Shown: positions 1 through 61,934 of the stretch, piece by piece
Layout of the letters: each line of letters opens with the position of its first letter
How positions within the stretch are numbered: the first letter of the stretch is position 1
Assembly: GCA_045577755.1 (NCBI GenBank)
Contig: JAZNJA010000059.1
Span: forward strand, 1-61,934
DNA: 61,934 nucleotides
Direction: 5' to 3'
DNA from: Eubacteriales bacterium
GTDB lineage: Bacteria > Bacillota > Clostridia > Oscillospirales > CAG-272
The notes under the pieces: model-generated
What the model saw: the letters and a program-made list of their open reading frames with translations, nothing else
Databases searched by the model: none
Told to the model about the DNA's origin: nothing
Translations under genes and position numbers: made by a program

Positions 1-2
1 GA

Positions 3-113
3 TTATACTGAAATTTCGGTACGACAATACAAGCCCGACGAATACCAATACATAGTATCCACGCCGCGCTCTTCCACAGTAGTCATATCTCGGTTGAGAT
101 TGTAAACTGCCAT
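3..113 (-). CDS. Possible 36-aa small protein (MAVYNLNRDMTTVEERG...)
   Basis: ATG at 113 with GAAAGGA RBS, TAA at 3-5; below the ORF-track cutoff; no recognisable family. Confidence 0.3.
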   Translation of the reverse strand: MAVYNLNRDMTTVEERGVDTMYWYSSGLYCRTEISV

Positions 114-210
114 TGCCGTAGTCCTTTCATAAAAATATTTGCATTATTATAGCACAATTTCGCTAAAGAGTCAATACATAATCTGAAAAGTCTTGAAAAT
201 GTGTGTGTTT

Positions 211-792
211 TTATTTGTTGGCAGAGATGTCGGTTCCAGCTTTGATCTTCTCAATACTATCTTTCTTAATTACATCTCTCAACTCTTTAGTCCATTTAGA
301 CCATTCACAATTTTTTTGACCATATGTAAGGTTTTCCTCATATTCGCGAGGAAGCCATGTGGAAATATCGGCTTCGTTGTGAGAAATTAATCCTTCCAGA
401 TTGTCAAGCGATTTATACAGCTTTGCCTCGGGCGTTTGTCTTGCGTTCATTTCTTCAAATAGGGCTTGAAGCTCCACACGAAACACGTCGGGCAAGTCCG
501 AAAGAAGTCGGATAACAGCGTGATCTTCTTCTGCCTCATGTCGTGCTGTTTTAAGAAAAGCAGGAATATCGCCTGTTATTGCTTCTCCGAAGTCGTGAAT
601 AAGGCACATTTTTATAACTCTGCTTATATCAAGATCGGGATATTCATCAGCGCAAAGCATGGCCATTACAGCAAGACGCCATGAATGTTCTGCGACACTT
701 TCTTGTCTACCGTTTGACGTCCACGAATGGCGTGTGTTGCATTTCAATTTCTCTATTTTGCTTAAAAAATCTATATACGTTCTGTGGTTCAT
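211..792 (-). CDS. HD-domain phosphohydrolase (YfbR/HDDC2-like)
   Basis: R..W...ESVAEHSWR, CLIHDFGEAITGDIP and D.LE motifs. Confidence 0.85.
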   Translation of the reverse strand: MNHRTYIDFLSKIEKLKCNTRHSWTSNGRQESVAEHSWRLAVMAMLCADEYPDLDISRVIKMCLIHDFGEAITGDIPAFLKTARHEAEEDHAVIRLLSDLPDVFRVELQALFEEMNARQTPEAKLYKSLDNLEGLISHNEADISTWLPREYEENLTYGQKNCEWSKWTKELRDVIKKDSIEKIKAGTDISANK

Positions 793-872
793 AAAATCGT
801 CCTTCGTTTTTTACATTATCTTTTCTAAAAATCTTGCCACTCCGTCATGATCATTACTTTCAGTAATGTATA

Positions 873-1688
873 TCAAATTTTCTCTGCAATCAATATATCC
901 ATACAATGCTTATGTGAAACACCGCTACTGTTGCAATCGAAAATTCTTTCCTCGTTCTTGTGGAACAGCCAATCGTGGTAGTACATACATAATTCTCCCG
1001 ACTTCCAATCACCAGCAGCAATTTCACTTTCCTCTATATCGGGAGGAAGCTGAATAAAGGGCTTTCTAACAAAAACATTTATAACGTTGATACCATTTGC
1101 TGTTGTATGCGTTTTGAGACTATTAATGACGCTTTCACGCAGTTCGTTGGGGATATAATGAAATACTCCGCTTGAAAAGATGATATCATAATCTGTTTCG
1201 AGTCTGAAATCGCGCACATCAGCCTTAAAAAAGTCAATTTCAACGCCGCAATGATTGGCAAGCTCGCGTGCTTTGGATAAGCCTTGCTCCGAAACATCAA
1301 AAGCCGTCACGTCGTATCCGTTCCGTGCAAGGAAAACAGCATCTTTTCCCTCACCACAGCCGATATCAAGCACCTTGTATGGCTTGGTCGGAGGCTTAAG
1401 ACGCATGATTTCATAGCAAAGATTATTAGGAGCCAATCCCCAGTAATAGTCCTCGGTTTTGTATCGTTTATCATAATCGGTTACTGACTGCGACGGATAA
1501 CCAAGCAAGGAGTCAATGGAAATATTTAAAACGGCTGCAAGAGTGGGAAGAAGTGTAACGTCGGGATAGGAAGTGCCTTTTTCCCATTTTGAAATTGCTT
1601 GAAAAGAAATGTTCAGTTTTTCCGCTAACGTCTGCTGGGTCATGCCAAGTGCTTTTCGTCTGACAGCTATTTGGGCTCCAATGTTCAT
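873..1688 (-). CDS. XRE HTH fused to class I SAM methyltransferase (TehB-like)
   Basis: N-term TQQTLAEKLNISFQAISKWEKG..PD; VLDIGCGEGKDAVFLA SAM-binding motif. Confidence 0.85.
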   Translation of the reverse strand: MNIGAQIAVRRKALGMTQQTLAEKLNISFQAISKWEKGTSYPDVTLLPTLAAVLNISIDSLLGYPSQSVTDYDKRYKTEDYYWGLAPNNLCYEIMRLKPPTKPYKVLDIGCGEGKDAVFLARNGYDVTAFDVSEQGLSKARELANHCGVEIDFFKADVRDFRLETDYDIIFSSGVFHYIPNELRESVINSLKTHTTANGINVINVFVRKPFIQLPPDIEESEIAAGDWKSGELCMYYHDWLFHKNEERIFDCNSSGVSHKHCMDILIAEKI

Positions 1689-1869
1689 CTGTGCATCCTT
1701 CCTTGTAAGGGATGACTATATTATAACATATCGGGGGACAATGTTCAATAACGAAACAGTTGAAAAAATCATCTCGTTTATATTGGTGGTTGAAAATATG
1801 TTCTAAATTGTAATATAGTAGATTTCAGATCATTTTTTCCTAAACACCAAATTTGATATAGTTTGTAAC

Positions 1870-2135
1870 TGGTTCTTGATTTTTCGACAGGGTCGGGGGT
1901 ATAAGTCAGGAACAAATCACGATTATTACGAGCGAGGTGTGCAGATGTTAACGGGAGGTATAGATGATTTTTAGTACACGAAAAAATATGCTTTTGGATA
2001 TAGAAAAACCAGATATTACTACCTGGCTATTCTGTATCTATTTTCATTTTTCGGTGATATTTTTTCACGTTTACATCTGCAAGAGCTATGCTACACTGGA
2101 TACGGACGAAAAGCAAAAATCGGGATTGTTTGTTC
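1870..2135. promoter_or_regulatory. Degenerate second copy of the hairpin / ssDNA-promoter module
   Basis: 1980-2128 aligns with 17101-17251. TTTACA (2070-75), 16 bp, TG-C-TACACT (2092-97). 1940-1953 pairs with 2068-2081 (13/14). Confidence 0.6.
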
Positions 2136-2177
2136 ATACGCGCTTGCTAATGCAATTTGCCAGGAAAAATCTGATTT

Positions 2178-2588
2178 CTATGATCCTTGATATACAATTA
2201 AAAATTCCAGTAGCATCAAAAGCGCATTGATTATTAAAAACAAAACCCTTGAATAACCCGACTTTTTCCAAATAACATAGCAACAATAGAAGCCAAACAA
2301 ATAGTAGATTTCAAAAAACAAAGAAAAATACATCAGATTTGTTCGAGAAATTAATAAGGCTACCAGCTGTATGGCTGACAGATAACAAATCCTTCCAAGG
2401 TGTTTTATAGGGGATGTGCCTATATACGCAGGAGTATCGTTGAGTACCGTTTGTCGGTAATCTCTCCAGATACTTGTAGCAAACTTTTTGGCTATCTTTT
2501 CTACGCCGGTGGCAAAAGCACCTCCATTATCCGGCATCGGAGCATTCCCCGCTGAAAAATGATGATTTAAGTTATCATTTGCCATCAT
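2178..2588 (-). CDS. Hypothetical membrane protein (start uncertain)
   Basis: Hydrophobic C-terminal segments; overlaps the stop of the upstream ORF. Confidence 0.4.
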   Translation of the reverse strand: MMANDNLNHHFSAGNAPMPDNGGAFATGVEKIAKKFATSIWRDYRQTVLNDTPAYIGTSPIKHLGRICYLSAIQLVALLISRTNLMYFSLFFEIYYLFGFYCCYVIWKKSGYSRVLFLIINALLMLLEFLIVYQGS

Positions 2589-2941
2589 AGCACCTCAAAG
2601 CGGAGAAACTGTTTGAATCCGAAGGTGAGCAAGCACCATATAATTTGCAGAACAATGGGCGGCCATACTGAATACCCAAAGCCTTTATACACCCTTAGCC
2701 ATACAACTAGTTGATAGACGATGATTCCGGCTACGGGCAGCATACACAGTAACCAAATAAACGGTAACGGTAAAAAGCAGAACAGAAAGGATTGGAGGCT
2801 GATAAAGAGATATAACCGTAACAAGAGGCTTCTGGGGATTGCCAGATAGCAGGGATAGCGGATTTGATTCAGCCGTTTCCAGTTCAAGGCATATTGAAAC
2901 ATTCTACCCTCCCGTTTAAATAATGCCGTATTGTCTCGCAA
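2585..2941 (-). CDS. Hypothetical membrane protein (likely true start ATG ~2902)
   Basis: About 3 hydrophobic helices; GGGAGG RBS before MFQYALN. Confidence 0.5.
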   Translation of the reverse strand: MRDNTALFKREGRMFQYALNWKRLNQIRYPCYLAIPRSLLLRLYLFISLQSFLFCFLPLPFIWLLCMLPVAGIIVYQLVVWLRVYKGFGYSVWPPIVLQIIWCLLTFGFKQFLRFEVL

Positions 2942-4427
2942 TTCTTTCTGCGCAACTGGAACCGTTCGGGCTATCTTCTATCACCTTATATGTACCAAGC
3001 TCTACGGTCAATGAGGAAATTTCGGGACGATCGTAAAGGTTTTTCGCTAAACTGTGTAGGTGTGTTGAAAACAAAACTTTGGCTCCTGCTACCGTCAAAC
3101 GCTCGATATACTGTTCTGCGATCATAGACGCTTCCTCCGCTCCTGTGCTGCTGAAAGTTTCGTCCATAAAGATCATGGCATTGGGAATAAGCTCGGCTTG
3201 AATCTCCGCAAGGCATTTGCACTCCTCTTCCAGTCTACCCATTTTATATTGATTGGCGGTGACACTCGGGAAGTGCAGTTTGATCTGCGAAAGAGGTGTG
3301 ATCTCTGCTTTGCGCGCCGGAATAGGTAAGCCCAATCCGGCCAACAAATAACAAATCGCTACTGCGGTGGAATAAATAGTCTTGCCGCCGCTGTTAGGGC
3401 CTGTCAAAATGATGGCTTTATGGGGAGTTTTAAGGATATAGTTATTGGGGGTAATTTGATCGAAGGGTATATTTTGTGCAAGCATGAGATGGTATAACCC
3501 GTAGATCTCGGTATTGCCGTCATTTTTCAAAACTGGATAGCAATAGTAGCCACCAGCGGTACTCGTGGCTTGTATGAGACGATATGCTTCAACCACAAAA
3601 TCCAATTCATCTTTCAGTCTAAGCACATCATATGCCCACTCCTTGAGTACCCGAAATCCGCTTTTACGGGCGCTCTTGACAGCATCGGTCATAACCTTGT
3701 CCAAAGCATTGTTTATCGCTGTCTTGAATTGTTGATTTTCTTCAAAAGAAAGCTTTTTGGACAGGTGTGTCATAGACGCGATACAGGAAAAACGGCTCTC
3801 CGAAAAATCCATTCTCAAAAGCTTATCGATCCATTCGCCGGATTTATAGTATTCCGAATTGAATGACACGACTCCTGCCTCAATGGGACGTAGCTGTGCA
3901 TCCAGATTGACTCCAACCGTGATGCTTTTGATGCTTTCTATGACAACAGAGATCTCGCCCAGACTTTGTGACAGCTTGACAAATTCTTCCGATTCGGAGA
4001 TCTTTCTTATTATTTCTTTGAAATTCAGCATCGCGGAGTTTGTCAGATTGATTTTGTCAAGCCTGCGGTTCAGCTCTTTGATCAGCTCGGTATAAAAAGA
4101 CAGTACGATGAGATCACGAACACGGTGATCCGCTTCAATCCCTTGGGTCTGATTCCGATCATGTTGACAAAGATCGTTTAATATATCGAGCTTTTCCTGA
4201 AAGTAGTCAAAAAACTCCTTGAGTTCTAAATTGGCGTCCAACTCGCGGAATAGCTGCTGTCGGTAGGCGATAACTTGCGTATTGTCAGAAAAATATTGCC
4301 TGAAATTGGTCAAAAAAGAGATGTTGAATTGTTTGGTAGTATCCTCTCCGATGATAGGTTCCCCCGCGTGATCATTTGACGGGTACAGCAGATGATAATT
4401 TTCAAAGTAATGCATATTGGTCCACAT
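2916..4427 (-). CDS. MutS-related ATPase (domain V only)
   Basis: Walker A LTGPNSGGKT, GLPIPA, GRLEEE, FMDETFSST, FSTHLH; no mismatch-binding domain I. Confidence 0.85.
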   Translation of the reverse strand: MWTNMHYFENYHLLYPSNDHAGEPIIGEDTTKQFNISFLTNFRQYFSDNTQVIAYRQQLFRELDANLELKEFFDYFQEKLDILNDLCQHDRNQTQGIEADHRVRDLIVLSFYTELIKELNRRLDKINLTNSAMLNFKEIIRKISESEEFVKLSQSLGEISVVIESIKSITVGVNLDAQLRPIEAGVVSFNSEYYKSGEWIDKLLRMDFSESRFSCIASMTHLSKKLSFEENQQFKTAINNALDKVMTDAVKSARKSGFRVLKEWAYDVLRLKDELDFVVEAYRLIQATSTAGGYYCYPVLKNDGNTEIYGLYHLMLAQNIPFDQITPNNYILKTPHKAIILTGPNSGGKTIYSTAVAICYLLAGLGLPIPARKAEITPLSQIKLHFPSVTANQYKMGRLEEECKCLAEIQAELIPNAMIFMDETFSSTGAEEASMIAEQYIERLTVAGAKVLFSTHLHSLAKNLYDRPEISSLTVELGTYKVIEDSPNGSSCAERIARQYGII

Positions 4428-4526
4428 CCTCCTTATATGCCTTTTTTCGTCCCTTCGAAGGTACGCATTCGATCTATTATCTACTATATAGAGTCAGGAA
4501 AAGGGGAAAAGGTTCGGTGATCGGGA

Positions 4527-5585
4527 CTATTTTTTTCGGGCATTCCTTAATTTTTCCACAACCTCCATATACCGAGGTTCTTCCCGTAGAGGATCGAAGG
4601 AAGGATCGTGGGTGATGAGGGGAATGAGCTCATCTCGGCAGTAGGAATACTCATCCGAGATCCATCCCCCGAAGCCGAGGCCTCGGAAAACAGGGGACGT
4701 GTACTGCTTACCTGTACCGGTTTCAAAATCGAGCGCGTACTCACACATACGCTCAAATGCATCCAGTGCTTGATCGCGATTACCCATCTCGGCGCAGAGT
4801 GCCGCAATGACACTGTACTCATCCGCCAAGACCACCGCCTCATCACAATAATCCTGATCCGGAAACAAAATTTGCAGAATACCGATGATTTGGTTTCGGA
4901 TTTGGATCTTTTCCTCGATCGAATAGCAAGAGGCGTGGGCAATATGCCCCAAACAGATGACGAGACTTCGCAAATACATCTTGGCACATTCTGCAAGATC
5001 CATTCGATGCTCTTCACTATCCTCATGATACCACCGCAAAAGCAATTCTTCCCGGGACGCCCATACGTGGGGCAGATTTTCGGCGAGCTTCTTGACTTCA
5101 CCGTACTCTCCCCGTTTCCCGCACAGAATGATCTTCAATCTGTAGGCGTGATCTCTGGGGTTGCTCTCGGTACAATCCTTCAGGATCTTGTCGCAAAGCT
5201 CCTCGATTTCCGCCTCGCTCCCCTGTACACCGACCAGGTTTTCGGCAAGTCTTGCCATGAGGCGAAAGGAATGCGGATACTGCTTCAAGCCGTTTCGGGC
5301 GATCTCTACCGCCTTTGCGAATTGTCCTGCTCGGTAGAAATCGAAGGATTCATCCGAAATCCGCTCGATTTCCTCCTCGTTCTTGCTAAAATCTACACCC
5401 AGCAAGCGGTCTGTTGTCACTTGTAGGACTCTCGCCAGCAAGGGGAGCTGTGAAATATCCGGTGCGGTTCGGTCACATTCCCATTGGGATACGGCGTTGG
5501 CCGTGATACCGAGGTATTCTGCCAACTGCTCCTGGGTCATATTCCGCTCACGGCGGAGCTTTTTGATGGTGGATCCGATAGACAT
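4527..5585 (-). CDS. XRE HTH regulator with TPR-like helical C-terminus
   Basis: TQEQLAEYLGITANAVSQWECDRTAPD; TPR-like helices; C-term DPSFDPLREEPRY. Confidence 0.85.
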   Translation of the reverse strand: MSIGSTIKKLRRERNMTQEQLAEYLGITANAVSQWECDRTAPDISQLPLLARVLQVTTDRLLGVDFSKNEEEIERISDESFDFYRAGQFAKAVEIARNGLKQYPHSFRLMARLAENLVGVQGSEAEIEELCDKILKDCTESNPRDHAYRLKIILCGKRGEYGEVKKLAENLPHVWASREELLLRWYHEDSEEHRMDLAECAKMYLRSLVICLGHIAHASCYSIEEKIQIRNQIIGILQILFPDQDYCDEAVVLADEYSVIAALCAEMGNRDQALDAFERMCEYALDFETGTGKQYTSPVFRGLGFGGWISDEYSYCRDELIPLITHDPSFDPLREEPRYMEVVEKLRNARKK

Positions 5586-5735
5586 ACGATCTTCCTCCTT
5601 GTCTATTTACTTTACGATGTTATTATAGCAGATCTTCGGTTTGTTTTCAACGGAGCAGATTAACACCTGTGTGAAGCGATGCTGTATTTTTATCACATAA
5701 ACTTTGGTTGAGATACATTGTCTCAAAAGCAATTA

Positions 5736-5771
5736 CCGCCGAGAGCGACCAATTATGGTTACTCTCGGCGG
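5736..5771. terminator. GC-rich hairpin (terminator/REP-like)
   Basis: ccgccgagag...ctctcggcgg inverted repeat. Confidence 0.4.
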
Positions 5772-5814
5772 CTTATGTATATTGCTTTCATACACATGAT
5801 ACCTTTTCTCCATC

Positions 5815-5843
5815 TTTACAAAAACCGATTTTTATGCTATAAT
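5815..5843 (+). promoter_or_regulatory. Sigma-A promoter
   Basis: TTTACA-17bp-TATAAT with extended TG. Confidence 0.7.
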
Positions 5844-5887
5844 AAAAAAGTCAAAATCACCACATATGCAGAAATGGAGAGTACACC

Positions 5888-5983
5888 ATGACCTACCGCC
5901 TTGCCATCTGCGACGACGAGCAGAAGCGTATCGTCGTCGCTAAGCTCGAAGAAATCCTGCCGCTGTGTGAGCGGTTGAAATGA
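5888..5983 (+). pseudogene. Chimeric scar: response-regulator N-terminus fused to type I R-M HsdS C-terminus
   Basis: Translates MTYRLAICDDE|QKRIVVAKLEEILPLCERLK*. The first part is a typical LytTR REC start; the second is a typical HsdS terminal helix. Confidence 0.7.
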
Positions 5984-6019
5984 GGGTAGAAGATGACAGT
6001 TGAAACAGCAAACGCATTA
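5952..6019 (+). repeat. Direct repeat A, copy 1
   Basis: 60/68 identical to 7744-7811. Confidence 0.9.
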
Positions 6020-6610
6020 GGCAGATACTTTGAAACGCTATACACCTTGAATCAAAACCTCATCGTTTTGTGTGGCGCAGACATATGTGATTCTATTGAA
6101 TTTGATCGGCGGGTAGACGAGGTGGTTACGGCTATTCCAAGACTTGTGCCGTACAGAAAGGACAAATCGGTTTATATAATCGAAAAATCCGACGGATTGA
6201 TGAAGTTCTCCCAGGACCTTCCTTTTCTGGGCGGGGATTATGAAAAGATCCTGCAAGAGCACGTAGACTTCTTGGAAAAGGTGAAGAAGATCCGAAACAA
6301 GCTGGAGCATGAAATGCATGGGGCTTTCATTGTCGCATCCAGTAGCGGGAATACGTCCATGTTTTCCGCTACCTATCGAATTGGTGAAGCAGATGTATGC
6401 ATACGCGCATCCGAAATCATGGACTTTGTAAAGGATATGAACACCCTGTTTTCCAAGCTTCAGGGGCTTGTGAAGCAATTCACTTATGACAGTCAGTACA
6501 GCAGTCATCCCTACTTCAAACGGCTGCTCAGATGCGATTTTGCGGACTTCAACCGGATACTGGAGAGTGATCTGTTGTATTATTTTGGGAAGACACTTCA
6601 GGCGTTTTGA
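5993..6610 (+). CDS. Hypothetical protein with HEPN-type Rx4H motif
   Basis: Helical-looking 205 aa protein containing KIRNKLEH. Confidence 0.55.
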   Translation: MTVETANALGRYFETLYTLNQNLIVLCGADICDSIEFDRRVDEVVTAIPRLVPYRKDKSVYIIEKSDGLMKFSQDLPFLGGDYEKILQEHVDFLEKVKKIRNKLEHEMHGAFIVASSSGNTSMFSATYRIGEADVCIRASEIMDFVKDMNTLFSKLQGLVKQFTYDSQYSSHPYFKRLLRCDFADFNRILESDLLYYFGKTLQAF

Positions 6611-6669
6611 GGGATCGGCGGAAATCATTTCTGACACGCGACAATAATACATTTGAAAGGAGAGCTTAT

Positions 6670-7671
6670 ATGGATTTGAACGCAAGAAAAGTTTTTTGGG
6701 AAACGCTATGCTCTTTGCCGGGAAATGACCCGCAAGCTGAACAGGAGCAATTGTTGAAAACCATCAGATATCCCAAGTATCTGTTCCGTTATCGTCCGGT
6801 AACCATAAAGAGTCTTGAAGCTCTTCGCACGAATAAGCTTTACTTTTCATCCGCAAATTACTACGACGATCCGTTTGATACATTTTTGTTTATTGACATT
6901 GAGAGAATCAAAAATGAATATCTCAATCAAGACGAAGACAAAATTGCGTCTGTTCTGGAACGGGTCAAACCGGTGCTCAGCCTTACCATGACACCTGACA
7001 AGGTCGCGGAAGTTACTGTGGAGAAAGTACAAGAAATACTTTCTCCGGAGTGGATGTCGGAATTTTTGTCGTCAACGCTGGCTTTGCGGGATCAGTTAAA
7101 GAAGGATGCATGGTCCGTCTGCTTCTCTGAAAACGGGTTCAACGAGGCGTTGTGGCTCAAATACGCAGATCAACATAAGGGATTTGCGTTGATCTATGAT
7201 CTTGAAAACGTTGATAATCTTTTGTGTGGGCAGTATGACAAATGCGCCAATTGCGGAATCAGGCAATACGGGACACCCCTTTATCCGATCTACTATTCGG
7301 ACAAGCCCTATGATGCTACCAATTTCGCAATGTTGATGGTTTTACGCATGTTGGAAGAAAATGTCAGGCTTCCCCTTGGCCAAGTGCTTCATTTTTCCTT
7401 GGGAACCGGCATTTGGGAGATGGAAAGAACCACCTTGATCAAAAAGAAATGCCATGAGTATGACGAGGAATGGCGGCTGATTATCGGATGTCCTATGAAG
7501 CCTCCAATTATGAGAGAATGGAGACCGAGCGGAATCATTCTTGGTTTGAGGATGGACGTCGCTGAAGAGAATCTTGTTGTCAGTATGGCTCAAGAAGCGG
7601 GGATCAAGAATATCTATAAGTCGTTCATTAATGAGAAGAATGAGTTGGATGCCGATCCAATTATGCTATGA
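6670..7671 (+). CDS. DUF2971-family protein
   Basis: LFRYR, LYFSS...DDPFD, CFSE...LW.KYADQHKGFAL, YDEEWR motifs; ATG 6670 after GAAAGGAG. Confidence 0.8.
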   Translation: MDLNARKVFWETLCSLPGNDPQAEQEQLLKTIRYPKYLFRYRPVTIKSLEALRTNKLYFSSANYYDDPFDTFLFIDIERIKNEYLNQDEDKIASVLERVKPVLSLTMTPDKVAEVTVEKVQEILSPEWMSEFLSSTLALRDQLKKDAWSVCFSENGFNEALWLKYADQHKGFALIYDLENVDNLLCGQYDKCANCGIRQYGTPLYPIYYSDKPYDATNFAMLMVLRMLEENVRLPLGQVLHFSLGTGIWEMERTTLIKKKCHEYDEEWRLIIGCPMKPPIMREWRPSGIILGLRMDVAEENLVVSMAQEAGIKNIYKSFINEKNELDADPIML

Positions 7672-7699
7672 CGCGCTAGCATTGTGTCTCCTAAGAATT

Positions 7700-7728
7700 A
7701 TTCCCGCGTCGACGGGAGAACGCGAAGG
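7700..7728 (+). repeat. Direct repeat B, truncated copy
   Basis: 23/29 identical to 9309-9337; all differences are transitions. Confidence 0.65.
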
Positions 7729-7743
7729 GTTATTCGGTTGAAA

Positions 7744-7811
7744 AAATCCAGACGCTGTGTGGGCGGTTGAAATGAGTACAGAAAATGACAGTTGAAACAG
7801 CAACCGCATTA
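7744..7811 (+). repeat. Direct repeat A, copy 2 (hsdS end + MTVETATAL* remnant)
   Basis: 60/68 identical to 5952-6019. Confidence 0.9.
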
Positions 7812-7825
7812 TAAAGGAGGTTACC

Positions 7826-9223
7826 GTGACAAAAAAGAAAGCAAAAAGCATGGACCATAAAAGAGGCAGAGAAAACACTGTCAAGCTCTTGAAATCGGCA
7901 GGAAACACGTTGCGGGCGGTGATCGGCCTTGTTGCGCTTCTTTCGTTTGTTATCATTCCTTTTTTGCATGGTAAGCTAAACGACGTTGTCGCGCAGTGTA
8001 TATGGTATCCATCGTGCGTACTGTTTTTGGTTTTCGCTATTTCAAACGCGTTATCCAAACCGAGAAAAAACGCCGAATCCCCATTATTCGTATTTTTAGG
8101 GAACATTGGGATTTTTCTGACATTCATACTAATTGGAAGCGCGTTTATTATCAATTACTATGACACTTTCTATAATTGGTGGTGGGCGGTATTCGTTTTT
8201 GTTTCTCTTTCCCTGCCAATAATCCTTTTTGGATTCCGCCGATTTCTGAAAAAGGAAAAGGCGTACACCAAGGAGCAACTCAAAGACTCTTTGAAAACTT
8301 GTTGGAAATACGTTGGGTTCTATTGGCTGATCGATCTTTTCTATATGGCCATCTTTAATTATTGGCTAACATATGGAGACACCCGGGCTGTTTGGCTTGC
8401 TTTGCAGTTCGTTTTCGGTGGATTGGCGATGGTATTTGTTTTCTACAATCTTACAATCGTCTTTCTTTCTACCTCAAAAAAACGTGGCTGGGGATTGTTA
8501 CAAGACTTCATGTGGGGAATTGCAATTACCGTCTATTTGATATTCCTGATTCCCGGTGAGTCTCTGCAAACCATTGTTCTGACAATAACCGCAGCCGTAT
8601 ATGGTGGACTACTGACTCTGGTGGGCGTCGCATGGACGATAAAAGACAATGCAGAAAAACTAAAACAGGAACGAAAATTATCGATCAGACCGTATTTAGA
8701 AATTCATCATAGTTTTTTGACTGAGATGGATGATATACCTTTAGATGACGTTCTGTATATCACGATCGGGAAAACAATTGTCATTCAGAAAAAACTTCCA
8801 GAAGAGATTGAGTCTTTTATCTCCCTGTGCGCAAATACTGAAAAGATTCTGGACACCGTAGCAAAGTTTTCAATGTTGTCTCAATATTTTGCAAGTCATG
8901 CGTTGATCTACACCGAGATTGAAAATTGCGGGGCCGGCAATGCCATTGATACTAAGTTTAGGTACAATGGCAACACAATAGATTCGTTCTGCGTAACTAC
9001 GAGTACCCCGAAAAAAATATTGCTGATATTAAAAGACGAATTGTTCAAGCCGGGCGAGGAGGAGTATATAGAAATCAAACTGTCTCTTGAATATACGGAC
9101 GTGTCTTCGCTTGGTAAATACGAACAGCGAGAGTGTTTCATGTTTGCTAGAAATTCGAGTGGAGATTTGTATATGGCCCAAATGCAAGAAGATTTTTTGA
9201 CGGCGCCGGAAGAGATAACATAA
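7826..9223 (+). CDS. Hypothetical polytopic membrane protein with soluble C-terminal domain
   Basis: GTG start after AAGGAGG; ~8 hydrophobic segments, then RPYL...NCGAGNA beta-rich domain. Confidence 0.75.
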   Translation: MTKKKAKSMDHKRGRENTVKLLKSAGNTLRAVIGLVALLSFVIIPFLHGKLNDVVAQCIWYPSCVLFLVFAISNALSKPRKNAESPLFVFLGNIGIFLTFILIGSAFIINYYDTFYNWWWAVFVFVSLSLPIILFGFRRFLKKEKAYTKEQLKDSLKTCWKYVGFYWLIDLFYMAIFNYWLTYGDTRAVWLALQFVFGGLAMVFVFYNLTIVFLSTSKKRGWGLLQDFMWGIAITVYLIFLIPGESLQTIVLTITAAVYGGLLTLVGVAWTIKDNAEKLKQERKLSIRPYLEIHHSFLTEMDDIPLDDVLYITIGKTIVIQKKLPEEIESFISLCANTEKILDTVAKFSMLSQYFASHALIYTEIENCGAGNAIDTKFRYNGNTIDSFCVTTSTPKKILLILKDELFKPGEEEYIEIKLSLEYTDVSSLGKYEQRECFMFARNSSGDLYMAQMQEDFLTAPEEIT

Positions 9224-9308
9224 TGGCTATTCGCTGAAAAATAGGAAAAACGAAACGAGGTCTGTCTTGAATACACTGTTTATACAGACATTTTAAGCGA
9301 TTTCAATC

Positions 9309-9476
9309 ATCCCCGCGCCGACGAAAAAATGCGAAGGATCGCCAAGCGGTTCAGCGGCGACCTCGCATCCGTCGGCGCTTGATTTTTGCGGGTTGCGACG
9401 GTCAAGTTGAGGCAGGCGTGTGCTTGTCTCGGGCGAGCGCAGCGAGCCCGACTTGTATCAAGACAAGCACACGCCT
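9309..9476. other. Structured intergenic block, candidate oriT / single-strand origin
   Basis: Long hairpin 9315-9378; perfect 16-bp IR 9414-9429/9461-9476 enclosing a tcgggc/gcccga hairpin with GAGCGCAGCGA loop. Confidence 0.5.
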
Positions 9477-9619
9477 AACAACCACGTTTGATTCCGACTC
9501 ATCCGCAATTGCATCATTTTCGCACCGGCTCACACGGTATTGTCTTTTCGTAGAGAACCAAAAACAGTTTAAGAACGGGCCTTTTGAGATATAAAATACC
9601 ATTTAGGAGATAGCGTATC

Positions 9620-10609
9620 ATGAATAACGCTGAAAAGTACAATCGCATCCGCCCGTTAAAGATCTGGGAGATCCTACAGCGCGAGACAGACGGAGATCAC
9701 CCCATGGGAACAGAGGAGCTTCGAGCCAAGCTTGCCGAGTGTGGGATCCAGGCGCATAGAACCACTATTTACGAGGACATTAAACTTCTGAACGAGTGGG
9801 GCTATGAGGTCATGGTTCATAGGGGTCGAAGCAATCAGTATTACGTGGAGGATCGACAGTTTTCCAGCCCCGAGATCCATATACTCATGGATGCGGTTCA
9901 AGCCGCCAGCTTTATCACTCACAAAAAGACCGATGAACTGGTAGATAAGATTGCTGATCTGGCCGGTAGCCAAAAGGGGCTGGTTCTGAAAAAGAACATC
10001 GTACAGTTCAACACTGCGAAAAGCACGAATGAGAATATCTACTATTCGGTGAACGAGATCGTAACGGCTATCAACAACCGACAGAAGATTATCTTCCTGT
10101 ATTTCGACTACAACGAAAAGCATGAGCGTGTGTACCGTCGAAACGGTCATCACTACGTAGTCAGTCCTGTTGCCACGGTCTTTGCAGACGGTCATTATTA
10201 TCTGGTGATATACGACAAGCGGTATAATAAGATCAGCCATTACCGTATTGACCGCATGGACAAGGTGGAGATCATTGACGAGCAAGCTGATATGCCCCCT
10301 GAGGAATTGGGCTTCGATATAGCAACACATAAGAAACAGCTATTTGGAATGTTCTCCGGAGAAGCCAAAACCGTTCATTTGGAAATGAGCCGATACTTGA
10401 TGGATGCGGTGTTTGACCTGTTTGGTGAGCAAACCGAAATCTCCCTGCATGGCGAGGATAAGATGAGTTTTTCAGCAGAGGTGCAGGTCAGCGACTTATT
10501 CTTCGGATGGTGCAGCTCCTTCGGACAGAATCTTACGATTCTTGGCCCCGAGGATATCAAGGAACGGTACACGGCGTACTTGGATAGCCTAAAGGGTCAG
10601 TATCAATAA
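9620..10609 (+). CDS. WYL-domain transcriptional regulator (wHTH-WYL-WCX)
   Basis: N-term wHTH (RTTIYEDIKLL), VSP...DGHYYLV...HYRIDRM, FGMFSGE, FFGW..SFG. Confidence 0.92.
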   Translation: MNNAEKYNRIRPLKIWEILQRETDGDHPMGTEELRAKLAECGIQAHRTTIYEDIKLLNEWGYEVMVHRGRSNQYYVEDRQFSSPEIHILMDAVQAASFITHKKTDELVDKIADLAGSQKGLVLKKNIVQFNTAKSTNENIYYSVNEIVTAINNRQKIIFLYFDYNEKHERVYRRNGHHYVVSPVATVFADGHYYLVIYDKRYNKISHYRIDRMDKVEIIDEQADMPPEELGFDIATHKKQLFGMFSGEAKTVHLEMSRYLMDAVFDLFGEQTEISLHGEDKMSFSAEVQVSDLFFGWCSSFGQNLTILGPEDIKERYTAYLDSLKGQYQ

Positions 10610-10649
10610 AAAAGGGGAGCTTTTGCCAGCCCCCCGAAACGGTATTCAG

Positions 10650-10898
10650 TTAGTCCGTATATTGACACATTTCTTCTAATCGCTTCTGATAATCTCTCTC
10701 CGCCTCCTCCCTCTCCTTGAAGTAATGCCCCCAAGCCCATGAATAAAAGCCGTTGGCCTCTTTTGACGTGTTCCGCGCGGTGATGTACATCCCATCGCTG
10801 ACACGCTGAAAGAGGCCGACGTTTCTGTTTCCGAGGGCATAGAAAGCAAGGCAGATGAGCTTCATGCTGCTGTTTTCAAATTCCAATCCGGGCTTCAT
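10650..10898 (-). CDS. Small hypothetical protein
   Basis: ATG 10898 with GGAGG RBS; WAWGHYF motif; coupled to the upstream gene. Confidence 0.7.
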   Translation of the reverse strand: MKPGLEFENSSMKLICLAFYALGNRNVGLFQRVSDGMYITARNTSKEANGFYSWAWGHYFKEREEAERDYQKRLEEMCQYTD

Positions 10899-11221
10899 CC
10901 GACCACCTCCTGTCTGCTTGGAACGTATCTCCTCCCGCAAACTTCAATGGCACGGTATGTCTTCCCCTCTAAGGTTACGGTAGTTTTCGTAGGCTGACCT
11001 CTCTGCGCTGACTGAATGTACAGGTATTCGGGATGCTCCTTAGCCCGCTTCATGTTGCCGTCGAGAAATTTGTCCTCGTTGGAGACCTCCAAGACCTTCA
11101 CGCCTTTGCCCACGAGATAGGAGCTGAACTCCCAGAGCTTTTCAAACTTGCCGTGGCAATCCACGATGAAGCAATAATCTTCCGTTGGGTGATATGCGGT
11201 AATTCTAAAGTAATTTGCCAT
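10895..11221 (-). CDS. Small hypothetical protein
   Basis: ATG 11221 after AAAGGAG; operonic. Confidence 0.7.
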   Translation of the reverse strand: MANYFRITAYHPTEDYCFIVDCHGKFEKLWEFSSYLVGKGVKVLEVSNEDKFLDGNMKRAKEHPEYLYIQSAQRGQPTKTTVTLEGKTYRAIEVCGRRYVPSRQEVVG

Positions 11222-11235
11222 GTCATTTTCTCCTT

Positions 11236-12549
11236 TCATGCGGCAATCTGTTTCAACGTGCGGTTTGCATACGGCAGCCACACCTTATTGACGTAATGCA
11301 GAATATCCTCTGCGGGCTTGGTGTTGTGGTCGGCGTAGCACTGCAAGACCTTCTTTTGGGATAGTGAGTATTCCACCGTGACCAACGGCGTCTCCTGCGT
11401 GTCCTTGGCTCGGATGAAGAAAATGAGGGTTTCTTCGCGGATGAACTTCTGCTCATAACCCATACCGCCCACACAATGATGTAAAAGCTCACCTTCGATC
11501 TTCAGATCGGCGGGACTCCTTGCGATAATGGCCACAAACCCGCTCCGCTTGTTGTGTTGCATGGGTAGGTATTTCTCGGCAACAGAGGCAAACTTCGCGT
11601 ACAGCTCCGCCCGCTCCTCCTGATCCTTCAACGCTTTGGCGGTTTTGTACTCATCCACTCGGATATCGTGCCAGCGCATGAAGTCGCGCGGGTAGCGGTT
11701 CTTGTCAACCGTCATATCTAAGCCGAGGAAGTTACAGGCCTTGAGATAGTCAAGATATACCCGAGCGCTGATTTGCTGTTTGGCCACATATTCAAAGAAC
11801 GGCTTATAATCACCGTCCAGCATATCACGGATCGGCTTGTAGTCCCGTTCGCGGCAGAATGTCTTTTTGACTTCCTCATACGCCTGCGTTTCGAGCAAAG
11901 ACGTACCGCGACGATAGGCCGAGAGGATGGTGGATATGTAGAAGTACCGCCCTGCAAGCACCTGACGGTTGCTCCAGAGCCACTTCCGAAACTGCTTATC
12001 CTTCGCCACCTTAGTCAAGATCTGCTTACTGAACACATACTTCTGTAAGCCCATTTTCATCAGGTACTCAGCCTGCGGGTGCTGCTCATAGTTACGGAGA
12101 AATTTAAGAATATCCGCTTCATCGTACAGTTCCCAAGCGGAGTATTGGTATTCCGAGAATTTCGCCAAATACTCCTTGTTGACGAGGGGCGCATGGGGAT
12201 CAAAACCGGAGTCATAGTACCAACCCCATTCGTCATCCTCATACCACTTTTGTGTCCTGTTCAATCCTTCGGCGTACCAACCGACACTGTAGCCACCAAT
12301 GTATGTAAAGCACATATCTTTGACGAAACAGCGGTCAGAGTGGATGCCGTGGACAGCAACCTGCTTATAGTGCCAGTTCTTATAACGGTGACGGACAGCC
12401 ACCGTAACCTTGACGAGCTCACCGTCATTTTTGGTGAGATAGGAGTAAAAGCGGGTGTTTCCGTGGGGCTCGGGATAGCGGATGGCATCCCGCTTGCGAA
12501 TCTTTTCAACAATGTATTTCGGGATCGGCTTGATCTTTTCTATTTTCAT
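11236..12549 (-). CDS. PcfJ-domain protein
   Basis: YLDYLK..LGLD...YPRDF..WHD, DL..EG..LHHCVG, IFFIR, P.VTVE, VLQCYA..N. Confidence 0.88.
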   Translation of the reverse strand: MKIEKIKPIPKYIVEKIRKRDAIRYPEPHGNTRFYSYLTKNDGELVKVTVAVRHRYKNWHYKQVAVHGIHSDRCFVKDMCFTYIGGYSVGWYAEGLNRTQKWYEDDEWGWYYDSGFDPHAPLVNKEYLAKFSEYQYSAWELYDEADILKFLRNYEQHPQAEYLMKMGLQKYVFSKQILTKVAKDKQFRKWLWSNRQVLAGRYFYISTILSAYRRGTSLLETQAYEEVKKTFCRERDYKPIRDMLDGDYKPFFEYVAKQQISARVYLDYLKACNFLGLDMTVDKNRYPRDFMRWHDIRVDEYKTAKALKDQEERAELYAKFASVAEKYLPMQHNKRSGFVAIIARSPADLKIEGELLHHCVGGMGYEQKFIREETLIFFIRAKDTQETPLVTVEYSLSQKKVLQCYADHNTKPAEDILHYVNKVWLPYANRTLKQIAA

Positions 12550-12559
12550 GACGTTTACC

Positions 12560-13585
12560 TCACTTCACAATTTCAACTTTCTGGTCGAGCAGAAGATATA
12601 TCTTATACATCAGCTCGGTATCGGCGTAGGGATCGGGATCTTCATCCGACTCTATCACCTCTCCCGTGGTGGTGTCTACCGCCAGGCCTTCGACCGGTTG
12701 ATATTTCGGTAATACCCGCTTTTCTGCCTCGTTCTCAATGACCACCACGTTTGTAAAGCCTCGCAGCTTCTCCGTGTAGGTATCCGCTTTGTGGTACGGG
12801 AAACCGACCATTGGCATCCGCTCGGGCAGACCGAAATCGCGACTCACTACGGTCAGCTCCAAGGGCTTGGAAACGGTCTCGGCTGACTCTCCGAATATCT
12901 CGTAAAAGTCCCCGATACGCATGACGATTGTAGCATCCGGATGTTCCTGTTGATACCCTTGATAGCGAGTCCACAGAGGCGAAATTACGGGCTTTTTAGG
13001 CTCTTTTACCTCCACGGTGGGCACTTGCTCCACCTCGGGCTCCTTGTCCTCTACGGGGCTTTCAGGAGCCTCTACCAAGGGCTCTATAGGGGCATCTTCC
13101 ACGTCATATTCGTCAGCCTCGGTGGTTACTTCTACCTCCGTCTCCGGCTCGTCGAACAGGTCGAACATGGACATTTGACCTGCCTTGGGCTGAGGCTTGG
13201 GAGCAGGAGCCGTAGGTGTATCGGTTGCTGTTGCGGTGGCTGTTTTCTTGGGTGCAGCCGGCTTAGGAGCTTTGTACTCCGTTCCATCCTCGTTGTAGAG
13301 TGTACCGAGGATGCTGTCTTCCTCAAAGTAGTAGATCGCCCACCCGAACACGATATCACTGTGCAGACACGCGCTTGTCGCGCCCTTGACCGCCTGCTTT
13401 CGTGCCTCTTCGGTAGCGTATTTCATAAAGCCCGCAAGTGTCTTGCGGCTCACGAGTATCTTGCCGTCCTTCTCGACGGGTACGCCGTTGTTGATTTTAT
13501 CGGCCAACACCTCGCTGGCGTTATGTTCAAGGTATTCCTTCAACACCTTTTCTTCGGTTGTCGTTGCGGTGAGATGTAACGTCAT
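12560..13585 (-). CDS. PcfK-like (AcrIIA9 family) domain + low-complexity linker + MutS domain I
   Basis: KTLAGFMKYA..EARK...VFGWAIYYFEED; QMSMFDLF; HPDATIVMRIGDFYEIFG...PMVGFPYH. Confidence 0.8.
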   Translation of the reverse strand: MTLHLTATTTEEKVLKEYLEHNASEVLADKINNGVPVEKDGKILVSRKTLAGFMKYATEEARKQAVKGATSACLHSDIVFGWAIYYFEEDSILGTLYNEDGTEYKAPKPAAPKKTATATATDTPTAPAPKPQPKAGQMSMFDLFDEPETEVEVTTEADEYDVEDAPIEPLVEAPESPVEDKEPEVEQVPTVEVKEPKKPVISPLWTRYQGYQQEHPDATIVMRIGDFYEIFGESAETVSKPLELTVVSRDFGLPERMPMVGFPYHKADTYTEKLRGFTNVVVIENEAEKRVLPKYQPVEGLAVDTTTGEVIESDEDPDPYADTELMYKIYLLLDQKVEIVK

Positions 13586-13619
13586 GTGTTTATCCTCCTT
13601 GTGATTTATTTTGATGTAT

Positions 13620-13653
13620 AAAAGAAAAAGGACCCCTTATCAAAAGGGATCCT
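13620..13653 (-). terminator. Probable intrinsic terminator splitting the leading operon
   Basis: Minus strand ggatcccttt-tgat-aaggggtcc followed by a T-run. Confidence 0.5.
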
Positions 13654-13885
13654 CATGCCAGATACCGTCCCGCACCTCGGAGTGCTTGATCGGTATTATG
13701 ACCCATTTCGGGTTCTTTAGGATATGCCCGTCCTCCCGCGCTCGGGGAGGATAGCGGATGTAACCCGCCTTGGCCTTGACGGCCTGTCTGTAGGTGTAGG
13801 TCTTGAAGTGGCTTGTGTAGTCCTTCGCGCCATCCTCCTTGTAACAGACCTTGTAGCCATACGGATTGTTCATTTCAATCTTCAT
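13640..13885 (-). CDS. Small basic hypothetical protein
   Basis: Likely start MKIEMNNPYGYKV at 13885, right after the upstream stop. Confidence 0.7.
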   Translation of the reverse strand: MKIEMNNPYGYKVCYKEDGAKDYTSHFKTYTYRQAVKAKAGYIRYPPRAREDGHILKNPKWVIIPIKHSEVRDGIWHEDPF

Positions 13886-13886
13886 G

Positions 13887-14417
13887 TCACACCCCGTATA
13901 GACGGTTTGCCAATCGAGGCAAAGCTGAGTAAAAGTTATTCTGCATGATAGTCGTGTGGAGCTGACGGTCATGGGCAAAATAGTTGCGATCCGCGAACTC
14001 ATAGCCCTTTTTGGTCAGCCGCTTCAGCTCGTAATGATCCGAGCCATCGTGATGGTAGCCATCGATGTAGAAATGACCGTTTTCCTCGTAGAGCTTCACT
14101 TTGTCGAGGTGGCGGATACAGGTCAGCAGATCGTCGGTACTGTTGATGAACTTGCCGCCCTGCGCGGGGCCGCACCATCTGACGCACGTTCCGGTCAAGA
14201 GGTAGCAGTCCTCCTTGAACACCCGTCCGAGGTCGTGAAGCAGCTTCCGCCAGTCGGCGTTGTTCTGCTCGCTGATCTCATCGTACACCCAATTATCTGG
14301 CACGTCATCGGGAGTTTCCCAACCGTTGTCCTCGCCGTGGAGGTCGAACAGGTAAGCACGCACGTCATCGAAAGCCTCATAATCGGCCGTGTCGTCGTAG
14401 AAAATGTAGGATTTCAT
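13887..14417 (-). CDS. Hypothetical protein
   Basis: AAGGAGG RBS; acidic N-half; HHDG motif. Confidence 0.75.
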   Translation of the reverse strand: MKSYIFYDDTADYEAFDDVRAYLFDLHGEDNGWETPDDVPDNWVYDEISEQNNADWRKLLHDLGRVFKEDCYLLTGTCVRWCGPAQGGKFINSTDDLLTCIRHLDKVKLYEENGHFYIDGYHHDGSDHYELKRLTKKGYEFADRNYFAHDRQLHTTIMQNNFYSALPRLANRLYGV

Positions 14418-14429
14418 GTCACACCTCCT

Positions 14430-14687
14430 TTAACCCTCAAATTCTTCCTGCAAGGCACCAAGCACCTCATCCTCAATGTCCAGATCGTCCAGCTGCTCGT
14501 CGATCATATCCCCGATGAGCTCGGCTACCATAGGCTCAAAGTCAATGTCCTTGATCCTCTGGCTGATCTTCTGCGAGACCATCTCCTCAATGTCGATGCT
14601 CTCCATGGCGGTTGAAATGGCGTCCTCGAAGTCAAAGTGGCGAATCGCGCTCTTGATCTGATCGCGGATATCGTTCTTGATACTCAT
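14430..14687 (-). CDS. Small highly acidic protein
   Basis: AAGGAGG RBS; about 25 of 85 residues are D/E. Confidence 0.75.
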   Translation of the reverse strand: MSIKNDIRDQIKSAIRHFDFEDAISTAMESIDIEEMVSQKISQRIKDIDFEPMVAELIGDMIDEQLDDLDIEDEVLGALQEEFEG

Positions 14688-14689
14688 GG

Positions 14690-14890
14690 TTAATCCTCCT
14701 TGATGATGCCGTACTTATCGTCGGCGTAGTAAGCGTTTGAAAACCAGTTGAAAATGGCGGTACATTTCACGCCCTTGTAGTCCACGATGTAGACCACGTG
14801 GTCGGCCTCCTGCCGGCTGTCCAGAACGGTGATTTCATCCATAGCCCCGCCGAGGGAATGGATATGGGCCATTGCCTTAAAACTCTTCAT
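14690..14890 (-). CDS. Small hypothetical protein
   Basis: Likely start MKSFKAMAH at 14890; operonic packing. Confidence 0.7.
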   Translation of the reverse strand: MKSFKAMAHIHSLGGAMDEITVLDSRQEADHVVYIVDYKGVKCTAIFNWFSNAYYADDKYGIIKED

Positions 14891-15173
14891 AGTCGTCATC
14901 CTCCCCGTCATCACAGTAATCAATGAGATCGAAGGTCAAGGTCAGAGGAGTCGGATCCTCCAACGTTCCCATGCTGTAGTCGTAATCGTAGTAGTCGGCG
15001 GGAGCCTTATGGATTGCCTCCAGGATGTGCATGGCCAGATACAGGTGATCCTCCTGAATCATGTGGATGGCAAAGTCCTTCAGACTCTCATAGGTGGTGA
15101 TGATGTCGGTCTCCCCGGCCAGCTTCTCGCAAGCGTCGTTGAAGTCCATGGTGTACAGCTCTTTTACTTTCAT
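14877..15173 (-). CDS. Small acidic hypothetical protein
   Basis: AAGGAGG RBS; acidic tail DDGEDDDYEEF. Confidence 0.75.
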   Translation of the reverse strand: MKVKELYTMDFNDACEKLAGETDIITTYESLKDFAIHMIQEDHLYLAMHILEAIHKAPADYYDYDYSMGTLEDPTPLTLTFDLIDYCDDGEDDDYEEF

Positions 15174-15187
15174 TTTAGTGAACCTCC

Positions 15188-15472
15188 TTACAGTTCAAAA
15201 ATTTTCGTGTCATCGGCCAATGCCTCGATAGCCAAGCGCATACCGAGGCGGAAGCCATAGATAAAAGAATCGCGCTCGCAAAATCCGGAGATCTCGTCAG
15301 CGCTGCCTTCGTATTTTTCCAGAAGCTCCTTCTGCTCGTCGTTGAGAGTCGCCACCAACGCGGCGCGGTTTCGCTTGCTCAACTCGGTCAGATTGCGGAT
15401 TGGGGAGTAGTCCCTTTTATGCTCATGGGGAATGACGTTTCCGTACCACAGTTCGGTCAAGGTCTTATTCAT
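15188..15472 (-). CDS. DUF6809-like protein
   Basis: L.ELWYGN..P.E and F..GFRLG motifs. Confidence 0.7.
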   Translation of the reverse strand: MNKTLTELWYGNVIPHEHKRDYSPIRNLTELSKRNRAALVATLNDEQKELLEKYEGSADEISGFCERDSFIYGFRLGMRLAIEALADDTKIFEL

Positions 15473-15717
15473 GCCTTGTACTCCTCAAGATACTTCTTGT
15501 ACGCGGTGTCCTGCTCCAAGACCTGCATGATCTCGGGCATCATTTCTTCTTTTGACCTGCCCACGCAGCAAAGCATGAGCAGGTTGGTGTTGGAGCCAAA
15601 GAGCCGGCGGAAGGCATAGTCGCAAATCTTGGCTATGTCGTCGTCCTTATGCTCGCTGGTCTGGTTGATGCACAGAATAGCGGTTAAGATGGCTTGGACT
15701 TCTTTCGTGTTCTTCAT
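15469..15717 (-). CDS. Small hypothetical protein
   Basis: GGAGGTGA RBS; ATGA overlap with the next gene. Confidence 0.7.
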   Translation of the reverse strand: MKNTKEVQAILTAILCINQTSEHKDDDIAKICDYAFRRLFGSNTNLLMLCCVGRSKEEMMPEIMQVLEQDTAYKKYLEEYKA

Positions 15718-15721
15718 GGTA

Positions 15722-16285
15722 TCACCTCCGGATCTCGATCAAGCCCTCGGAGTATTCCTCAATACCGTCGTACTGGAAGGACTCGCCATAGGCCTCAAAA
15801 TCAAAAAAGTCCAACAGACTGTCGGGTATCTCGTATCCGCAGCAGTTGAACATCTCACGACCGTAATCATCCCAGCCGTAATTCTTGTAAATGTAGATAT
15901 CGTCGTCCCAGTCTGCGCCGTAACGGTCTACGAGTTCCTCAAACTCACGAAAACCGCGCACTTCCAGGAACGCCATAAGGGTGTCATATTTGCCGGAATC
16001 GTCCAGCACCTCGGCCTCATGCAGGATCTCAAAGAGTCGCTGGGGGTGAGTATAGTCCCAGTTCGTCGCATCGGACGGGAAGTTGTCAATGTCCTGAATG
16101 AACAACTCCTCGTCAATACCGTCAAGCTCAAAGCCCTGACGCTCCAATTCTTCCACGATCTCGTCCCAGTCTCCATAGTCGGCCAAGTCAAGCCAACGGG
16201 ATCCCAAAGCTCGCTCGTTGCACTCGTTGTAAGAACCCCAAGAGCCGATGACGATTCTGATTTCATTGCTGTATGTATTAGTCAT
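15722..16285 (-). CDS. ardA: Antirestriction protein ArdA family
   Basis: SYNE....GSRWLDL, EELFIQD, very acidic, FFDFEAYG C-terminal motif. Confidence 0.8.
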   Translation of the reverse strand: MTNTYSNEIRIVIGSWGSYNECNERALGSRWLDLADYGDWDEIVEELERQGFELDGIDEELFIQDIDNFPSDATNWDYTHPQRLFEILHEAEVLDDSGKYDTLMAFLEVRGFREFEELVDRYGADWDDDIYIYKNYGWDDYGREMFNCCGYEIPDSLLDFFDFEAYGESFQYDGIEEYSEGLIEIRR

Positions 16286-16421
16286 TGTTACTACCTCCTT
16301 CGATGGCGCGTCTTTCGCTGATCATATCCTCGACTTCTTCCTAGAGAGCCAGAAGGTCGATGATGGGCTTCTTCTCGGTGGACTCATTCTTGTTGATGTC
16401 GTTCATGATCTGGTCCTTCAT
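16278..16421 (-). pseudogene. 47-codon ORF interrupted by in-frame TAG at 16341-16343
   Basis: MKDQIMNDINKNESTEKKPIIDLLAL*EEVEDMISERRAIEGGSNND; exactly fills the gap between coupled neighbours. Confidence 0.5.
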
Positions 16422-16654
16422 TCCGACACCTCCTTGAAATCATCCACAGCTAGCTTGGTGAAATCGCAACCGTACTCGAAGTAGTAACCCTTCTCGTCGG
16501 ACAGCAGGGGGTAGGTAACGACGCTGATCTTACCCTCTCGGGTGATCGCCACGCTGATCTCATTCTTCAGCTCATTCAGATCGACGATGTTGAAGGTGAC
16601 GTAGCACTCACCGTCGTGATATTTGAACTCATGCATATAGAATCGATTTTTCAT
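16418..16654 (-). CDS. Small hypothetical protein
   Basis: Start MKNRFYMHEF at 16654 after AAAGGAG. Confidence 0.7.
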   Translation of the reverse strand: MKNRFYMHEFKYHDGECYVTFNIVDLNELKNEISVAITREGKISVVTYPLLSDEKGYYFEYGCDFTKLAVDDFKEVSE

Positions 16655-16670
16655 TTCGGTATCTCCTTTC

Positions 16671-16970
16671 TCAATCCACGAATTTGTACCAGACGTAGTA
16701 GTTGAACTCAAGTTCACGGGTCTCGTAACTGTCTTTACCCGTGTCCAGCTGGACTTCGCGGATCTCGTAGTAGGTACCTCTGAATTCACCGGGCTTGTTC
16801 GGGATAGGATTGCACTTTTGGACGCAACCGTCGAACACGCGGATGTAGGGCTTACCTGCTTGACTGACACAAGCGATGACGAGATCGGTATCCGTGACAT
16901 AACCGAGACCTGTTATCTTCTCGGTCGTATCTTTTCGATACCTTGTGATGGAGTAGACTACTTTTTTCAT
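16671..16970 (-). CDS. Hypothetical protein, first gene of the leading operon
   Basis: AGGAGG RBS; 99 aa, beta-rich. Confidence 0.75.
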   Translation of the reverse strand: MKKVVYSITRYRKDTTEKITGLGYVTDTDLVIACVSQAGKPYIRVFDGCVQKCNPIPNKPGEFRGTYYEIREVQLDTGKDSYETRELEFNYYVWYKFVD

Positions 16971-16981
16971 TTTGGATTACC

Positions 16982-17251
16982 TCCTGATTTTTTATTTTGC
17001 CTTTCGGCAGAACCAGGGGAGCACCGTTCGGGTGAAGTCGTGTCCATCACGAATGCTGAATGAATCTGTCAACGCGAGGTACAGTCCCTTGCGAATACAA
17101 GAAAAAATATTGCATATGGATACAGAAAAGGCCAAGTATTGCTACCTGGCCTTTTTGCTATGATTTCATTTTTCAGCGATATTTTTTCACGTTGACTGAT
17201 TCGAGAACTGTGCTAAACTGGTGACGACGAAAGGCGAAAAAATCGGGATTG
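16982..17251. promoter_or_regulatory. Candidate Frpo-type single-stranded-DNA promoter
   Basis: Imperfect long IR (16982-17065 vs 17160-17248). TTGACT 17192-97 and TG-C-TAAACT 17214-19 lie on the 3' arm, with the -10 unpaired. Confidence 0.7.
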
Positions 17252-17392
17252 ATATTTTTTATATTTGTGTTTACTTATCAAACAAGATATGGTATAATAT
17301 TGCCGTTGAAAAAGCATTGTTTGAGTTTTACTTGACGCATAAAAGATGATCAAGATGATATCTCAATTGTTAAATAATGAGGAGGAGAACAT

Positions 17393-18256
17393 ATGATGAA
17401 AAGATACAAAAAACATGAAATAGAGATTGAAAAATATACATGCTCGCGATTGATTTCTGATCATGACAATAAAGCAGTGATTTCTCAATTTACATCAACA
17501 ATAAACCCTTCTATGGCGGCTCATTTACAACGAAAAGCGTGGTTTGAGGAACAGAACAATAAAAGAGCATATTTTCTCATAAAGGAAGGGAACAAAATAG
17601 TATTATACTTTTCATTGCAGTGTGGTTTGATGATAAAATCGCACGAAAAGATTATTCGCGGCATAGGTCATCGTGAATCGGACACAGGATATGAGTATTT
17701 CATTGATGATGACATCATTGATGTAACAAAAACGGTACCGGCTATTGAACTATCGCATTTTTGTGTTAACGAATCGTATCGAAGAAGAAAAAAAGAATGG
17801 ATAATCAATAATGGCCCTTTTAAATATAGAGTGGGGGAATATTGTTTTTTTCAATATATAGCACCTATAATCCTTGACATTGCGGACAAAGTAGGAGTGG
17901 AGTATATTTATCTGTTTTGTGCGGATGAGGGGAATAATAAATTGTTTGAGTACTATTCGTCGCTAAACTTTGAAATCATGGATGATATGGCATGCGTTAG
18001 ATCTGAATATGAGAATCGCCTTTTGTGTTTAACGCAAAAAATCAGTGATTTGAAATTTGCTACTGTAAAATTTATGGATGAGAAAAAAGCCAATGCAATA
18101 CTAGACTATTTGAAAGTACATAAAAAAATAAAGTGCAACAAAATAAAAAGCATCTTTGGGGTGAATAATGTTCCTATACTAATAGATAAGCTTGTTTCAA
18201 TGGGATTGATTGAACGTGATCAAGTAACAAAATCTGTGTATAGAATAACCTCATAA
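17393..18256 (+). CDS. GNAT-fold acetyltransferase-like protein with C-terminal wHTH
   Basis: PAIELSHFCVNESYR, VGVEYIYLFCAD...LFEYY..LNF; AT-rich; own promoter TTTACT-17-TATAAT near 17270-17298. Confidence 0.65.
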   Translation: MMKRYKKHEIEIEKYTCSRLISDHDNKAVISQFTSTINPSMAAHLQRKAWFEEQNNKRAYFLIKEGNKIVLYFSLQCGLMIKSHEKIIRGIGHRESDTGYEYFIDDDIIDVTKTVPAIELSHFCVNESYRRRKKEWIINNGPFKYRVGEYCFFQYIAPIILDIADKVGVEYIYLFCADEGNNKLFEYYSSLNFEIMDDMACVRSEYENRLLCLTQKISDLKFATVKFMDEKKANAILDYLKVHKKIKCNKIKSIFGVNNVPILIDKLVSMGLIERDQVTKSVYRITS

Positions 18257-18367
18257 GAACAATCACGATTTTAAGAAATCCGTGACGTATCATTACCTCT
18301 GTAAAGACAGATAGGCGCGCAACTCATTTACGAGCTGCGCGCCTTTTGACTTTATGAAAAGAAAGAG

Positions 18368-18412
18368 CCTCACTAATCCGCCTACCGTAAAAGTAGGTTC
18401 AAATTAGTGAGG
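18368..18412. repeat. Element-end palindrome (att-like; can also act as tRNA terminator)
   Basis: cctcactaat..cctac..gtagg..attagtgagg; near copy at 58263-58307. Confidence 0.75.
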
Positions 18413-18414
18413 CT

Positions 18415-18489
18415 TGGCTGGGATGGCCGGATTCGAACCGACGGATGCCAGAGTCAAAGTCTGGTGCCTTACCGCTTGGCGACATCCCA
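18415..18489 (-). tRNA. tRNA-Gln (TTG)
   Basis: TGGGATG...CCAGA-CT-TTG-AC-TCTGG...GGTTCGAATCC...CATCCCA-G-CCA; upstream TTGACA-17-TACAAT. Confidence 0.97.
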
Positions 18490-18636
18490 AAGAAATACCT
18501 GTATATTGTACCACAGTTTTCCGGTTTTGTCAATACGTAAAAGGCGGCATGGGAAAGAAGTTTTAGAGTTTTTCAGGTCAAAGAGAGCCATCCCGCGGGG
18601 TGGCTCTCTTTTTGCGGTCGGGTGTCGGGGGCGGGG

Positions 18637-19866
18637 TCACTTGCGCTTGATGGCTTCCCAGTACGCGGCGGCGGCTTGCTCGGTCTTGTTGGGGCCGGGC
18701 TCGTAGTAATTGCCCGCCAGGTCGTCGGGAAGATACTGCTGCTCCACGTAGTGGTTGGGGTATTCGTGGGGGTACTTGTAGCCCTTGAACAGGGGGCTCT
18801 GCAAGTGGAGAGGGATGCGGATGCCCTTTCCTGCTTCGACGTCTGCCATGGCGGCGTGAAGGGCCTCGTAGGCTGAGTTGGACTTAGGGGCGGTGGCCAG
18901 CAGCATCGCCGCGTGAATAAGGGGGATCTGGGCCTCGGGCATGCCCAACTCCCTGGCGGATTCACAGCAGGCGCGGACGATTGCGGCGGCCTGGGGGTAT
19001 GCCAACCCGATATCCTCGCTGGCGATGACCTGCAGACGGCGGATCAGGGGGAACATCTCCCCGAGAGAGAGCATCTTAGCCACGTAAAAGGCAGTCGCGT
19101 CGGGATCCGAGCCGCGGATGGATTTCTGCAGACAGCCCAGAAGATCGTAGTGGACGTCCTCGTTGAAGTTGCCCACACCGGTGTCGTAGGCGGCAACGTG
19201 GGCGGCGGTGATCTCGGCACCCGGCTCAAAGCCCGCGGTGAAGTAGGCGTTTTCCAGCAGCCCCACGGCGCGGCGGACATCACCGCCGGCTCCCCGGGCC
19301 AGGGCGAGTCCCACCTTTTCGGACAGCGTCGTGGAGGTGCCGCCCTGCCTGTTGAGGTGATCCAGGGCGCGGTAGAGCATCTTCAGACAGTCGGCGGGGG
19401 AAACGGGCTTGAACTCAAAGAGGGAGGAGCGGGATATGATGGCGTTGTACACGTAAAAGTGGGGGTTTTCGGTCGTAGAGGCGATGAGAGTGATGCGTCC
19501 GTCCTCCATGTATTCTAGCAGGGACTGCTGCTGCTTGCGGTTGAAGTACTGGATCTCGTCCAGATAGAGCAGGATCCCGTTGGCACCGAACATTCCCTCG
19601 GTCTGCGCGAGAATATCCTTGACGTCCTGGAGGGAAGCGGTGGTGGCGTTCAGCTTGTGGAATTCCATTCCGGAGTTCGCGGCGATGACCGAGGCGGCGG
19701 TGGTCTTGCCTGTGCCGGGTGGGCCGAAGAAGATCATGTTGGTCATGCGGCCGGCCTCCACCATGCGGCGAAGCACGCCGTTTTTGCCGAACAGGTGAGC
19801 CTGCCCCACGATCTCGTCCATGGTTCTGGGCCGAAGCGCGTCAGCTAAGGGAGCGTTGTGTATCAT
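18637..19866 (-). CDS. rarA: Replication-associated recombination protein A (AAA+)
   Basis: [46 protein letters not shown]. Confidence 0.95.
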   Translation of the reverse strand: MIHNAPLADALRPRTMDEIVGQAHLFGKNGVLRRMVEAGRMTNMIFFGPPGTGKTTAASVIAANSGMEFHKLNATTASLQDVKDILAQTEGMFGANGILLYLDEIQYFNRKQQQSLLEYMEDGRITLIASTTENPHFYVYNAIISRSSLFEFKPVSPADCLKMLYRALDHLNRQGGTSTTLSEKVGLALARGAGGDVRRAVGLLENAYFTAGFEPGAEITAAHVAAYDTGVGNFNEDVHYDLLGCLQKSIRGSDPDATAFYVAKMLSLGEMFPLIRRLQVIASEDIGLAYPQAAAIVRACCESARELGMPEAQIPLIHAAMLLATAPKSNSAYEALHAAMADVEAGKGIRIPLHLQSPLFKGYKYPHEYPNHYVEQQYLPDDLAGNYYEPGPNKTEQAAAAYWEAIKRK

Positions 19867-19929
19867 GACGGTTCCTTTCCATAGGGGGTAATGGGTCGCC
19901 GCGGCGGCCCCGGAGCTTTTCTATCCTTA

Positions 19930-19958
19930 ATTATACAGGAAGGAGGACTGTTTGTCAA
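19930..19958 (-). promoter_or_regulatory. Sigma-A promoter of rarA
   Basis: TTGACA-17bp-TATAAT on the minus strand. Confidence 0.8.
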
Positions 19959-20016
19959 GGGGGAGAGGGGGAAGAAAACAAGCCCGACGGCGCGGCCGTC
20001 GGGCTTGGGAGGGGAA

Positions 20017-22236
20017 TCAGTCCTTCTTGTCGTCGCTCGGACGGTTGTAATCAAAGGGATTCTCTCCGTCGTTGTTCTCGGGGCTATAGTCGAAGGGATT
20101 CTTTTTGGCGTCGGAATCACCGTTTTGGTCGGTTCCCTCACGGTCCTCGTGGGTCTCCTCTGCGGGGGCGGCCTCCTGCTCCTTGCGGGTCTTCTCGGCG
20201 GCCTTCTTCTTCTCGTTGGCCTCACGGGAGGCCTTCTCCTTCTCGGCGGCGATGGCCTCGATCATCTCCACGGTGACGTATTCGTTCTCCATAACGGCCT
20301 TGAACTGGTCGCCGTCCATGTCCTCGTGACCCAGCAGGTACTCGGCGATGAAGTGGAGCTTACCGATGTTGGTAGCCAGGAGGGACTTGGCGCGGTCGTA
20401 TGCCTCGGAGATGATGGCGTGGATCTCGTCGTCAATGACGGCGGCCACGGCCTCGGAGTAGTCGGCGTTGGAGGAGAAGTCACGGCCCAGGAAGACCTCG
20501 TTCTGGTCGGTGCCGAAGCGGCGGGGGCCCAGCTTCTCGGACATACCGAAGAGGGTGACCATGCGCTTGGCGGTCTGGGTGGCAGACTGGATATCCGAGT
20601 AGGCGCCGCTGGTGACGTCCCCGAAGATGATCTCCTCGGCGGCGCGTCCGCCCAGACCCATGGCGATCTCGTTCTTGTAGTCCTGCTTGTACATCTGGTA
20701 GCGGTCCGCCTCGGGACGGAAGCTGGTGTAGCCCAAAGCGCCTCTGCCCGTGGGGACGATGGTGATCATGTGGACGGGATCGCAGCCCACCAGGTAGCCC
20801 ACAACGGCGTGGCCTGCCTCGTGGTAGGCGGTGTTCTTCTTCTCGGCGTCGCTCATGACGTTGGTCTTCTTCTTGGGACCCATGATGATCTTGTTGAGGG
20901 CGGCCTCGATCTCGTCCATACCGATGAGGCTCTTGTTGTGTCTCGCGGACAAGAGAGCGGCCTCGTTTAAGAGGTTGGCCAGATCGGCACCCGTGAAGCC
21001 CACGGTGATCTTGGCCACCTTGGAGAGATCCACACCGGGCTCCAGGGGCTTGTTGCGGGCGTGGACCTTCAGAATGTCCTCGCGGCCCTTGAGGTTGGGG
21101 CGGTTGACCTGGATCTGACGGTCGAAGCGGCCGGGACGCAGAAGGGCGGGATCCAGGACGTCGGCGCGGTTGGTGGCGGCAATGACCACGATACCCTCGT
21201 GGGAGCCGAAGCCGTCCATCTCCACCAGCAGCTGGTTCAGGGTCTGCTCGCGCTCGTCGTGACCGCCGCCCAGGCCCGTGCCTCTCTGGCGGCCCACGGC
21301 GTCGATCTCGTCGATGAAAATGATGGCCGAACCGGCTTTACGAGCCGTATCAAACAGGTCGCGGACACGGGAAGCGCCCACGCCCACGTACATTTCCACA
21401 AAGTCGGAGCCCGAGATGGAGAAGAAGGGAACTCCCGCCTCGCCGGCCACGGCCTTGGCCAAGAGGGTCTTACCCGTACCGGGAGGGCCCATGAGCAGAA
21501 CGCCATGGGGGATGCGGGCGCCCAGACGGGCGAACTTAGTGGGAGCCTTGAGGTAATCCACAATTTCCACCAGCTCTTCCTTTTCCTCGTCAGCGCCGGC
21601 TACGTCGCGGAAGGTGATCTTATTCTTATCGTCGGTAGGCATCTTGACGTGAGCCTTACCGAAGCCCGACATCTTGGTGCCGCCGGGGCCGCCGCTGTTC
21701 ATCATCTTCTTCATGGCGAAGTAGTACAGGGCTACCAGAGCCACCGCGATGAGAATGGCGGGGAGGAAGGACACCCACCAGGGGAAGGCGTTGGCGGGGC
21801 GGATGTCGTAGCTGTCCAGAATGCCGACACCCATGCCGGCCTCGGCCTGCTCCACCGACAGCTTGTCAATGTAGGTGAGTCGGGAGGCGGAGATGTCCGC
21901 CAGCTTGATCTGCAGAGGTTCGCTCAGCTTCAGCTCCACGCCCTCGGGGACGGTGTAATCCACGTTCCCCTCCTCGTCGGTGGGGAAGGAGACAGTTCCG
22001 CCCTTGGTATCCAGGAAGTTCCCGTTCCCGTCCTTTTCGAATAGGCGGAAGACCAGGACTCCCTTGCTGTAATCAATGGTGTAGGTAGCAACCTCACCGT
22101 CCACCAGAGCGGCGATGAAGTCCGCCTCGGTGGTCTTCTCCTGCCCGTTGGCGGTGCCGCGATAGACCAGCGCGAATACGCCGATCAGCAGGACGGCAGC
22201 CAGCAGGTAGCTGAGAATGAGCTTGAAATTCTTCAT
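20017..22236 (-). CDS. ftsH: ATP-dependent zinc metalloprotease FtsH
   Basis: 2 TMs, [38 protein letters not shown]. Confidence 0.97.
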
Positions 22237-22546
22237 GAATGATTCTCCATTCCGCCGCGCGGCGGCGGCACTGTAGGGTTAGTATTTTTCTCCGAAGGAG
22301 TTGCCTCTTTTCGGAGAAATCCGACGCGACCCCTGACGGCGGCAGGTCTTGCCGTCGCGGCTCGGCGTGATCTCCATTTTTTCCGGATCCGGCCCGCGAA
22401 ACGGGCAGAATCGGTCTGCTCCCCGCCGTGCGGAGCCTTGGGGCAACCCGCCGAGGGTGAAAAAACAGCAGTATGGATAAGTATAACACACGACTATGAA
22501 TTTTCTATGAAAAACCCAACAATTTCGCGTGAAAAATTTTCGGTTC

Positions 22547-23116
22547 TTACTTCTCGTAGACCTCTCGCTTGAGAACGCCGACGAAGGGCAAATTGCGGTA
22601 CTTCTCGTCGTAGTCCAGGCCAAAGCCGATGACGAACTCGTCGGGGATGGTGGCTCCGCAGAAATCGGCCACGAACTCCACCTCGCGGCGGGAGGGCTTA
22701 TCCAACAGGGTGCAGGTGCGGACGCTGTGGGCGTTGCGGTTCTTCAGCAGCTGGGTCAGGCGGTACAGGGTGCGTCCCGAGTCCACGATGTCCTCCACCA
22801 CCAGAAGGTCGATGTCCTGCAGGTCGTCCCGCTTGAGATCCAAGGAGATCTTGATCTCACCCGAGGTCTTGGTGCCGGCGCCGTAGGAGGATACCTTCAT
22901 GAATTCCAGCTCCAGGGGCAGGGTCAGCCGCTTCATGAGCTCGGCGGCGAAGGGCATGGAGCCCTTGAGGATGACTACCATGACCAGACGGCGGTCGCTG
23001 TCCTTATAGGTGTCCTGGATCTCGGCGGCCAGACGGTCGCAGATGGCGGCGATCTCCTCCCGGGAGACCAGAATCCTGGAGCAGTCGTTGTAGAGGGCGG
23101 GATTGTTGTTTTCCAT
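22547..23116 (-). CDS. hpt: Hypoxanthine phosphoribosyltransferase
   Basis: LVVEDIVDSGRTL, FVIGFGLDY; tilS-hpt-ftsH synteny. Confidence 0.96.
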   Translation of the reverse strand: MENNNPALYNDCSRILVSREEIAAICDRLAAEIQDTYKDSDRRLVMVVILKGSMPFAAELMKRLTLPLELEFMKVSSYGAGTKTSGEIKISLDLKRDDLQDIDLLVVEDIVDSGRTLYRLTQLLKNRNAHSVRTCTLLDKPSRREVEFVADFCGATIPDEFVIGFGLDYDEKYRNLPFVGVLKREVYEK

Positions 23117-23148
23117 GGTATGTAGTATGTCCTTTCACGGAATTAAAA

Positions 23149-24582
23149 TTACATGGGAAGACGTGTCCGGGGAAATCCTACTGTGATCCGCAGACAGGGG
23201 CCGGTCTCGGGGGCGGGATATCCGTCTCGAAAGGCGGCGTTGGGGTACCATAGGGGGGATCCGTCCGAAAGACAGATGAGGGGAATACGGTCGCGCAGAT
23301 GAATGGGGATGTGCTTGTCGATCAAGAGCTTTTTCAGCTTCTTGTGCATCCCGTGGGAGAGGATGGTATCTCCCTCCCGCCGTCTCCTGGCGGACAGGGG
23401 CAGGGGAAGATGCGCGGGAAACACGGCGGAGGCGTAGACACCGTCCCCTCGATCGGGGGGCAGGGGGGCGTCGGCATACTCCAGCGTGACCGAGATGCCC
23501 GAGGCCAGGAGGGTGGTGCCCTCGGTCAGGAGCACGGGCTCGTCGGAAAGAGCGGGGAGATTGACCCCGTCGGCGGGGAGCATATACAGGAACTCACCTC
23601 GCACCACCGCGCGGATGCCGCCGGGCAGATCCAGCCCGGACTCGGGGACGGCCTTGCGGCCCAATTCCAATAGGGCGTGCAGGTGGGCGGAGGACAGAAA
23701 CAGCTCGGTCTCGGCGCCCCGATCATGGAGGCGCAGGGTATCGCGGTAGAGCACCATGAGCATCCGTTTGGAGAGGGAAGAACTGAAATGCTCCAGGTCC
23801 GACAGGGCCACCGCGTCACCTCCCGGGGCTACGGTGCGCCCCACGCTCTGCTCGGCTTGATACCACAGGCAGTCCTCGTCCTCCTCGGCGGCGTGAGCCA
23901 TACGGGCGGCGGCCCGCTGGGGGACGTCTCTGCCCGCGATGGCCTCCAGCTCGGGGATGACGGCGTGGCGGATGCGGTTGCGGGTGCAGTCGGTCTCCAG
24001 ATTGGTGGAGTCGATGACGAAGTCCAGCCCCAGCTCCTCGCAGGCGGCGAGGATATCCCGCTTGGTGAAGTCCAAAAGGGGGCGGTGGACCAGCTTGATC
24101 TGCTTGTCGGTCCGGTACCCCAGCATACGGGTGGCGGGGATGCCCCTCATGCCTCTCGTGCCGCTGCCGCGGATGAGCTGAGCCAGAATGGTCTCCAGGT
24201 TGTCGTCAGCGTGGTGGGCGGTGAGCAGGATCCCGATCTTTCGCTGATCCATGACTCTGCCGAAGAAATCGTACCGTGCCTTGCGGGCGACGGTCTCGAT
24301 GCTCTCGCCCATATCCTCGGCCATGGCGGGGATACTCACCCGCTCACAGACCAGCTCGATCCCCAGGCCCTCGCAGACCTTTTCGCAGAAGGCCAGATCC
24401 CGATCCGCTTCCTCCCCGCGGATACCGTGATGGAGGTGGAGGGCTGTGACCCGACGCCGCCCTTTCTCGCCGTCCCGCTCCAAAAGGGCGCGGACGGTCA
24501 GCTCCAGAAGAAGCCTGGAATCCGCGCCGCCCGAGAAGGCGACGGCATAGGAGGGGAAATCGGGGAGGGTGAAGGGAAGCAT
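23149..24582 (-). CDS. tilS: tRNA(Ile)-lysidine synthetase
   Basis: AFSGGADS PP-loop, HHGIRG, TAHHADDNLET, DSTN..RNRIRH. Confidence 0.95.
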   Translation of the reverse strand: MLPFTLPDFPSYAVAFSGGADSRLLLELTVRALLERDGEKGRRRVTALHLHHGIRGEEADRDLAFCEKVCEGLGIELVCERVSIPAMAEDMGESIETVARKARYDFFGRVMDQRKIGILLTAHHADDNLETILAQLIRGSGTRGMRGIPATRMLGYRTDKQIKLVHRPLLDFTKRDILAACEELGLDFVIDSTNLETDCTRNRIRHAVIPELEAIAGRDVPQRAAARMAHAAEEDEDCLWYQAEQSVGRTVAPGGDAVALSDLEHFSSSLSKRMLMVLYRDTLRLHDRGAETELFLSSAHLHALLELGRKAVPESGLDLPGGIRAVVRGEFLYMLPADGVNLPALSDEPVLLTEGTTLLASGISVTLEYADAPLPPDRGDGVYASAVFPAHLPLPLSARRRREGDTILSHGMHKKLKKLLIDKHIPIHLRDRIPLICLSDGSPLWYPNAAFRDGYPAPETGPCLRITVGFPRTRLPM

Positions 24583-24614
24583 AATCGTATCCTTATTTCT
24601 GTCCGCGGACGGGT

Positions 24615-25988
24615 TCAGGAGGGCAGCTGACTCTCGTCCGCCAGGGTGCGGAACTTGGTGTAACGGCCCACCCAGCCCATCTTGACGGTACCGGTAGAGC
24701 CGTGGCGGTTCTTGGCGATGATGACCTCGGCGATGGAGGCCGCGGCGTCGGAGTTGGGATCCGAGGACTCGTTGGTCTTGTAGTACTCGTCGCGGTAGAG
24801 GAACAGCACCACGTCGGCATCCTGCTCGATGGATCCCGACTCACGGAGGTCGGACATCATGGGGCGCTTATCGGTACGGGACTCGGGACCGCGGGAGAGC
24901 TGGGAGCAGCAGACCACGGGGACCATCAGCTCCTTGGCCATGAGCTTCATGGCGCGGGAGATCTCGGCGACCTCCTGGACGCGGTTGTCGTTGCGGCTGT
25001 CGCCCTGCATCAGCTGGAGGTAGTCGATGACCACCAGGCCCAGGTTCTTGACGCGGCGGAGCTTGGCCTTCATGCCCGTGGCGGTGATGCCCGCCGTATC
25101 GTCGATGAGAATGTCGCACTTGGCCAGCTTGGAGGTGGCAATGGCGATGTTCTCCCAGTCCTCGTCCTTGAGCTCGCCCGTACGCATGGCGTAGCTGTCC
25201 ACCATAGCCTCGGAGGATATGATGCGGTTGACCAGCTGCTCGGCGGACATCTCCAAGGAGAAGATGCAGACCGTCTTGCCGGTTTGGGCGGCCACGTTGG
25301 TACCGATGTTGAGACAGAAGGAGGTCTTACCCATACCGGGGCGGGCGCCCACCAGAATGAGGTCGGACTTCCCCATGCCGGCCAACACCCGATCCAGCCC
25401 TGAAAAGCCGGTGGAGGTACCCTGGGAGGCATCCTTGGCGGTGTTCAGCTCGTGGAGATGGGCGTAGACGTCTCCGATGACCTCCCGGATATGGCGGAAG
25501 TTCTTGGTGTCCTTGCCCTGGGCGATGGCGTAGATCTTGTTCTCGGCGGCGTCCAGGATGTGGGAGACGTCGTCCTGCTCGGAGTAGGCCACGTCGGTGA
25601 CCTCCTCGCAGGCCCCGATGAGCTGGCGGAGGACGCTCTTGTCCTTGACGATGCGGGCGTAGTCCTTGACGTTGAGGGCGTTGGGTACCACCTCGGCTAC
25701 GGTGCGGATGTACTGCTCGCCGCCGGATTTGGTATAGATACCCTTCTGGACCAGCATATCAATGAGGGTGACCACGTCGATATCCCGGCTGGTGAGGAAG
25801 AGCTCATGCATGGCGGCGAAGATCTGCTGATGCTCCTCCAGATAGAAGTCAGACACCGCCACCAGATCCGCGATCTCGTTGAAGGATTCGGGATCCACCA
25901 GCACCGCGCCCAGCAGGGACTGCTCGGCTATGAGAGAAAAGGGGAGCTTGCGTACCAGAGAATCGGACGCGTTGACATTATCGTTCAT
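24615..25988 (-). CDS. dnaB: Replicative DNA helicase
   Basis: GARPGMGKTS, FSLEMS, IDYLQL, SDLRESGSIEQDAD, AKNRHG. Confidence 0.98.
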   Translation of the reverse strand: MNDNVNASDSLVRKLPFSLIAEQSLLGAVLVDPESFNEIADLVAVSDFYLEEHQQIFAAMHELFLTSRDIDVVTLIDMLVQKGIYTKSGGEQYIRTVAEVVPNALNVKDYARIVKDKSVLRQLIGACEEVTDVAYSEQDDVSHILDAAENKIYAIAQGKDTKNFRHIREVIGDVYAHLHELNTAKDASQGTSTGFSGLDRVLAGMGKSDLILVGARPGMGKTSFCLNIGTNVAAQTGKTVCIFSLEMSAEQLVNRIISSEAMVDSYAMRTGELKDEDWENIAIATSKLAKCDILIDDTAGITATGMKAKLRRVKNLGLVVIDYLQLMQGDSRNDNRVQEVAEISRAMKLMAKELMVPVVCCSQLSRGPESRTDKRPMMSDLRESGSIEQDADVVLFLYRDEYYKTNESSDPNSDAAASIAEVIIAKNRHGSTGTVKMGWVGRYTKFRTLADESQLPS

Positions 25989-26042
25989 GATTTCCGTATC
26001 CTTTTACTGTAATGGGATCGGTGCGCCCTTTTGCGCGGGGAT

Positions 26043-26486
26043 TCAGTTGCAGACCAGCACGTGGACCTTGCCCACGATGTCGGTGTAGAGCTTGACGTCC
26101 AGATCGTACTTGCCATAGGCGCGGATGGGATCCGACAGCTGGATCTTGCGCTTGTCGACGGTGATGCCGTAATCCTTTTCCAGCTTCTCGGCAATGTCCT
26201 TGGAGGTGATGGAGCCATAGAGACGGCCGTCGGCTCCCGAGGAGGCGGGGATCTTGACCAGCAGGGTGTCCAGCTTGGCGGCCAGGGCCTTGGCCTCGGC
26301 GGTCTCTACCTCGATCTTATGCTTGATGGAGGCCTCCCGTCCCTTGATCTCGTTCATGACCTTGGCATCCGCCTCGATGGCCAGCTTGCGAGGGAGGAGG
26401 AAGTTTCTCGCGTATCCGTCGGATACGGTAATGACGTCATTTTTCTTGCCTTGACCTTTCACGTCGGCGAGGAGTACTACTTTCAT
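26043..26486 (-). CDS. rplI: 50S ribosomal protein L9
   Basis: [15 protein letters not shown]...[15 protein letters not shown]. Confidence 0.98.
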
Positions 26487-26556
26487 GGTGCTTGATTTCC
26501 TTTCTGTAATGGGGTTATGGCATCGCGGCGCATCGTGGCTCCGCGGGGATGGTTAC

Positions 26557-28746
26557 TTATTCGTTCTCCCGGAACTGCTCGGGGAACTGCATCTTGTATT
26601 CGTCGATGGCCGCGGTCAGCAGGTCGTAGGCCTCGCTGACGCCGCCGGCTACCTGGGCGCCCGCCATGTCGAAGTGGCCGCCGCCCTCCAGCTTTTCCAT
26701 GATGAGCTGGACGTTGACCCGTCCCTTGGAGCGGGCCGAGACAGCCACCGAGCTGCCGATGACAGCGAAGGCGAAGGAAGCCTCCACGCCCCGTATGCCG
26801 AGGAGCTTGTCGGCGGCCTTGGAGGCGGCGATGCGGTCATCCTGGGAGGGAGTATGGTCGTCGCTCAGCCAGGTGATGGCGAAGACGTCCTTGTAAATGT
26901 GGGTATGGGCGTCGAAATCACTGGCGACCAGCAGCTCCTCGATCTTCTCGTTGAAGAACTCCCGCGCCACACCCGTGTGGGCGTTGCGGCTGTAGAGGTA
27001 GTAAGTGATCTCGAAGGTCTGGGCGCCCGCGGCGCGGGTGAAGTTGTGGGTGTCCAGCATGATGCCCGCCAGAAGCAGGTTGGCTTCTTCCTTGTAGAGG
27101 GTCTCGGCGTAGTCGCTCTGCTGCAGGATCTCGGCGATGATCTCGCTGGCAGAGGACTTGGTGGCCTCAATGTAGTGAAGGAAGGGGGTGAAGGGAAGCT
27201 CGTTGACCAGACGGTGGTGGTCGATGACGGCGATGTTGGAAACGCCGTCCTCGGTGGAGATACTGCCCACCAGCTGAGGAGCCTCGAAGATATAGGGGTT
27301 GTTGACGTCGGTGATGATGAGGACGGTACGGGTGGTGACGGCCTGCTGAGCCGCGGCTTTATCGATGAAGACGTGGTCGTACTCCGCCAGCGGCTTCAGG
27401 GATTCCCGGCAGATGAGGAAGGTGTCGCAGGTCTTATGGGTGACGATCCGCACAGGTACCCGCCCCCGTCCCTGCTTTTCCAGAATACTGCGGCAGAGGC
27501 GGTAGGCACCCACGGTGGAGCCGATGGCGTCGAAGTCGGGATTGGCGTGTCCCATGATGAGGACGTTGTCGCAGGCGGCCAGCCGCTTTTCCAGCAGATG
27601 GGCGCTGACGCGGGAGGAGATGGAGGTATTGGACTCCAGGGTCTTGTGGGCACCGCCGAAGTAGGTCATACCGCTGACCCCGCGGCGCTGGACCACCACC
27701 TGGTTACCGCCTCGCTGGAGCGCCAGCTCCAGGGCGGCGTTGGCGGCCTTTTCCCGATCCTGCATGGTGCCGTCGATATCGGCGATACCCATGGACACCG
27801 ACACGGGGAAGCTGTTATCACCCACGCGGATATTCATGATCTGATCCAGAATGGAGAAATCATCCCGGATACAGCTCTCCAGCATTTCGGAGGAAAAAAT
27901 GGCCAGGTACTTGTCGCGGTCGTACTCCCGCAGCATACCGTTCATGCCGCTGACCCATTTCGCCAGAGTCTCCTCGATGAGGTTGGCGGTGGCGCGGTAA
28001 TTGGCGCGGACGAACTGGGTCAGCTCCTGGAGGTTATCCAGCATGATGTAGGCCAGAACCACGTGGGCGCGGTCGGTCTCCTCGGCCAGCTCCAGGTAAT
28101 CGTTGACGTCACGGAATATGAGGAAGTAGTAGTGATCCCGCTCGCGGCTGAGCAGGTAGCTTTCGATGCGGTAGCGGCGGCCGTCACCCAGGCGCACCAC
28201 CATGGAGCGGGGGTCGTTGTCGGCGGCCTGACGCTCGGGGGAGGGGACGGAGGGAGTAGCCTGGACCGTCATGCGGTCGGAATTGCGGGCGGAGGTAGCG
28301 ATCTGCTCCATGACGATCCCGGGGCAGACCTCCCGCAGAGCGACGTTGCAGATGGGAGAGCGGTAGCCCAAAATATCCTGCATGGCTGAGTTGATGACGC
28401 GGATCATGCCGTCGCCGTTGACCACGGCGTAGGGGATATCCACGGCGGTGCGCATCATCCGGTAGATGTCGTTGCCCAGCTGCTCGGCGGTCTCCTGAGC
28501 TCGCTTGATGCGGGCGAAGTGGATGACGTAGGCTACAAGGACGGTGCCCGCGGTCACGGCGTAGAAGATCAGGGCTCCCAGGCTGACGGCACCCAGATGA
28601 GAGATGCGGAAAAAGGCAAGCAGGGTCAAAAGGATCAAGAGCAGAAGCCCTTCGACGGCGCACAGGATCAGAGGCAGGCGAAGGTCGACCCACGTAGCTT
28701 TGCGGGAGACGCCTTGCTTGCTTGGGGAACGGGTCTTGTTTGACAT
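26557..28746 (-). CDS. gdpP: c-di-AMP phosphodiesterase GdpP-like (TM-PAS-degenerate GGDEF-DHH/DHHA1)
   Basis: GHANPDFDAIG, IDHH, GGGH; upstream of rplI-dnaB. Confidence 0.9.
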   Translation of the reverse strand: MSNKTRSPSKQGVSRKATWVDLRLPLILCAVEGLLLLILLTLLAFFRISHLGAVSLGALIFYAVTAGTVLVAYVIHFARIKRAQETAEQLGNDIYRMMRTAVDIPYAVVNGDGMIRVINSAMQDILGYRSPICNVALREVCPGIVMEQIATSARNSDRMTVQATPSVPSPERQAADNDPRSMVVRLGDGRRYRIESYLLSRERDHYYFLIFRDVNDYLELAEETDRAHVVLAYIMLDNLQELTQFVRANYRATANLIEETLAKWVSGMNGMLREYDRDKYLAIFSSEMLESCIRDDFSILDQIMNIRVGDNSFPVSVSMGIADIDGTMQDREKAANAALELALQRGGNQVVVQRRGVSGMTYFGGAHKTLESNTSISSRVSAHLLEKRLAACDNVLIMGHANPDFDAIGSTVGAYRLCRSILEKQGRGRVPVRIVTHKTCDTFLICRESLKPLAEYDHVFIDKAAAQQAVTTRTVLIITDVNNPYIFEAPQLVGSISTEDGVSNIAVIDHHRLVNELPFTPFLHYIEATKSSASEIIAEILQQSDYAETLYKEEANLLLAGIMLDTHNFTRAAGAQTFEITYYLYSRNAHTGVAREFFNEKIEELLVASDFDAHTHIYKDVFAITWLSDDHTPSQDDRIAASKAADKLLGIRGVEASFAFAVIGSSVAVSARSKGRVNVQLIMEKLEGGGHFDMAGAQVAGGVSEAYDLLTAAIDEYKMQFPEQFRENE

Positions 28747-28785
28747 GGGATCAGCTCCTTTCGGATGAAATCATGAGGACGGGGG

Positions 28786-30072
28786 TCAGAAGGGAGAGCC
28801 GTCATCGTCCTCGTCGGGCTTGAGCTTCTCGGCGGCGGCGGAGAAGACGTGACCGATAACCTCCACGGCGGCGAGGAGATAGGGCGCGAAGACCAGGAAG
28901 CCGAAGAACAGCAGGACCAGGTAGAACAGGCAGCCCACGTTGCGGGTGCCGTTGGCGGTCAGACCCCGCACAAGGCGGAGCAGACCGGCCAGGGCGAGGC
29001 CGGGGAGCAGGATGATGAAAACGTTCTGGGCCACGGTGCCGGAGAAGGTGGAATAGGCGCCCCGATCCAGGAACATGAGGATCCCGGCGGCGGTGAAGAC
29101 CAGGCAGGAGAGCAGACTCATGCGGAAGGCCTTGACCCGGTCGGTGATCGAGCGCTCCATACCGAAGGTGCGGAGGGCGGCGTGCAGAACGGTCTGGCAA
29201 GCGGCGATCAGGATGAGGGTGACGGCCGTCAGAATACCGGGGGTGAGGTTGATGGCGCTGTCGATGAGGTTACGGACGTTATCGTAGGTCAGCATCTCCT
29301 TCATGAGCGTGACTGTCTCGGGATGCAGTCCGGCGGGAAGCTCCTGGGAGACGATCTCCAGGGTCAGCGCCTCGCGGAACTCCTCCAGAGATGCCACGAG
29401 GACCTCGGGGGAGAGGGAACCCAGCGCGCGAAGGAGAGTGAACGCCACCAGGGTGGCGGAAGTCAATCCGAAAGCCAGAGAAGCGGCGCAGATGACCCCC
29501 ACGCGAGTGGGACCGTCTTCCTTTCCGGCGGAGGAGCGGGTGCCCTGTGCCAGGACAATAGCGGCGGGCCAAGGAAGCAGCACCGAGGCGGCGGACAGGA
29601 GGTCACGGGACAGGAGCGCCGTCACCGCGAAGGCGGCGATGGGGATGAGGGGCAGCCAAAGCAGGCGGCTCTTGGGCTGAACGGCGATCAGCAGGGAGCC
29701 CTCGCTGAGGATGAAGATCAGACCGCAGAAGGCGCCGGCGGGGAGGATGGAGCCCGACAGGTAGGTAAGGAACACGCCGGCCACCACGAAGAGGGGAAGC
29801 ATGGCACGGGCGGTGCGGGTGATCCGCCAGAGGTGAAAGGCCAACAGCAGGATCCCCGCCGCCGAAAAGATCTCGGCGAAGCTCGCCACGGCGGGATACG
29901 GGGAGGAGGCGATGACGCTCACACCCACCAGAAGGGCGGCGACCAGAAGGCATATATGGAGAATGACACCCGCGGAGCCGTCGATCCCCTTTCGGGGAAT
30001 GGGACAGAGGGGCGCGGTGCCGGGAGAAGCGGAGGAATTCAAGAAAAGCTCCTTTCCGTGCGGTGAGCGCAT
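28786..30072 (-). CDS. Polytopic membrane protein (YybS/DUF2232-like position); start uncertain
   Basis: Many TM segments; occupies the yybS position upstream of gdpP. Confidence 0.6.
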   Translation of the reverse strand: MRSPHGKELFLNSSASPGTAPLCPIPRKGIDGSAGVILHICLLVAALLVGVSVIASSPYPAVASFAEIFSAAGILLLAFHLWRITRTARAMLPLFVVAGVFLTYLSGSILPAGAFCGLIFILSEGSLLIAVQPKSRLLWLPLIPIAAFAVTALLSRDLLSAASVLLPWPAAIVLAQGTRSSAGKEDGPTRVGVICAASLAFGLTSATLVAFTLLRALGSLSPEVLVASLEEFREALTLEIVSQELPAGLHPETVTLMKEMLTYDNVRNLIDSAINLTPGILTAVTLILIAACQTVLHAALRTFGMERSITDRVKAFRMSLLSCLVFTAAGILMFLDRGAYSTFSGTVAQNVFIILLPGLALAGLLRLVRGLTANGTRNVGCLFYLVLLFFGFLVFAPYLLAAVEVIGHVFSAAAEKLKPDEDDDGSPF

Positions 30073-30297
30073 AGTTATAGATTATAATAGTATACCATAT
30101 AATTTCGATTTTGTAAACATATTCTTGATGGAAAATTTGGAAATAGTGTGTGAATAGCTGATTTCCAAGGAGAAAAGCTTTCCTCGAAGGCGCGGGAAGG
30201 GCGAAAAAAACGAGTGGCGCGGAGGGGAGAGGAGGACGCGGTTTTTGTCTATTTTTATCAGTTTCAAAAAATATCCGAATTATTTTGAAAAAACCCC

Positions 30298-30326
30298 TTG
30301 ACATCGCTTGATTTATGTGATAAAAT
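30298..30326 (+). promoter_or_regulatory. Sigma-A promoter of rpoBC
   Basis: TTGACA-17bp-TAAAAT with TG; ~300-nt leader follows. Confidence 0.75.
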
Positions 30327-30636
30327 AGTAAACTGCATTATAATCGCTTTCACTATGGGTATCTCTGCCTTCCGAAGGGGTGCCCGGTCAAAGAATCGCG
30401 ATTTTTCGAGGCGTTCCTTGTGCATTCTGACGAAGACGCGGAACGGGCGTTCCATACGACTTCGGCCGAGACATTTGCCGTGTCCTTGGGTTGTGCGTTT
30501 GACCCATGAGGCCCCTGACGTGCGCGTCCCGCATCCTCTGACGCTGTAAAGGCCGTCTCCCTATCCCCGCCGCCGCTCGGGAATGAGCCCGACGGTGCCG
30601 CTGTCCACCAACGATTTTGAATGGAGTGATTAATTC

Positions 30637-33600
30637 ATGGTCAATCTGAAAGATCAGAGACTCGGCGAGAACGTACGTAAGTCCTTCTCCCGCACCCGTT
30701 TCAACCTGGAGCTGCCCGACCTGGTAGAGATCCAGACCAAGTCCTATAAGTGGTTCCTCGAGGAGGGACTGACCGAGGTTCTGCACGAGGTCTCTCCCAT
30801 CACCGATTTCTCGGGTAACCTCCTCATCGAGTTCATGTCCTACACCCTCGACACCGAGAAGCCCAACTATCCCGTGGAGGAGTGCAAGGAGCGTGACGTC
30901 AACTACGCCGCCCCCCTGAAGGTCAACGTCCGTCTCACCAACAAGCAGACGGGTGAGGTCAAGCAGACCGATATCTTCATGGGCGAGTTCCCCCTCATGA
31001 CCGAGAACGGCACCTTCGTCATCAACGGTGCCGAGCGCGTCATCGTTTCCCAGATCATCCGCTCTCCCGGTATGTACTACGCCTCCGAGATCGACAAGAC
31101 CGGTAAGCGTACCTACTCTGCCCAGATCATCCCCTACCGCGGCGCATGGCTGGAGTACGAGACCGATATCAACGGCGTTATCTACGTCCGTATCGATAAG
31201 ACCCGTAAGGTTCCCATGACCATGTTCATCCGCGCCCTGGGTCTGGAGTCCCGGGACGAGATCTACGCCCTTCTGGGCGAGGACGAGCGCCTGAAGGTCA
31301 CCTTTGACAAGGACGAGACCGAGAACCTGGCCGCCACCAACCGTACCACCGCTCACGTGGAGGCCCTGAAGGAGATCTACAAGAAGCTCCGTCCCGGCGA
31401 GCCCGCTCTGGTGGAGTCCGCCGAGACCCTCATCAATAACTACTTCTTCGACCCCAAGAGATACGACATCGCCCCTGTCGGCCGCTACAAGTTCGACAAG
31501 AAGGTGGCCATTTCCTCCCGTATCGTCGGCCGCAAGCTGGCCGAGGATGCCGTCTCCCCCTTCACCGGTGAGGTGGTCTTTGAGGCGGGCACCGTCCTGA
31601 CCCTCGACATGGCTCTGCAGGTGGAGCGCGCGGGCGTCAACGAGATCCGCGTGGAGCTGGACAACGGCGACGTGGTCAAGGTTCTGTCCAACAATACCCT
31701 GGAGCCTGAGTACATCATCGGTATGGATCTGCAGGACTGCGGTATCAAGGAGCGTGTCCGCATCGCTATCCTCCGCGAGATCATGGAGGCCGCCGAGGGC
31801 GACCTGGACATGATGAAGAGCCTCGTCAAGGAGCGCATGGCCGAGCTGTGCCCCAAGCACATTACAAAGGACGATATCTTCGCTTCCATTAACTATATGC
31901 TCAACCTCACCCACGACGTGGGCAGCGTGGACGACATCGACCATCTGGGCAACCGCCGTATCCGCTCCGTGGGCGAGCAGCTCCAGAACCAGCTCCGTAT
32001 CGGCTTCGTCCGTATGGAGAAGATCATCAAGGAGCGTATGACCACCCAGGATAACGATAAGCTGACCCCCCAGGCCCTTATCAACATCCGCCCCGTGGCT
32101 ACCGTCATCCGCGAGTTCTTCGGCTCCTCTCAGCTGTCCCAGTTCGCCGACCAGAACAACCCCCTGGCCGAGCTGACCCACCGCCGCCGTCTGTCCGCTC
32201 TGGGTCCCGGCGGTCTGTCCCGTGACCGCGCCTCCTTCGACGTCCGTGACGTGCACTACACCCACTACGGCCGTATGTGCCCCATCGAGACCCCCGAAGG
32301 TCCTAACATCGGTCTGATCTCCTATCTGACTACCTACGCCCGCATCAGCGACTACGGCTTCATCGAGGCACCTTACCGCAAGGTCGTCCATGAGACCGAC
32401 GCAGAGGGCAACCCCGTCCACCGCGTCACCGACGAGGTGGTGTATATGACCGCTGACATGGAGGACAACTTCATCGTTGCCCAGGCAAACGAGCCTCTGG
32501 ACGAGAACGGCCGCTTCATCAACAGCAAGGTCACCGCCCGCGAGACCACCGAGATCGCCTCCATCGACGCTTCCCGCATCGACTACATGGACGTGTCTCC
32601 TAAGATGGTGGTGTCCGTGGCAACCGCTATGATCCCCTTCCTGGAGAACGACGATAACTCCCGTGCTCTGATGGGCGCGAACATGCAGAAGCAGGCTGTG
32701 CCTCTGATGGTCACCGACTCTCCCATCGTCGGTACCGGTATGGAGTACAAGGCTGCCGTGGATTCCGGCGTGGTCATCGTCGCCCGCAACGCGGGCCGCG
32801 TGGAGCGCGTGGAGGCCGACAAGATCGTCATCGTCACCGACGAGGGCGTCAAGGACACCTACCAGCTCCGCAAGTTCAAGAGAACCAACCAGGGTACCTG
32901 CTTCAACCAGAGACCCGTGGTCCGCTTCGGCCAGCTGGTCAAGGCCGGCCAGGTCATCGCCGACGGTCCTGCTACCTCCAACGGTGAGGTCGCCCTGGGT
33001 AAGAACGCCCTTATCGGCTTCATGACCTGGGAAGGCTACAACTACGAGGACGCAGTCCTTCTGAATGAGAGACTGGTCCGCGACGACGTCTATACCTCCC
33101 TCCATATCGAGGAGTACACCCACGAGGCCCGCGACACTAAGCTGGGTCCGGAGGAGATCACCCGTGAGATCCCCAACGTCGGCGAGGACGTCCTGAAGGA
33201 CCTGAACGCCGAGGGTATCGTCAAGAAGGGTACCGAGGTCCGCGCCGGTGACATCCTGGTGGGTAAGATCACCCCCAAGGGTGAGACCGAGCTGACCGCC
33301 GAGGAGAGACTGCTCCGCGCCATCTTCGGCGAAAAGGCCCGCGAGGTCCGCGATACCTCCCTCCGCCTGCCCCACGGTGAGTCGGGCGTGGTGGTGGACG
33401 TGCGCGTCTTCTCCCGCGAGGCCGGCGACGATCTGCCCGCCTCGGTCAACCGTGTGGTCAAGGTCTACATCGCTCAGAAGAGAAAGATCTCTGTGGGCGA
33501 TAAGATGGCAGGCCGCCACGGTAACAAGGGTGTCGTTTCCCGCATTCTGCCTCCCGAGGATATGCCCTTCCTGCCCGACGGTACTCCCCTGGATATCGTC

Positions 33601-34605
33601 CTGAACCCCCTGGGCGTGCCTTCCCGTATGAACATCGGTCAGGTGCTGGAGGTCCATCTGGGTATCGCCTCCCGCAAGCTGGGCTGGAAGATCATGACTC
33701 CCGTGTTCGACGGTGCCAACGAGCGAGACATCTCCGAGTGCCTCCAGATGGCTGACTACAGCCGTCCCCTGTTCGCCGGCGAGAACCCCGAGGGTAAGGA
33801 CCTCTTCGAGCTGACCTACGACGAGAACGGGAACAAGCAGTACCGTAAGCTCACTCCCGACGAGAAGGGCAATACCGCCTACGTGGAGTCCCTCCGCGTC
33901 TCCGACGGTCTGCGCCTCTTCGACGGTAAGACCGTGCTGTACGACGGCCGTACCGGTGAGCCCTTCGATAACCCCGTCACCGTGGGCGTCATGTACTACC
34001 TCAAGCTGCACCACCTGGTTGACGATAAGATCCACGCCCGCTCCAACGGTCCCTACTCGCTGGTCACCCAGCAGCCTCTGGGCGGTAAGGCCCAGTTCGG
34101 CGGACAGAGATTCGGCGAGATGGAGGTCTGGGCCCTGGAGGCCTACGGCGCCGCCTACACCCTGCAGGAGATCCTCACCGTCAAGTCCGACGATATCACC
34201 GGCCGCCGCAAGGCTTACGAGGCCATCATCAAGGGTCAGAACATTCCTACCCCCGGTGTGCCCGAGTCCTTCAAGGTGCTGGTTAAGGAGCTGCAGGCTC
34301 TGGCTCTGGATATCCGCGTCCTGAACAGCAAGGGCGAGGAGATCGACCTGGCTACCCTGGGCGCTGATGACGACGGTCCTACCTACCGCCGCCATAACCC
34401 CCGTTTGGATCGCCACATCATGGATGAGGACGATACCGACGCCGCCGTGGGTCAGACCGTGGCTACCGACGCGCTCTCCGAGGGCTACCTCGTGGAGAAG
34501 AGCGAGCTGGATGGCTACGAGATGAGCGGCCGCGAGGACGACTTCTACGAGGAGGAGATCGAGTTTGAGGCCGAGTCCTATGAGGACGAGGGCTACGACG
34601 AGTGA
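30637..34605 (+). CDS. rpoB: RNA polymerase beta subunit
   Basis: [49 protein letters not shown]. Confidence 0.99.
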
Positions 34606-34730
34606 TCCCTGCCCGGGAAGATCCCCTGAAGATTCATTATTGATGCTTTTCATGAGCGCCGGGGGGGACGGCATTCCGTTCCCCTCGGCACAGAGAACCA
34701 CAATCTATATAGATAGAATGGAGAAGAACT

Positions 34731-37700
34731 GTGGAGCGTAACGAAATTTCATCCATCAAAATTGGTTTGGCGTCTCCGGACATGATCCGCGGCTGGTCCT
34801 ACGGTGAAGTCCAGAAGCCCGAGACCATCAACTACCGCACCCTGAAGGCCGAGATCGGCGGTCTCTTCTGCGAGAAGATCTTTGGTCCCACCAAGGACGG
34901 CGCTTGTATGTGCGGTAAGTATAAGAATTCCCACAGTAAAGAGGTCATCAAGTGTGAAAAGTGCGGCGTGGACGTGACCACCAAGAAGGTCCGCCGCGAG
35001 CGCATGGGTCACATCGAGCTGGCTTCCCCCGTGTCCCATATCTGGTACTTCAAGGCCATTCCCTCCCGTATGGCCCTGGTGCTGGACATCTCCCCCAAGC
35101 AGCTGGAGCAGGTCCTGTACTTCGCTGAGAACGTGGTGCTGGATCCCGGCGCTACGCCTCTCATGGCCGGTACGGTCCTGTCCGAGAAGCAGCTCATGGA
35201 GTACCGCGAGATGTATGGCAACGAGTTCCGCGTGGGCATGGGCGCCGAGGCCATCAAGGAGCTGCTCGCCCGTATCGACGTAAACGAGCTCTCCGCGCAG
35301 CTGAAGGACGACCTCAGCCGTGCCTCGGGTCAGAAGAAGACCCGTATCATCAAGCGCCTGGAGGTCATCGAGGCCTTCCGCACCTCGGGCAACAAGCTGG
35401 AGTGGATGGTGCTGGACGTCCTGCCCGTCATCCCCCCCGATATCCGTTCCATGGTGCAACTGGACGGCGGCCGCTTCGCCTCCTCTGACCTCAACGAGCT
35501 GTACCGCCGCGTCATCGCCCGTAACAACCGTCTCAAGAAGCTCCTTGAGATCCATACCCCCGATATCGTCATCCGCAACGAGAAGAGAATGCTGCAGGAG
35601 GCTGTCGACGCTCTGGTCGACAACGGCCGCCGCGGCAAGCCCGTCACCGGTCCCTCCAACCGTCCCCTCAAGTCTCTGTCCGAAATGCTCCGCGGTAAGC
35701 AGGGCCGTTTCCGTCAGAACCTTCTGGGTAAGCGCGTGGACTACTCCGGCCGTTCGGTTATCGTCGTCGGTCCTACCCTGAAGATCTACCAGTGCGGCCT
35801 GCCTAAGGAGATGGCCCTGGAGCTCTTCAAGCCCTTCGTGGTCAAGCGCCTCGTGGAGATGGGCAAGGCTACCAACGTCAAGGAGGCCCAAAAGAAGATC
35901 GAGCGCGTGTTCCCTGAGGTCTACGACGCCCTGGAGAACGTCATCAAGGAGCATCCCGTGCTTCTGAACCGCGCACCTACCCTGCACCGTCTGTCCATCC
36001 AGGCCTTCGAGCCCGTCCTGGTTGAGGGCCGTGCCATCAAGCTGCACCCCCTGGTGTGTACCGCGTTCAACGCCGACTTCGACGGCGACCAGATGCCCGT
36101 ACACGTGCCCCTGTCCGTGGAGGCCCAGGCCGAGGCCCGCTTCCTCATGCTCTCCGCCAATAACCTCCTGAAGCCTGTGGACGGTAAGGCTGTCACCGTG
36201 CCTACCCAGGATATGATCCTCGGCTCCTACTACCTCACCATGGATAAGCCCGGTGAGCCCGGTGAGGGCCGCGTATTCCGCAACGTGGACGAGGCCATGA
36301 TGGCCTACGCCAACCATCAGCTGGGTCTCCATGCCCCCATCAAGGTGCGCATGACCCGCGAGTTCGAGGAGACCGACGCCGAGGGCAACGTCACCCTCGT
36401 TCAGCGCACCAAGCTGGTGGACAAGAACGTCACCCTGGGCCGACTGATCTTCAACGAGGCCATCCCTCAGGGCATCGGCTTCAACAAGAAGCGTACCGAC
36501 GACTTCGATCTCGAGGTCTCCGAGGTGGTCAAGAAGAAGCAGCTGGGTCAGATCATCGACTGCTGCATCCGCGCCCGCGGTACCGCCGAGTGCGCTGAGA
36601 TGCTGGATAAGATCAAGGCCATGGGCTACAAGTATTCCACCCAGGCGTCCTTCTCCATCTCGGTCTACGATATGACCATTCCCGCCGAGAAGAAGGACTT
36701 CCTCGCCGAGGCGCAGAAGCGCGTGGATATCATCACCCGCCACTTCATGCGCGGTGAGCTGTCCGAGGAGGAGAGATACCAGGCCGTTATCAAGATCTGG
36801 GAGCAGACCACCGATAACGTCACCGGCGCTCTGACCAACTCCTTCTCCACCTACAATCCTATCAAGATCATGGCAGACTCCGGTGCCCGTGGTTCCATGA
36901 CCCAGATGAGACAGCTGGCCGGTATGCGCGGTCTGATGTTCTCCGCCACCGGTAAGACCATGGAGCTTCCTATCAAGTCCAACTTCCGCGAGGGTCTGAA
37001 CATCACCGAGTACTTCATGGGTGCCCGTTCCTCCCGTAAGTCCCTGTCGGATACCGCACTTCGTACCGCAGACTCGGGTTACCTGACCAGACGTCTCGTG
37101 GACGTCTCTCAGGAGGTCATCATCCGTGAGATCAAGTGTAACACCCAGAAGGGTGCCTGGGTCAACGACGTCATCGACGAGAAGGATAAGAACGTCCTGG
37201 AGCCCCTGTCCGACCGTATCATCGGCCGCTTCACCATGGGCGACGTGGTCAACCCCGCCACCGGTGAGATCATGATCCCCGACGACACCATGATCACCGA
37301 GGAAATGGCTTCCGATATCGTCAAGGCCGGTATCACCTCGGTCTGCATCCGTACCGCCATCCAGTGCCACGCCCGCTATGGCCTCTGCGCCCACTGCTAC
37401 GGCGCTGACCTGGCCTCCGGTAAGCTGGTTTCGGTCGGTGAGGCCGTGGGTATCATCGCTGCCCAGTCCATCGGTGAGCCCGGTACCCAGCTGACCATGA
37501 GAACCTTCCACTCCGGTGGTGTGGCGGGCTCGGATATTACCCAGGGTCTTCCCCGAGTCGAGGAGCTCTTTGAGGCCCGCGCTCCCAAGAAGGCCGCCAT
37601 CATGGCTGAGCAGAACGGCGTTGCCTATATCCAGCCGAACCCCGACGTGCCCGGCATGAACGACGTTACCGTCCACGACGAGAACGGCGTTGAGCTGGCT

Positions 37701-38327
37701 AAGTACCCCATCCCCTACGGTATGCGTCTCGCCATTACCGATGGCCAGGAGGTCGAGATCGGCCAGTCCCTCACCGAGGGCTCCAAGGCTCCTGCTGATA
37801 TCATGCGCATCCAGGGTCTGGACGCTGTGTACGAGTACATCATCAAGGAGATCCAGAAGGTGTACCGTTCTCAGTCGGTTAACGTCAACGATAAGCATAT
37901 CGAGATCATCGCACGTCAGATGACCCGTAAGCTCCGGGTCACCGAGAGCGGCGATACCACCCTCCTGGGCGGCTCCACCGTGGATATGTCCGATCTCGAG
38001 GAGGCCAACGCAGCCGTCGACGCCCGCATCGCCGCCGGCGAGGAGGGTCTGAAGTACGCCGAGGGCGAGCCCGTGCTCCTGGGTATCACCAAGGCATCCC
38101 TGGCCACCGAGTCCTTCATGTCCGCCGCCTCCTTCCAGGAGACCACCAAGGTGCTGGCCGAGGCCGCGATCCGCGGTAAGGTCGACCACCTCCGCGGCCT
38201 GAAGGAGAACGTCATCATCGGTAAGCTCATTCCCGCCGGTACCGGTATGTCCTGCTACAAGGAGATCACCGTCGAGGAGACCGCCAAGCTGGAGGCCGCC
38301 GAGAATACCGACGAGTCCGCTTCCTGA
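34731..38327 (+). CDS. rpoC: RNA polymerase beta' subunit
   Basis: GTG start; [34 protein letters not shown]. Confidence 0.99.
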
Positions 38328-38540
38328 TCCACGGGTGTGACGAAAAACACATCCTCGGATTGAGCAGTTTTCACAAAATTTCCCGCCCCTGTGATCCGCA
38401 GGGGCGGGTCGTTTGCCCTTGAAACCCTCGCTTTCTGAGGCTTTCAGGGCTCTTTTCGTGTGAATTTCAACAGGAAAACCCCCATCGCGATTGGGGAAAT
38501 TGTATAATAGGGAAAAATTTTTCGGCTTGCGAATGTCTTC

Positions 38541-38569
38541 TTGACAAACGGAAAACCTTATGATATAAT
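38541..38569 (+). promoter_or_regulatory. Sigma-A promoter of the str operon
   Basis: Perfect TTGACA-17bp-TATAAT with TG. Confidence 0.85.
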
Positions 38570-38694
38570 AAATCTGTTCGCGCGTATACCCGAAGTGTGC
38601 CCAAAGCGAATTTCAGGCAGTCCCGCGCCCTCCCGAAAGGGATGTCGCGTCTGTATATACACACAAAAATTCACGAAGAAGGAGGAAATGAAGC

Positions 38695-39117
38695 ATGCCA
38701 ACCTTTAACCAGCTTGTGAGACAGGGCCGCAACGCCCGCGTTTACAAGTCCAAGTCGCCTGTTCTCCAGAAGGGCTACAACAGCCTGGAAGGTAAGACCA
38801 CCGACCAGTCCTCTCCCCAGAAGAGAGGTGTCTGCACCAAGGTTTCCACCACCACGCCCAAGAAGCCTAACTCCGCGCTCCGTAAGATCGCAAGAGTTCG
38901 TCTGACCAACGGCATGGAAGTCACCACCTACATCCCCGGTATCGGCCACAGCCTTCAGGAGCACTCTGTCGTCCTGATCCGTGGCGGCCGTGTACGTGAC
39001 CTCCCCGGTGTGCGTTACCACATCGTCCGCGGTACCCTGGATGCACAGGGCGTCGCAAACCGCCTGCAGAGCCGTTCCAAGTACGGCGCAAAGCGTCCTA
39101 AGGCCGCTAAGAAGTAA
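38695..39117 (+). CDS. rpsL: 30S ribosomal protein S12
   Basis: [29 protein letters not shown]. Confidence 0.99.
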
Positions 39118-39362
39118 TCAGCAGACAGGACTTGCGGGGAAAGACCCGCCGCCGCTCGCGGCGTAAAAGCGAGTGTCCGCAATAGGACAGAGGGAGACGA
39201 GAGAGCAGTTTCATTCAAATCACACTCCGTGTGAGCGTTTCCTCGTGAATTTCTGTGTGTGTGTACGGAAGATTGCGAGAACCCACCCGGTACGTGGACA
39301 AGAGAAGAATGCTTTTGAGTACCTATGATTTCATGTAATACTAATGAAGGAGGGAAGTTACA

Positions 39363-39833
39363 GTGCCGAGAAGAGGTTCTATATCCAAGAGAGATGTATT
39401 GCCGGATCCTTTGTACAATTCCAAGCTGGTCACCAAGCTTGTGAACAACGTTATGTACGACGGCAAGAAGGGCGTGGCTCAGACCATCGTGTACGATGCG
39501 TTCAAGATGATCGAAGAGAAGCTGGGTCAGAATGCCCTTGAAGTTTTCCAGGCCGCGCTTGACAACATCAAGCCCGAGCTGGAGGTTAAGGCTCGCCGCG
39601 TGGGTGGTTCCACCTACCAGGTGCCTATGGAGGTCCGCCCTGAGCGCCAGCAGACCCTGGCTCTCCGTTGGCTGATCAACTATTCCAGAAACCGTTCCGA
39701 GAGAACCATGGCTGAGAGACTGGCGGGCGAGATCATGGACGCCAAGAACAGCCTGGGCGGCGCCTTCAAGAAGAAGGAAGAGACTCACCGTATGGCCGAG
39801 GCCAACAAGGCTTTCGCCCATTACCGTTATTGA
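39363..39833 (+). CDS. rpsG: 30S ribosomal protein S7
   Basis: [27 protein letters not shown]. Confidence 0.99.
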
Positions 39834-39884
39834 TTTTCGGGCTATCGCTTGAAAGTCTAGCGCCAAAAAGCAAGGAGAAAATCA

Positions 39885-41969
39885 ATGGCAAGAGAGTATT
39901 CGCTTGAGCATACTCGGAATATCGGCATCATGGCTCACATCGATGCCGGTAAGACTACCACGACCGAGCGTATCCTGTTCTACACCGGTAAGACCCATAA
40001 GCTTGGCGAGACCCACGAGGGCGGCGCCACCATGGACTGGATGGAGCAGGAGCAGGAGAGAGGTATCACCATTACCTCCGCGGCTACCACCTGTTACTGG
40101 AATGATAACCGCATCAATATCATCGACACCCCCGGCCACGTGGACTTCACCGTTGAGGTGGAGCGTTCCCTGCGCGTCCTGGACGGCTCCGTGACCGTCT
40201 TCTGCGCCAAGGGCGGTGTTGAGCCCCAGTCTGAGACCGTCTGGCGTCAGGCTGACAAGTATCGCGTGCCCCGTATGGCGTACGTCAACAAGATGGACAT
40301 CACGGGCGCCGACTTCTATCATGTTCTGGACATGATGAGAGACAGACTCCACGCAAATCCCGTTCCCCTGCAGCTGCCCATCGGTAAGGAGATGACCTTC
40401 CGCGGTATCATCGACCTGCTGAACATGGAGGCTGACGTCTACTACGACGAGCTGGGTAAGGACGTCCGCGTTGAGCCTATCCCCGAGGACATGGTTGAGC
40501 TGGCTGAGCAGTACCGCGCCGAGCTGGTGGAGGCTGTCGCTTCTACCGACGAGGAGCTGATGGAGAAGTACCTCTGCGACGAGGAGCTGACCATCGAGGA
40601 GCTCAAGGGCGCTATCCGCCGCGCAACCATCAACAACGAGATCGTTCCCGTCGTTTGCGGTTCCTCTTACCGCAACAAGGGCGTGCAGAAGATGCTGGAC
40701 GCCGTCGTCGACTATATGCCCTCTCCTCTGGACATCCCCGCTATCAAGGGTGTGAACCCCGATACCGGTGACGAGGACGAGCGCCCTGCTTCCGACGACG
40801 CTCCCTTCTCCGCTCTGGCGTTCAAGATCATGACCGATCCCTTCGTGGGTAAGCTCTGCTACTTCAGAGTGTATTCCGGTTCCATCAACGCCGGCGAGAC
40901 CGTCTATAACTCCACCCGCGGTAAGCGCGAGCGTCTGGGCCGTATCCTGATGATGCACGCCAACTCCCGCTCCGATATCGATTCCTGCTACACCGGCGAT
41001 ATCGCCGCTGCCATCGGTGTCAAGAACACCACCACGGGTGATACCTTCTGTGACGAGAAGAACCCCATCATCCTCGAGTCTATGGAGTTCCCCGAGCCCG
41101 TTATCCGCGTGGCGATCGAGCCCAAGACCCGCGCCGGCCAGGAGAAGATGGGCATCGCCCTCGCCAAGCTGGCTGAGGAGGATCCTACCTTCCGCGCCTA
41201 CACCGACGAGGAGACCGGTCAGACCATCATCGCCGGTATGGGTGAGCTTCACCTGGACATCATCGTCGAGCGTCTGCTCCGCGAGTTCAAGGTGGAGGCC
41301 AACATCGGTAAGCCTCAGGTTGCCTACAAGGAGACCATCCGCAAGGCAGTCGATCAGGATACCAAGTACAAGCGTCAGTCCGGTGGTTCCGGTCAGTACG
41401 GTCACGTCAAGATCACTCTGGAGCCCAACGAGCCCGGTAAGGGTTACGAGTTTGTCAACGCCGTCGTGGGCGGTGCGATTCCCAAGGAGTACATCCCCGC
41501 TGTTGACAACGGTATCCAGGGCGCTATGCAGACCGGTGTTCTGGCCGGCTACAACGTCGTTGACGTCAAGGTCACCCTGAACGACGGTTCCTACCACGAA
41601 GTCGACTCGTCCGAGATGGCGTTCAAGATCGCCGGCTCCATGGCCTTCAAGGAGGCTATGAGAAAGGCCGATCCCGTCCTCACCGAGCCTATGATGAAGG
41701 TCGTTACCATTGTCCCTGAGGAGTACATGGGCGACGTCATCGGCGACTTCAACTCCCGCCGCGGCCAGATCCAGTCCATGGAGGCCGGTAACGGCGGTAT
41801 CGAGGAGATCACGGCCTTCGTGCCCCTCTCCTGCATGTTCGGCTACGCGACCGACCTGCGTTCCAAGACCCAGGGTCGCGGCCTCTACTCCATGGAGCCC
41901 AGCCACTTCGCAGAAGTGCCCAAGAGCATCCAGGAGGAGATCGTTAAGGCTCGCGGTAAGAACAACTGA
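39885..41969 (+). CDS. fusA: Elongation factor G
   Basis: [32 protein letters not shown]. Confidence 0.99.
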
Positions 41970-42091
41970 TCCGCATCCTTATAACCGCCAAGCTGCGGCT
42001 TGGCAGGTGACGTTCCCCCAAAAGGGGGAGCGCACCGATCATTCACCCTTAAAACCTTATTTAAAAATTTATTTTATGGAGGAAGTTTACA

Positions 42092-43297
42092 ATGGCAAAG
42101 GCTACATTCGAGCGCACCAAGCCCCACGTTAACATTGGTACCATCGGTCACGTCGACCACGGTAAGACCACTCTGACCGCCGCTATCACCAAGACCCTGT
42201 CTCTGGGTAACGCCGGTGTCGAGGCTATGGCTTACGACCAGATCGACAACGCTCCCGAGGAGAAGGCTCGTGGTATCACGATCAACACCCGTCACGTTGA
42301 GTACGAGACCGAGAACCGTCACTACGCTCACGTCGACTGCCCCGGCCACGCCGACTACGTTAAGAACATGATCACCGGTGCTGCCCAGATGGACGGCGCT
42401 ATCCTGGTCGTTGCAGGTACCGATGGCCCTCTCGCCCAGACCCGTGAGCACGTTCTGCTGGCTCGTCAGGTTGGCGTTCCCGCAATCGTTGTCTTCATGA
42501 ACAAGACCGACCTCGTTGACGACGAGGAGCTGCTGGATCTCGTCGAGATGGAGGTCCGTGACCTGCTGTCCGAGTACGATTTCCCCGGCGACGACATTCC
42601 GATCGTCCGCGGCTCTGCCCGTGACGCTCTGACCTCTGAGTCCAACGATCCCTCTTCTCCCGAGTACGCTCCCATTCTCGAGCTGATGGCTGAGGTCGAC
42701 TCCTACATTCCTACCCCCGAGCGTAAGGCTGACCTGCCCTTCCTGATGCCCGTCGAGGACGTCTTCTCCATCTCCGGCCGTGGTACCGTTGCTACCGGTC
42801 GTGTGGAGAGAGGTACCCTGAAGGTCAACGATACCGTCGAGATCGTCGGTCTGGTTGACGAGAAGGAGACCACCGTCGTTACCGGTGTCGAGATGTTCCA
42901 CAAGCTGCTGCCTCAGGCTGAGGCCGGTGACAACATCGGTGCTCTGCTCCGTGGTATCGCTAAGGACGGCATCCGCCGCGGTCAGGTTCTGGCTAAGCCC
43001 GGCTCCGTCAACCCCCACACCAACTTCAAGGGCAACGTGTACGTTCTGTCCGAGAAGGAGGGTGGTCGTCAGAAGCCCTTCTTCGCTGGCTACCGTCCTC
43101 AGTTCTACTTCAGAACTACCGACGTGACCGGTGTCATCGAGCTGCCTGAGGGCGTCGAGATGTGCCGCCCCGGCGATAACGTCGAGATGACCGTCGAGCT
43201 GATCGCCCCCATCGCTTGCGAGAAGGGTCTCCGCTTCGCTATCCGTGAGGGTGGCCGTACCGTCGGTTCCGGCGTCGTTTCCGAGATCATCAAGTAA
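42092..43297 (+). CDS. tuf: Elongation factor Tu
   Basis: [35 protein letters not shown]. Confidence 0.99.
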
Positions 43298-43321
43298 TTA
43301 ACCCCTCAAGGGAAAATTCGC

Positions 43322-43373
43322 CCCGCAGCAACGTAGCAATGCTCTCATTGCCCGCGCATTGCTGCGGGGTTTT
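43322..43373 (+). terminator. Terminator after tuf
   Basis: ccccgcagcaa...ttgctgcgggg + TTTT. Confidence 0.7.
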
Positions 43374-43400
43374 CATATTCTATTATTACATTACACAACA

Positions 43401-43630
43401 CATCTTTGAGAATTGGTGAAATTCCATACCGGTGGTCATAGCCCACGAACACGCCGCCCCGCTTGGCAGGCGTGCCTGGCAGGTGTAATTCCTGCGCCGA
43501 CGGTCGAACTCGGCGGAGCCGAGTTCAGGAAGTTTGCGTTGCAAACTTCCGCATGTTCCGTTTGAACGTTGATTCTTGTTTTCATGAACAGCGAAAGGGA
43601 ACGCGCTACAGTCCGGATGGGAAAGGATAG
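43401..43630 (+). ncRNA. FMN riboswitch (RFN) with ~100-nt internal insertion
   Basis: GGTGAAATTCC, ACCGGTGGT..AGCCCACGA, GGTGTAATTCC, CCGACGGT ... AGTCCGGATGGGA. Confidence 0.85.
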
Positions 43631-43637
43631 CTTTTTT

Positions 43638-44396
43638 ATGTCTGTATCCAAAAAGAACCGCGTGCGTTTGCGCGCCCTTGTTCTGATGGCGGTCTTTGCC
43701 GCGCTGGCCTACGCCGCCATGTTCGTTTTCCGCTTCAATGTTACCTTCCTGACCTTCGATCTGAAGGATTCCATCATCACCATCTCGGGCCTGCTCCTGG
43801 GCCCCGTGGCCGCCGCCGTGGTCTCGCTTTTGGTGGCATCCCTGGAATTCATCACCATCGGGGACACGGGATGGTACGGCTTTCTCATGAATCTGGCGTC
43901 CTCCGTGACGTTTTCGGTGGTGTGCGCCGTGGTGTACCGCCGCAATAAGAAGCTCTCGGGAGCGATTCTGGCCCTGGCTTCGGGCGTGGTCGCCCTGGTG
44001 GCTGTCATGCTGACCCTGAATCTGGTGGTGACCCCCTTCTACATGGGTGCCCCCCGCTCCGCCGTCATCGATATGATCCCCACCCTGCTTCTGCCCTTCA
44101 ACCTCATCAAGGCCCTGGTAAACGCCTCTCTAGTGCTGATCCTCTACAAGCCCGTCCGCCGCGCCATGCAGGCGGCCAATCTCCTGCCGAGAGCTGTCTC
44201 GGGCGAGGGTGACTCTGCCGATCCCGCGGATAAGAAAAAGCAGGCGCGAAGAAGCCTCTGGATCACCCTGGGCGGTCTGGTCTTTATGGCCATCGTCATT
44301 TTCCTGTTCGTCACCCTGCTCCACGGTAATTTTTCCTGGGTGGGCGACTTCACTTGGTTTGAAAATCTCACCGACCTGTTCGGTGCCTCTCAATAA
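43638..44396 (+). CDS. ECF transporter S component (RibU-like)
   Basis: FLTFDLKD, GP..A, LLPFNLIKA; FMN riboswitch upstream; real ATG likely 43638. Confidence 0.8.
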   Translation: MSVSKKNRVRLRALVLMAVFAALAYAAMFVFRFNVTFLTFDLKDSIITISGLLLGPVAAAVVSLLVASLEFITIGDTGWYGFLMNLASSVTFSVVCAVVYRRNKKLSGAILALASGVVALVAVMLTLNLVVTPFYMGAPRSAVIDMIPTLLLPFNLIKALVNASLVLILYKPVRRAMQAANLLPRAVSGEGDSADPADKKKQARRSLWITLGGLVFMAIVIFLFVTLLHGNFSWVGDFTWFENLTDLFGASQ

Positions 44397-44411
44397 AGAA
44401 AGGTTTTTTCT

Positions 44412-44915
44412 ATGAAAGAAGCCATCGCCAATTTCTTCCTGGAAACGGTGGGCGAGGAGCTCTGCGTCTTCTTCTGCTCCATGCTCCCCATCATCGAGCT
44501 GCGCGGCGCCATCCCCATGGGCGCGGCCTTCGGTCTTCCCTGGTGGCAGACCTATATTATCGCCGTTATCGGCAATATGCTTCCCGTGCCCATCATCCTC
44601 CTCTTCGTCAAGTCGGTGCTGACCTGGATGGCGGGGTGCAAGGTCAAGTTCTTCAATAAGGTCGCGAATAAGATGTTCGAGAAGGCCGAGAAGAACCGCG
44701 CCAAGATCGAGAAGTACGCCTTCTGGGGCCTCACCCTCTTCGTGGCCATCCCTCTGCCCGCCACGGGAGCCTGGACGGGAACCCTGGTAGCCGCTCTCTT
44801 TGACATGAAGTTCTGGAAATCCTTCCTATCCGCCCTCATCGGCGTCATGATCGCCGGTGTGGTCATGACTCTCATCTCCTACGGCGTTGTCGCCGCCTGG
44901 GGCGCCCTGTTCTGA
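44412..44915 (+). CDS. Small multidrug export family (COG2426) membrane protein
   Basis: SMLPIIELRGAIP, FVAIPLPATGAWTG. Confidence 0.9.
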   Translation: MKEAIANFFLETVGEELCVFFCSMLPIIELRGAIPMGAAFGLPWWQTYIIAVIGNMLPVPIILLFVKSVLTWMAGCKVKFFNKVANKMFEKAEKNRAKIEKYAFWGLTLFVAIPLPATGAWTGTLVAALFDMKFWKSFLSALIGVMIAGVVMTLISYGVVAAWGALF

Positions 44916-44962
44916 GCCGTTCCTTTGCGCAACCTGAAAAATTTGTAAATATGAGGTTTACC

Positions 44963-46435
44963 ATGAAAAATGCGAAGCGCATCGTCTCCCTTCTCCTCGC
45001 CATGCTTCTGGGCATGAGCCTGCTTTTGACCGCTGTGTCTTGCGGCGACGCCACCGAGGAGCCCGGGGACACCCACGCCGCCACTCAAGGCGCTACCGTG
45101 GGCGATACCGAGACTGAGGCTCCCTACGATCAGCTGTTCAAGGAGCCCTACGACCGCGAGTTTTCCATTCTGATCCGCGACGACTGCGTGGACGATTTCG
45201 TGGTGGAGGGTATGAAGGGAGACGTTCTGGGGGATTCCCTCTACGAGCGTAACACCGTGGTGGCTGAGGATTTCGGCGTGACCTTTGTCCATAGCTACCA
45301 GGGCTATTCCTACAGCGCCGTCAACCAGGCGCTCCAGCAGCAGGTCAACGGCGGTCTGGACGACTACGATATGTACATCGGCCATAAGTACTCCTATACC
45401 AATCTGGCCATGAACAACTACCTGTTCGACCTGAATAAGATCACCTCCCTGGAGCTGTCGGGGGCCTGGTGGGATCAGGGCTGCTACGACAATCTGACCG
45501 TCGGCGGCCATACCTACGTCATGACCGGTGATATCCTCCCCGATTCCTCCATGCGCATCTCTTCCTGTATGGTCTTCAACAAGGATCTCATGGTGGAGCT
45601 GGCCAAATCGGTGGATGAGCTGAACGATACCGCCCGGAACGGCGGCTTTACCCTGGACGTCCTCCACACCTACTGCAAGGACGTCACTCTGGACCTCAAC
45701 GGTGACAGTACCCTGAACTACATGGACGACCGCTACTGCCTCACCGGCTGGAAGATGGCCGCGCCCTACGCCATGTTCTACGGCGCGGGCGGTATGTTCG
45801 TTTCTGCGGAGGACGGCGTTCCTACCGTGTCCTACACCGACGAGGCCGTCACGGGCATCTACGAGAAGCTCCACAAGGTCATCGTGGGGCAGAATGCCTA
45901 CCACGTGACCAACGAGGCTATGTACGACACCATGTTCGACGTCTTTACCGAGGGCCGCGCTCTGTTTTCCACCATGACCCTCCGCCTCATCTCCCAGTAC
46001 CTGTCCGAGATGGAGGACAGCTACGGTATCCTGCCCGAGCCTAAGTATGACACCTACCAAGAGGAGTACCTCTCCTTCGTCAACGGCTCCACCTCCCTGG
46101 TCATGGTCGCCAAGACCGAGGAGGATCCTGAGTTCGTGGGTACCGTCATGGAGGCCATGGCCACCTATAACTACAGCCATGTCACCCCCAATATGTTCCA
46201 GGTGGTCACCAAGCTCCAGGCCGCCCAGGATCCCGCCTCCGCCGAGATGGTGGATCTCATCATCCGCAACCGCGTGTTCGATCTGGGCTACTTCGCCGAT
46301 ATGGGTGTCAGTAACCTGGTCCGGGATAGCCTGATCGCAGGCCGCCAGGAGATCGCCTCGGGCCTGAAGTCGGGCCGCAAGGCCGCTGAGCGGAGCCTGG
46401 AGCTTCTGCTCAAGAATATGGATCGCTTCGACTAA
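44963..46435 (+). CDS. Extracellular solute-binding lipoprotein
   Basis: Lipobox LTAVSC; YERN, WWDQ, YGILPEPKYD motifs. Confidence 0.8.
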   Translation: MKNAKRIVSLLLAMLLGMSLLLTAVSCGDATEEPGDTHAATQGATVGDTETEAPYDQLFKEPYDREFSILIRDDCVDDFVVEGMKGDVLGDSLYERNTVVAEDFGVTFVHSYQGYSYSAVNQALQQQVNGGLDDYDMYIGHKYSYTNLAMNNYLFDLNKITSLELSGAWWDQGCYDNLTVGGHTYVMTGDILPDSSMRISSCMVFNKDLMVELAKSVDELNDTARNGGFTLDVLHTYCKDVTLDLNGDSTLNYMDDRYCLTGWKMAAPYAMFYGAGGMFVSAEDGVPTVSYTDEAVTGIYEKLHKVIVGQNAYHVTNEAMYDTMFDVFTEGRALFSTMTLRLISQYLSEMEDSYGILPEPKYDTYQEEYLSFVNGSTSLVMVAKTEEDPEFVGTVMEAMATYNYSHVTPNMFQVVTKLQAAQDPASAEMVDLIIRNRVFDLGYFADMGVSNLVRDSLIAGRQEIASGLKSGRKAAERSLELLLKNMDRFD

Positions 46436-46474
46436 AAAAAGCGCAGAAACAACAAGGGACTTTTCCTATACCCC

Positions 46475-46503
46475 TTGACATCCCGCGTCATTTTCTGTAT
46501 AAT
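46475..46503 (+). promoter_or_regulatory. Sigma-A promoter
   Basis: Perfect TTGACA-17bp-TATAAT. Confidence 0.8.
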
Positions 46504-46575
46504 AATAAGAGCGGGAGATGTCTGTATCTCCCGCCTATCGAACAAAGCGAAGGAATGAATCCGAAGGAGGACTAA

Positions 46576-48042
46576 ATGAAGCACCATACCCTGAAAAAAA
46601 GCCTGTCTCTTCTGATGGCTCTGGTCATGATTATGGGCACCCTTTTCCTGGCCGTTTCCTGCAGTACCGGCGAGGAGACCCCTAAAGAGACCGTGTCCGA
46701 TACTCTGGCCGAGACCGAACCCGAGACCGGCGCTTACGATACCGTCGCAAAGCAGAACTACGACCGTGAATTCGCCATTATGTCCCGCGATGATATTCTG
46801 GGCGACTTCGAGATCGAGGATCTGACGGGCGATCTCCTGGACGATATGCTCTATGAGAGAAACACGCTGATCACCACCGACTTTGGCATTGAGTTTTCCT
46901 ACTACGATATGAGCTACGTCGACGTCAACACCACCCTGAATACCCAGGCCACCAGTGGCAGCGACGACTACGATCTCTACATCGGCCATAAGTATTCCTT
47001 TGGAACCTGCGCACAGAACAATTACTGCTACAATCTGGGTGAGATCACCGAGATCGACCTGACCCAGCCCTGGTGGGATCAGTCCTGCTACAAGAACATG
47101 ACCGTAAACGACCGTACCTACGTCATGACGGGCGACATCTTCCCCTCCTCCATGCTGTTCTCCTCCTGCTTGACCTTCAACCGTAAGATGGTGAAGGAGC
47201 TGGGTAAATCCGATACGGCCCTCTTCGAGCTGGCCCGCAACGGCGGCTGGACCATGGATGCCATGTATGAGTACTGCAAGGACGTCACCTTCGACCTCAA
47301 CGGCGACGGTAATCTGTCCTACACCGACGACCGCTACTGCCTCTCCTCCTGGATGATGGACGTCCCCTTCAGTATGTACTACGCCTGCAACGAGAACTTC
47401 ATTACCATTGAGGACGGTGTTCCCGAACTGACCTACGACACCGAAAAGGTTATCTCCATCTACGACAAGATCTATAAGATCATCGTGGAGCAGAACGCCT
47501 ACTTCGTCACCGATATCAACGTCTACGCCACTACCTACGACGTCTTTACCGCCGGACGCGCCATGTTCTGCGATATGTCTCTGAACAAGATCTCCACCTT
47601 CCTGTCCGAGATGACCGATCCCTACGGCATCCTGCCCATGCCCAAGTACGACGAGGCACAGCCCGAGTATCTCTCTTTTGTCAACGGCGCGACTGCCCTG
47701 GTCATGGTCGCCAAGACCGAGAAGGACCCCGAGTTCGTGGGCACCATCATCGAGGCGATGGCTACCTGCAACTACGACCGCGTGACCCCCAAGCTGTTCC
47801 AGGTCATTACCAAGCTCCAGGCAGCCCAGGATCCCGATTCCTCTGCTATGGTGGACTACATCGTCCGTAACCGCATTTTCGATCTGGCTTACTTCGCCGA
47901 TTTCCAGATCAGCAACGTGGTTCTGGAAAATCTGAAGGCCGGCCAGGAGAGTATTTCCTCCAAGATGAAGTCGGCCGGCAGAACCGCCACCAGCATGCTG
48001 AACCGCATGATCAAGACCTTCGAGAAGCACGAGGAATCCTGA
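46576..48042 (+). CDS. Extracellular solute-binding lipoprotein (paralog of the upstream gene)
   Basis: Lipobox FLAVSC; colinear similarity along its length to 44963..46435. Confidence 0.8.
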   Translation: MKHHTLKKSLSLLMALVMIMGTLFLAVSCSTGEETPKETVSDTLAETEPETGAYDTVAKQNYDREFAIMSRDDILGDFEIEDLTGDLLDDMLYERNTLITTDFGIEFSYYDMSYVDVNTTLNTQATSGSDDYDLYIGHKYSFGTCAQNNYCYNLGEITEIDLTQPWWDQSCYKNMTVNDRTYVMTGDIFPSSMLFSSCLTFNRKMVKELGKSDTALFELARNGGWTMDAMYEYCKDVTFDLNGDGNLSYTDDRYCLSSWMMDVPFSMYYACNENFITIEDGVPELTYDTEKVISIYDKIYKIIVEQNAYFVTDINVYATTYDVFTAGRAMFCDMSLNKISTFLSEMTDPYGILPMPKYDEAQPEYLSFVNGATALVMVAKTEKDPEFVGTIIEAMATCNYDRVTPKLFQVITKLQAAQDPDSSAMVDYIVRNRIFDLAYFADFQISNVVLENLKAGQESISSKMKSAGRTATSMLNRMIKTFEKHEES

Positions 48043-48067
48043 GCGAATTACTTCATACAGCGATCCA

Positions 48068-48153
48068 CTTATCAAGAGTGACGGAGGGACAGGCCCTGTG
48101 AAGTCACGACAACCTGCCGCAGGGCGGTAAGGTGCCAATACCTGATTGATGAG
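48068..48153 (+). ncRNA. SAM-I riboswitch (P4-less)
   Basis: CTTATCAAGAG..GGAGGGAC.GGCCC..GAAG..CAACC..AAGGTGCCAA..GATGAG upstream of metK. Confidence 0.9.
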
Positions 48154-48165
48154 AGTCAAACACGG

Positions 48166-48200
48166 AAAAGCCCTCTGTCTGACTCGGCAGAGGGCTTTTT
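48166..48200 (+). terminator. Riboswitch-controlled terminator
   Basis: aaaagccctctgtc...ggcagagggcttttt. Confidence 0.85.
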
Positions 48201-48301
48201 CCGGAAAAGACGGACCACAAGCATCCATCACTCTGAAAGCAAAGAGGGAAGCATCCCGACAAGATAGACCCATACCGAAACAAACGAAAGGACATAGAAA
48301 C

Positions 48302-49492
48302 ATGATTAACGACAACAGAAAAGTGCTGTTCACCAGCGAATCCGTGACCGAGGGTCACCCCGACAAGATCTCCGACAAGATCTCCGACGCCATCCTGGAC
48401 GAGCTGCTCCGCCAGGACCCCATGTCCCGCGTAGCCTGCGAGACCTTCTGCACCACAGGCCTCGTGGCCATCATGGGTGAGATCACCACCAAAGCCACCG
48501 TGGACTTCCAGAAGATCGTCCGCGAGACCGTCCGTGAGATCGGTTACACCCGCGCCAAGTACGGCTTTGACTGCGACTCCTGCGCCGTCATCTCCTCCAT
48601 CCACGAGCAGTCCCCCGACATCGCCATGGGCGTGGACAAGTCTCTGGAGGCTAAGAACGGCGAGTCTGATGGCCTGGACACCGGCGCGGGCGACCAGGGC
48701 CTCATGTTCGGCTACGCCTGCAACGAGACCCCCGAGCTCATGCCCCTGCCCATCTCCCTGTCCCACGAGCTGGCCAAGCGCCTGACCGCCGTCCGCAAGA
48801 GCGGCGAGCTGGACTATCTCCGTCCCGACGGTAAGACCCAGGTCACCGTGGAGTACGTGAACGGCAAGCCCACCCGCGTGGACACCGTGGTGGTCTCCAC
48901 CCAGCACTCCGCCGAGGTCTCTCTGGAGACCATCCGCGAGGACATGATCGAGCGCGTCATCCGTCCCATCGTCCCCGCCGCTCTGCTGGATGAGAACACC
49001 AAGTTCTTCGTTAACCCCACCGGCCGCTTCGTCATCGGCGGCCCTGCCGGGGATACCGGTCTGACGGGCCGCAAGATCATCGTGGACACCTACGGCGGCT
49101 ACGCCCGTCACGGCGGCGGCGCCTTCTCGGGTAAGGATCCCACCAAGGTGGACCGCTCCGCCTCCTACGCCGCCCGCTACATCGCCAAGAACGTGGTGGC
49201 CGCAGGCCTGGCCGACCACTGCGAGGTCCAGGTCGCCTACGCCATCGGCGTGGCCAAGCCTGTTTCTGTTCTGGTGGACACCTTCGGCACCGCCAAGGTC
49301 TCCGAGGCCGCTATTCAGGAAGCCGTTCTGAAGCACGTGGATCTCCGTCCTGCCGCCATCATTCAGAAGTTCGACCTCCGCCGTCCCATCTACTGCGACC
49401 TGGCCGCCTATGGCCACATGGGCCGCGAGGACCTGAACGCCCCCTGGGAGAAGACCGACCTGGCCGAGACCCTCAAGGCAGAGCTGCTGTAA
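48302..49492 (+). CDS. metK: S-adenosylmethionine synthetase
   Basis: [31 protein letters not shown] 48302 after GAAAGGA. Confidence 0.98.
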
Positions 49493-49616
49493 TCATTTCA
49501 TCATCAAGGGACGGTGCCGGGTTGGTGCCGTCCCTGTGGCTCTTTAGCGGTGATGCAAATTGCCGTTTAGCGGTGTGTTTGAAATCCGATAAGTAAAATG
49601 AAACCGCTATGCTGGC

Positions 49617-49728
49617 GGGCGGCCACGCAGGGCCGCCCCTACAGGCGTATTTCTTTGTTTGACAATAACTTTTCGGGTTTAAAATTATTATAAGGCGGTT
49701 TGTAGGGGCGACCCTATGTGGTCGCCCG
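49617..49728. repeat. Pair of inverted GTAG-type REP elements
   Basis: gggcggcc-acgca-gggccgcccctac and gtaggggcgacc-ctatgt-ggtcgccc. Confidence 0.7.
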
Positions 49729-49849
49729 TTACCCCAAAAATGCATTTCCCATCCGTCAAACAGTTCGATAACCCCAAATTTGAACCCCTCTCACCCCGCC
49801 CCCATTCCCCTCATATACTGATTACCGAAACCATCCTCGGAGGTCAGCT

Positions 49850-50179
49850 ATGAGCGCGAAAGAAACCCTACTCCAAGTCACCGTGGCCGCCCTGTCGGTC
49901 ATCGGCTTTTACGGCATTCTCCACGCCCTTTTCGAGTGCCTCCTCACCCCCCGTGAGCTGGGCACCGCCGTCATCCTCACCCACCCCATCTCCCCCGCCG
50001 AGCTGGATATCCTCCTCTGCGAGGCCCGCCGTGCCCTGCTGGGACGGGGCAAGCGGGTGGTACTGGCCGTGCCCCGTCCCCTGTGGGAGGGGGGCATGAG
50101 GGACTCCGACGAGTATGCCGAGGTCATTGAGAAATACGGCGTGGCGGTCTGTTTGTCCGACCAACCACCCACCCCTTGA
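49850..50179 (+). CDS. Hypothetical protein with N-terminal TM
   Basis: GGAGG RBS; host-like codon usage. Confidence 0.6.
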   Translation: MSAKETLLQVTVAALSVIGFYGILHALFECLLTPRELGTAVILTHPISPAELDILLCEARRALLGRGKRVVLAVPRPLWEGGMRDSDEYAEVIEKYGVAVCLSDQPPTP

Positions 50180-50217
50180 TCCCCCGATCCCCCATTTCAC
50201 AGAAAGGAGGCACCGCC

Positions 50218-52488
50218 GTGTCCGATACTCCCTACACCCCCAACCTCACCATGGATCTCCCCGACGCGACCCCTTCCACGGACGGCCTGACCAAGCTCAA
50301 GGGCAGCGTGGAGCATATCATCTACGCCAACGAGGACAACGGCTATACCGTTCTGGACTTCGGTACGGAGGATGACGTCGTCACCGCCTGTGGGACTATG
50401 CCCTACGTCAGTGACGGAGACAGCCTCATCCTGTGGGGCAATTGGGTCCATAACCCCAAGTACGGCCGCCAGTTCAAGGTGGAGCAGTACGAGCGTGATA
50501 TGCCCGCCGATTCGGCGGCGATCCTCCGCTACCTCTCCTCCCGCACCGTCAAGGGTGTGGGCCCCAAGTTGGCTGAGCGCATCGTTTCCCATTTCGGGGA
50601 TGAGACCCTGGACGTCATGGAGAACCACCCTGAGTGGCTGGCTGACGTTCCGGGCATCTCCCGCAAAAAGGCCGGTGAGATCGCCGAGGATTTCAAGGCC
50701 AAGTCAGGCATCCGCTCTGCCATGATGTTCTTCCGCGACTACTTCGGCGCGGCTATGACGGTCAGGATCTACAAGCAGTTCGGATCGGCCGCGGTGGATC
50801 TGGCCAAAAAGAATCCCTATCGTCTCTGTGACGAGGTGGAGGGTATCGGCTTTGAGCGGGCTGATCAGATGGCCATGTCCCTGGGACTGGATCCCCAGGG
50901 TGAGGAACGCCTCATGAGCGGGGTCAAGTACCTCCTGACCTCCAACGCCGCCCGAAACGGTCACGTCTGCCTCCCTCGTGAGAAGCTCACCGAGGCCGCC
51001 GCTCAGCTGCTTCGCACCGATGGGGAGAAGGTGGCCGCCGCCATCAACGCCCAGCTGGATCAGGGCGGCCTGGTCCTGCGCCGCTTCGGGGGACGGGACT
51101 ACGTCTACGATTCCGCTACCGACCGTCAGGAAAAGTATATTGCCGACAAGCTGCTGCTTCTGGACAAGCTCTGCCCCGCCGTGGACGGTGGGGATGTGGG
51201 GATCTTCATCAGCCGCGAGGAGAAGGAACAGGGCGTGGTATATGCCGCCGGACAGAAGAAAGCCATTGTGGACGCGCTGTCCCACGGTGTCATGATCCTG
51301 ACGGGTGGCCCGGGTACGGGTAAGACCACGGTGGTCCATGCCCTCCTCCGCATCTTCCGCTCCATGGATATGTCGGTGGCCCTCTGTGCCCCCACGGGAC
51401 GGGCGGCCAAGCGGTTGTCCGAGTCTACCTCCATGGAGGCCAAAACCATCCATCGCCTCCTGGAAATGGAATTTGAGGAGGGGAGCGGACACGGTCACTT
51501 CCGTCGGAACGAGCAGGATCTCCTGGAGGAATCGGTGATCATTGTGGACGAGGCTTCCATGGTGGATTCCGCCCTTATGTGCTCCCTCTGTAAGGCCGTC
51601 AAGCCGGGGGCGCGGCTCATCCTTATCGGAGACGCGGATCAGCTCCCCTCGGTGGGGGCGGGTCGGATCATGGGGGATCTCATCGACAGCGCCCGCTTTG
51701 CCACGGTGCGCCTGACCGAGATTTTCCGCCAGGCCAGGGAATCCCTCATCATTACCAACGCCCACGCCATCAACGAGGGCCGCTACCCTGATCTGGGGGT
51801 CAAGAACAACGATTTCTTCTTCCTCCCCCGCCGAAGCGACCGAGAGATTGCGGATACGGTGGTGGAGCTGTGCCGCACCCGTCTTCCCCGCGCTTACGGA
51901 AAGGTCACCGAAGGGGGCATCCAGATTATCACCCCCTCCCGCAAGGGAGAAGCGGGCACCGAGAATCTTAACCGCCTTCTGCAGGCCGCTCTCAATCCCC
52001 CCGCCAAAGGCAAGCGGGAGCTGAAATACCGCGAGACCGTCTTCCGCGTAGGGGATCGGGTCATGCAGACCAAGAACAACTACGACATTGAGTGGGAAAG
52101 CGGCAACGGTATCGACCGAACCGCGGGAAGCGGCGTTTTCAACGGCGATATTGGCACCGTGATCTTCATCGACACCGCCGAGGGCGAAATGACGGTATCC
52201 TTTGATGATAAGGAAGCCACCTACACGGGGGAGATGCTGGACGAGCTGGAGCACGCCTGGGCCGTGACGGTACATAAGAGCCAGGGCTCGGAGTATCCCT
52301 TCGTCATCATGCCCCTGTACGGCGCGCCCCCACTTCTTCTGACCCGTAACCTGTTCTATACGGCGGTCACCCGCGCCCAGCGTATGGTGATCCTGGTGGG
52401 GCGGGAGGACATCGCCCGGGTCATGGTGGACAACGACCGCCAGACGATGCGCTATACGGGCCTTGCCGACCGTTTGTCCCGCGCTTGA
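50218..52488 (+). CDS. recD2: RecD2-family ATP-dependent helicase
   Basis: HNPKYGRQF, GGPGTGKTT, APTGRAAKRL, DEASMVD, TVHKSQGSE; GTG 50218 after AAAGGAGG. Confidence 0.95.
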   Translation: MSDTPYTPNLTMDLPDATPSTDGLTKLKGSVEHIIYANEDNGYTVLDFGTEDDVVTACGTMPYVSDGDSLILWGNWVHNPKYGRQFKVEQYERDMPADSAAILRYLSSRTVKGVGPKLAERIVSHFGDETLDVMENHPEWLADVPGISRKKAGEIAEDFKAKSGIRSAMMFFRDYFGAAMTVRIYKQFGSAAVDLAKKNPYRLCDEVEGIGFERADQMAMSLGLDPQGEERLMSGVKYLLTSNAARNGHVCLPREKLTEAAAQLLRTDGEKVAAAINAQLDQGGLVLRRFGGRDYVYDSATDRQEKYIADKLLLLDKLCPAVDGGDVGIFISREEKEQGVVYAAGQKKAIVDALSHGVMILTGGPGTGKTTVVHALLRIFRSMDMSVALCAPTGRAAKRLSESTSMEAKTIHRLLEMEFEEGSGHGHFRRNEQDLLEESVIIVDEASMVDSALMCSLCKAVKPGARLILIGDADQLPSVGAGRIMGDLIDSARFATVRLTEIFRQARESLIITNAHAINEGRYPDLGVKNNDFFFLPRRSDREIADTVVELCRTRLPRAYGKVTEGGIQIITPSRKGEAGTENLNRLLQAALNPPAKGKRELKYRETVFRVGDRVMQTKNNYDIEWESGNGIDRTAGSGVFNGDIGTVIFIDTAEGEMTVSFDDKEATYTGEMLDELEHAWAVTVHKSQGSEYPFVIMPLYGAPPLLLTRNLFYTAVTRAQRMVILVGREDIARVMVDNDRQTMRYTGLADRLSRA

Positions 52489-52532
52489 GCAGGCTGAAGG
52501 TGCTTCAAATTTCACAGAAAATACCCCCGCGG

Positions 52533-52710
52533 TTTTCCACAACCCGGGGGTAAACTTATCCACAACCTGTGGAAAACTCTGTGGACATCTCGGCTTTAAA
52601 AGGGGAAAACCCATGAAAAATAAGGGATTTTTGGAATTGTTGTCGAATTGGCACGAAGTTTCGGTATGTGGATAACCACCAAACGATGCTAACGGGGAGG
52701 GTTTTCCACA
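52533..52710. promoter_or_regulatory. DnaA-box cluster
   Basis: Perfect TTATCCACA 52556-64 and TGTGGATAA 52667-75; TTTTCCACA 52533-41 and 52702-10; TGTGGAAAA 52568-76; TGTGGACAT 52580-88. Confidence 0.8.
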
Positions 52711-52842
52711 AGCCCGACAGACGACAAGGACACCGTCCCGAAGGGGAAGGTTTCTCCGGCAAAAAAGAAAACGGCCGCAGGGCCGTTTTCTTTTGGAGTG
52801 AGCAATTGCTTCAAAGGAGGGAGCCGCAACAGAAAACGCGGC

Positions 52843-53886
52843 TCAAATGCTGCAGATCAAGCGCTCGATGATGCCGTATCCATCGCCGGCCGAGCGCTTC
52901 AGGGCGCGGTCCGCGGACTGGCAGGTGGCGACGGCGTTGCGGAGGAGCGGAGGATCGATGCGGCGGGCCTGCTTGAGATAGAGCCCCACGCGGTACTCAT
53001 GGATCTTGAGCGCTGAGGAGATCTCGGCGGCGGTCAGCCCGCTGTCCGACATGGTGCGGATGGCCAGGAGATCACAGACCACCCGGGAGACCTCGGACAG
53101 GATGAAGAGCGGCTCCACCCGACGGAGCTTCAGATCCGCCAGGATATCCAGGGCGTCGGCGCGGCGGCGCTCCATGATGGCGTTGGTGAAGGCGAAGGCG
53201 TCGTATTCCATAGCGGGGATGGCGGCGGTGCGGATATCGGCCTCGGTGGCGGTATCCCGACCATGGGCGCGGACGTAGCATACCACCTTGTCGATCTCCC
53301 CCGCCAGGGTGAACATATTCCGCCCGCAGTACTCCACCGTGAACTGACAGATCCCGGGATCAGCCCGGACTCCGCCGTGGAGGTAGTGCTTCTGCACCCA
53401 ACCCGAGAGCTTTGCAGGGGTGTTGCGCTCGAACCACACGGGGGTCAGGTACTCGGCGAAGGCTATCAGAGCCTCCGAGGGCTTCTTCGGGAGGTTTCCG
53501 GGGTCGAAGGTATCGGCGGCGGCGGAGATGATCACCAGGTTATAGGGGTAATCGGGGATCTCGGACAGGGCCTCGCAGAGCTTGTCCGTCTCGGCGGCAC
53601 GGAGGGCGGACAGGTTCAGGCCCGTCACTGTGACGATCTTGCGCTCGGCACCCATAGGGGGAACCGTCAGAGCATCCATCAGAGCGGCGGGGGTGAAGTC
53701 CAGCCCGTCCAGGCGGATGTCGTTGAAGGCGGCCATGGCAGGGTCGGCCTCGGTGACCGACTGGCGGGCCATGCGGATGGCGGCGGACTTCATGTAGTCC
53801 TCCTCGCCGAAGAAGAGGTAGCCTCCCGTGGGGGCGGTCTTGAGGGCCTTGCGGAAGTCGGCTTCCTTGAGAATGGTCAGGGCCAT
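52843..53886 (-). CDS. holA: DNA polymerase III delta subunit
   Basis: YLFFGEEDY, PPMGAERK, L.GEIDK; size ~350 aa. Confidence 0.88.
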   Translation of the reverse strand: MALTILKEADFRKALKTAPTGGYLFFGEEDYMKSAAIRMARQSVTEADPAMAAFNDIRLDGLDFTPAALMDALTVPPMGAERKIVTVTGLNLSALRAAETDKLCEALSEIPDYPYNLVIISAAADTFDPGNLPKKPSEALIAFAEYLTPVWFERNTPAKLSGWVQKHYLHGGVRADPGICQFTVEYCGRNMFTLAGEIDKVVCYVRAHGRDTATEADIRTAAIPAMEYDAFAFTNAIMERRRADALDILADLKLRRVEPLFILSEVSRVVCDLLAIRTMSDSGLTAAEISSALKIHEYRVGLYLKQARRIDPPLLRNAVATCQSADRALKRSAGDGYGIIERLICSI

Positions 53887-53889
53887 GGC

Positions 53890-56007
53890 TTACCTCCTCC
53901 CTTTGTTGCTTTTGGGGGCGGGCTTACCACCCTTTTGGGGCGTGTTTCCTCCCTTGGGAGCGGGCTTTGCGGTGGGTCTTCCATTCCCCTTGGCGGTGGC
54001 TTTACCGCTTTTGGGTGCGTACCCACCCTTTGTCTCGGTCTTGCCGCCCTTGCGTTCCCCCTCGCCCTTCTTGGGCGCGGGCTTACCGCCGTGGGGCGCG
54101 GAGCCATGAGATGTGGCACCGTGAGATGTGGCACCGTGAGGTGCGGCACCGTGAGATGCGGCACCGTGAGGTGCGGCACCGTGAGGTGCGGGTCTCCCAC
54201 CTGCGGGCTTGACCAGACACTCGGGGCCGAAGCCGATGAGGTCGGTCCTCCCCGCCTTGGTGAGGGCTTCTCTGACCAAATCGGCGTTCTCGGGACGGTT
54301 GAACTGGAGCAGGGCGCGCTGAAGCTGCTTTTCGTGGTAATCGGTGACCACGTGGACGGGCTTCATGTCCATGGGGTTGATGCCCGTGTAGAACATGACG
54401 GTGGAGGCGGTGCCGGGGGTGGGATAGTAGTCCTGGACCTGCTCGGGGGCGTAGTGGTCCCGCTTGAGACACAGAGCCAGCTCAATGGCTTCGTTCAGGG
54501 TAGAGCCGGGGTGGCTGGACATGAGGTAGGGAACCAGGTACTGCTCCTTGCCGCATTCCTCGGACAGCTCGAAATATTTCTTGCGGAAGGTCTCGTACAC
54601 GTGGAAGTCGGGCTTGCCCATGCACCGCAGGACGGGGGAAGCGCAATGCTCGGGGGCTACCTTCAGCTGACCCGATACGTGATCTCGCACCAGCTTGCGG
54701 AAGAAAGCATCATCGGGGTCGGCCAGTAGGTAGTCGAAGCGGATGCCCGAGCGGATGAAGACCTTTTTGACCTTGGGAAGAGCCTCGATGGCCTTCAGAA
54801 GCTCGATGTATTCGCTATGATCAGCGATCAGATTGGGGCAGGGCTTGGGGGCAAGGCACTTGCGATTGGCGCACACACCGTGCTCTAACTGCTTCTTGCA
54901 GGCGGGATAGCGGAAATTAGCGGTGGGGCCGCCCACGTCGTGGATGTAGCCCTTGAAGTCGGGCATCTCGGTGATCTGTCTGGCCTCGGCCACCACCGAC
55001 TCGATACTGCGGGAGCGGACGGTGCGCCCTTGATGGAAGGCCAGGGCGCAGAAGTTACAGGCGCCGAAGCAGCCGCGGTTGTGGGTCACCGAGAAGCGCA
55101 CCTCCTCGATGCCGGGGACACCGCCGTCCTTCTCGTAGGAGGGATGGTAGGTGCGGGTGTAGGGCAGGGCGTAGACCGCGTCCAGCTCCTCCCGCTCCAG
55201 GGGAGGCATGGGGGGATTCTGGACGAGGATTTTGTTGTCGTAGATCTCGCAGATAGCCTTACCGCCTATGGCATCCTGATTCTTGTACTGCACCCCGAAG
55301 GCCTCGGCGTACTTGCGCTTGTCGATCTTGAGGTCGTCGTAATTGAAGGTGGCCGCCACGGGGAAGTGGACCTGATCCTGTTCCTCGGCCTTGCAGAGGT
55401 AGCAGGTGCCCCGCACGTCACGGATCTTGCGGATGGGCACGCCCTTGTCCAGGAGCCTCGCGATACGGCGGAGGATATTTTCCCCCATGCCGTAGGTCAG
55501 GATGTCGGCGCGGCTGTCCACCAGTACCGAGCGGCGGACCTTATCGTCCCAGTAATCGTAGTGGGCAAATCGCCGCAGGGAGGCCTCAAGCCCCCCCAGA
55601 ATGATGGGCACGTCACCAAAGGCCTCGCGGATGCGGTTGGAGTAGACGATGGTGGCGCGGTCGGGGCGGTTCCCCATCTTGCCGCCTGCCGAGTAGTAGT
55701 CGTAGGTGCGCTTGCGCTTGGCGGCGGTGTAGTGGGCCACCATGGAGTCGATGTTGCCTGCCGTCACCAGAAAACCCAGACGGGGACGGCCGAACTCCTT
55801 GAAGGCCTCGGCGGACTTGTAGTCGGGCTGGGAGAGGATGGCTACCCGGAAGCCCTCAGCCTCCAGCACACGGGAGATGATGGACACGCCAAAGGAAGGG
55901 TGATCCACATAGGCGTCACCCGTGACGTAGACGAAATCGGGTCGGTCCCACCCGCGGGCGTCCATGTCGGCGCGGGTCAGGGGAAGGAAGTCGGTGATGG
56001 TAGGCAT
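53890..56007 (-). CDS. ygiQ: YgiQ-family radical SAM protein
   Basis: VTGDAYVDHPSFG, RGCFGACNFC, DVGGPTAN, GQLKVAPEH. Confidence 0.93.
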   Translation of the reverse strand: MPTITDFLPLTRADMDARGWDRPDFVYVTGDAYVDHPSFGVSIISRVLEAEGFRVAILSQPDYKSAEAFKEFGRPRLGFLVTAGNIDSMVAHYTAAKRKRTYDYYSAGGKMGNRPDRATIVYSNRIREAFGDVPIILGGLEASLRRFAHYDYWDDKVRRSVLVDSRADILTYGMGENILRRIARLLDKGVPIRKIRDVRGTCYLCKAEEQDQVHFPVAATFNYDDLKIDKRKYAEAFGVQYKNQDAIGGKAICEIYDNKILVQNPPMPPLEREELDAVYALPYTRTYHPSYEKDGGVPGIEEVRFSVTHNRGCFGACNFCALAFHQGRTVRSRSIESVVAEARQITEMPDFKGYIHDVGGPTANFRYPACKKQLEHGVCANRKCLAPKPCPNLIADHSEYIELLKAIEALPKVKKVFIRSGIRFDYLLADPDDAFFRKLVRDHVSGQLKVAPEHCASPVLRCMGKPDFHVYETFRKKYFELSEECGKEQYLVPYLMSSHPGSTLNEAIELALCLKRDHYAPEQVQDYYPTPGTASTVMFYTGINPMDMKPVHVVTDYHEKQLQRALLQFNRPENADLVREALTKAGRTDLIGFGPECLVKPAGGRPAPHGAAPHGAASHGAAPHGATSHGATSHGSAPHGGKPAPKKGEGERKGGKTETKGGYAPKSGKATAKGNGRPTAKPAPKGGNTPQKGGKPAPKSNKGRR
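54089..54191 (-). repeat. 15-bp coding tandem repeat (~7 units)
   Basis: ccgtgag(a/g)tg(t/c)ggca units encoding GAAPH/GATSH. Confidence 0.9.
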
Positions 56008-56478
56008 AGGCGTGTCCTTTCGGTATCGGATTGATCTGTGTATATTGTAGCATATTTCCCCTTACTTTGCAAGGGGTATTTGAAAAATCGGGAATGATGG
56101 AAAGGGTGAGGAGAGCGGGCCGGAGATTAGGGGAGCGGCAAAGCCGTCGGATAAGGGACCGCGCAACGAAATAAGCCGTCACGATCATTCCGTCAAGCAA
56201 AGAGAATTCAAAAAGCTCCTTCGTTTGAGGAGCCGATAGCAAACGGCAAACGGGGAGCCCTCACGCGAAAAAAACGCCGGGCTTCACGCTGCATCCTTCC
56301 GTGGTGAGTGACTGAGTTCCGTCTGTCAGAGAGCAACAAAAAGCCAAGATCAATCGAGTGATTTGACCTTGGCTTTTTGTTATGGCCGCACATAGCGTTC
56401 ACAATTTGCTAATGCCATGAAGCAGCCTCTTCTCTGAATCGTGTCATACATCCGGGGGGATTTCGGTATGGTTTCGGA

Positions 56479-58122
56479 TCACTCGTCCTTCTTCTTCATC
56501 ACCACAGCGGCGGACATAGCCATCAGCAGAGCGGTTACGCCAAAGCCAACCACGGAGCCGCAGCCCTTCTTCTCCACGGGGGTGTCGGTGGGAGCCTCGG
56601 TGCCCGCGTCGGGGGCGTCGGTGGGGGCCTCGGTCACCACGGGGGCGTCGGTAGGTGCCTCGGTGGGCGCCTCGGTCTCCTCGGCGGTGGTATCCTCCAC
56701 TACGGAATCGGGATCGAAGAAGTCGTCCTCGTAGAGGTCGGTGGGATCGTTCTGGTAGAACTTGATCCAGGCCACGTCAAAGGTCTCCTGGGCGAATTCC
56801 TCGGCGCCGTAGAAGGGAACCAGGCACAGATTGAGGATGAAGTAATTGCCGTTCCAGCCGGGCTCGCCCGTCATGTAGAAGATGGCGGTGTGCCACTCGC
56901 CGTCGGTGCCCACGCTGTCGTAGTAGCACATATCCAGATCGTACTCGGGGGTCTCGCCGGTGCGGTAGGACAGACCCAGATCCTCGCCCTTGGCGGAGGC
57001 GGTGCGGTAGCGGATGACGATGTAGTCGCCGCGTGTGCCCACGATGTTGCGGGGGTACTTGGAGCTGAAGGCGTAGGCGTAGCCCTCGGGGGTCAGGGAG
57101 GTGATGCGCATGAAGGACAGATCTCCCTCGGTGACGTAGTCCACGGCGGCGTTCTCGCCCTCAAAGGTCTTGACCACGGCCTCGTCGGCAAAGTCGATCA
57201 TCTCCATGAGCTTGTATTCTCTGTCCTCCTCGCTCATGCCGGGGATCTCCACGGGCTTGATGTCCAGGCCGTCGGGCTTACCCGTGAAGGTCACAAGGGC
57301 GAACTTGGAGACGTCCTTGGAGAGAGGACCGCTGATGCCGCGGGCGAACATGAGGTGCCAGTAATCGTTGGGGGTCTCGGCCTCACCGTTGGTGGACAGC
57401 ACCCAGGCGTAGTTCATGGTATCGCCGTTCTCCACGGTGCGGTCGGTCAGCCCCAGGACCGTCTGGAGGTGGATGCGGATCTCGTAGCGGAGCACCTGGT
57501 TCTCCTGATCGTAGTAGCCCACGAAATCCTCACCGGGCTTGGGCAGGTAGGTGCCGAACCAGTTGAAGGTCAGGGACTCGTTGGTCTCGCTGTGGACGCC
57601 GTAGCCCAGCTCGATGTAGTCGTTTGTGCCCGTCGCGTCGGCGGGAGCGATGCCCACCTGGAGGCAGTTGTAGGCCCACAGGTACATATCGCCGCCCATG
57701 GCCTCGGGGGTACAGGAGAAGCCGTTGACGAGGTTGACCTCAAAGGCCAGGTACAGGTAGATACCGTCCCAGCCCCAGTAGGGCTTGATGGCATCGCCCT
57801 GGGTACCCTCGTAGAAGGTCAGGAAATCCTCCTCGGTGGAGCCGTCCGCGCCGGAGTTGGCGAGCCAGGACAGGTAGTCCTCGTACAGCTCGAAGGGCAG
57901 ATACTCGTTCTTGTCGATGGTACCGTCCAGCTTGGGGGAAATGTGCAGGAAGGGAACCTCCCACGCTATCTCCCCTTCGCCGGCCTTACCGGCTATGATC
58001 TCGTCAATTTTTGGGGCCTCCTCGGTGTAGTGTCCGTCCTTGTTGACGACGGCGGACGCGGTGAGCGTACAAAGGATCAACAGAGCAGTCAAGCAAAGGG
58101 CAAAGGCAAATAGCTTTTTCAT
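56479..58122 (-). CDS. Secreted acidic protein, CBM9/DOMON-like N-domain, TEAP linker, C-terminal KKGCGS-TM anchor
   Basis: Signal peptide ..TASA; PKLDG.I...EY, WD..YLYLA; KKGCGSVVGFG...KKKDE. Confidence 0.65.
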   Translation of the reverse strand: MKKLFAFALCLTALLILCTLTASAVVNKDGHYTEEAPKIDEIIAGKAGEGEIAWEVPFLHISPKLDGTIDKNEYLPFELYEDYLSWLANSGADGSTEEDFLTFYEGTQGDAIKPYWGWDGIYLYLAFEVNLVNGFSCTPEAMGGDMYLWAYNCLQVGIAPADATGTNDYIELGYGVHSETNESLTFNWFGTYLPKPGEDFVGYYDQENQVLRYEIRIHLQTVLGLTDRTVENGDTMNYAWVLSTNGEAETPNDYWHLMFARGISGPLSKDVSKFALVTFTGKPDGLDIKPVEIPGMSEEDREYKLMEMIDFADEAVVKTFEGENAAVDYVTEGDLSFMRITSLTPEGYAYAFSSKYPRNIVGTRGDYIVIRYRTASAKGEDLGLSYRTGETPEYDLDMCYYDSVGTDGEWHTAIFYMTGEPGWNGNYFILNLCLVPFYGAEEFAQETFDVAWIKFYQNDPTDLYEDDFFDPDSVVEDTTAEETEAPTEAPTDAPVVTEAPTDAPDAGTEAPTDTPVEKKGCGSVVGFGVTALLMAMSAAVVMKKKDE

Positions 58123-58262
58123 GTGTATGGCCTCCTTGTTTGATTTCGGTAGAATTTCCGCTTTATGGGCGGATGGTAGTTTTATTATAGCAGAATTACG
58201 GGATTTGTCAATAGGATGGGAAAATATTTGTGCAATATTATTACGGGATCAAAATAAAAGAA

Positions 58263-58307
58263 CCTCACTAACCGTCCTACCCTTGCGGTAGGTTCAAATC
58301 AGTGAGG
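58263..58307. repeat. Second copy of the element-end palindrome
   Basis: cctcactaaccgtcctac..gtaggttcaaatcagtgagg, matches 18368-18412. Confidence 0.8.
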
Positions 58308-58309
58308 TG

Positions 58310-58335
58310 TGGCCTACCCGAAAGGATTCTGAACC
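58310..58335 (-). repeat. Duplicated 3' end of tRNA-Arg
   Basis: tggcctacccgaaaggattc(t)gaacc matches 58469-58493 with a 1-nt insertion. Confidence 0.9.
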
Positions 58336-58468
58336 CCGCCCTCGCAAAGCGAGGGCAGGAAGCACCCCCAAAAGAATCGTCGCCCATTTCCTGCTTGGTG
58401 CTTCCACTCAGATTCTCGTCCTCACGAATAGACCAACAGAAAAGCCCCGACGAGCGGGGCTTTTCTGT

Positions 58469-58545
58469 TGGCCTACCCGAAAGGATTCGAACCTTCGACC
58501 TTCAGAGTCGGAGTCTGACGCGCTATCCAGCTGTGCCACGGGTAG
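58469..58545 (-). tRNA. tRNA-Arg (CCG)
   Basis: CTACCCG...TCAGA-CT-CCG-AC-TCTGA...GGTTCGAATCC..CGGGTAG-G-CCA. Confidence 0.97.
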
Positions 58546-58776
58546 ATATTTTGAATACCCTAATATTATATCATAAACCTCTGAAAAAAGCAAGTCCTTT
58601 TTGGAAAAAATGTTCGACGGATACGGACTTTTCTCCCCATTCGCCCCCGGCTTCGGGAATCGTTCAATCAGAATTCATAATTGTTTACATTTTGCCGAAA
58701 ACCGCTGGTCCGACGTCGGGATTGCGGTGGAATATAACAATTTTTCCGGACGTAGAGTAAAATGCGGGGAAAACAC

Positions 58777-58805
58777 TTGACAAATATAGCTTTTTGCGCT
58801 ATAAT
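58777..58805 (+). promoter_or_regulatory. Sigma-A promoter of DAHP synthase
   Basis: TTGACA-17bp-TATAAT. Confidence 0.8.
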
Positions 58806-58939
58806 TAGTGTGTATGTCTGTACCCCGATAAACCGCGCGGGACCTCTTTGGGTACGGATAAAAGCAATCTGATACCGCGAGACCGAGGTTTGCCGCGCCT
58901 GCCCCAGCCTTCCGTCGGGAAGAACAGGAGAATCCTACC

Positions 58940-59971
58940 ATGTCTATGAATTTCATCCACAAGCTCCCCATTCCTCAGGAGACCAAGGAGCGTTATCCCG
59001 TCTCCTCCGCGGCCGCCGCCGTTAAGGCTTCCGTTGATGCCGAGATCGCCCGTGTCTTTACGGGTGAGTCCGACAAGAAGGTGATGATCATCGGCCCCTG
59101 CTCGGCTGACAGCGAGGAGCCTGTGATCGAGTACGTCCGCCGTCTGCGCCTCCTGCAGGATAAGGTGGCCGATAAGCTGATTCTGATCCCCCGCATCTAC
59201 ACGGGTAAGCCCCGCACCACCGGTGAGGGCTACAAGGGTATGCTCCATCAGCCCGACCCCAACGATGCCCCCGATATGTATAAGGGCATTCTGGCGATCC
59301 GTGAGCTTCACAGCCGTGTGCTGACCGAGTTCGGTCTCCCCACCGCCGACGAGATGCTCTACCCCGCCAACTACCGCTACCTGGACGATCTCCTCTCCTA
59401 CGTGGCCATCGGTGCCCGCTCGGTAGAGAACCAGGAGCATCGCCTGGTTTCCAGCGGCGTGGCCTGCCCCGTGGGTATGAAGAACCCCACCGGCGGCGAC
59501 CTGTCGGTCATGATGAACGCTCTGACCGCGGCCCAACAGTCCCACTCCTTCATCTTCCGCGGCTGGCAGGTGCAGACCACGGGTAACCCCCTGGCTCACG
59601 CCATCCTTCGCGGCTACGTCAACAAGCAGGGCCACAGCCTGCCCAACTACCACTACGAGGATCTGGCCCACCTGGCCGAGCTCTACGCAAAGAGCCCTAA
59701 GCTGGTCAACCCCGCCGTCGTGGTGGACACCAACCACGCCAACTCCGGCAAGAAGTACCTGGAGCAGCCCCGCATCTGTAAGGAGGTCCTCCATGCCTGC
59801 CGTCACAATAACGACATCAGCCGCATGGTCAAGGGCTTCATGATCGAGAGCTACCTGGAGGACGGCTCCCGCAAGGTCACCGAGGAGGGCTTCGGTAAGT
59901 CCATCACCGACCCCTGCCTGGGATGGGAGAAGACCGAGCGCCTGGTGCTGGACGTGGCCGACCTGCTCTGA
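58940..59971 (+). CDS. 3-deoxy-7-phosphoheptulonate (DAHP) synthase, class I-alpha
   Basis: IIGPCS, KPRTTG.GYKG, AIGARS, VGMKN, DTNHANS, SITDPCLGW. Confidence 0.95.
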   Translation: MSMNFIHKLPIPQETKERYPVSSAAAAVKASVDAEIARVFTGESDKKVMIIGPCSADSEEPVIEYVRRLRLLQDKVADKLILIPRIYTGKPRTTGEGYKGMLHQPDPNDAPDMYKGILAIRELHSRVLTEFGLPTADEMLYPANYRYLDDLLSYVAIGARSVENQEHRLVSSGVACPVGMKNPTGGDLSVMMNALTAAQQSHSFIFRGWQVQTTGNPLAHAILRGYVNKQGHSLPNYHYEDLAHLAELYAKSPKLVNPAVVVDTNHANSGKKYLEQPRICKEVLHACRHNNDISRMVKGFMIESYLEDGSRKVTEEGFGKSITDPCLGWEKTERLVLDVADLL

Positions 59972-60056
59972 TCCCCTCGGGGGATCTCCCCCGGAAAAGT
60001 CAAGCATAAACCTGAAAATAACCAAAAATGATGATGAAAGGCTTGGTTTGAAAATT

Positions 60057-61739
60057 ATGTCTAAGAAAGTCATTGATGGCGAGCAGTTCCAGAAAATGGT
60101 GGCCTCCGCCGCGAATTCCCTGGACACCGAGAAGACCGAGATCAACAATCTGAACGTATTCCCCGTCCCCGACGGCGACACGGGCATCAATATGTCCCTG
60201 ACCATGAAGCCCGCCCGCGAGATCCAGGTGGAGCCCGGTACCCTGGCCGAGGCCGCCTCCCGGGTAGCCAACCGCCTGCTCCGTGCCGCCAGAGGCAACT
60301 CGGGCGCTATCCTGTCCTTGTTCTTCCGCGGTATGTCCAAGTCCTTCGAGGGCCTGGAGACCGCCGACTCCGAGGATATCGCCAAGGCCATCCGCAGCGG
60401 CACCAACGAGGCCTACCGTGCCGTCAGCAAGCCCGCCGAGGGCACCATCCTGACCGTCATGCGGGGCACCGCCGAGATCGCCGAGGCTGAGTCCGAGCAG
60501 TTCAAGGGCAACCCCGAGGCCTTCTTTGAGCGCCTCTTGGAGGGTGCTGAGGAGGTGCTGGAGCAGACCCCCGAGATGCTCCCCGTCCTGAAGCAGGCCA
60601 ACGTGGTGGACGCCGGCGGTCAGGGATTTGTCACCATGCTCAAGGGTATGCTGGCCTCCCTGAAGGGTCACGACGTGGCCGCCGTGGAGGGCTCCGATGA
60701 CGACACCAATGAAGGCGCCGACTTCGGTGAGTTCGATACCGACTCCATTACCTTCGCCTACTGCACCGAGTGCATCGTGGGCAAGTCCGACGAGTTCCGC
60801 GGTGAGGGTACTGCCGAGGCCTTCAAGGAGTTCATCTCTCCCCTGGGCGACAGCATGGTGTTCGTGGACGACGAGGAGATCATCAAGGTGCATATCCACA
60901 CCAACGATCCCGGTATGGTCCTGTCCGAGGCCGTCAAGTACGGCGCTTTGGAGATGGTCAAGATCGAGAACATGAAGAAGCAGCACTCGGCTCTGACCTC
61001 CGCCGGCGAAAAGGCCGCCAAGGGTGAGATCGACGCGCCTGTAGACTACACCCCCGACAAGGACTTCGGCTTCGTGGCCGTCTGCCTGGGTGAGGGTACC
61101 GCCAACATCTTCCGTGAGCTGGGTGTCCATGAGATCGTCACGGGCGGTCAGACCATGAACCCCTCCACCGACAACCTGCTGGACGCCATCCGTAAGACCC
61201 GCGGCCGCGAGGTCTTCGTCCTGCCCAACAACAAGAACATCATCATGGTCGCCAACCAGGCCGCCGCCATCATCGAGGCCGAGGTGGCCGAGGGCTTGAT
61301 CCCCGAGCAGCGCGTCATCGTCCTGGAGACCCGCAGCGTGCCCGAGGGTATGTCGGCTATGCTGGCCTTCGATCCCGACTCCGCCGCCGACGATAACGCC
61401 GCCGCCATGACCGAGACCTTCGGCTGTGTTCACACCCTGTCGGTCACCCGCGCCGTGAAGGACGCCGCCATCGACGGTATCTCCATCAAGGCAGGCGAGT
61501 ACATGGGCTTGTGCGACCGCAAGATCGGCTACACCGGCACCGACTACGAGATCATCATCCTGGAGATGCTCCGCAACTTCCCCGACGCCTCCTTCGTGAC
61601 CGTCCTCTACGGCGATGAGGTCACCGAGGAGAACGCTAACATCATCTTCGAGAAGATGAAGGCCGAGATGCCCGACGCCGAGTTCAGCCTGCTCTTCGGC
61701 GGTCAGCCTCTCTACGATTTCGTCATTTCCGTTGAATAA
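60057..61739 (+). CDS. fakA: DAK2-domain fatty acid kinase subunit A
   Basis: LNVFPVPDGDTGINM, ARGNSG, EGTILTV, VVDAGG, GGQTMNPST, GGQPLY. Confidence 0.92.
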   Translation: MSKKVIDGEQFQKMVASAANSLDTEKTEINNLNVFPVPDGDTGINMSLTMKPAREIQVEPGTLAEAASRVANRLLRAARGNSGAILSLFFRGMSKSFEGLETADSEDIAKAIRSGTNEAYRAVSKPAEGTILTVMRGTAEIAEAESEQFKGNPEAFFERLLEGAEEVLEQTPEMLPVLKQANVVDAGGQGFVTMLKGMLASLKGHDVAAVEGSDDDTNEGADFGEFDTDSITFAYCTECIVGKSDEFRGEGTAEAFKEFISPLGDSMVFVDDEEIIKVHIHTNDPGMVLSEAVKYGALEMVKIENMKKQHSALTSAGEKAAKGEIDAPVDYTPDKDFGFVAVCLGEGTANIFRELGVHEIVTGGQTMNPSTDNLLDAIRKTRGREVFVLPNNKNIIMVANQAAAIIEAEVAEGLIPEQRVIVLETRSVPEGMSAMLAFDPDSAADDNAAAMTETFGCVHTLSVTRAVKDAAIDGISIKAGEYMGLCDRKIGYTGTDYEIIILEMLRNFPDASFVTVLYGDEVTEENANIIFEKMKAEMPDAEFSLLFGGQPLYDFVISVE

Positions 61740-61934
61740 AACCGCTTGGGGGAAGAGCCGTGAACGGTTCTTCCCCTATGTACTTTCATATGCAAATTGC
61801 AGTTTATCGGTCTGCGACCGACAAACTGCAAATGAATAATGAAAAATGAATAATGAATAATTTCGGTGCAAATCCTTCGGATTTGTCCATTCATTCAAAT
61901 AAAAATCGCGGGAAACCGAAGGTTTCCTTCCACA

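Follow-up and report, generated by a model that had tools for sequence, protein, structure and literature searches.

Two blocks of accessory genes stand in tandem in the window, as the whole 61,934-nt stretch of DNA analysed here is called, and with a probability of roughly 0.58 the front block was added by one ordinary crossover within a shared hsdS tail, pushing the older block behind an orphan tail. The two-block stack is probably now frozen, and its closest likeness is the C-terminal displacement of rhs genes. The layout, in which accessory and likely defence blocks lie behind dead hsdS ends, recurs in gut Clostridia. The parts of the locus can be traced to their sources, tail-led blocks are shuffled elsewhere, the island is Rep-less and an independent contig carries the same order. 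The features concerned are as follows.

5815-5843, plus strand: sigma-70-type promoter site (TTTACA-17-TATAAT, 11/12 consensus with TG), native to a LytTR response-regulator operon
5888-5983, plus strand: 31-codon leader ORF, LytTR gene codons 1-12 fused to the hsdS tail
5918-6019, plus strand: repeat A, an orphan hsdS 3′ end (EQKRIV..KLEEILPLCERLK and stop), a 9-nt spacer and codons 1-9 of the HEPN-motif gene
5993-6610, plus strand: 205-aa HEPN-motif protein, conserved R-N-K-L-E-H motif, 90 homologues
6670-7671, plus strand: 333-aa DUF2971 protein (PF11185 E 5.9e-5; PADLOC PDC-S31 E 9e-26)
7700-7728, plus strand: B′, what a cut has left of the origin-like hairpin's left arm
7729-7814, plus strand: repeat A′, a more eroded orphan hsdS tail with a 9-codon stub of a second HEPN-motif gene
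7826-9223, plus strand: 465-aa membrane protein of an unnamed family, 7 hydrophobic segments in residues 29-268
9305-9378, plus strand: B and hairpin 1 of an origin-like double hairpin (stem 9315-9378), the cargo-joining edge
9414-9476, plus strand: hairpin 2 of the origin-like region, fold z -5.8, conserved in sister elements
9620-10609, plus strand: WYL-domain gene, which in this element usually lies right of the origin

Direct comparison of the two copies gives 60 of 68 identical positions between A (5952-6019) and A′ (7744-7811), as the original prediction had it, and the alignment extends to 72 nt (5948-6019 against 7740-7811, 88%, E 2.5e-19). Elsewhere in the genome A is matched only once, over 15 nt, a chance match. 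Against a profile of eight intact hsdS ends, with hsdS labels assigned by Pfam PF01420, A scores 76.5 bits and A′ 41.6 bits. The array is headed here by the LytTR fusion, not by an intact hsdS parent gene, and the only Methylase_S match in the window's genome (G000) sits on contig C249. A′ had also been said to keep the first codons of the HEPN gene followed by a ribosome-binding site; the stub MTVETATAL plus stop at 7785-7814 is indeed the counterpart of MTVETANALGRY, and AAAGGAGG precedes the GTG start at 7826. The word CGGTTGAAA, reported both at the B′/A′ junction and inside A, was located in three copies (5972-5980, 7735-7743 and 7764-7772). It was rejected as a core site because hsdS codons match it in both places; the junction copy likely just encodes V-E-K of the hsdS tail.

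Orphan tails of this kind are found in other genomes, the tail pattern being present in 15 of 401 genomes of the order. Two direct copies lie less than 2 kb apart in G662, G576 and G512 as well as in G000, G633 has two tails and L010 three, and at least two tails occur at five loci besides the window. What follows the tail varies. An 89-aa gene (97% identical) follows an intact hsdS in G684 and an orphan tail in G361, and the same pair of settings is seen in L129/L130 (intact hsdS) and G316 (orphan tail); in L130 the 89-aa/168-aa/DUF2971 block comes after an intact M-S fusion. A 247-aa gene follows a tail in G576 and DUF2971 in G361, while one upstream gene plus tail, of which L006 contains just the C-terminal end of the gene, leads to HEPN in L006 and to a 667-aa gene in G662 and G594. 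These comparisons support the view that the hsdS tail acts as a recurring joint heading different, shuffled gene blocks in other genomes, and stacking at A is therefore supported too; they also support the assignment of the cargo to a pool found behind restriction loci. Seven candidates (G189, G108, G382, G279, G036, G159 and G141; 23-32 bits over 23-32 nt) were excluded as not being hsdS tails, and L111 and L052, which repeat L108 and L051, were left out when tails were counted.

The ends of the tails bear on how stacking came about. A trans-acting site-specific recombinase might act at the E-Q-K-R codons of hsdS, each cassette bringing its own replacement gene end as in tandem accretion at gene 3′ ends, so that orphan tails would be att scars of serial integration. 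This is unlikely, though several observations point towards it. Of 13 short tails, five have their left end at the E-Q codons, 61-67 nt from the end, with no tail starting at 68-82 nt (binomial 0.01, for an interval picked after the data were seen), a cluster not expected from plain recombination. The two window junctions each lie no more than a few nt from E-Q-K-R codons, polarity is head-first in 4/4 pairs, the downstream tail being the more eroded in all four orphan-orphan pairs (chance 1/16), and the genome holds eight serine- and five tyrosine-recombinase matches. According to passages of one report (PMC6265443), a recombinase produces circles at the hsdS repeats of the pneumococcal tvr locus. 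However, left ends range from 20 to 99+ nt, with PLPPL or more kept in 5 of 18 tails (one of these five, L117, might be an intact gene, as the contig ends 553 nt away), and the maps of tail stacks, judged by eye, share no single recombinase gene. Furthermore, A and A′ are weak folders (z -0.5 to -2.1), and a 7-nt microhomology with LytTR accounts for the A junction.

A single tandem duplication of the stretch from tail and HEPN to the origin edge within the window lineage, after which a deletion cut the first origin to B′ and the membrane gene replaced the inside of the second copy, is quite improbable, yet duplication followed by replacement would yield a nearly identical layout to that expected from a crossover. 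It would fit the first nine HEPN codons retained in A′, the span of both units from A to B, and the restriction of the A and B bracket to the window locus among 127 loci compared for tail plus origin. Homologues always carrying the same genes had been named beforehand as the sign of a one-off duplication followed by replacement; the closest relative does carry the same genes in the same order, whereas tails elsewhere head different genes. Against duplication, no other inside sequence is duplicated, tails in other genomes stack without copies of cargo, and A differs from A′ by 12% although the allele in run X2 differs from the window by 3%. The membrane-gene homologue in G390 is cargo behind a type I restriction locus, and a contig of run X3 hints at block 2 in another setting: it matches 7741-8017, and its first 35 letters do not fit B′.

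The contig from run X2, which belongs to another study and is 97% identical, spans 5084-9380 with the same gene order and 127 differences in 4297 nt. That one contig covers both units at 3% difference makes it most improbable that the assembly fused two strain variants, even though the genome is in 253 contigs with elements broken at shared repeats. The one- and three-cassette alleles and excised circles that had been suggested as a check did not appear: four runs gave no skipping, back, one-cassette, three-cassette or circular joint, in contigs that drop rare forms, and a thin sampling of these runs and 401 genomes gave no empty one-repeat allele. The lack of circles, empty alleles and intermediates in the four runs also counts against the single crossover in the hsdS tail, as does the length of A and A′, since about 70 nt at 88% identity is short for a RecA-type crossover; nor can the order of events be read from one locus.

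A and B derive from two unrelated sources. The 23 of 29 identical positions claimed for B′ (7700-7728) and B (9309-9337) were reproduced, and B is the left arm of an origin-like hairpin, which sister elements carry behind a rolling-circle Rep gene. Among loci with the loop motif, the origin-like region lies behind a PF23343 Rep gene in 12 of 21 (L035, L036 and L041, without the exact loop motif, were left unclassed), and this position and the hairpins (DNA fold z -2.6 and -3.3 for hairpin 1) mark B as a putative rolling-circle origin. B′ has no loop, right arm or second hairpin and joins A′ at GAAG. With a profile of nine Rep-adjacent origin copies it scores 28.1 bits. Of the 6.88 million positions in the genome, none but the three full origins (C36, C29 and window B) outscore it, and the best unrelated site reaches 24.4 bits, so B′ is beyond chance. 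Across loci the left edge of the origin is joined to five different left neighbours. Rfam gave no match in 5500-9800, and no viral contig scanned with the origin pattern matched.

The contig that holds the window (C59) adjoins C153, which carries a large serine recombinase, and no Rep gene is present in either. The earlier statement that no recombinase is in view is thus correct for the window and wrong for the island. In the sister contig G003:C62, the same recombinase-to-origin slot holds CRISPR-Cas, surrounded by a recombinase of 96% identity, an origin of 94% identity and WYL; the WYL gene holds the same position in C36, G007:C25 and G003:C62. The truly variable slot of the element is that from serine recombinase to origin. 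No intact hsdS is left in the island, and no clear direct repeat bounds it when the C153 side is compared with the tRNA-Gln side.

The promoter is borrowed from a LytTR gene and was probably joined by deletion. The same sequence lies 5′ of intact LytTR genes (by Pfam) in G017, G405, G072, G318 and G362, the fusion of LytTR to tail A falls at GAGCAGA (5918-5924), a 7-nt microhomology, and the HEPN-motif gene has its likely ribosome site where the leader ORF stops, so that the two overlap. In RNA runs, only 6-16% of sequence words were present. The original prediction was right that a strong promoter-like site lies at 5815-5843, although its LytTR origin speaks against a cassette promoter.

By definition, an integron has an IntI tyrosine recombinase and attC sites whose ends read RYYYAAC...GTTRRRY and whose bottom strand forms a hairpin. 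A true integron-type array, in which attC-like sites accompany a cassette promoter, would agree with the co-oriented blocks behind a single strong promoter site and with the head-first polarity of the tails, but the promoter is that of the LytTR gene and no RYYYAAC...GTTRRRY pair occurs in 5800-9500 on either strand. Moreover, NF011946, an integron-integrase model, has no match above cut-off in G000 (93.5% complete), and the five Phage_integrase matches in the genome all lie off C59 and C153. Such an array is extremely improbable, and the integron-like cassette proposed between A and B is not supported either, tail and origin being combined in 1 of 127 loci. The proposed variable slot is partly supported: the tail and origin-edge joints are each variable elsewhere, but the A...B bracket is confined to the window.

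Under the single crossover in the hsdS tail, a serine-recombinase element that has lost Rep would have picked up tail and HEPN blocks from restriction loci in its cargo slot, with capture joints at the edge of the origin. Two sister versions would have formed, tail-HEPN-DUF2971-origin and tail-stub-membrane gene-origin. Part of the first, from its tail as far as the left origin arm and closed at the GAAG microhomology, would have entered the second at its tail, and a deletion at GAGCAGA would have placed the LytTR promoter and start codon before tail A, so that the block would still be transcribed and translated via the leader ORF. The stack would now be mostly frozen and would move, if at all, with the whole island. 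Both microhomologies, GAGCAGA and GAAG, are visible at the junctions. The sequence would be identical had the second block come in at the origin arm instead.

Several known systems share parts of this picture. In rhs arrays, according to the available passages of Jackson et al. 2009 (PMC2935791), a conserved gene segment is present in direct repeats that differ in length and lead into different DNA, older units are pushed downstream by newer ones, orphans decay, and homologous recombination with circular intermediates is proposed. The hsdS-tail repeats likewise vary in length with different DNA after each, and the 89-aa gene is attached to an intact hsdS in one genome and displaced in another; unlike in those passages, the repeat is the very end of hsdS, separate genes follow rather than a protein tip, the island has no intact hsdS and blocks end at the origin edge. 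In long target duplication by R-M units (Furuta et al. 2010, PMC2853133, in part), inserts lie between direct repeats of >30 bp, some overlapping a gene 3′ end, with no mobility gene; these features are shared, but in that case the insert consists of the R-M genes and has a known empty allele, whereas the repeat in the window is itself the end of an R-M gene, with 88% identity between copies, and an empty allele was not found. Tandem accretion of IMEs and CIMEs, as treated in sections of a review (PMC5704250), stacks serially at gene 3′ ends, leaves scars with the target gene's end and includes decayed members without mobility genes and IMEs with rolling-circle-initiator relaxases, which the host element family resembles. 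It needs a cognate integrase and fixed att ends; the left ends of hsdS tails cluster but range from 20 to 99+ nt, and the analysis turned up no cognate integrase for them. The tvr locus, in the passages of PMC6265443, has direct repeats at hsdS and circles that excise and re-enter, but its own tyrosine recombinase shuffles target-recognition domains; the window has neither such domains nor a linked recombinase, and carries separate genes as payload. Genes embedded in type I R-M systems (Payne et al., bioRxiv 10.1101/2024.01.29.577857) and Aristaios, a tested DUF2971 anti-phage gene (PMC11381338), are, as far as the consulted excerpts go, the same kind of cargo, the DUF2971 protein matching PDC-S31, but the candidate defence cargo of the window has left its R-M system. 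The text of Payne et al. uses neither 'hsdS' nor 'recombination', and no tail-based route was seen in it; passages of PMC12829572 have recombination swapping hsdS-linked defence genes, with no orphan tails in them. No description of hsdS-tail stacking came up in searches of the open-access literature, supplements aside.

The locus as it stands is a decayed example of a known stacking style. In it, blocks have left their restriction system, acquired a foreign promoter and now travel in the cargo slot of an element without Rep. If the clustered junctions are enzyme-made, they would represent an undescribed cassette route. One version, rather doubtful, is that a trans-acting recombinase or Rep cuts at the hsdS E-Q-K-R codons and the left edge of the origin, which frees circles spanning tail to origin, and that any hsdS tail can then receive these circles head-first; gut Clostridia would then have a two-step, integrase-poor gene-stacking route, defence genes would shuttle between restriction loci and Rep-less rolling-circle elements, and the window locus would preserve one such circle in its docked state.

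As a recurring exchange point for accessory genes, the hsdS tail is usable as a search handle for defence candidates, with the HEPN-motif and membrane-protein families among the candidates within reach. The 205-aa protein is likely a HEPN-type RNase: R101-N-K-L-E-H106 fits the R-x4-6-H motif given in part of Payne et al. (bioRxiv 10.1101/2024.01.29.577857), and in 70 aligned homologues R101 is nearly invariant and H106 invariant. The HEPN label given to it earlier thus agrees with the motif but less clearly with the fold, as the comparison with HEPN toxin 7ae2_A (Z 7.0, rmsd 4.2, 119 aligned) tied with designed helical bundles, no fold match had Z of 8 or more, Foldseek had no match at E 0.001, and Pfam and PADLOC both had none. 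The DUF2971 label was upheld by Pfam (E 5.9e-5); close homologues of this protein are found in tail-containing loci, and it is a candidate anti-phage gene. The membrane protein has 262 homologues, many aligned over only about 60% of the length, no Pfam or PADLOC match and atlas clusters that are solely 'hypothetical'; its gene was found in one other genome among 296, with no tail nearby. Viral contigs held none of the HEPN family and one chance match to the HEPN start, and a plasmid scan gave a single irrelevant 34-nt match. A scan of the genome collection with the single HEPN-motif protein returned nothing, a metagenome pattern scan returned one locus, and the collection scan with the HEPN-motif alignment returned 14 loci, with L018-L020 left out as weak partial matches.

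The two-block feature is real, and the interpretation first given to it is partly supported. The original prediction held that repeats A and B bracket swappable defence-type cassettes in a small integron-like array. The locus has the following parts.

Features of the two-block locus
5815-5843, promoter
5952-6019 (extending over 5918-6019), repeat A
5993-6610, HEPN-motif gene (block 1)
6670-7671, DUF2971 gene (block 1)
7700-7728, B′, cut relic of the arm B
7744-7811, A′
7826-9223, membrane-protein gene (block 2)
9309-9337, B, left arm of an origin-like hairpin

The prediction's sequence claims were all confirmed: A and A′ are identical at 60/68 positions and B′ and B at 23/29, and the promoter site, the 9-codon stub in A′ and the new ribosome site are present. 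B′ was the doubtful repeat. Scored against a profile of nine Rep-adjacent origin copies, over 6.88 million positions, it reached 28.1 bits, exceeded only by three full origins, and the best unrelated site scored 24.4 bits. One independent contig (run X2) extends across 5084-9380 and differs at 127 positions, with 2 gaps; the gene order is therefore real and has persisted through ~3% divergence. In four runs, whose contigs drop rare forms, no joint led directly from A into A′ or from B′ into B, and no one- or three-cassette allele appeared. A 312-nt contig of run X3 (record 20) matches 7741-8017 (A′ and the membrane gene start), and its first 35 letters do not match B′; it is possibly block 2 in a different setting.

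Translated, A reads EQKRIV..KLEEILPLCERLK*, the end of a type I hsdS gene (hsdS labels are by Pfam), here called a tail. The sole Methylase_S match in the genome lies on a contig other than the window (C59), so both window tails are orphans. The sequence upstream of A, comprising promoter, ribosome site and 12 initial codons, matches the intact LytTR genes of relatives, and LytTR meets tail at GAGCAGA, a 7-nt microhomology common to both parents. This fusion leaves a leader ORF of 31 codons; its stop codon overlaps the probable ribosome site of the downstream HEPN-motif gene. The tail in A′ is more eroded (41.6 bits versus 76.5 for A) and is followed by the same HEPN-motif gene start, cut after 9 codons. 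A second promoter site (11/12; 5650-5622, minus strand) points left into an HTH-TPR gene (4527-5585). A short inverted-repeat stretch at 5735-5771 recurs on contigs C246 and C153 and, amid many unrelated flanks, in contigs from gut metagenomes; it may be a terminator or small repeat of wide occurrence.

A tail pattern searched in 401 genomes of the order had matches in 15. Two of the 14 matches in other genomes are not tails; four of the remaining 12 genomes (G662, G576, G512 and G633) have two tails less than 2 kb apart, and locus L010 holds one intact hsdS and two orphan tails. A family search matched 13/401 genomes and added no further two-tail locus. As predicted, the slot is variable at A across genomes, with tails heading differing cargo and the same cargo at differing positions. 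An 89-aa gene follows an intact hsdS in G684, and its 97%-identical copy in G361 follows an orphan tail; copies of a 247-aa gene (93% identical) lie after a tail in G576 and after DUF2971 in G361, and in L130 an intact M-S fusion precedes an 89-aa/168-aa/DUF2971 block. A tail lies directly 5′ of the HEPN-family gene in L006, L009 and L011, and the L010 copy sits within the tail array; the HEPN-family genes of L007, L008 and L012-L017 have no tail in front. The four closest genomic DUF2971 loci (G361, G316, G594 and G469; 54-66% identical) all have a tail, two of them having been retrieved by the tail search itself. In 4/4 orphan-orphan pairs the more eroded tail is the downstream one, a polarity that fits head-first addition but would arise by chance with a probability of 1/16. 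Fusions of hsdM and hsdS occur in L057, L129, L130 and L053, the first three ending in the same tail, and at L008:9642-10265 a HEPN-family homologue without a tail is split into two ORFs after an apparent tRNA cluster.

The double hairpin of which B forms the left arm has a loop motif found at 21 loci, 12 directly 3′ of a Rep gene (PF23343 beside the C36 copy) and nine not. The latter have five kinds of left neighbour.

Left neighbours of the putative origin at the nine loci
1, membrane gene (window)
2, cluster of lipoprotein-like paralogues (4 genomes)
3, CRISPR array
4, divergent 360-aa gene (2 genomes; Rep retained ~1.7 kb further left)
5, one other gene

Resemblance to the Rep-adjacent profile extends 35-44 nt leftward from the GCGAAGG end of the arm in four kinds, ~10-20 nt beyond the stem, and 73 nt in the fifth. 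Given five left neighbours and likeness ending near the arm, the left edge is a recurring joint; B′ itself ends within the arm and is joined to A′ at GAAG. The assignment of the double hairpin as an origin is putative, as is any cause of joints falling at its left edge. The lipoprotein-like paralogues (labelled by eye; ~470-500 aa) stand at L137, L138, L139 and L080 (G025, G017, G004, G026), with differing genes right of the origin.

Variation at A stands; the results speak against an A-to-B cassette and an integron. Tail and origin occur together only at the window's own locus among 127 loci compared (1-20 kb each, collected for differing reasons); no attC-like pair was found at 5800-9500 and no integron-integrase match in the genome exceeded the cut-off. 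The two-block locus is not an integron. It belongs to an island of 36-53% GC per kb over bases 1 to ~18,000, against 60% past 19,000, the low-GC stretch terminating at tRNA-Gln (18415-18489). The source genome is in 253 contigs (3.45 Mb); C153 exactly overlaps the window's first 141 bases, and the island continues ~8 kb into it, including a large serine recombinase (C153:5133-6689; PF07508 match). WYL, PcfJ, PcfK and ArdA genes lie to the right of the two-block locus. In a related element, G003:C62 (L136, 38000-56000), the recombinase is 96%, the origin 94% and WYL 85% identical; there cas3, cas1 and a repeat array, without Rep, lie between recombinase and origin, where this island has ~14 kb of cargo. 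By this arrangement, the element's real variable slot is larger than A to B, spanning recombinase to origin.

A Rep gene was found on neither C59 nor C153 and is present on five other contigs, as G2P-type genes (C36, C29, C232, C75, C133); a 702-aa gene lies upstream of Rep in C36 and C29, its G275 counterpart having no Pfam match. Related elements adjoin tRNA-Pro, tRNA-Glu, tRNA-Gln and tmRNA genes. The island carries two copies (1882-2131 and 16964-17276) of a promoter-region module of the element family that is also present on at least seven other contigs, and the island is therefore itself composite.

Most likely, the stack would have begun with one Rep-less element in two sister versions, both with a tail-led block that had been joined to the origin edge. 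A crossover in the tail would bring a piece of one version, from tail to origin arm, into the other, and a deletion, earlier or later, would supply the LytTR promoter. Such stacking would work like rhs C-terminal displacement (PMC2935791) and resemble insertion with long target duplication (PMC2853133). Site-specific docking at the E-Q codons of the tail is an unlikely alternative, favoured by the left ends of 5/13 short tails, which fall there at 61-67 nt. Among 18 tails that are orphans or may be so, 13 measure 20-67 nt, none 68-82 nt and five at least 83 nt; the binomial value for the clustering is 0.01 for a range chosen after the fact. The clustering may mark an enzyme crossover site with later erosion, or may reflect repeated use of a microhomology-prone word. 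A bolder reading, enzyme-made tail-to-origin circles, is improbable. No description of hsdS-tail stacking came up in searches of the open-access literature.

Two of the three cargo proteins are likely candidates for defence roles. The 205-aa protein has 90 homologues with a conserved R-N-K-L-E-H motif and a confident structure model (pLDDT 92), in which matches to HEPN-toxin folds tie with generic bundles. Among PADLOC candidates, the DUF2971 protein matches PDC-S31, and Aristaios, a tested anti-phage gene, encodes a DUF2971 protein (PMC11381338). The membrane protein matched no named family; a homologue forms the final cargo gene after a type I restriction locus in G390. Many of its homologues match just ~60% of the length, the G390 copy over residues 1-282 only, which suggests that the membrane half is conserved and the C-terminal halves are exchangeable.
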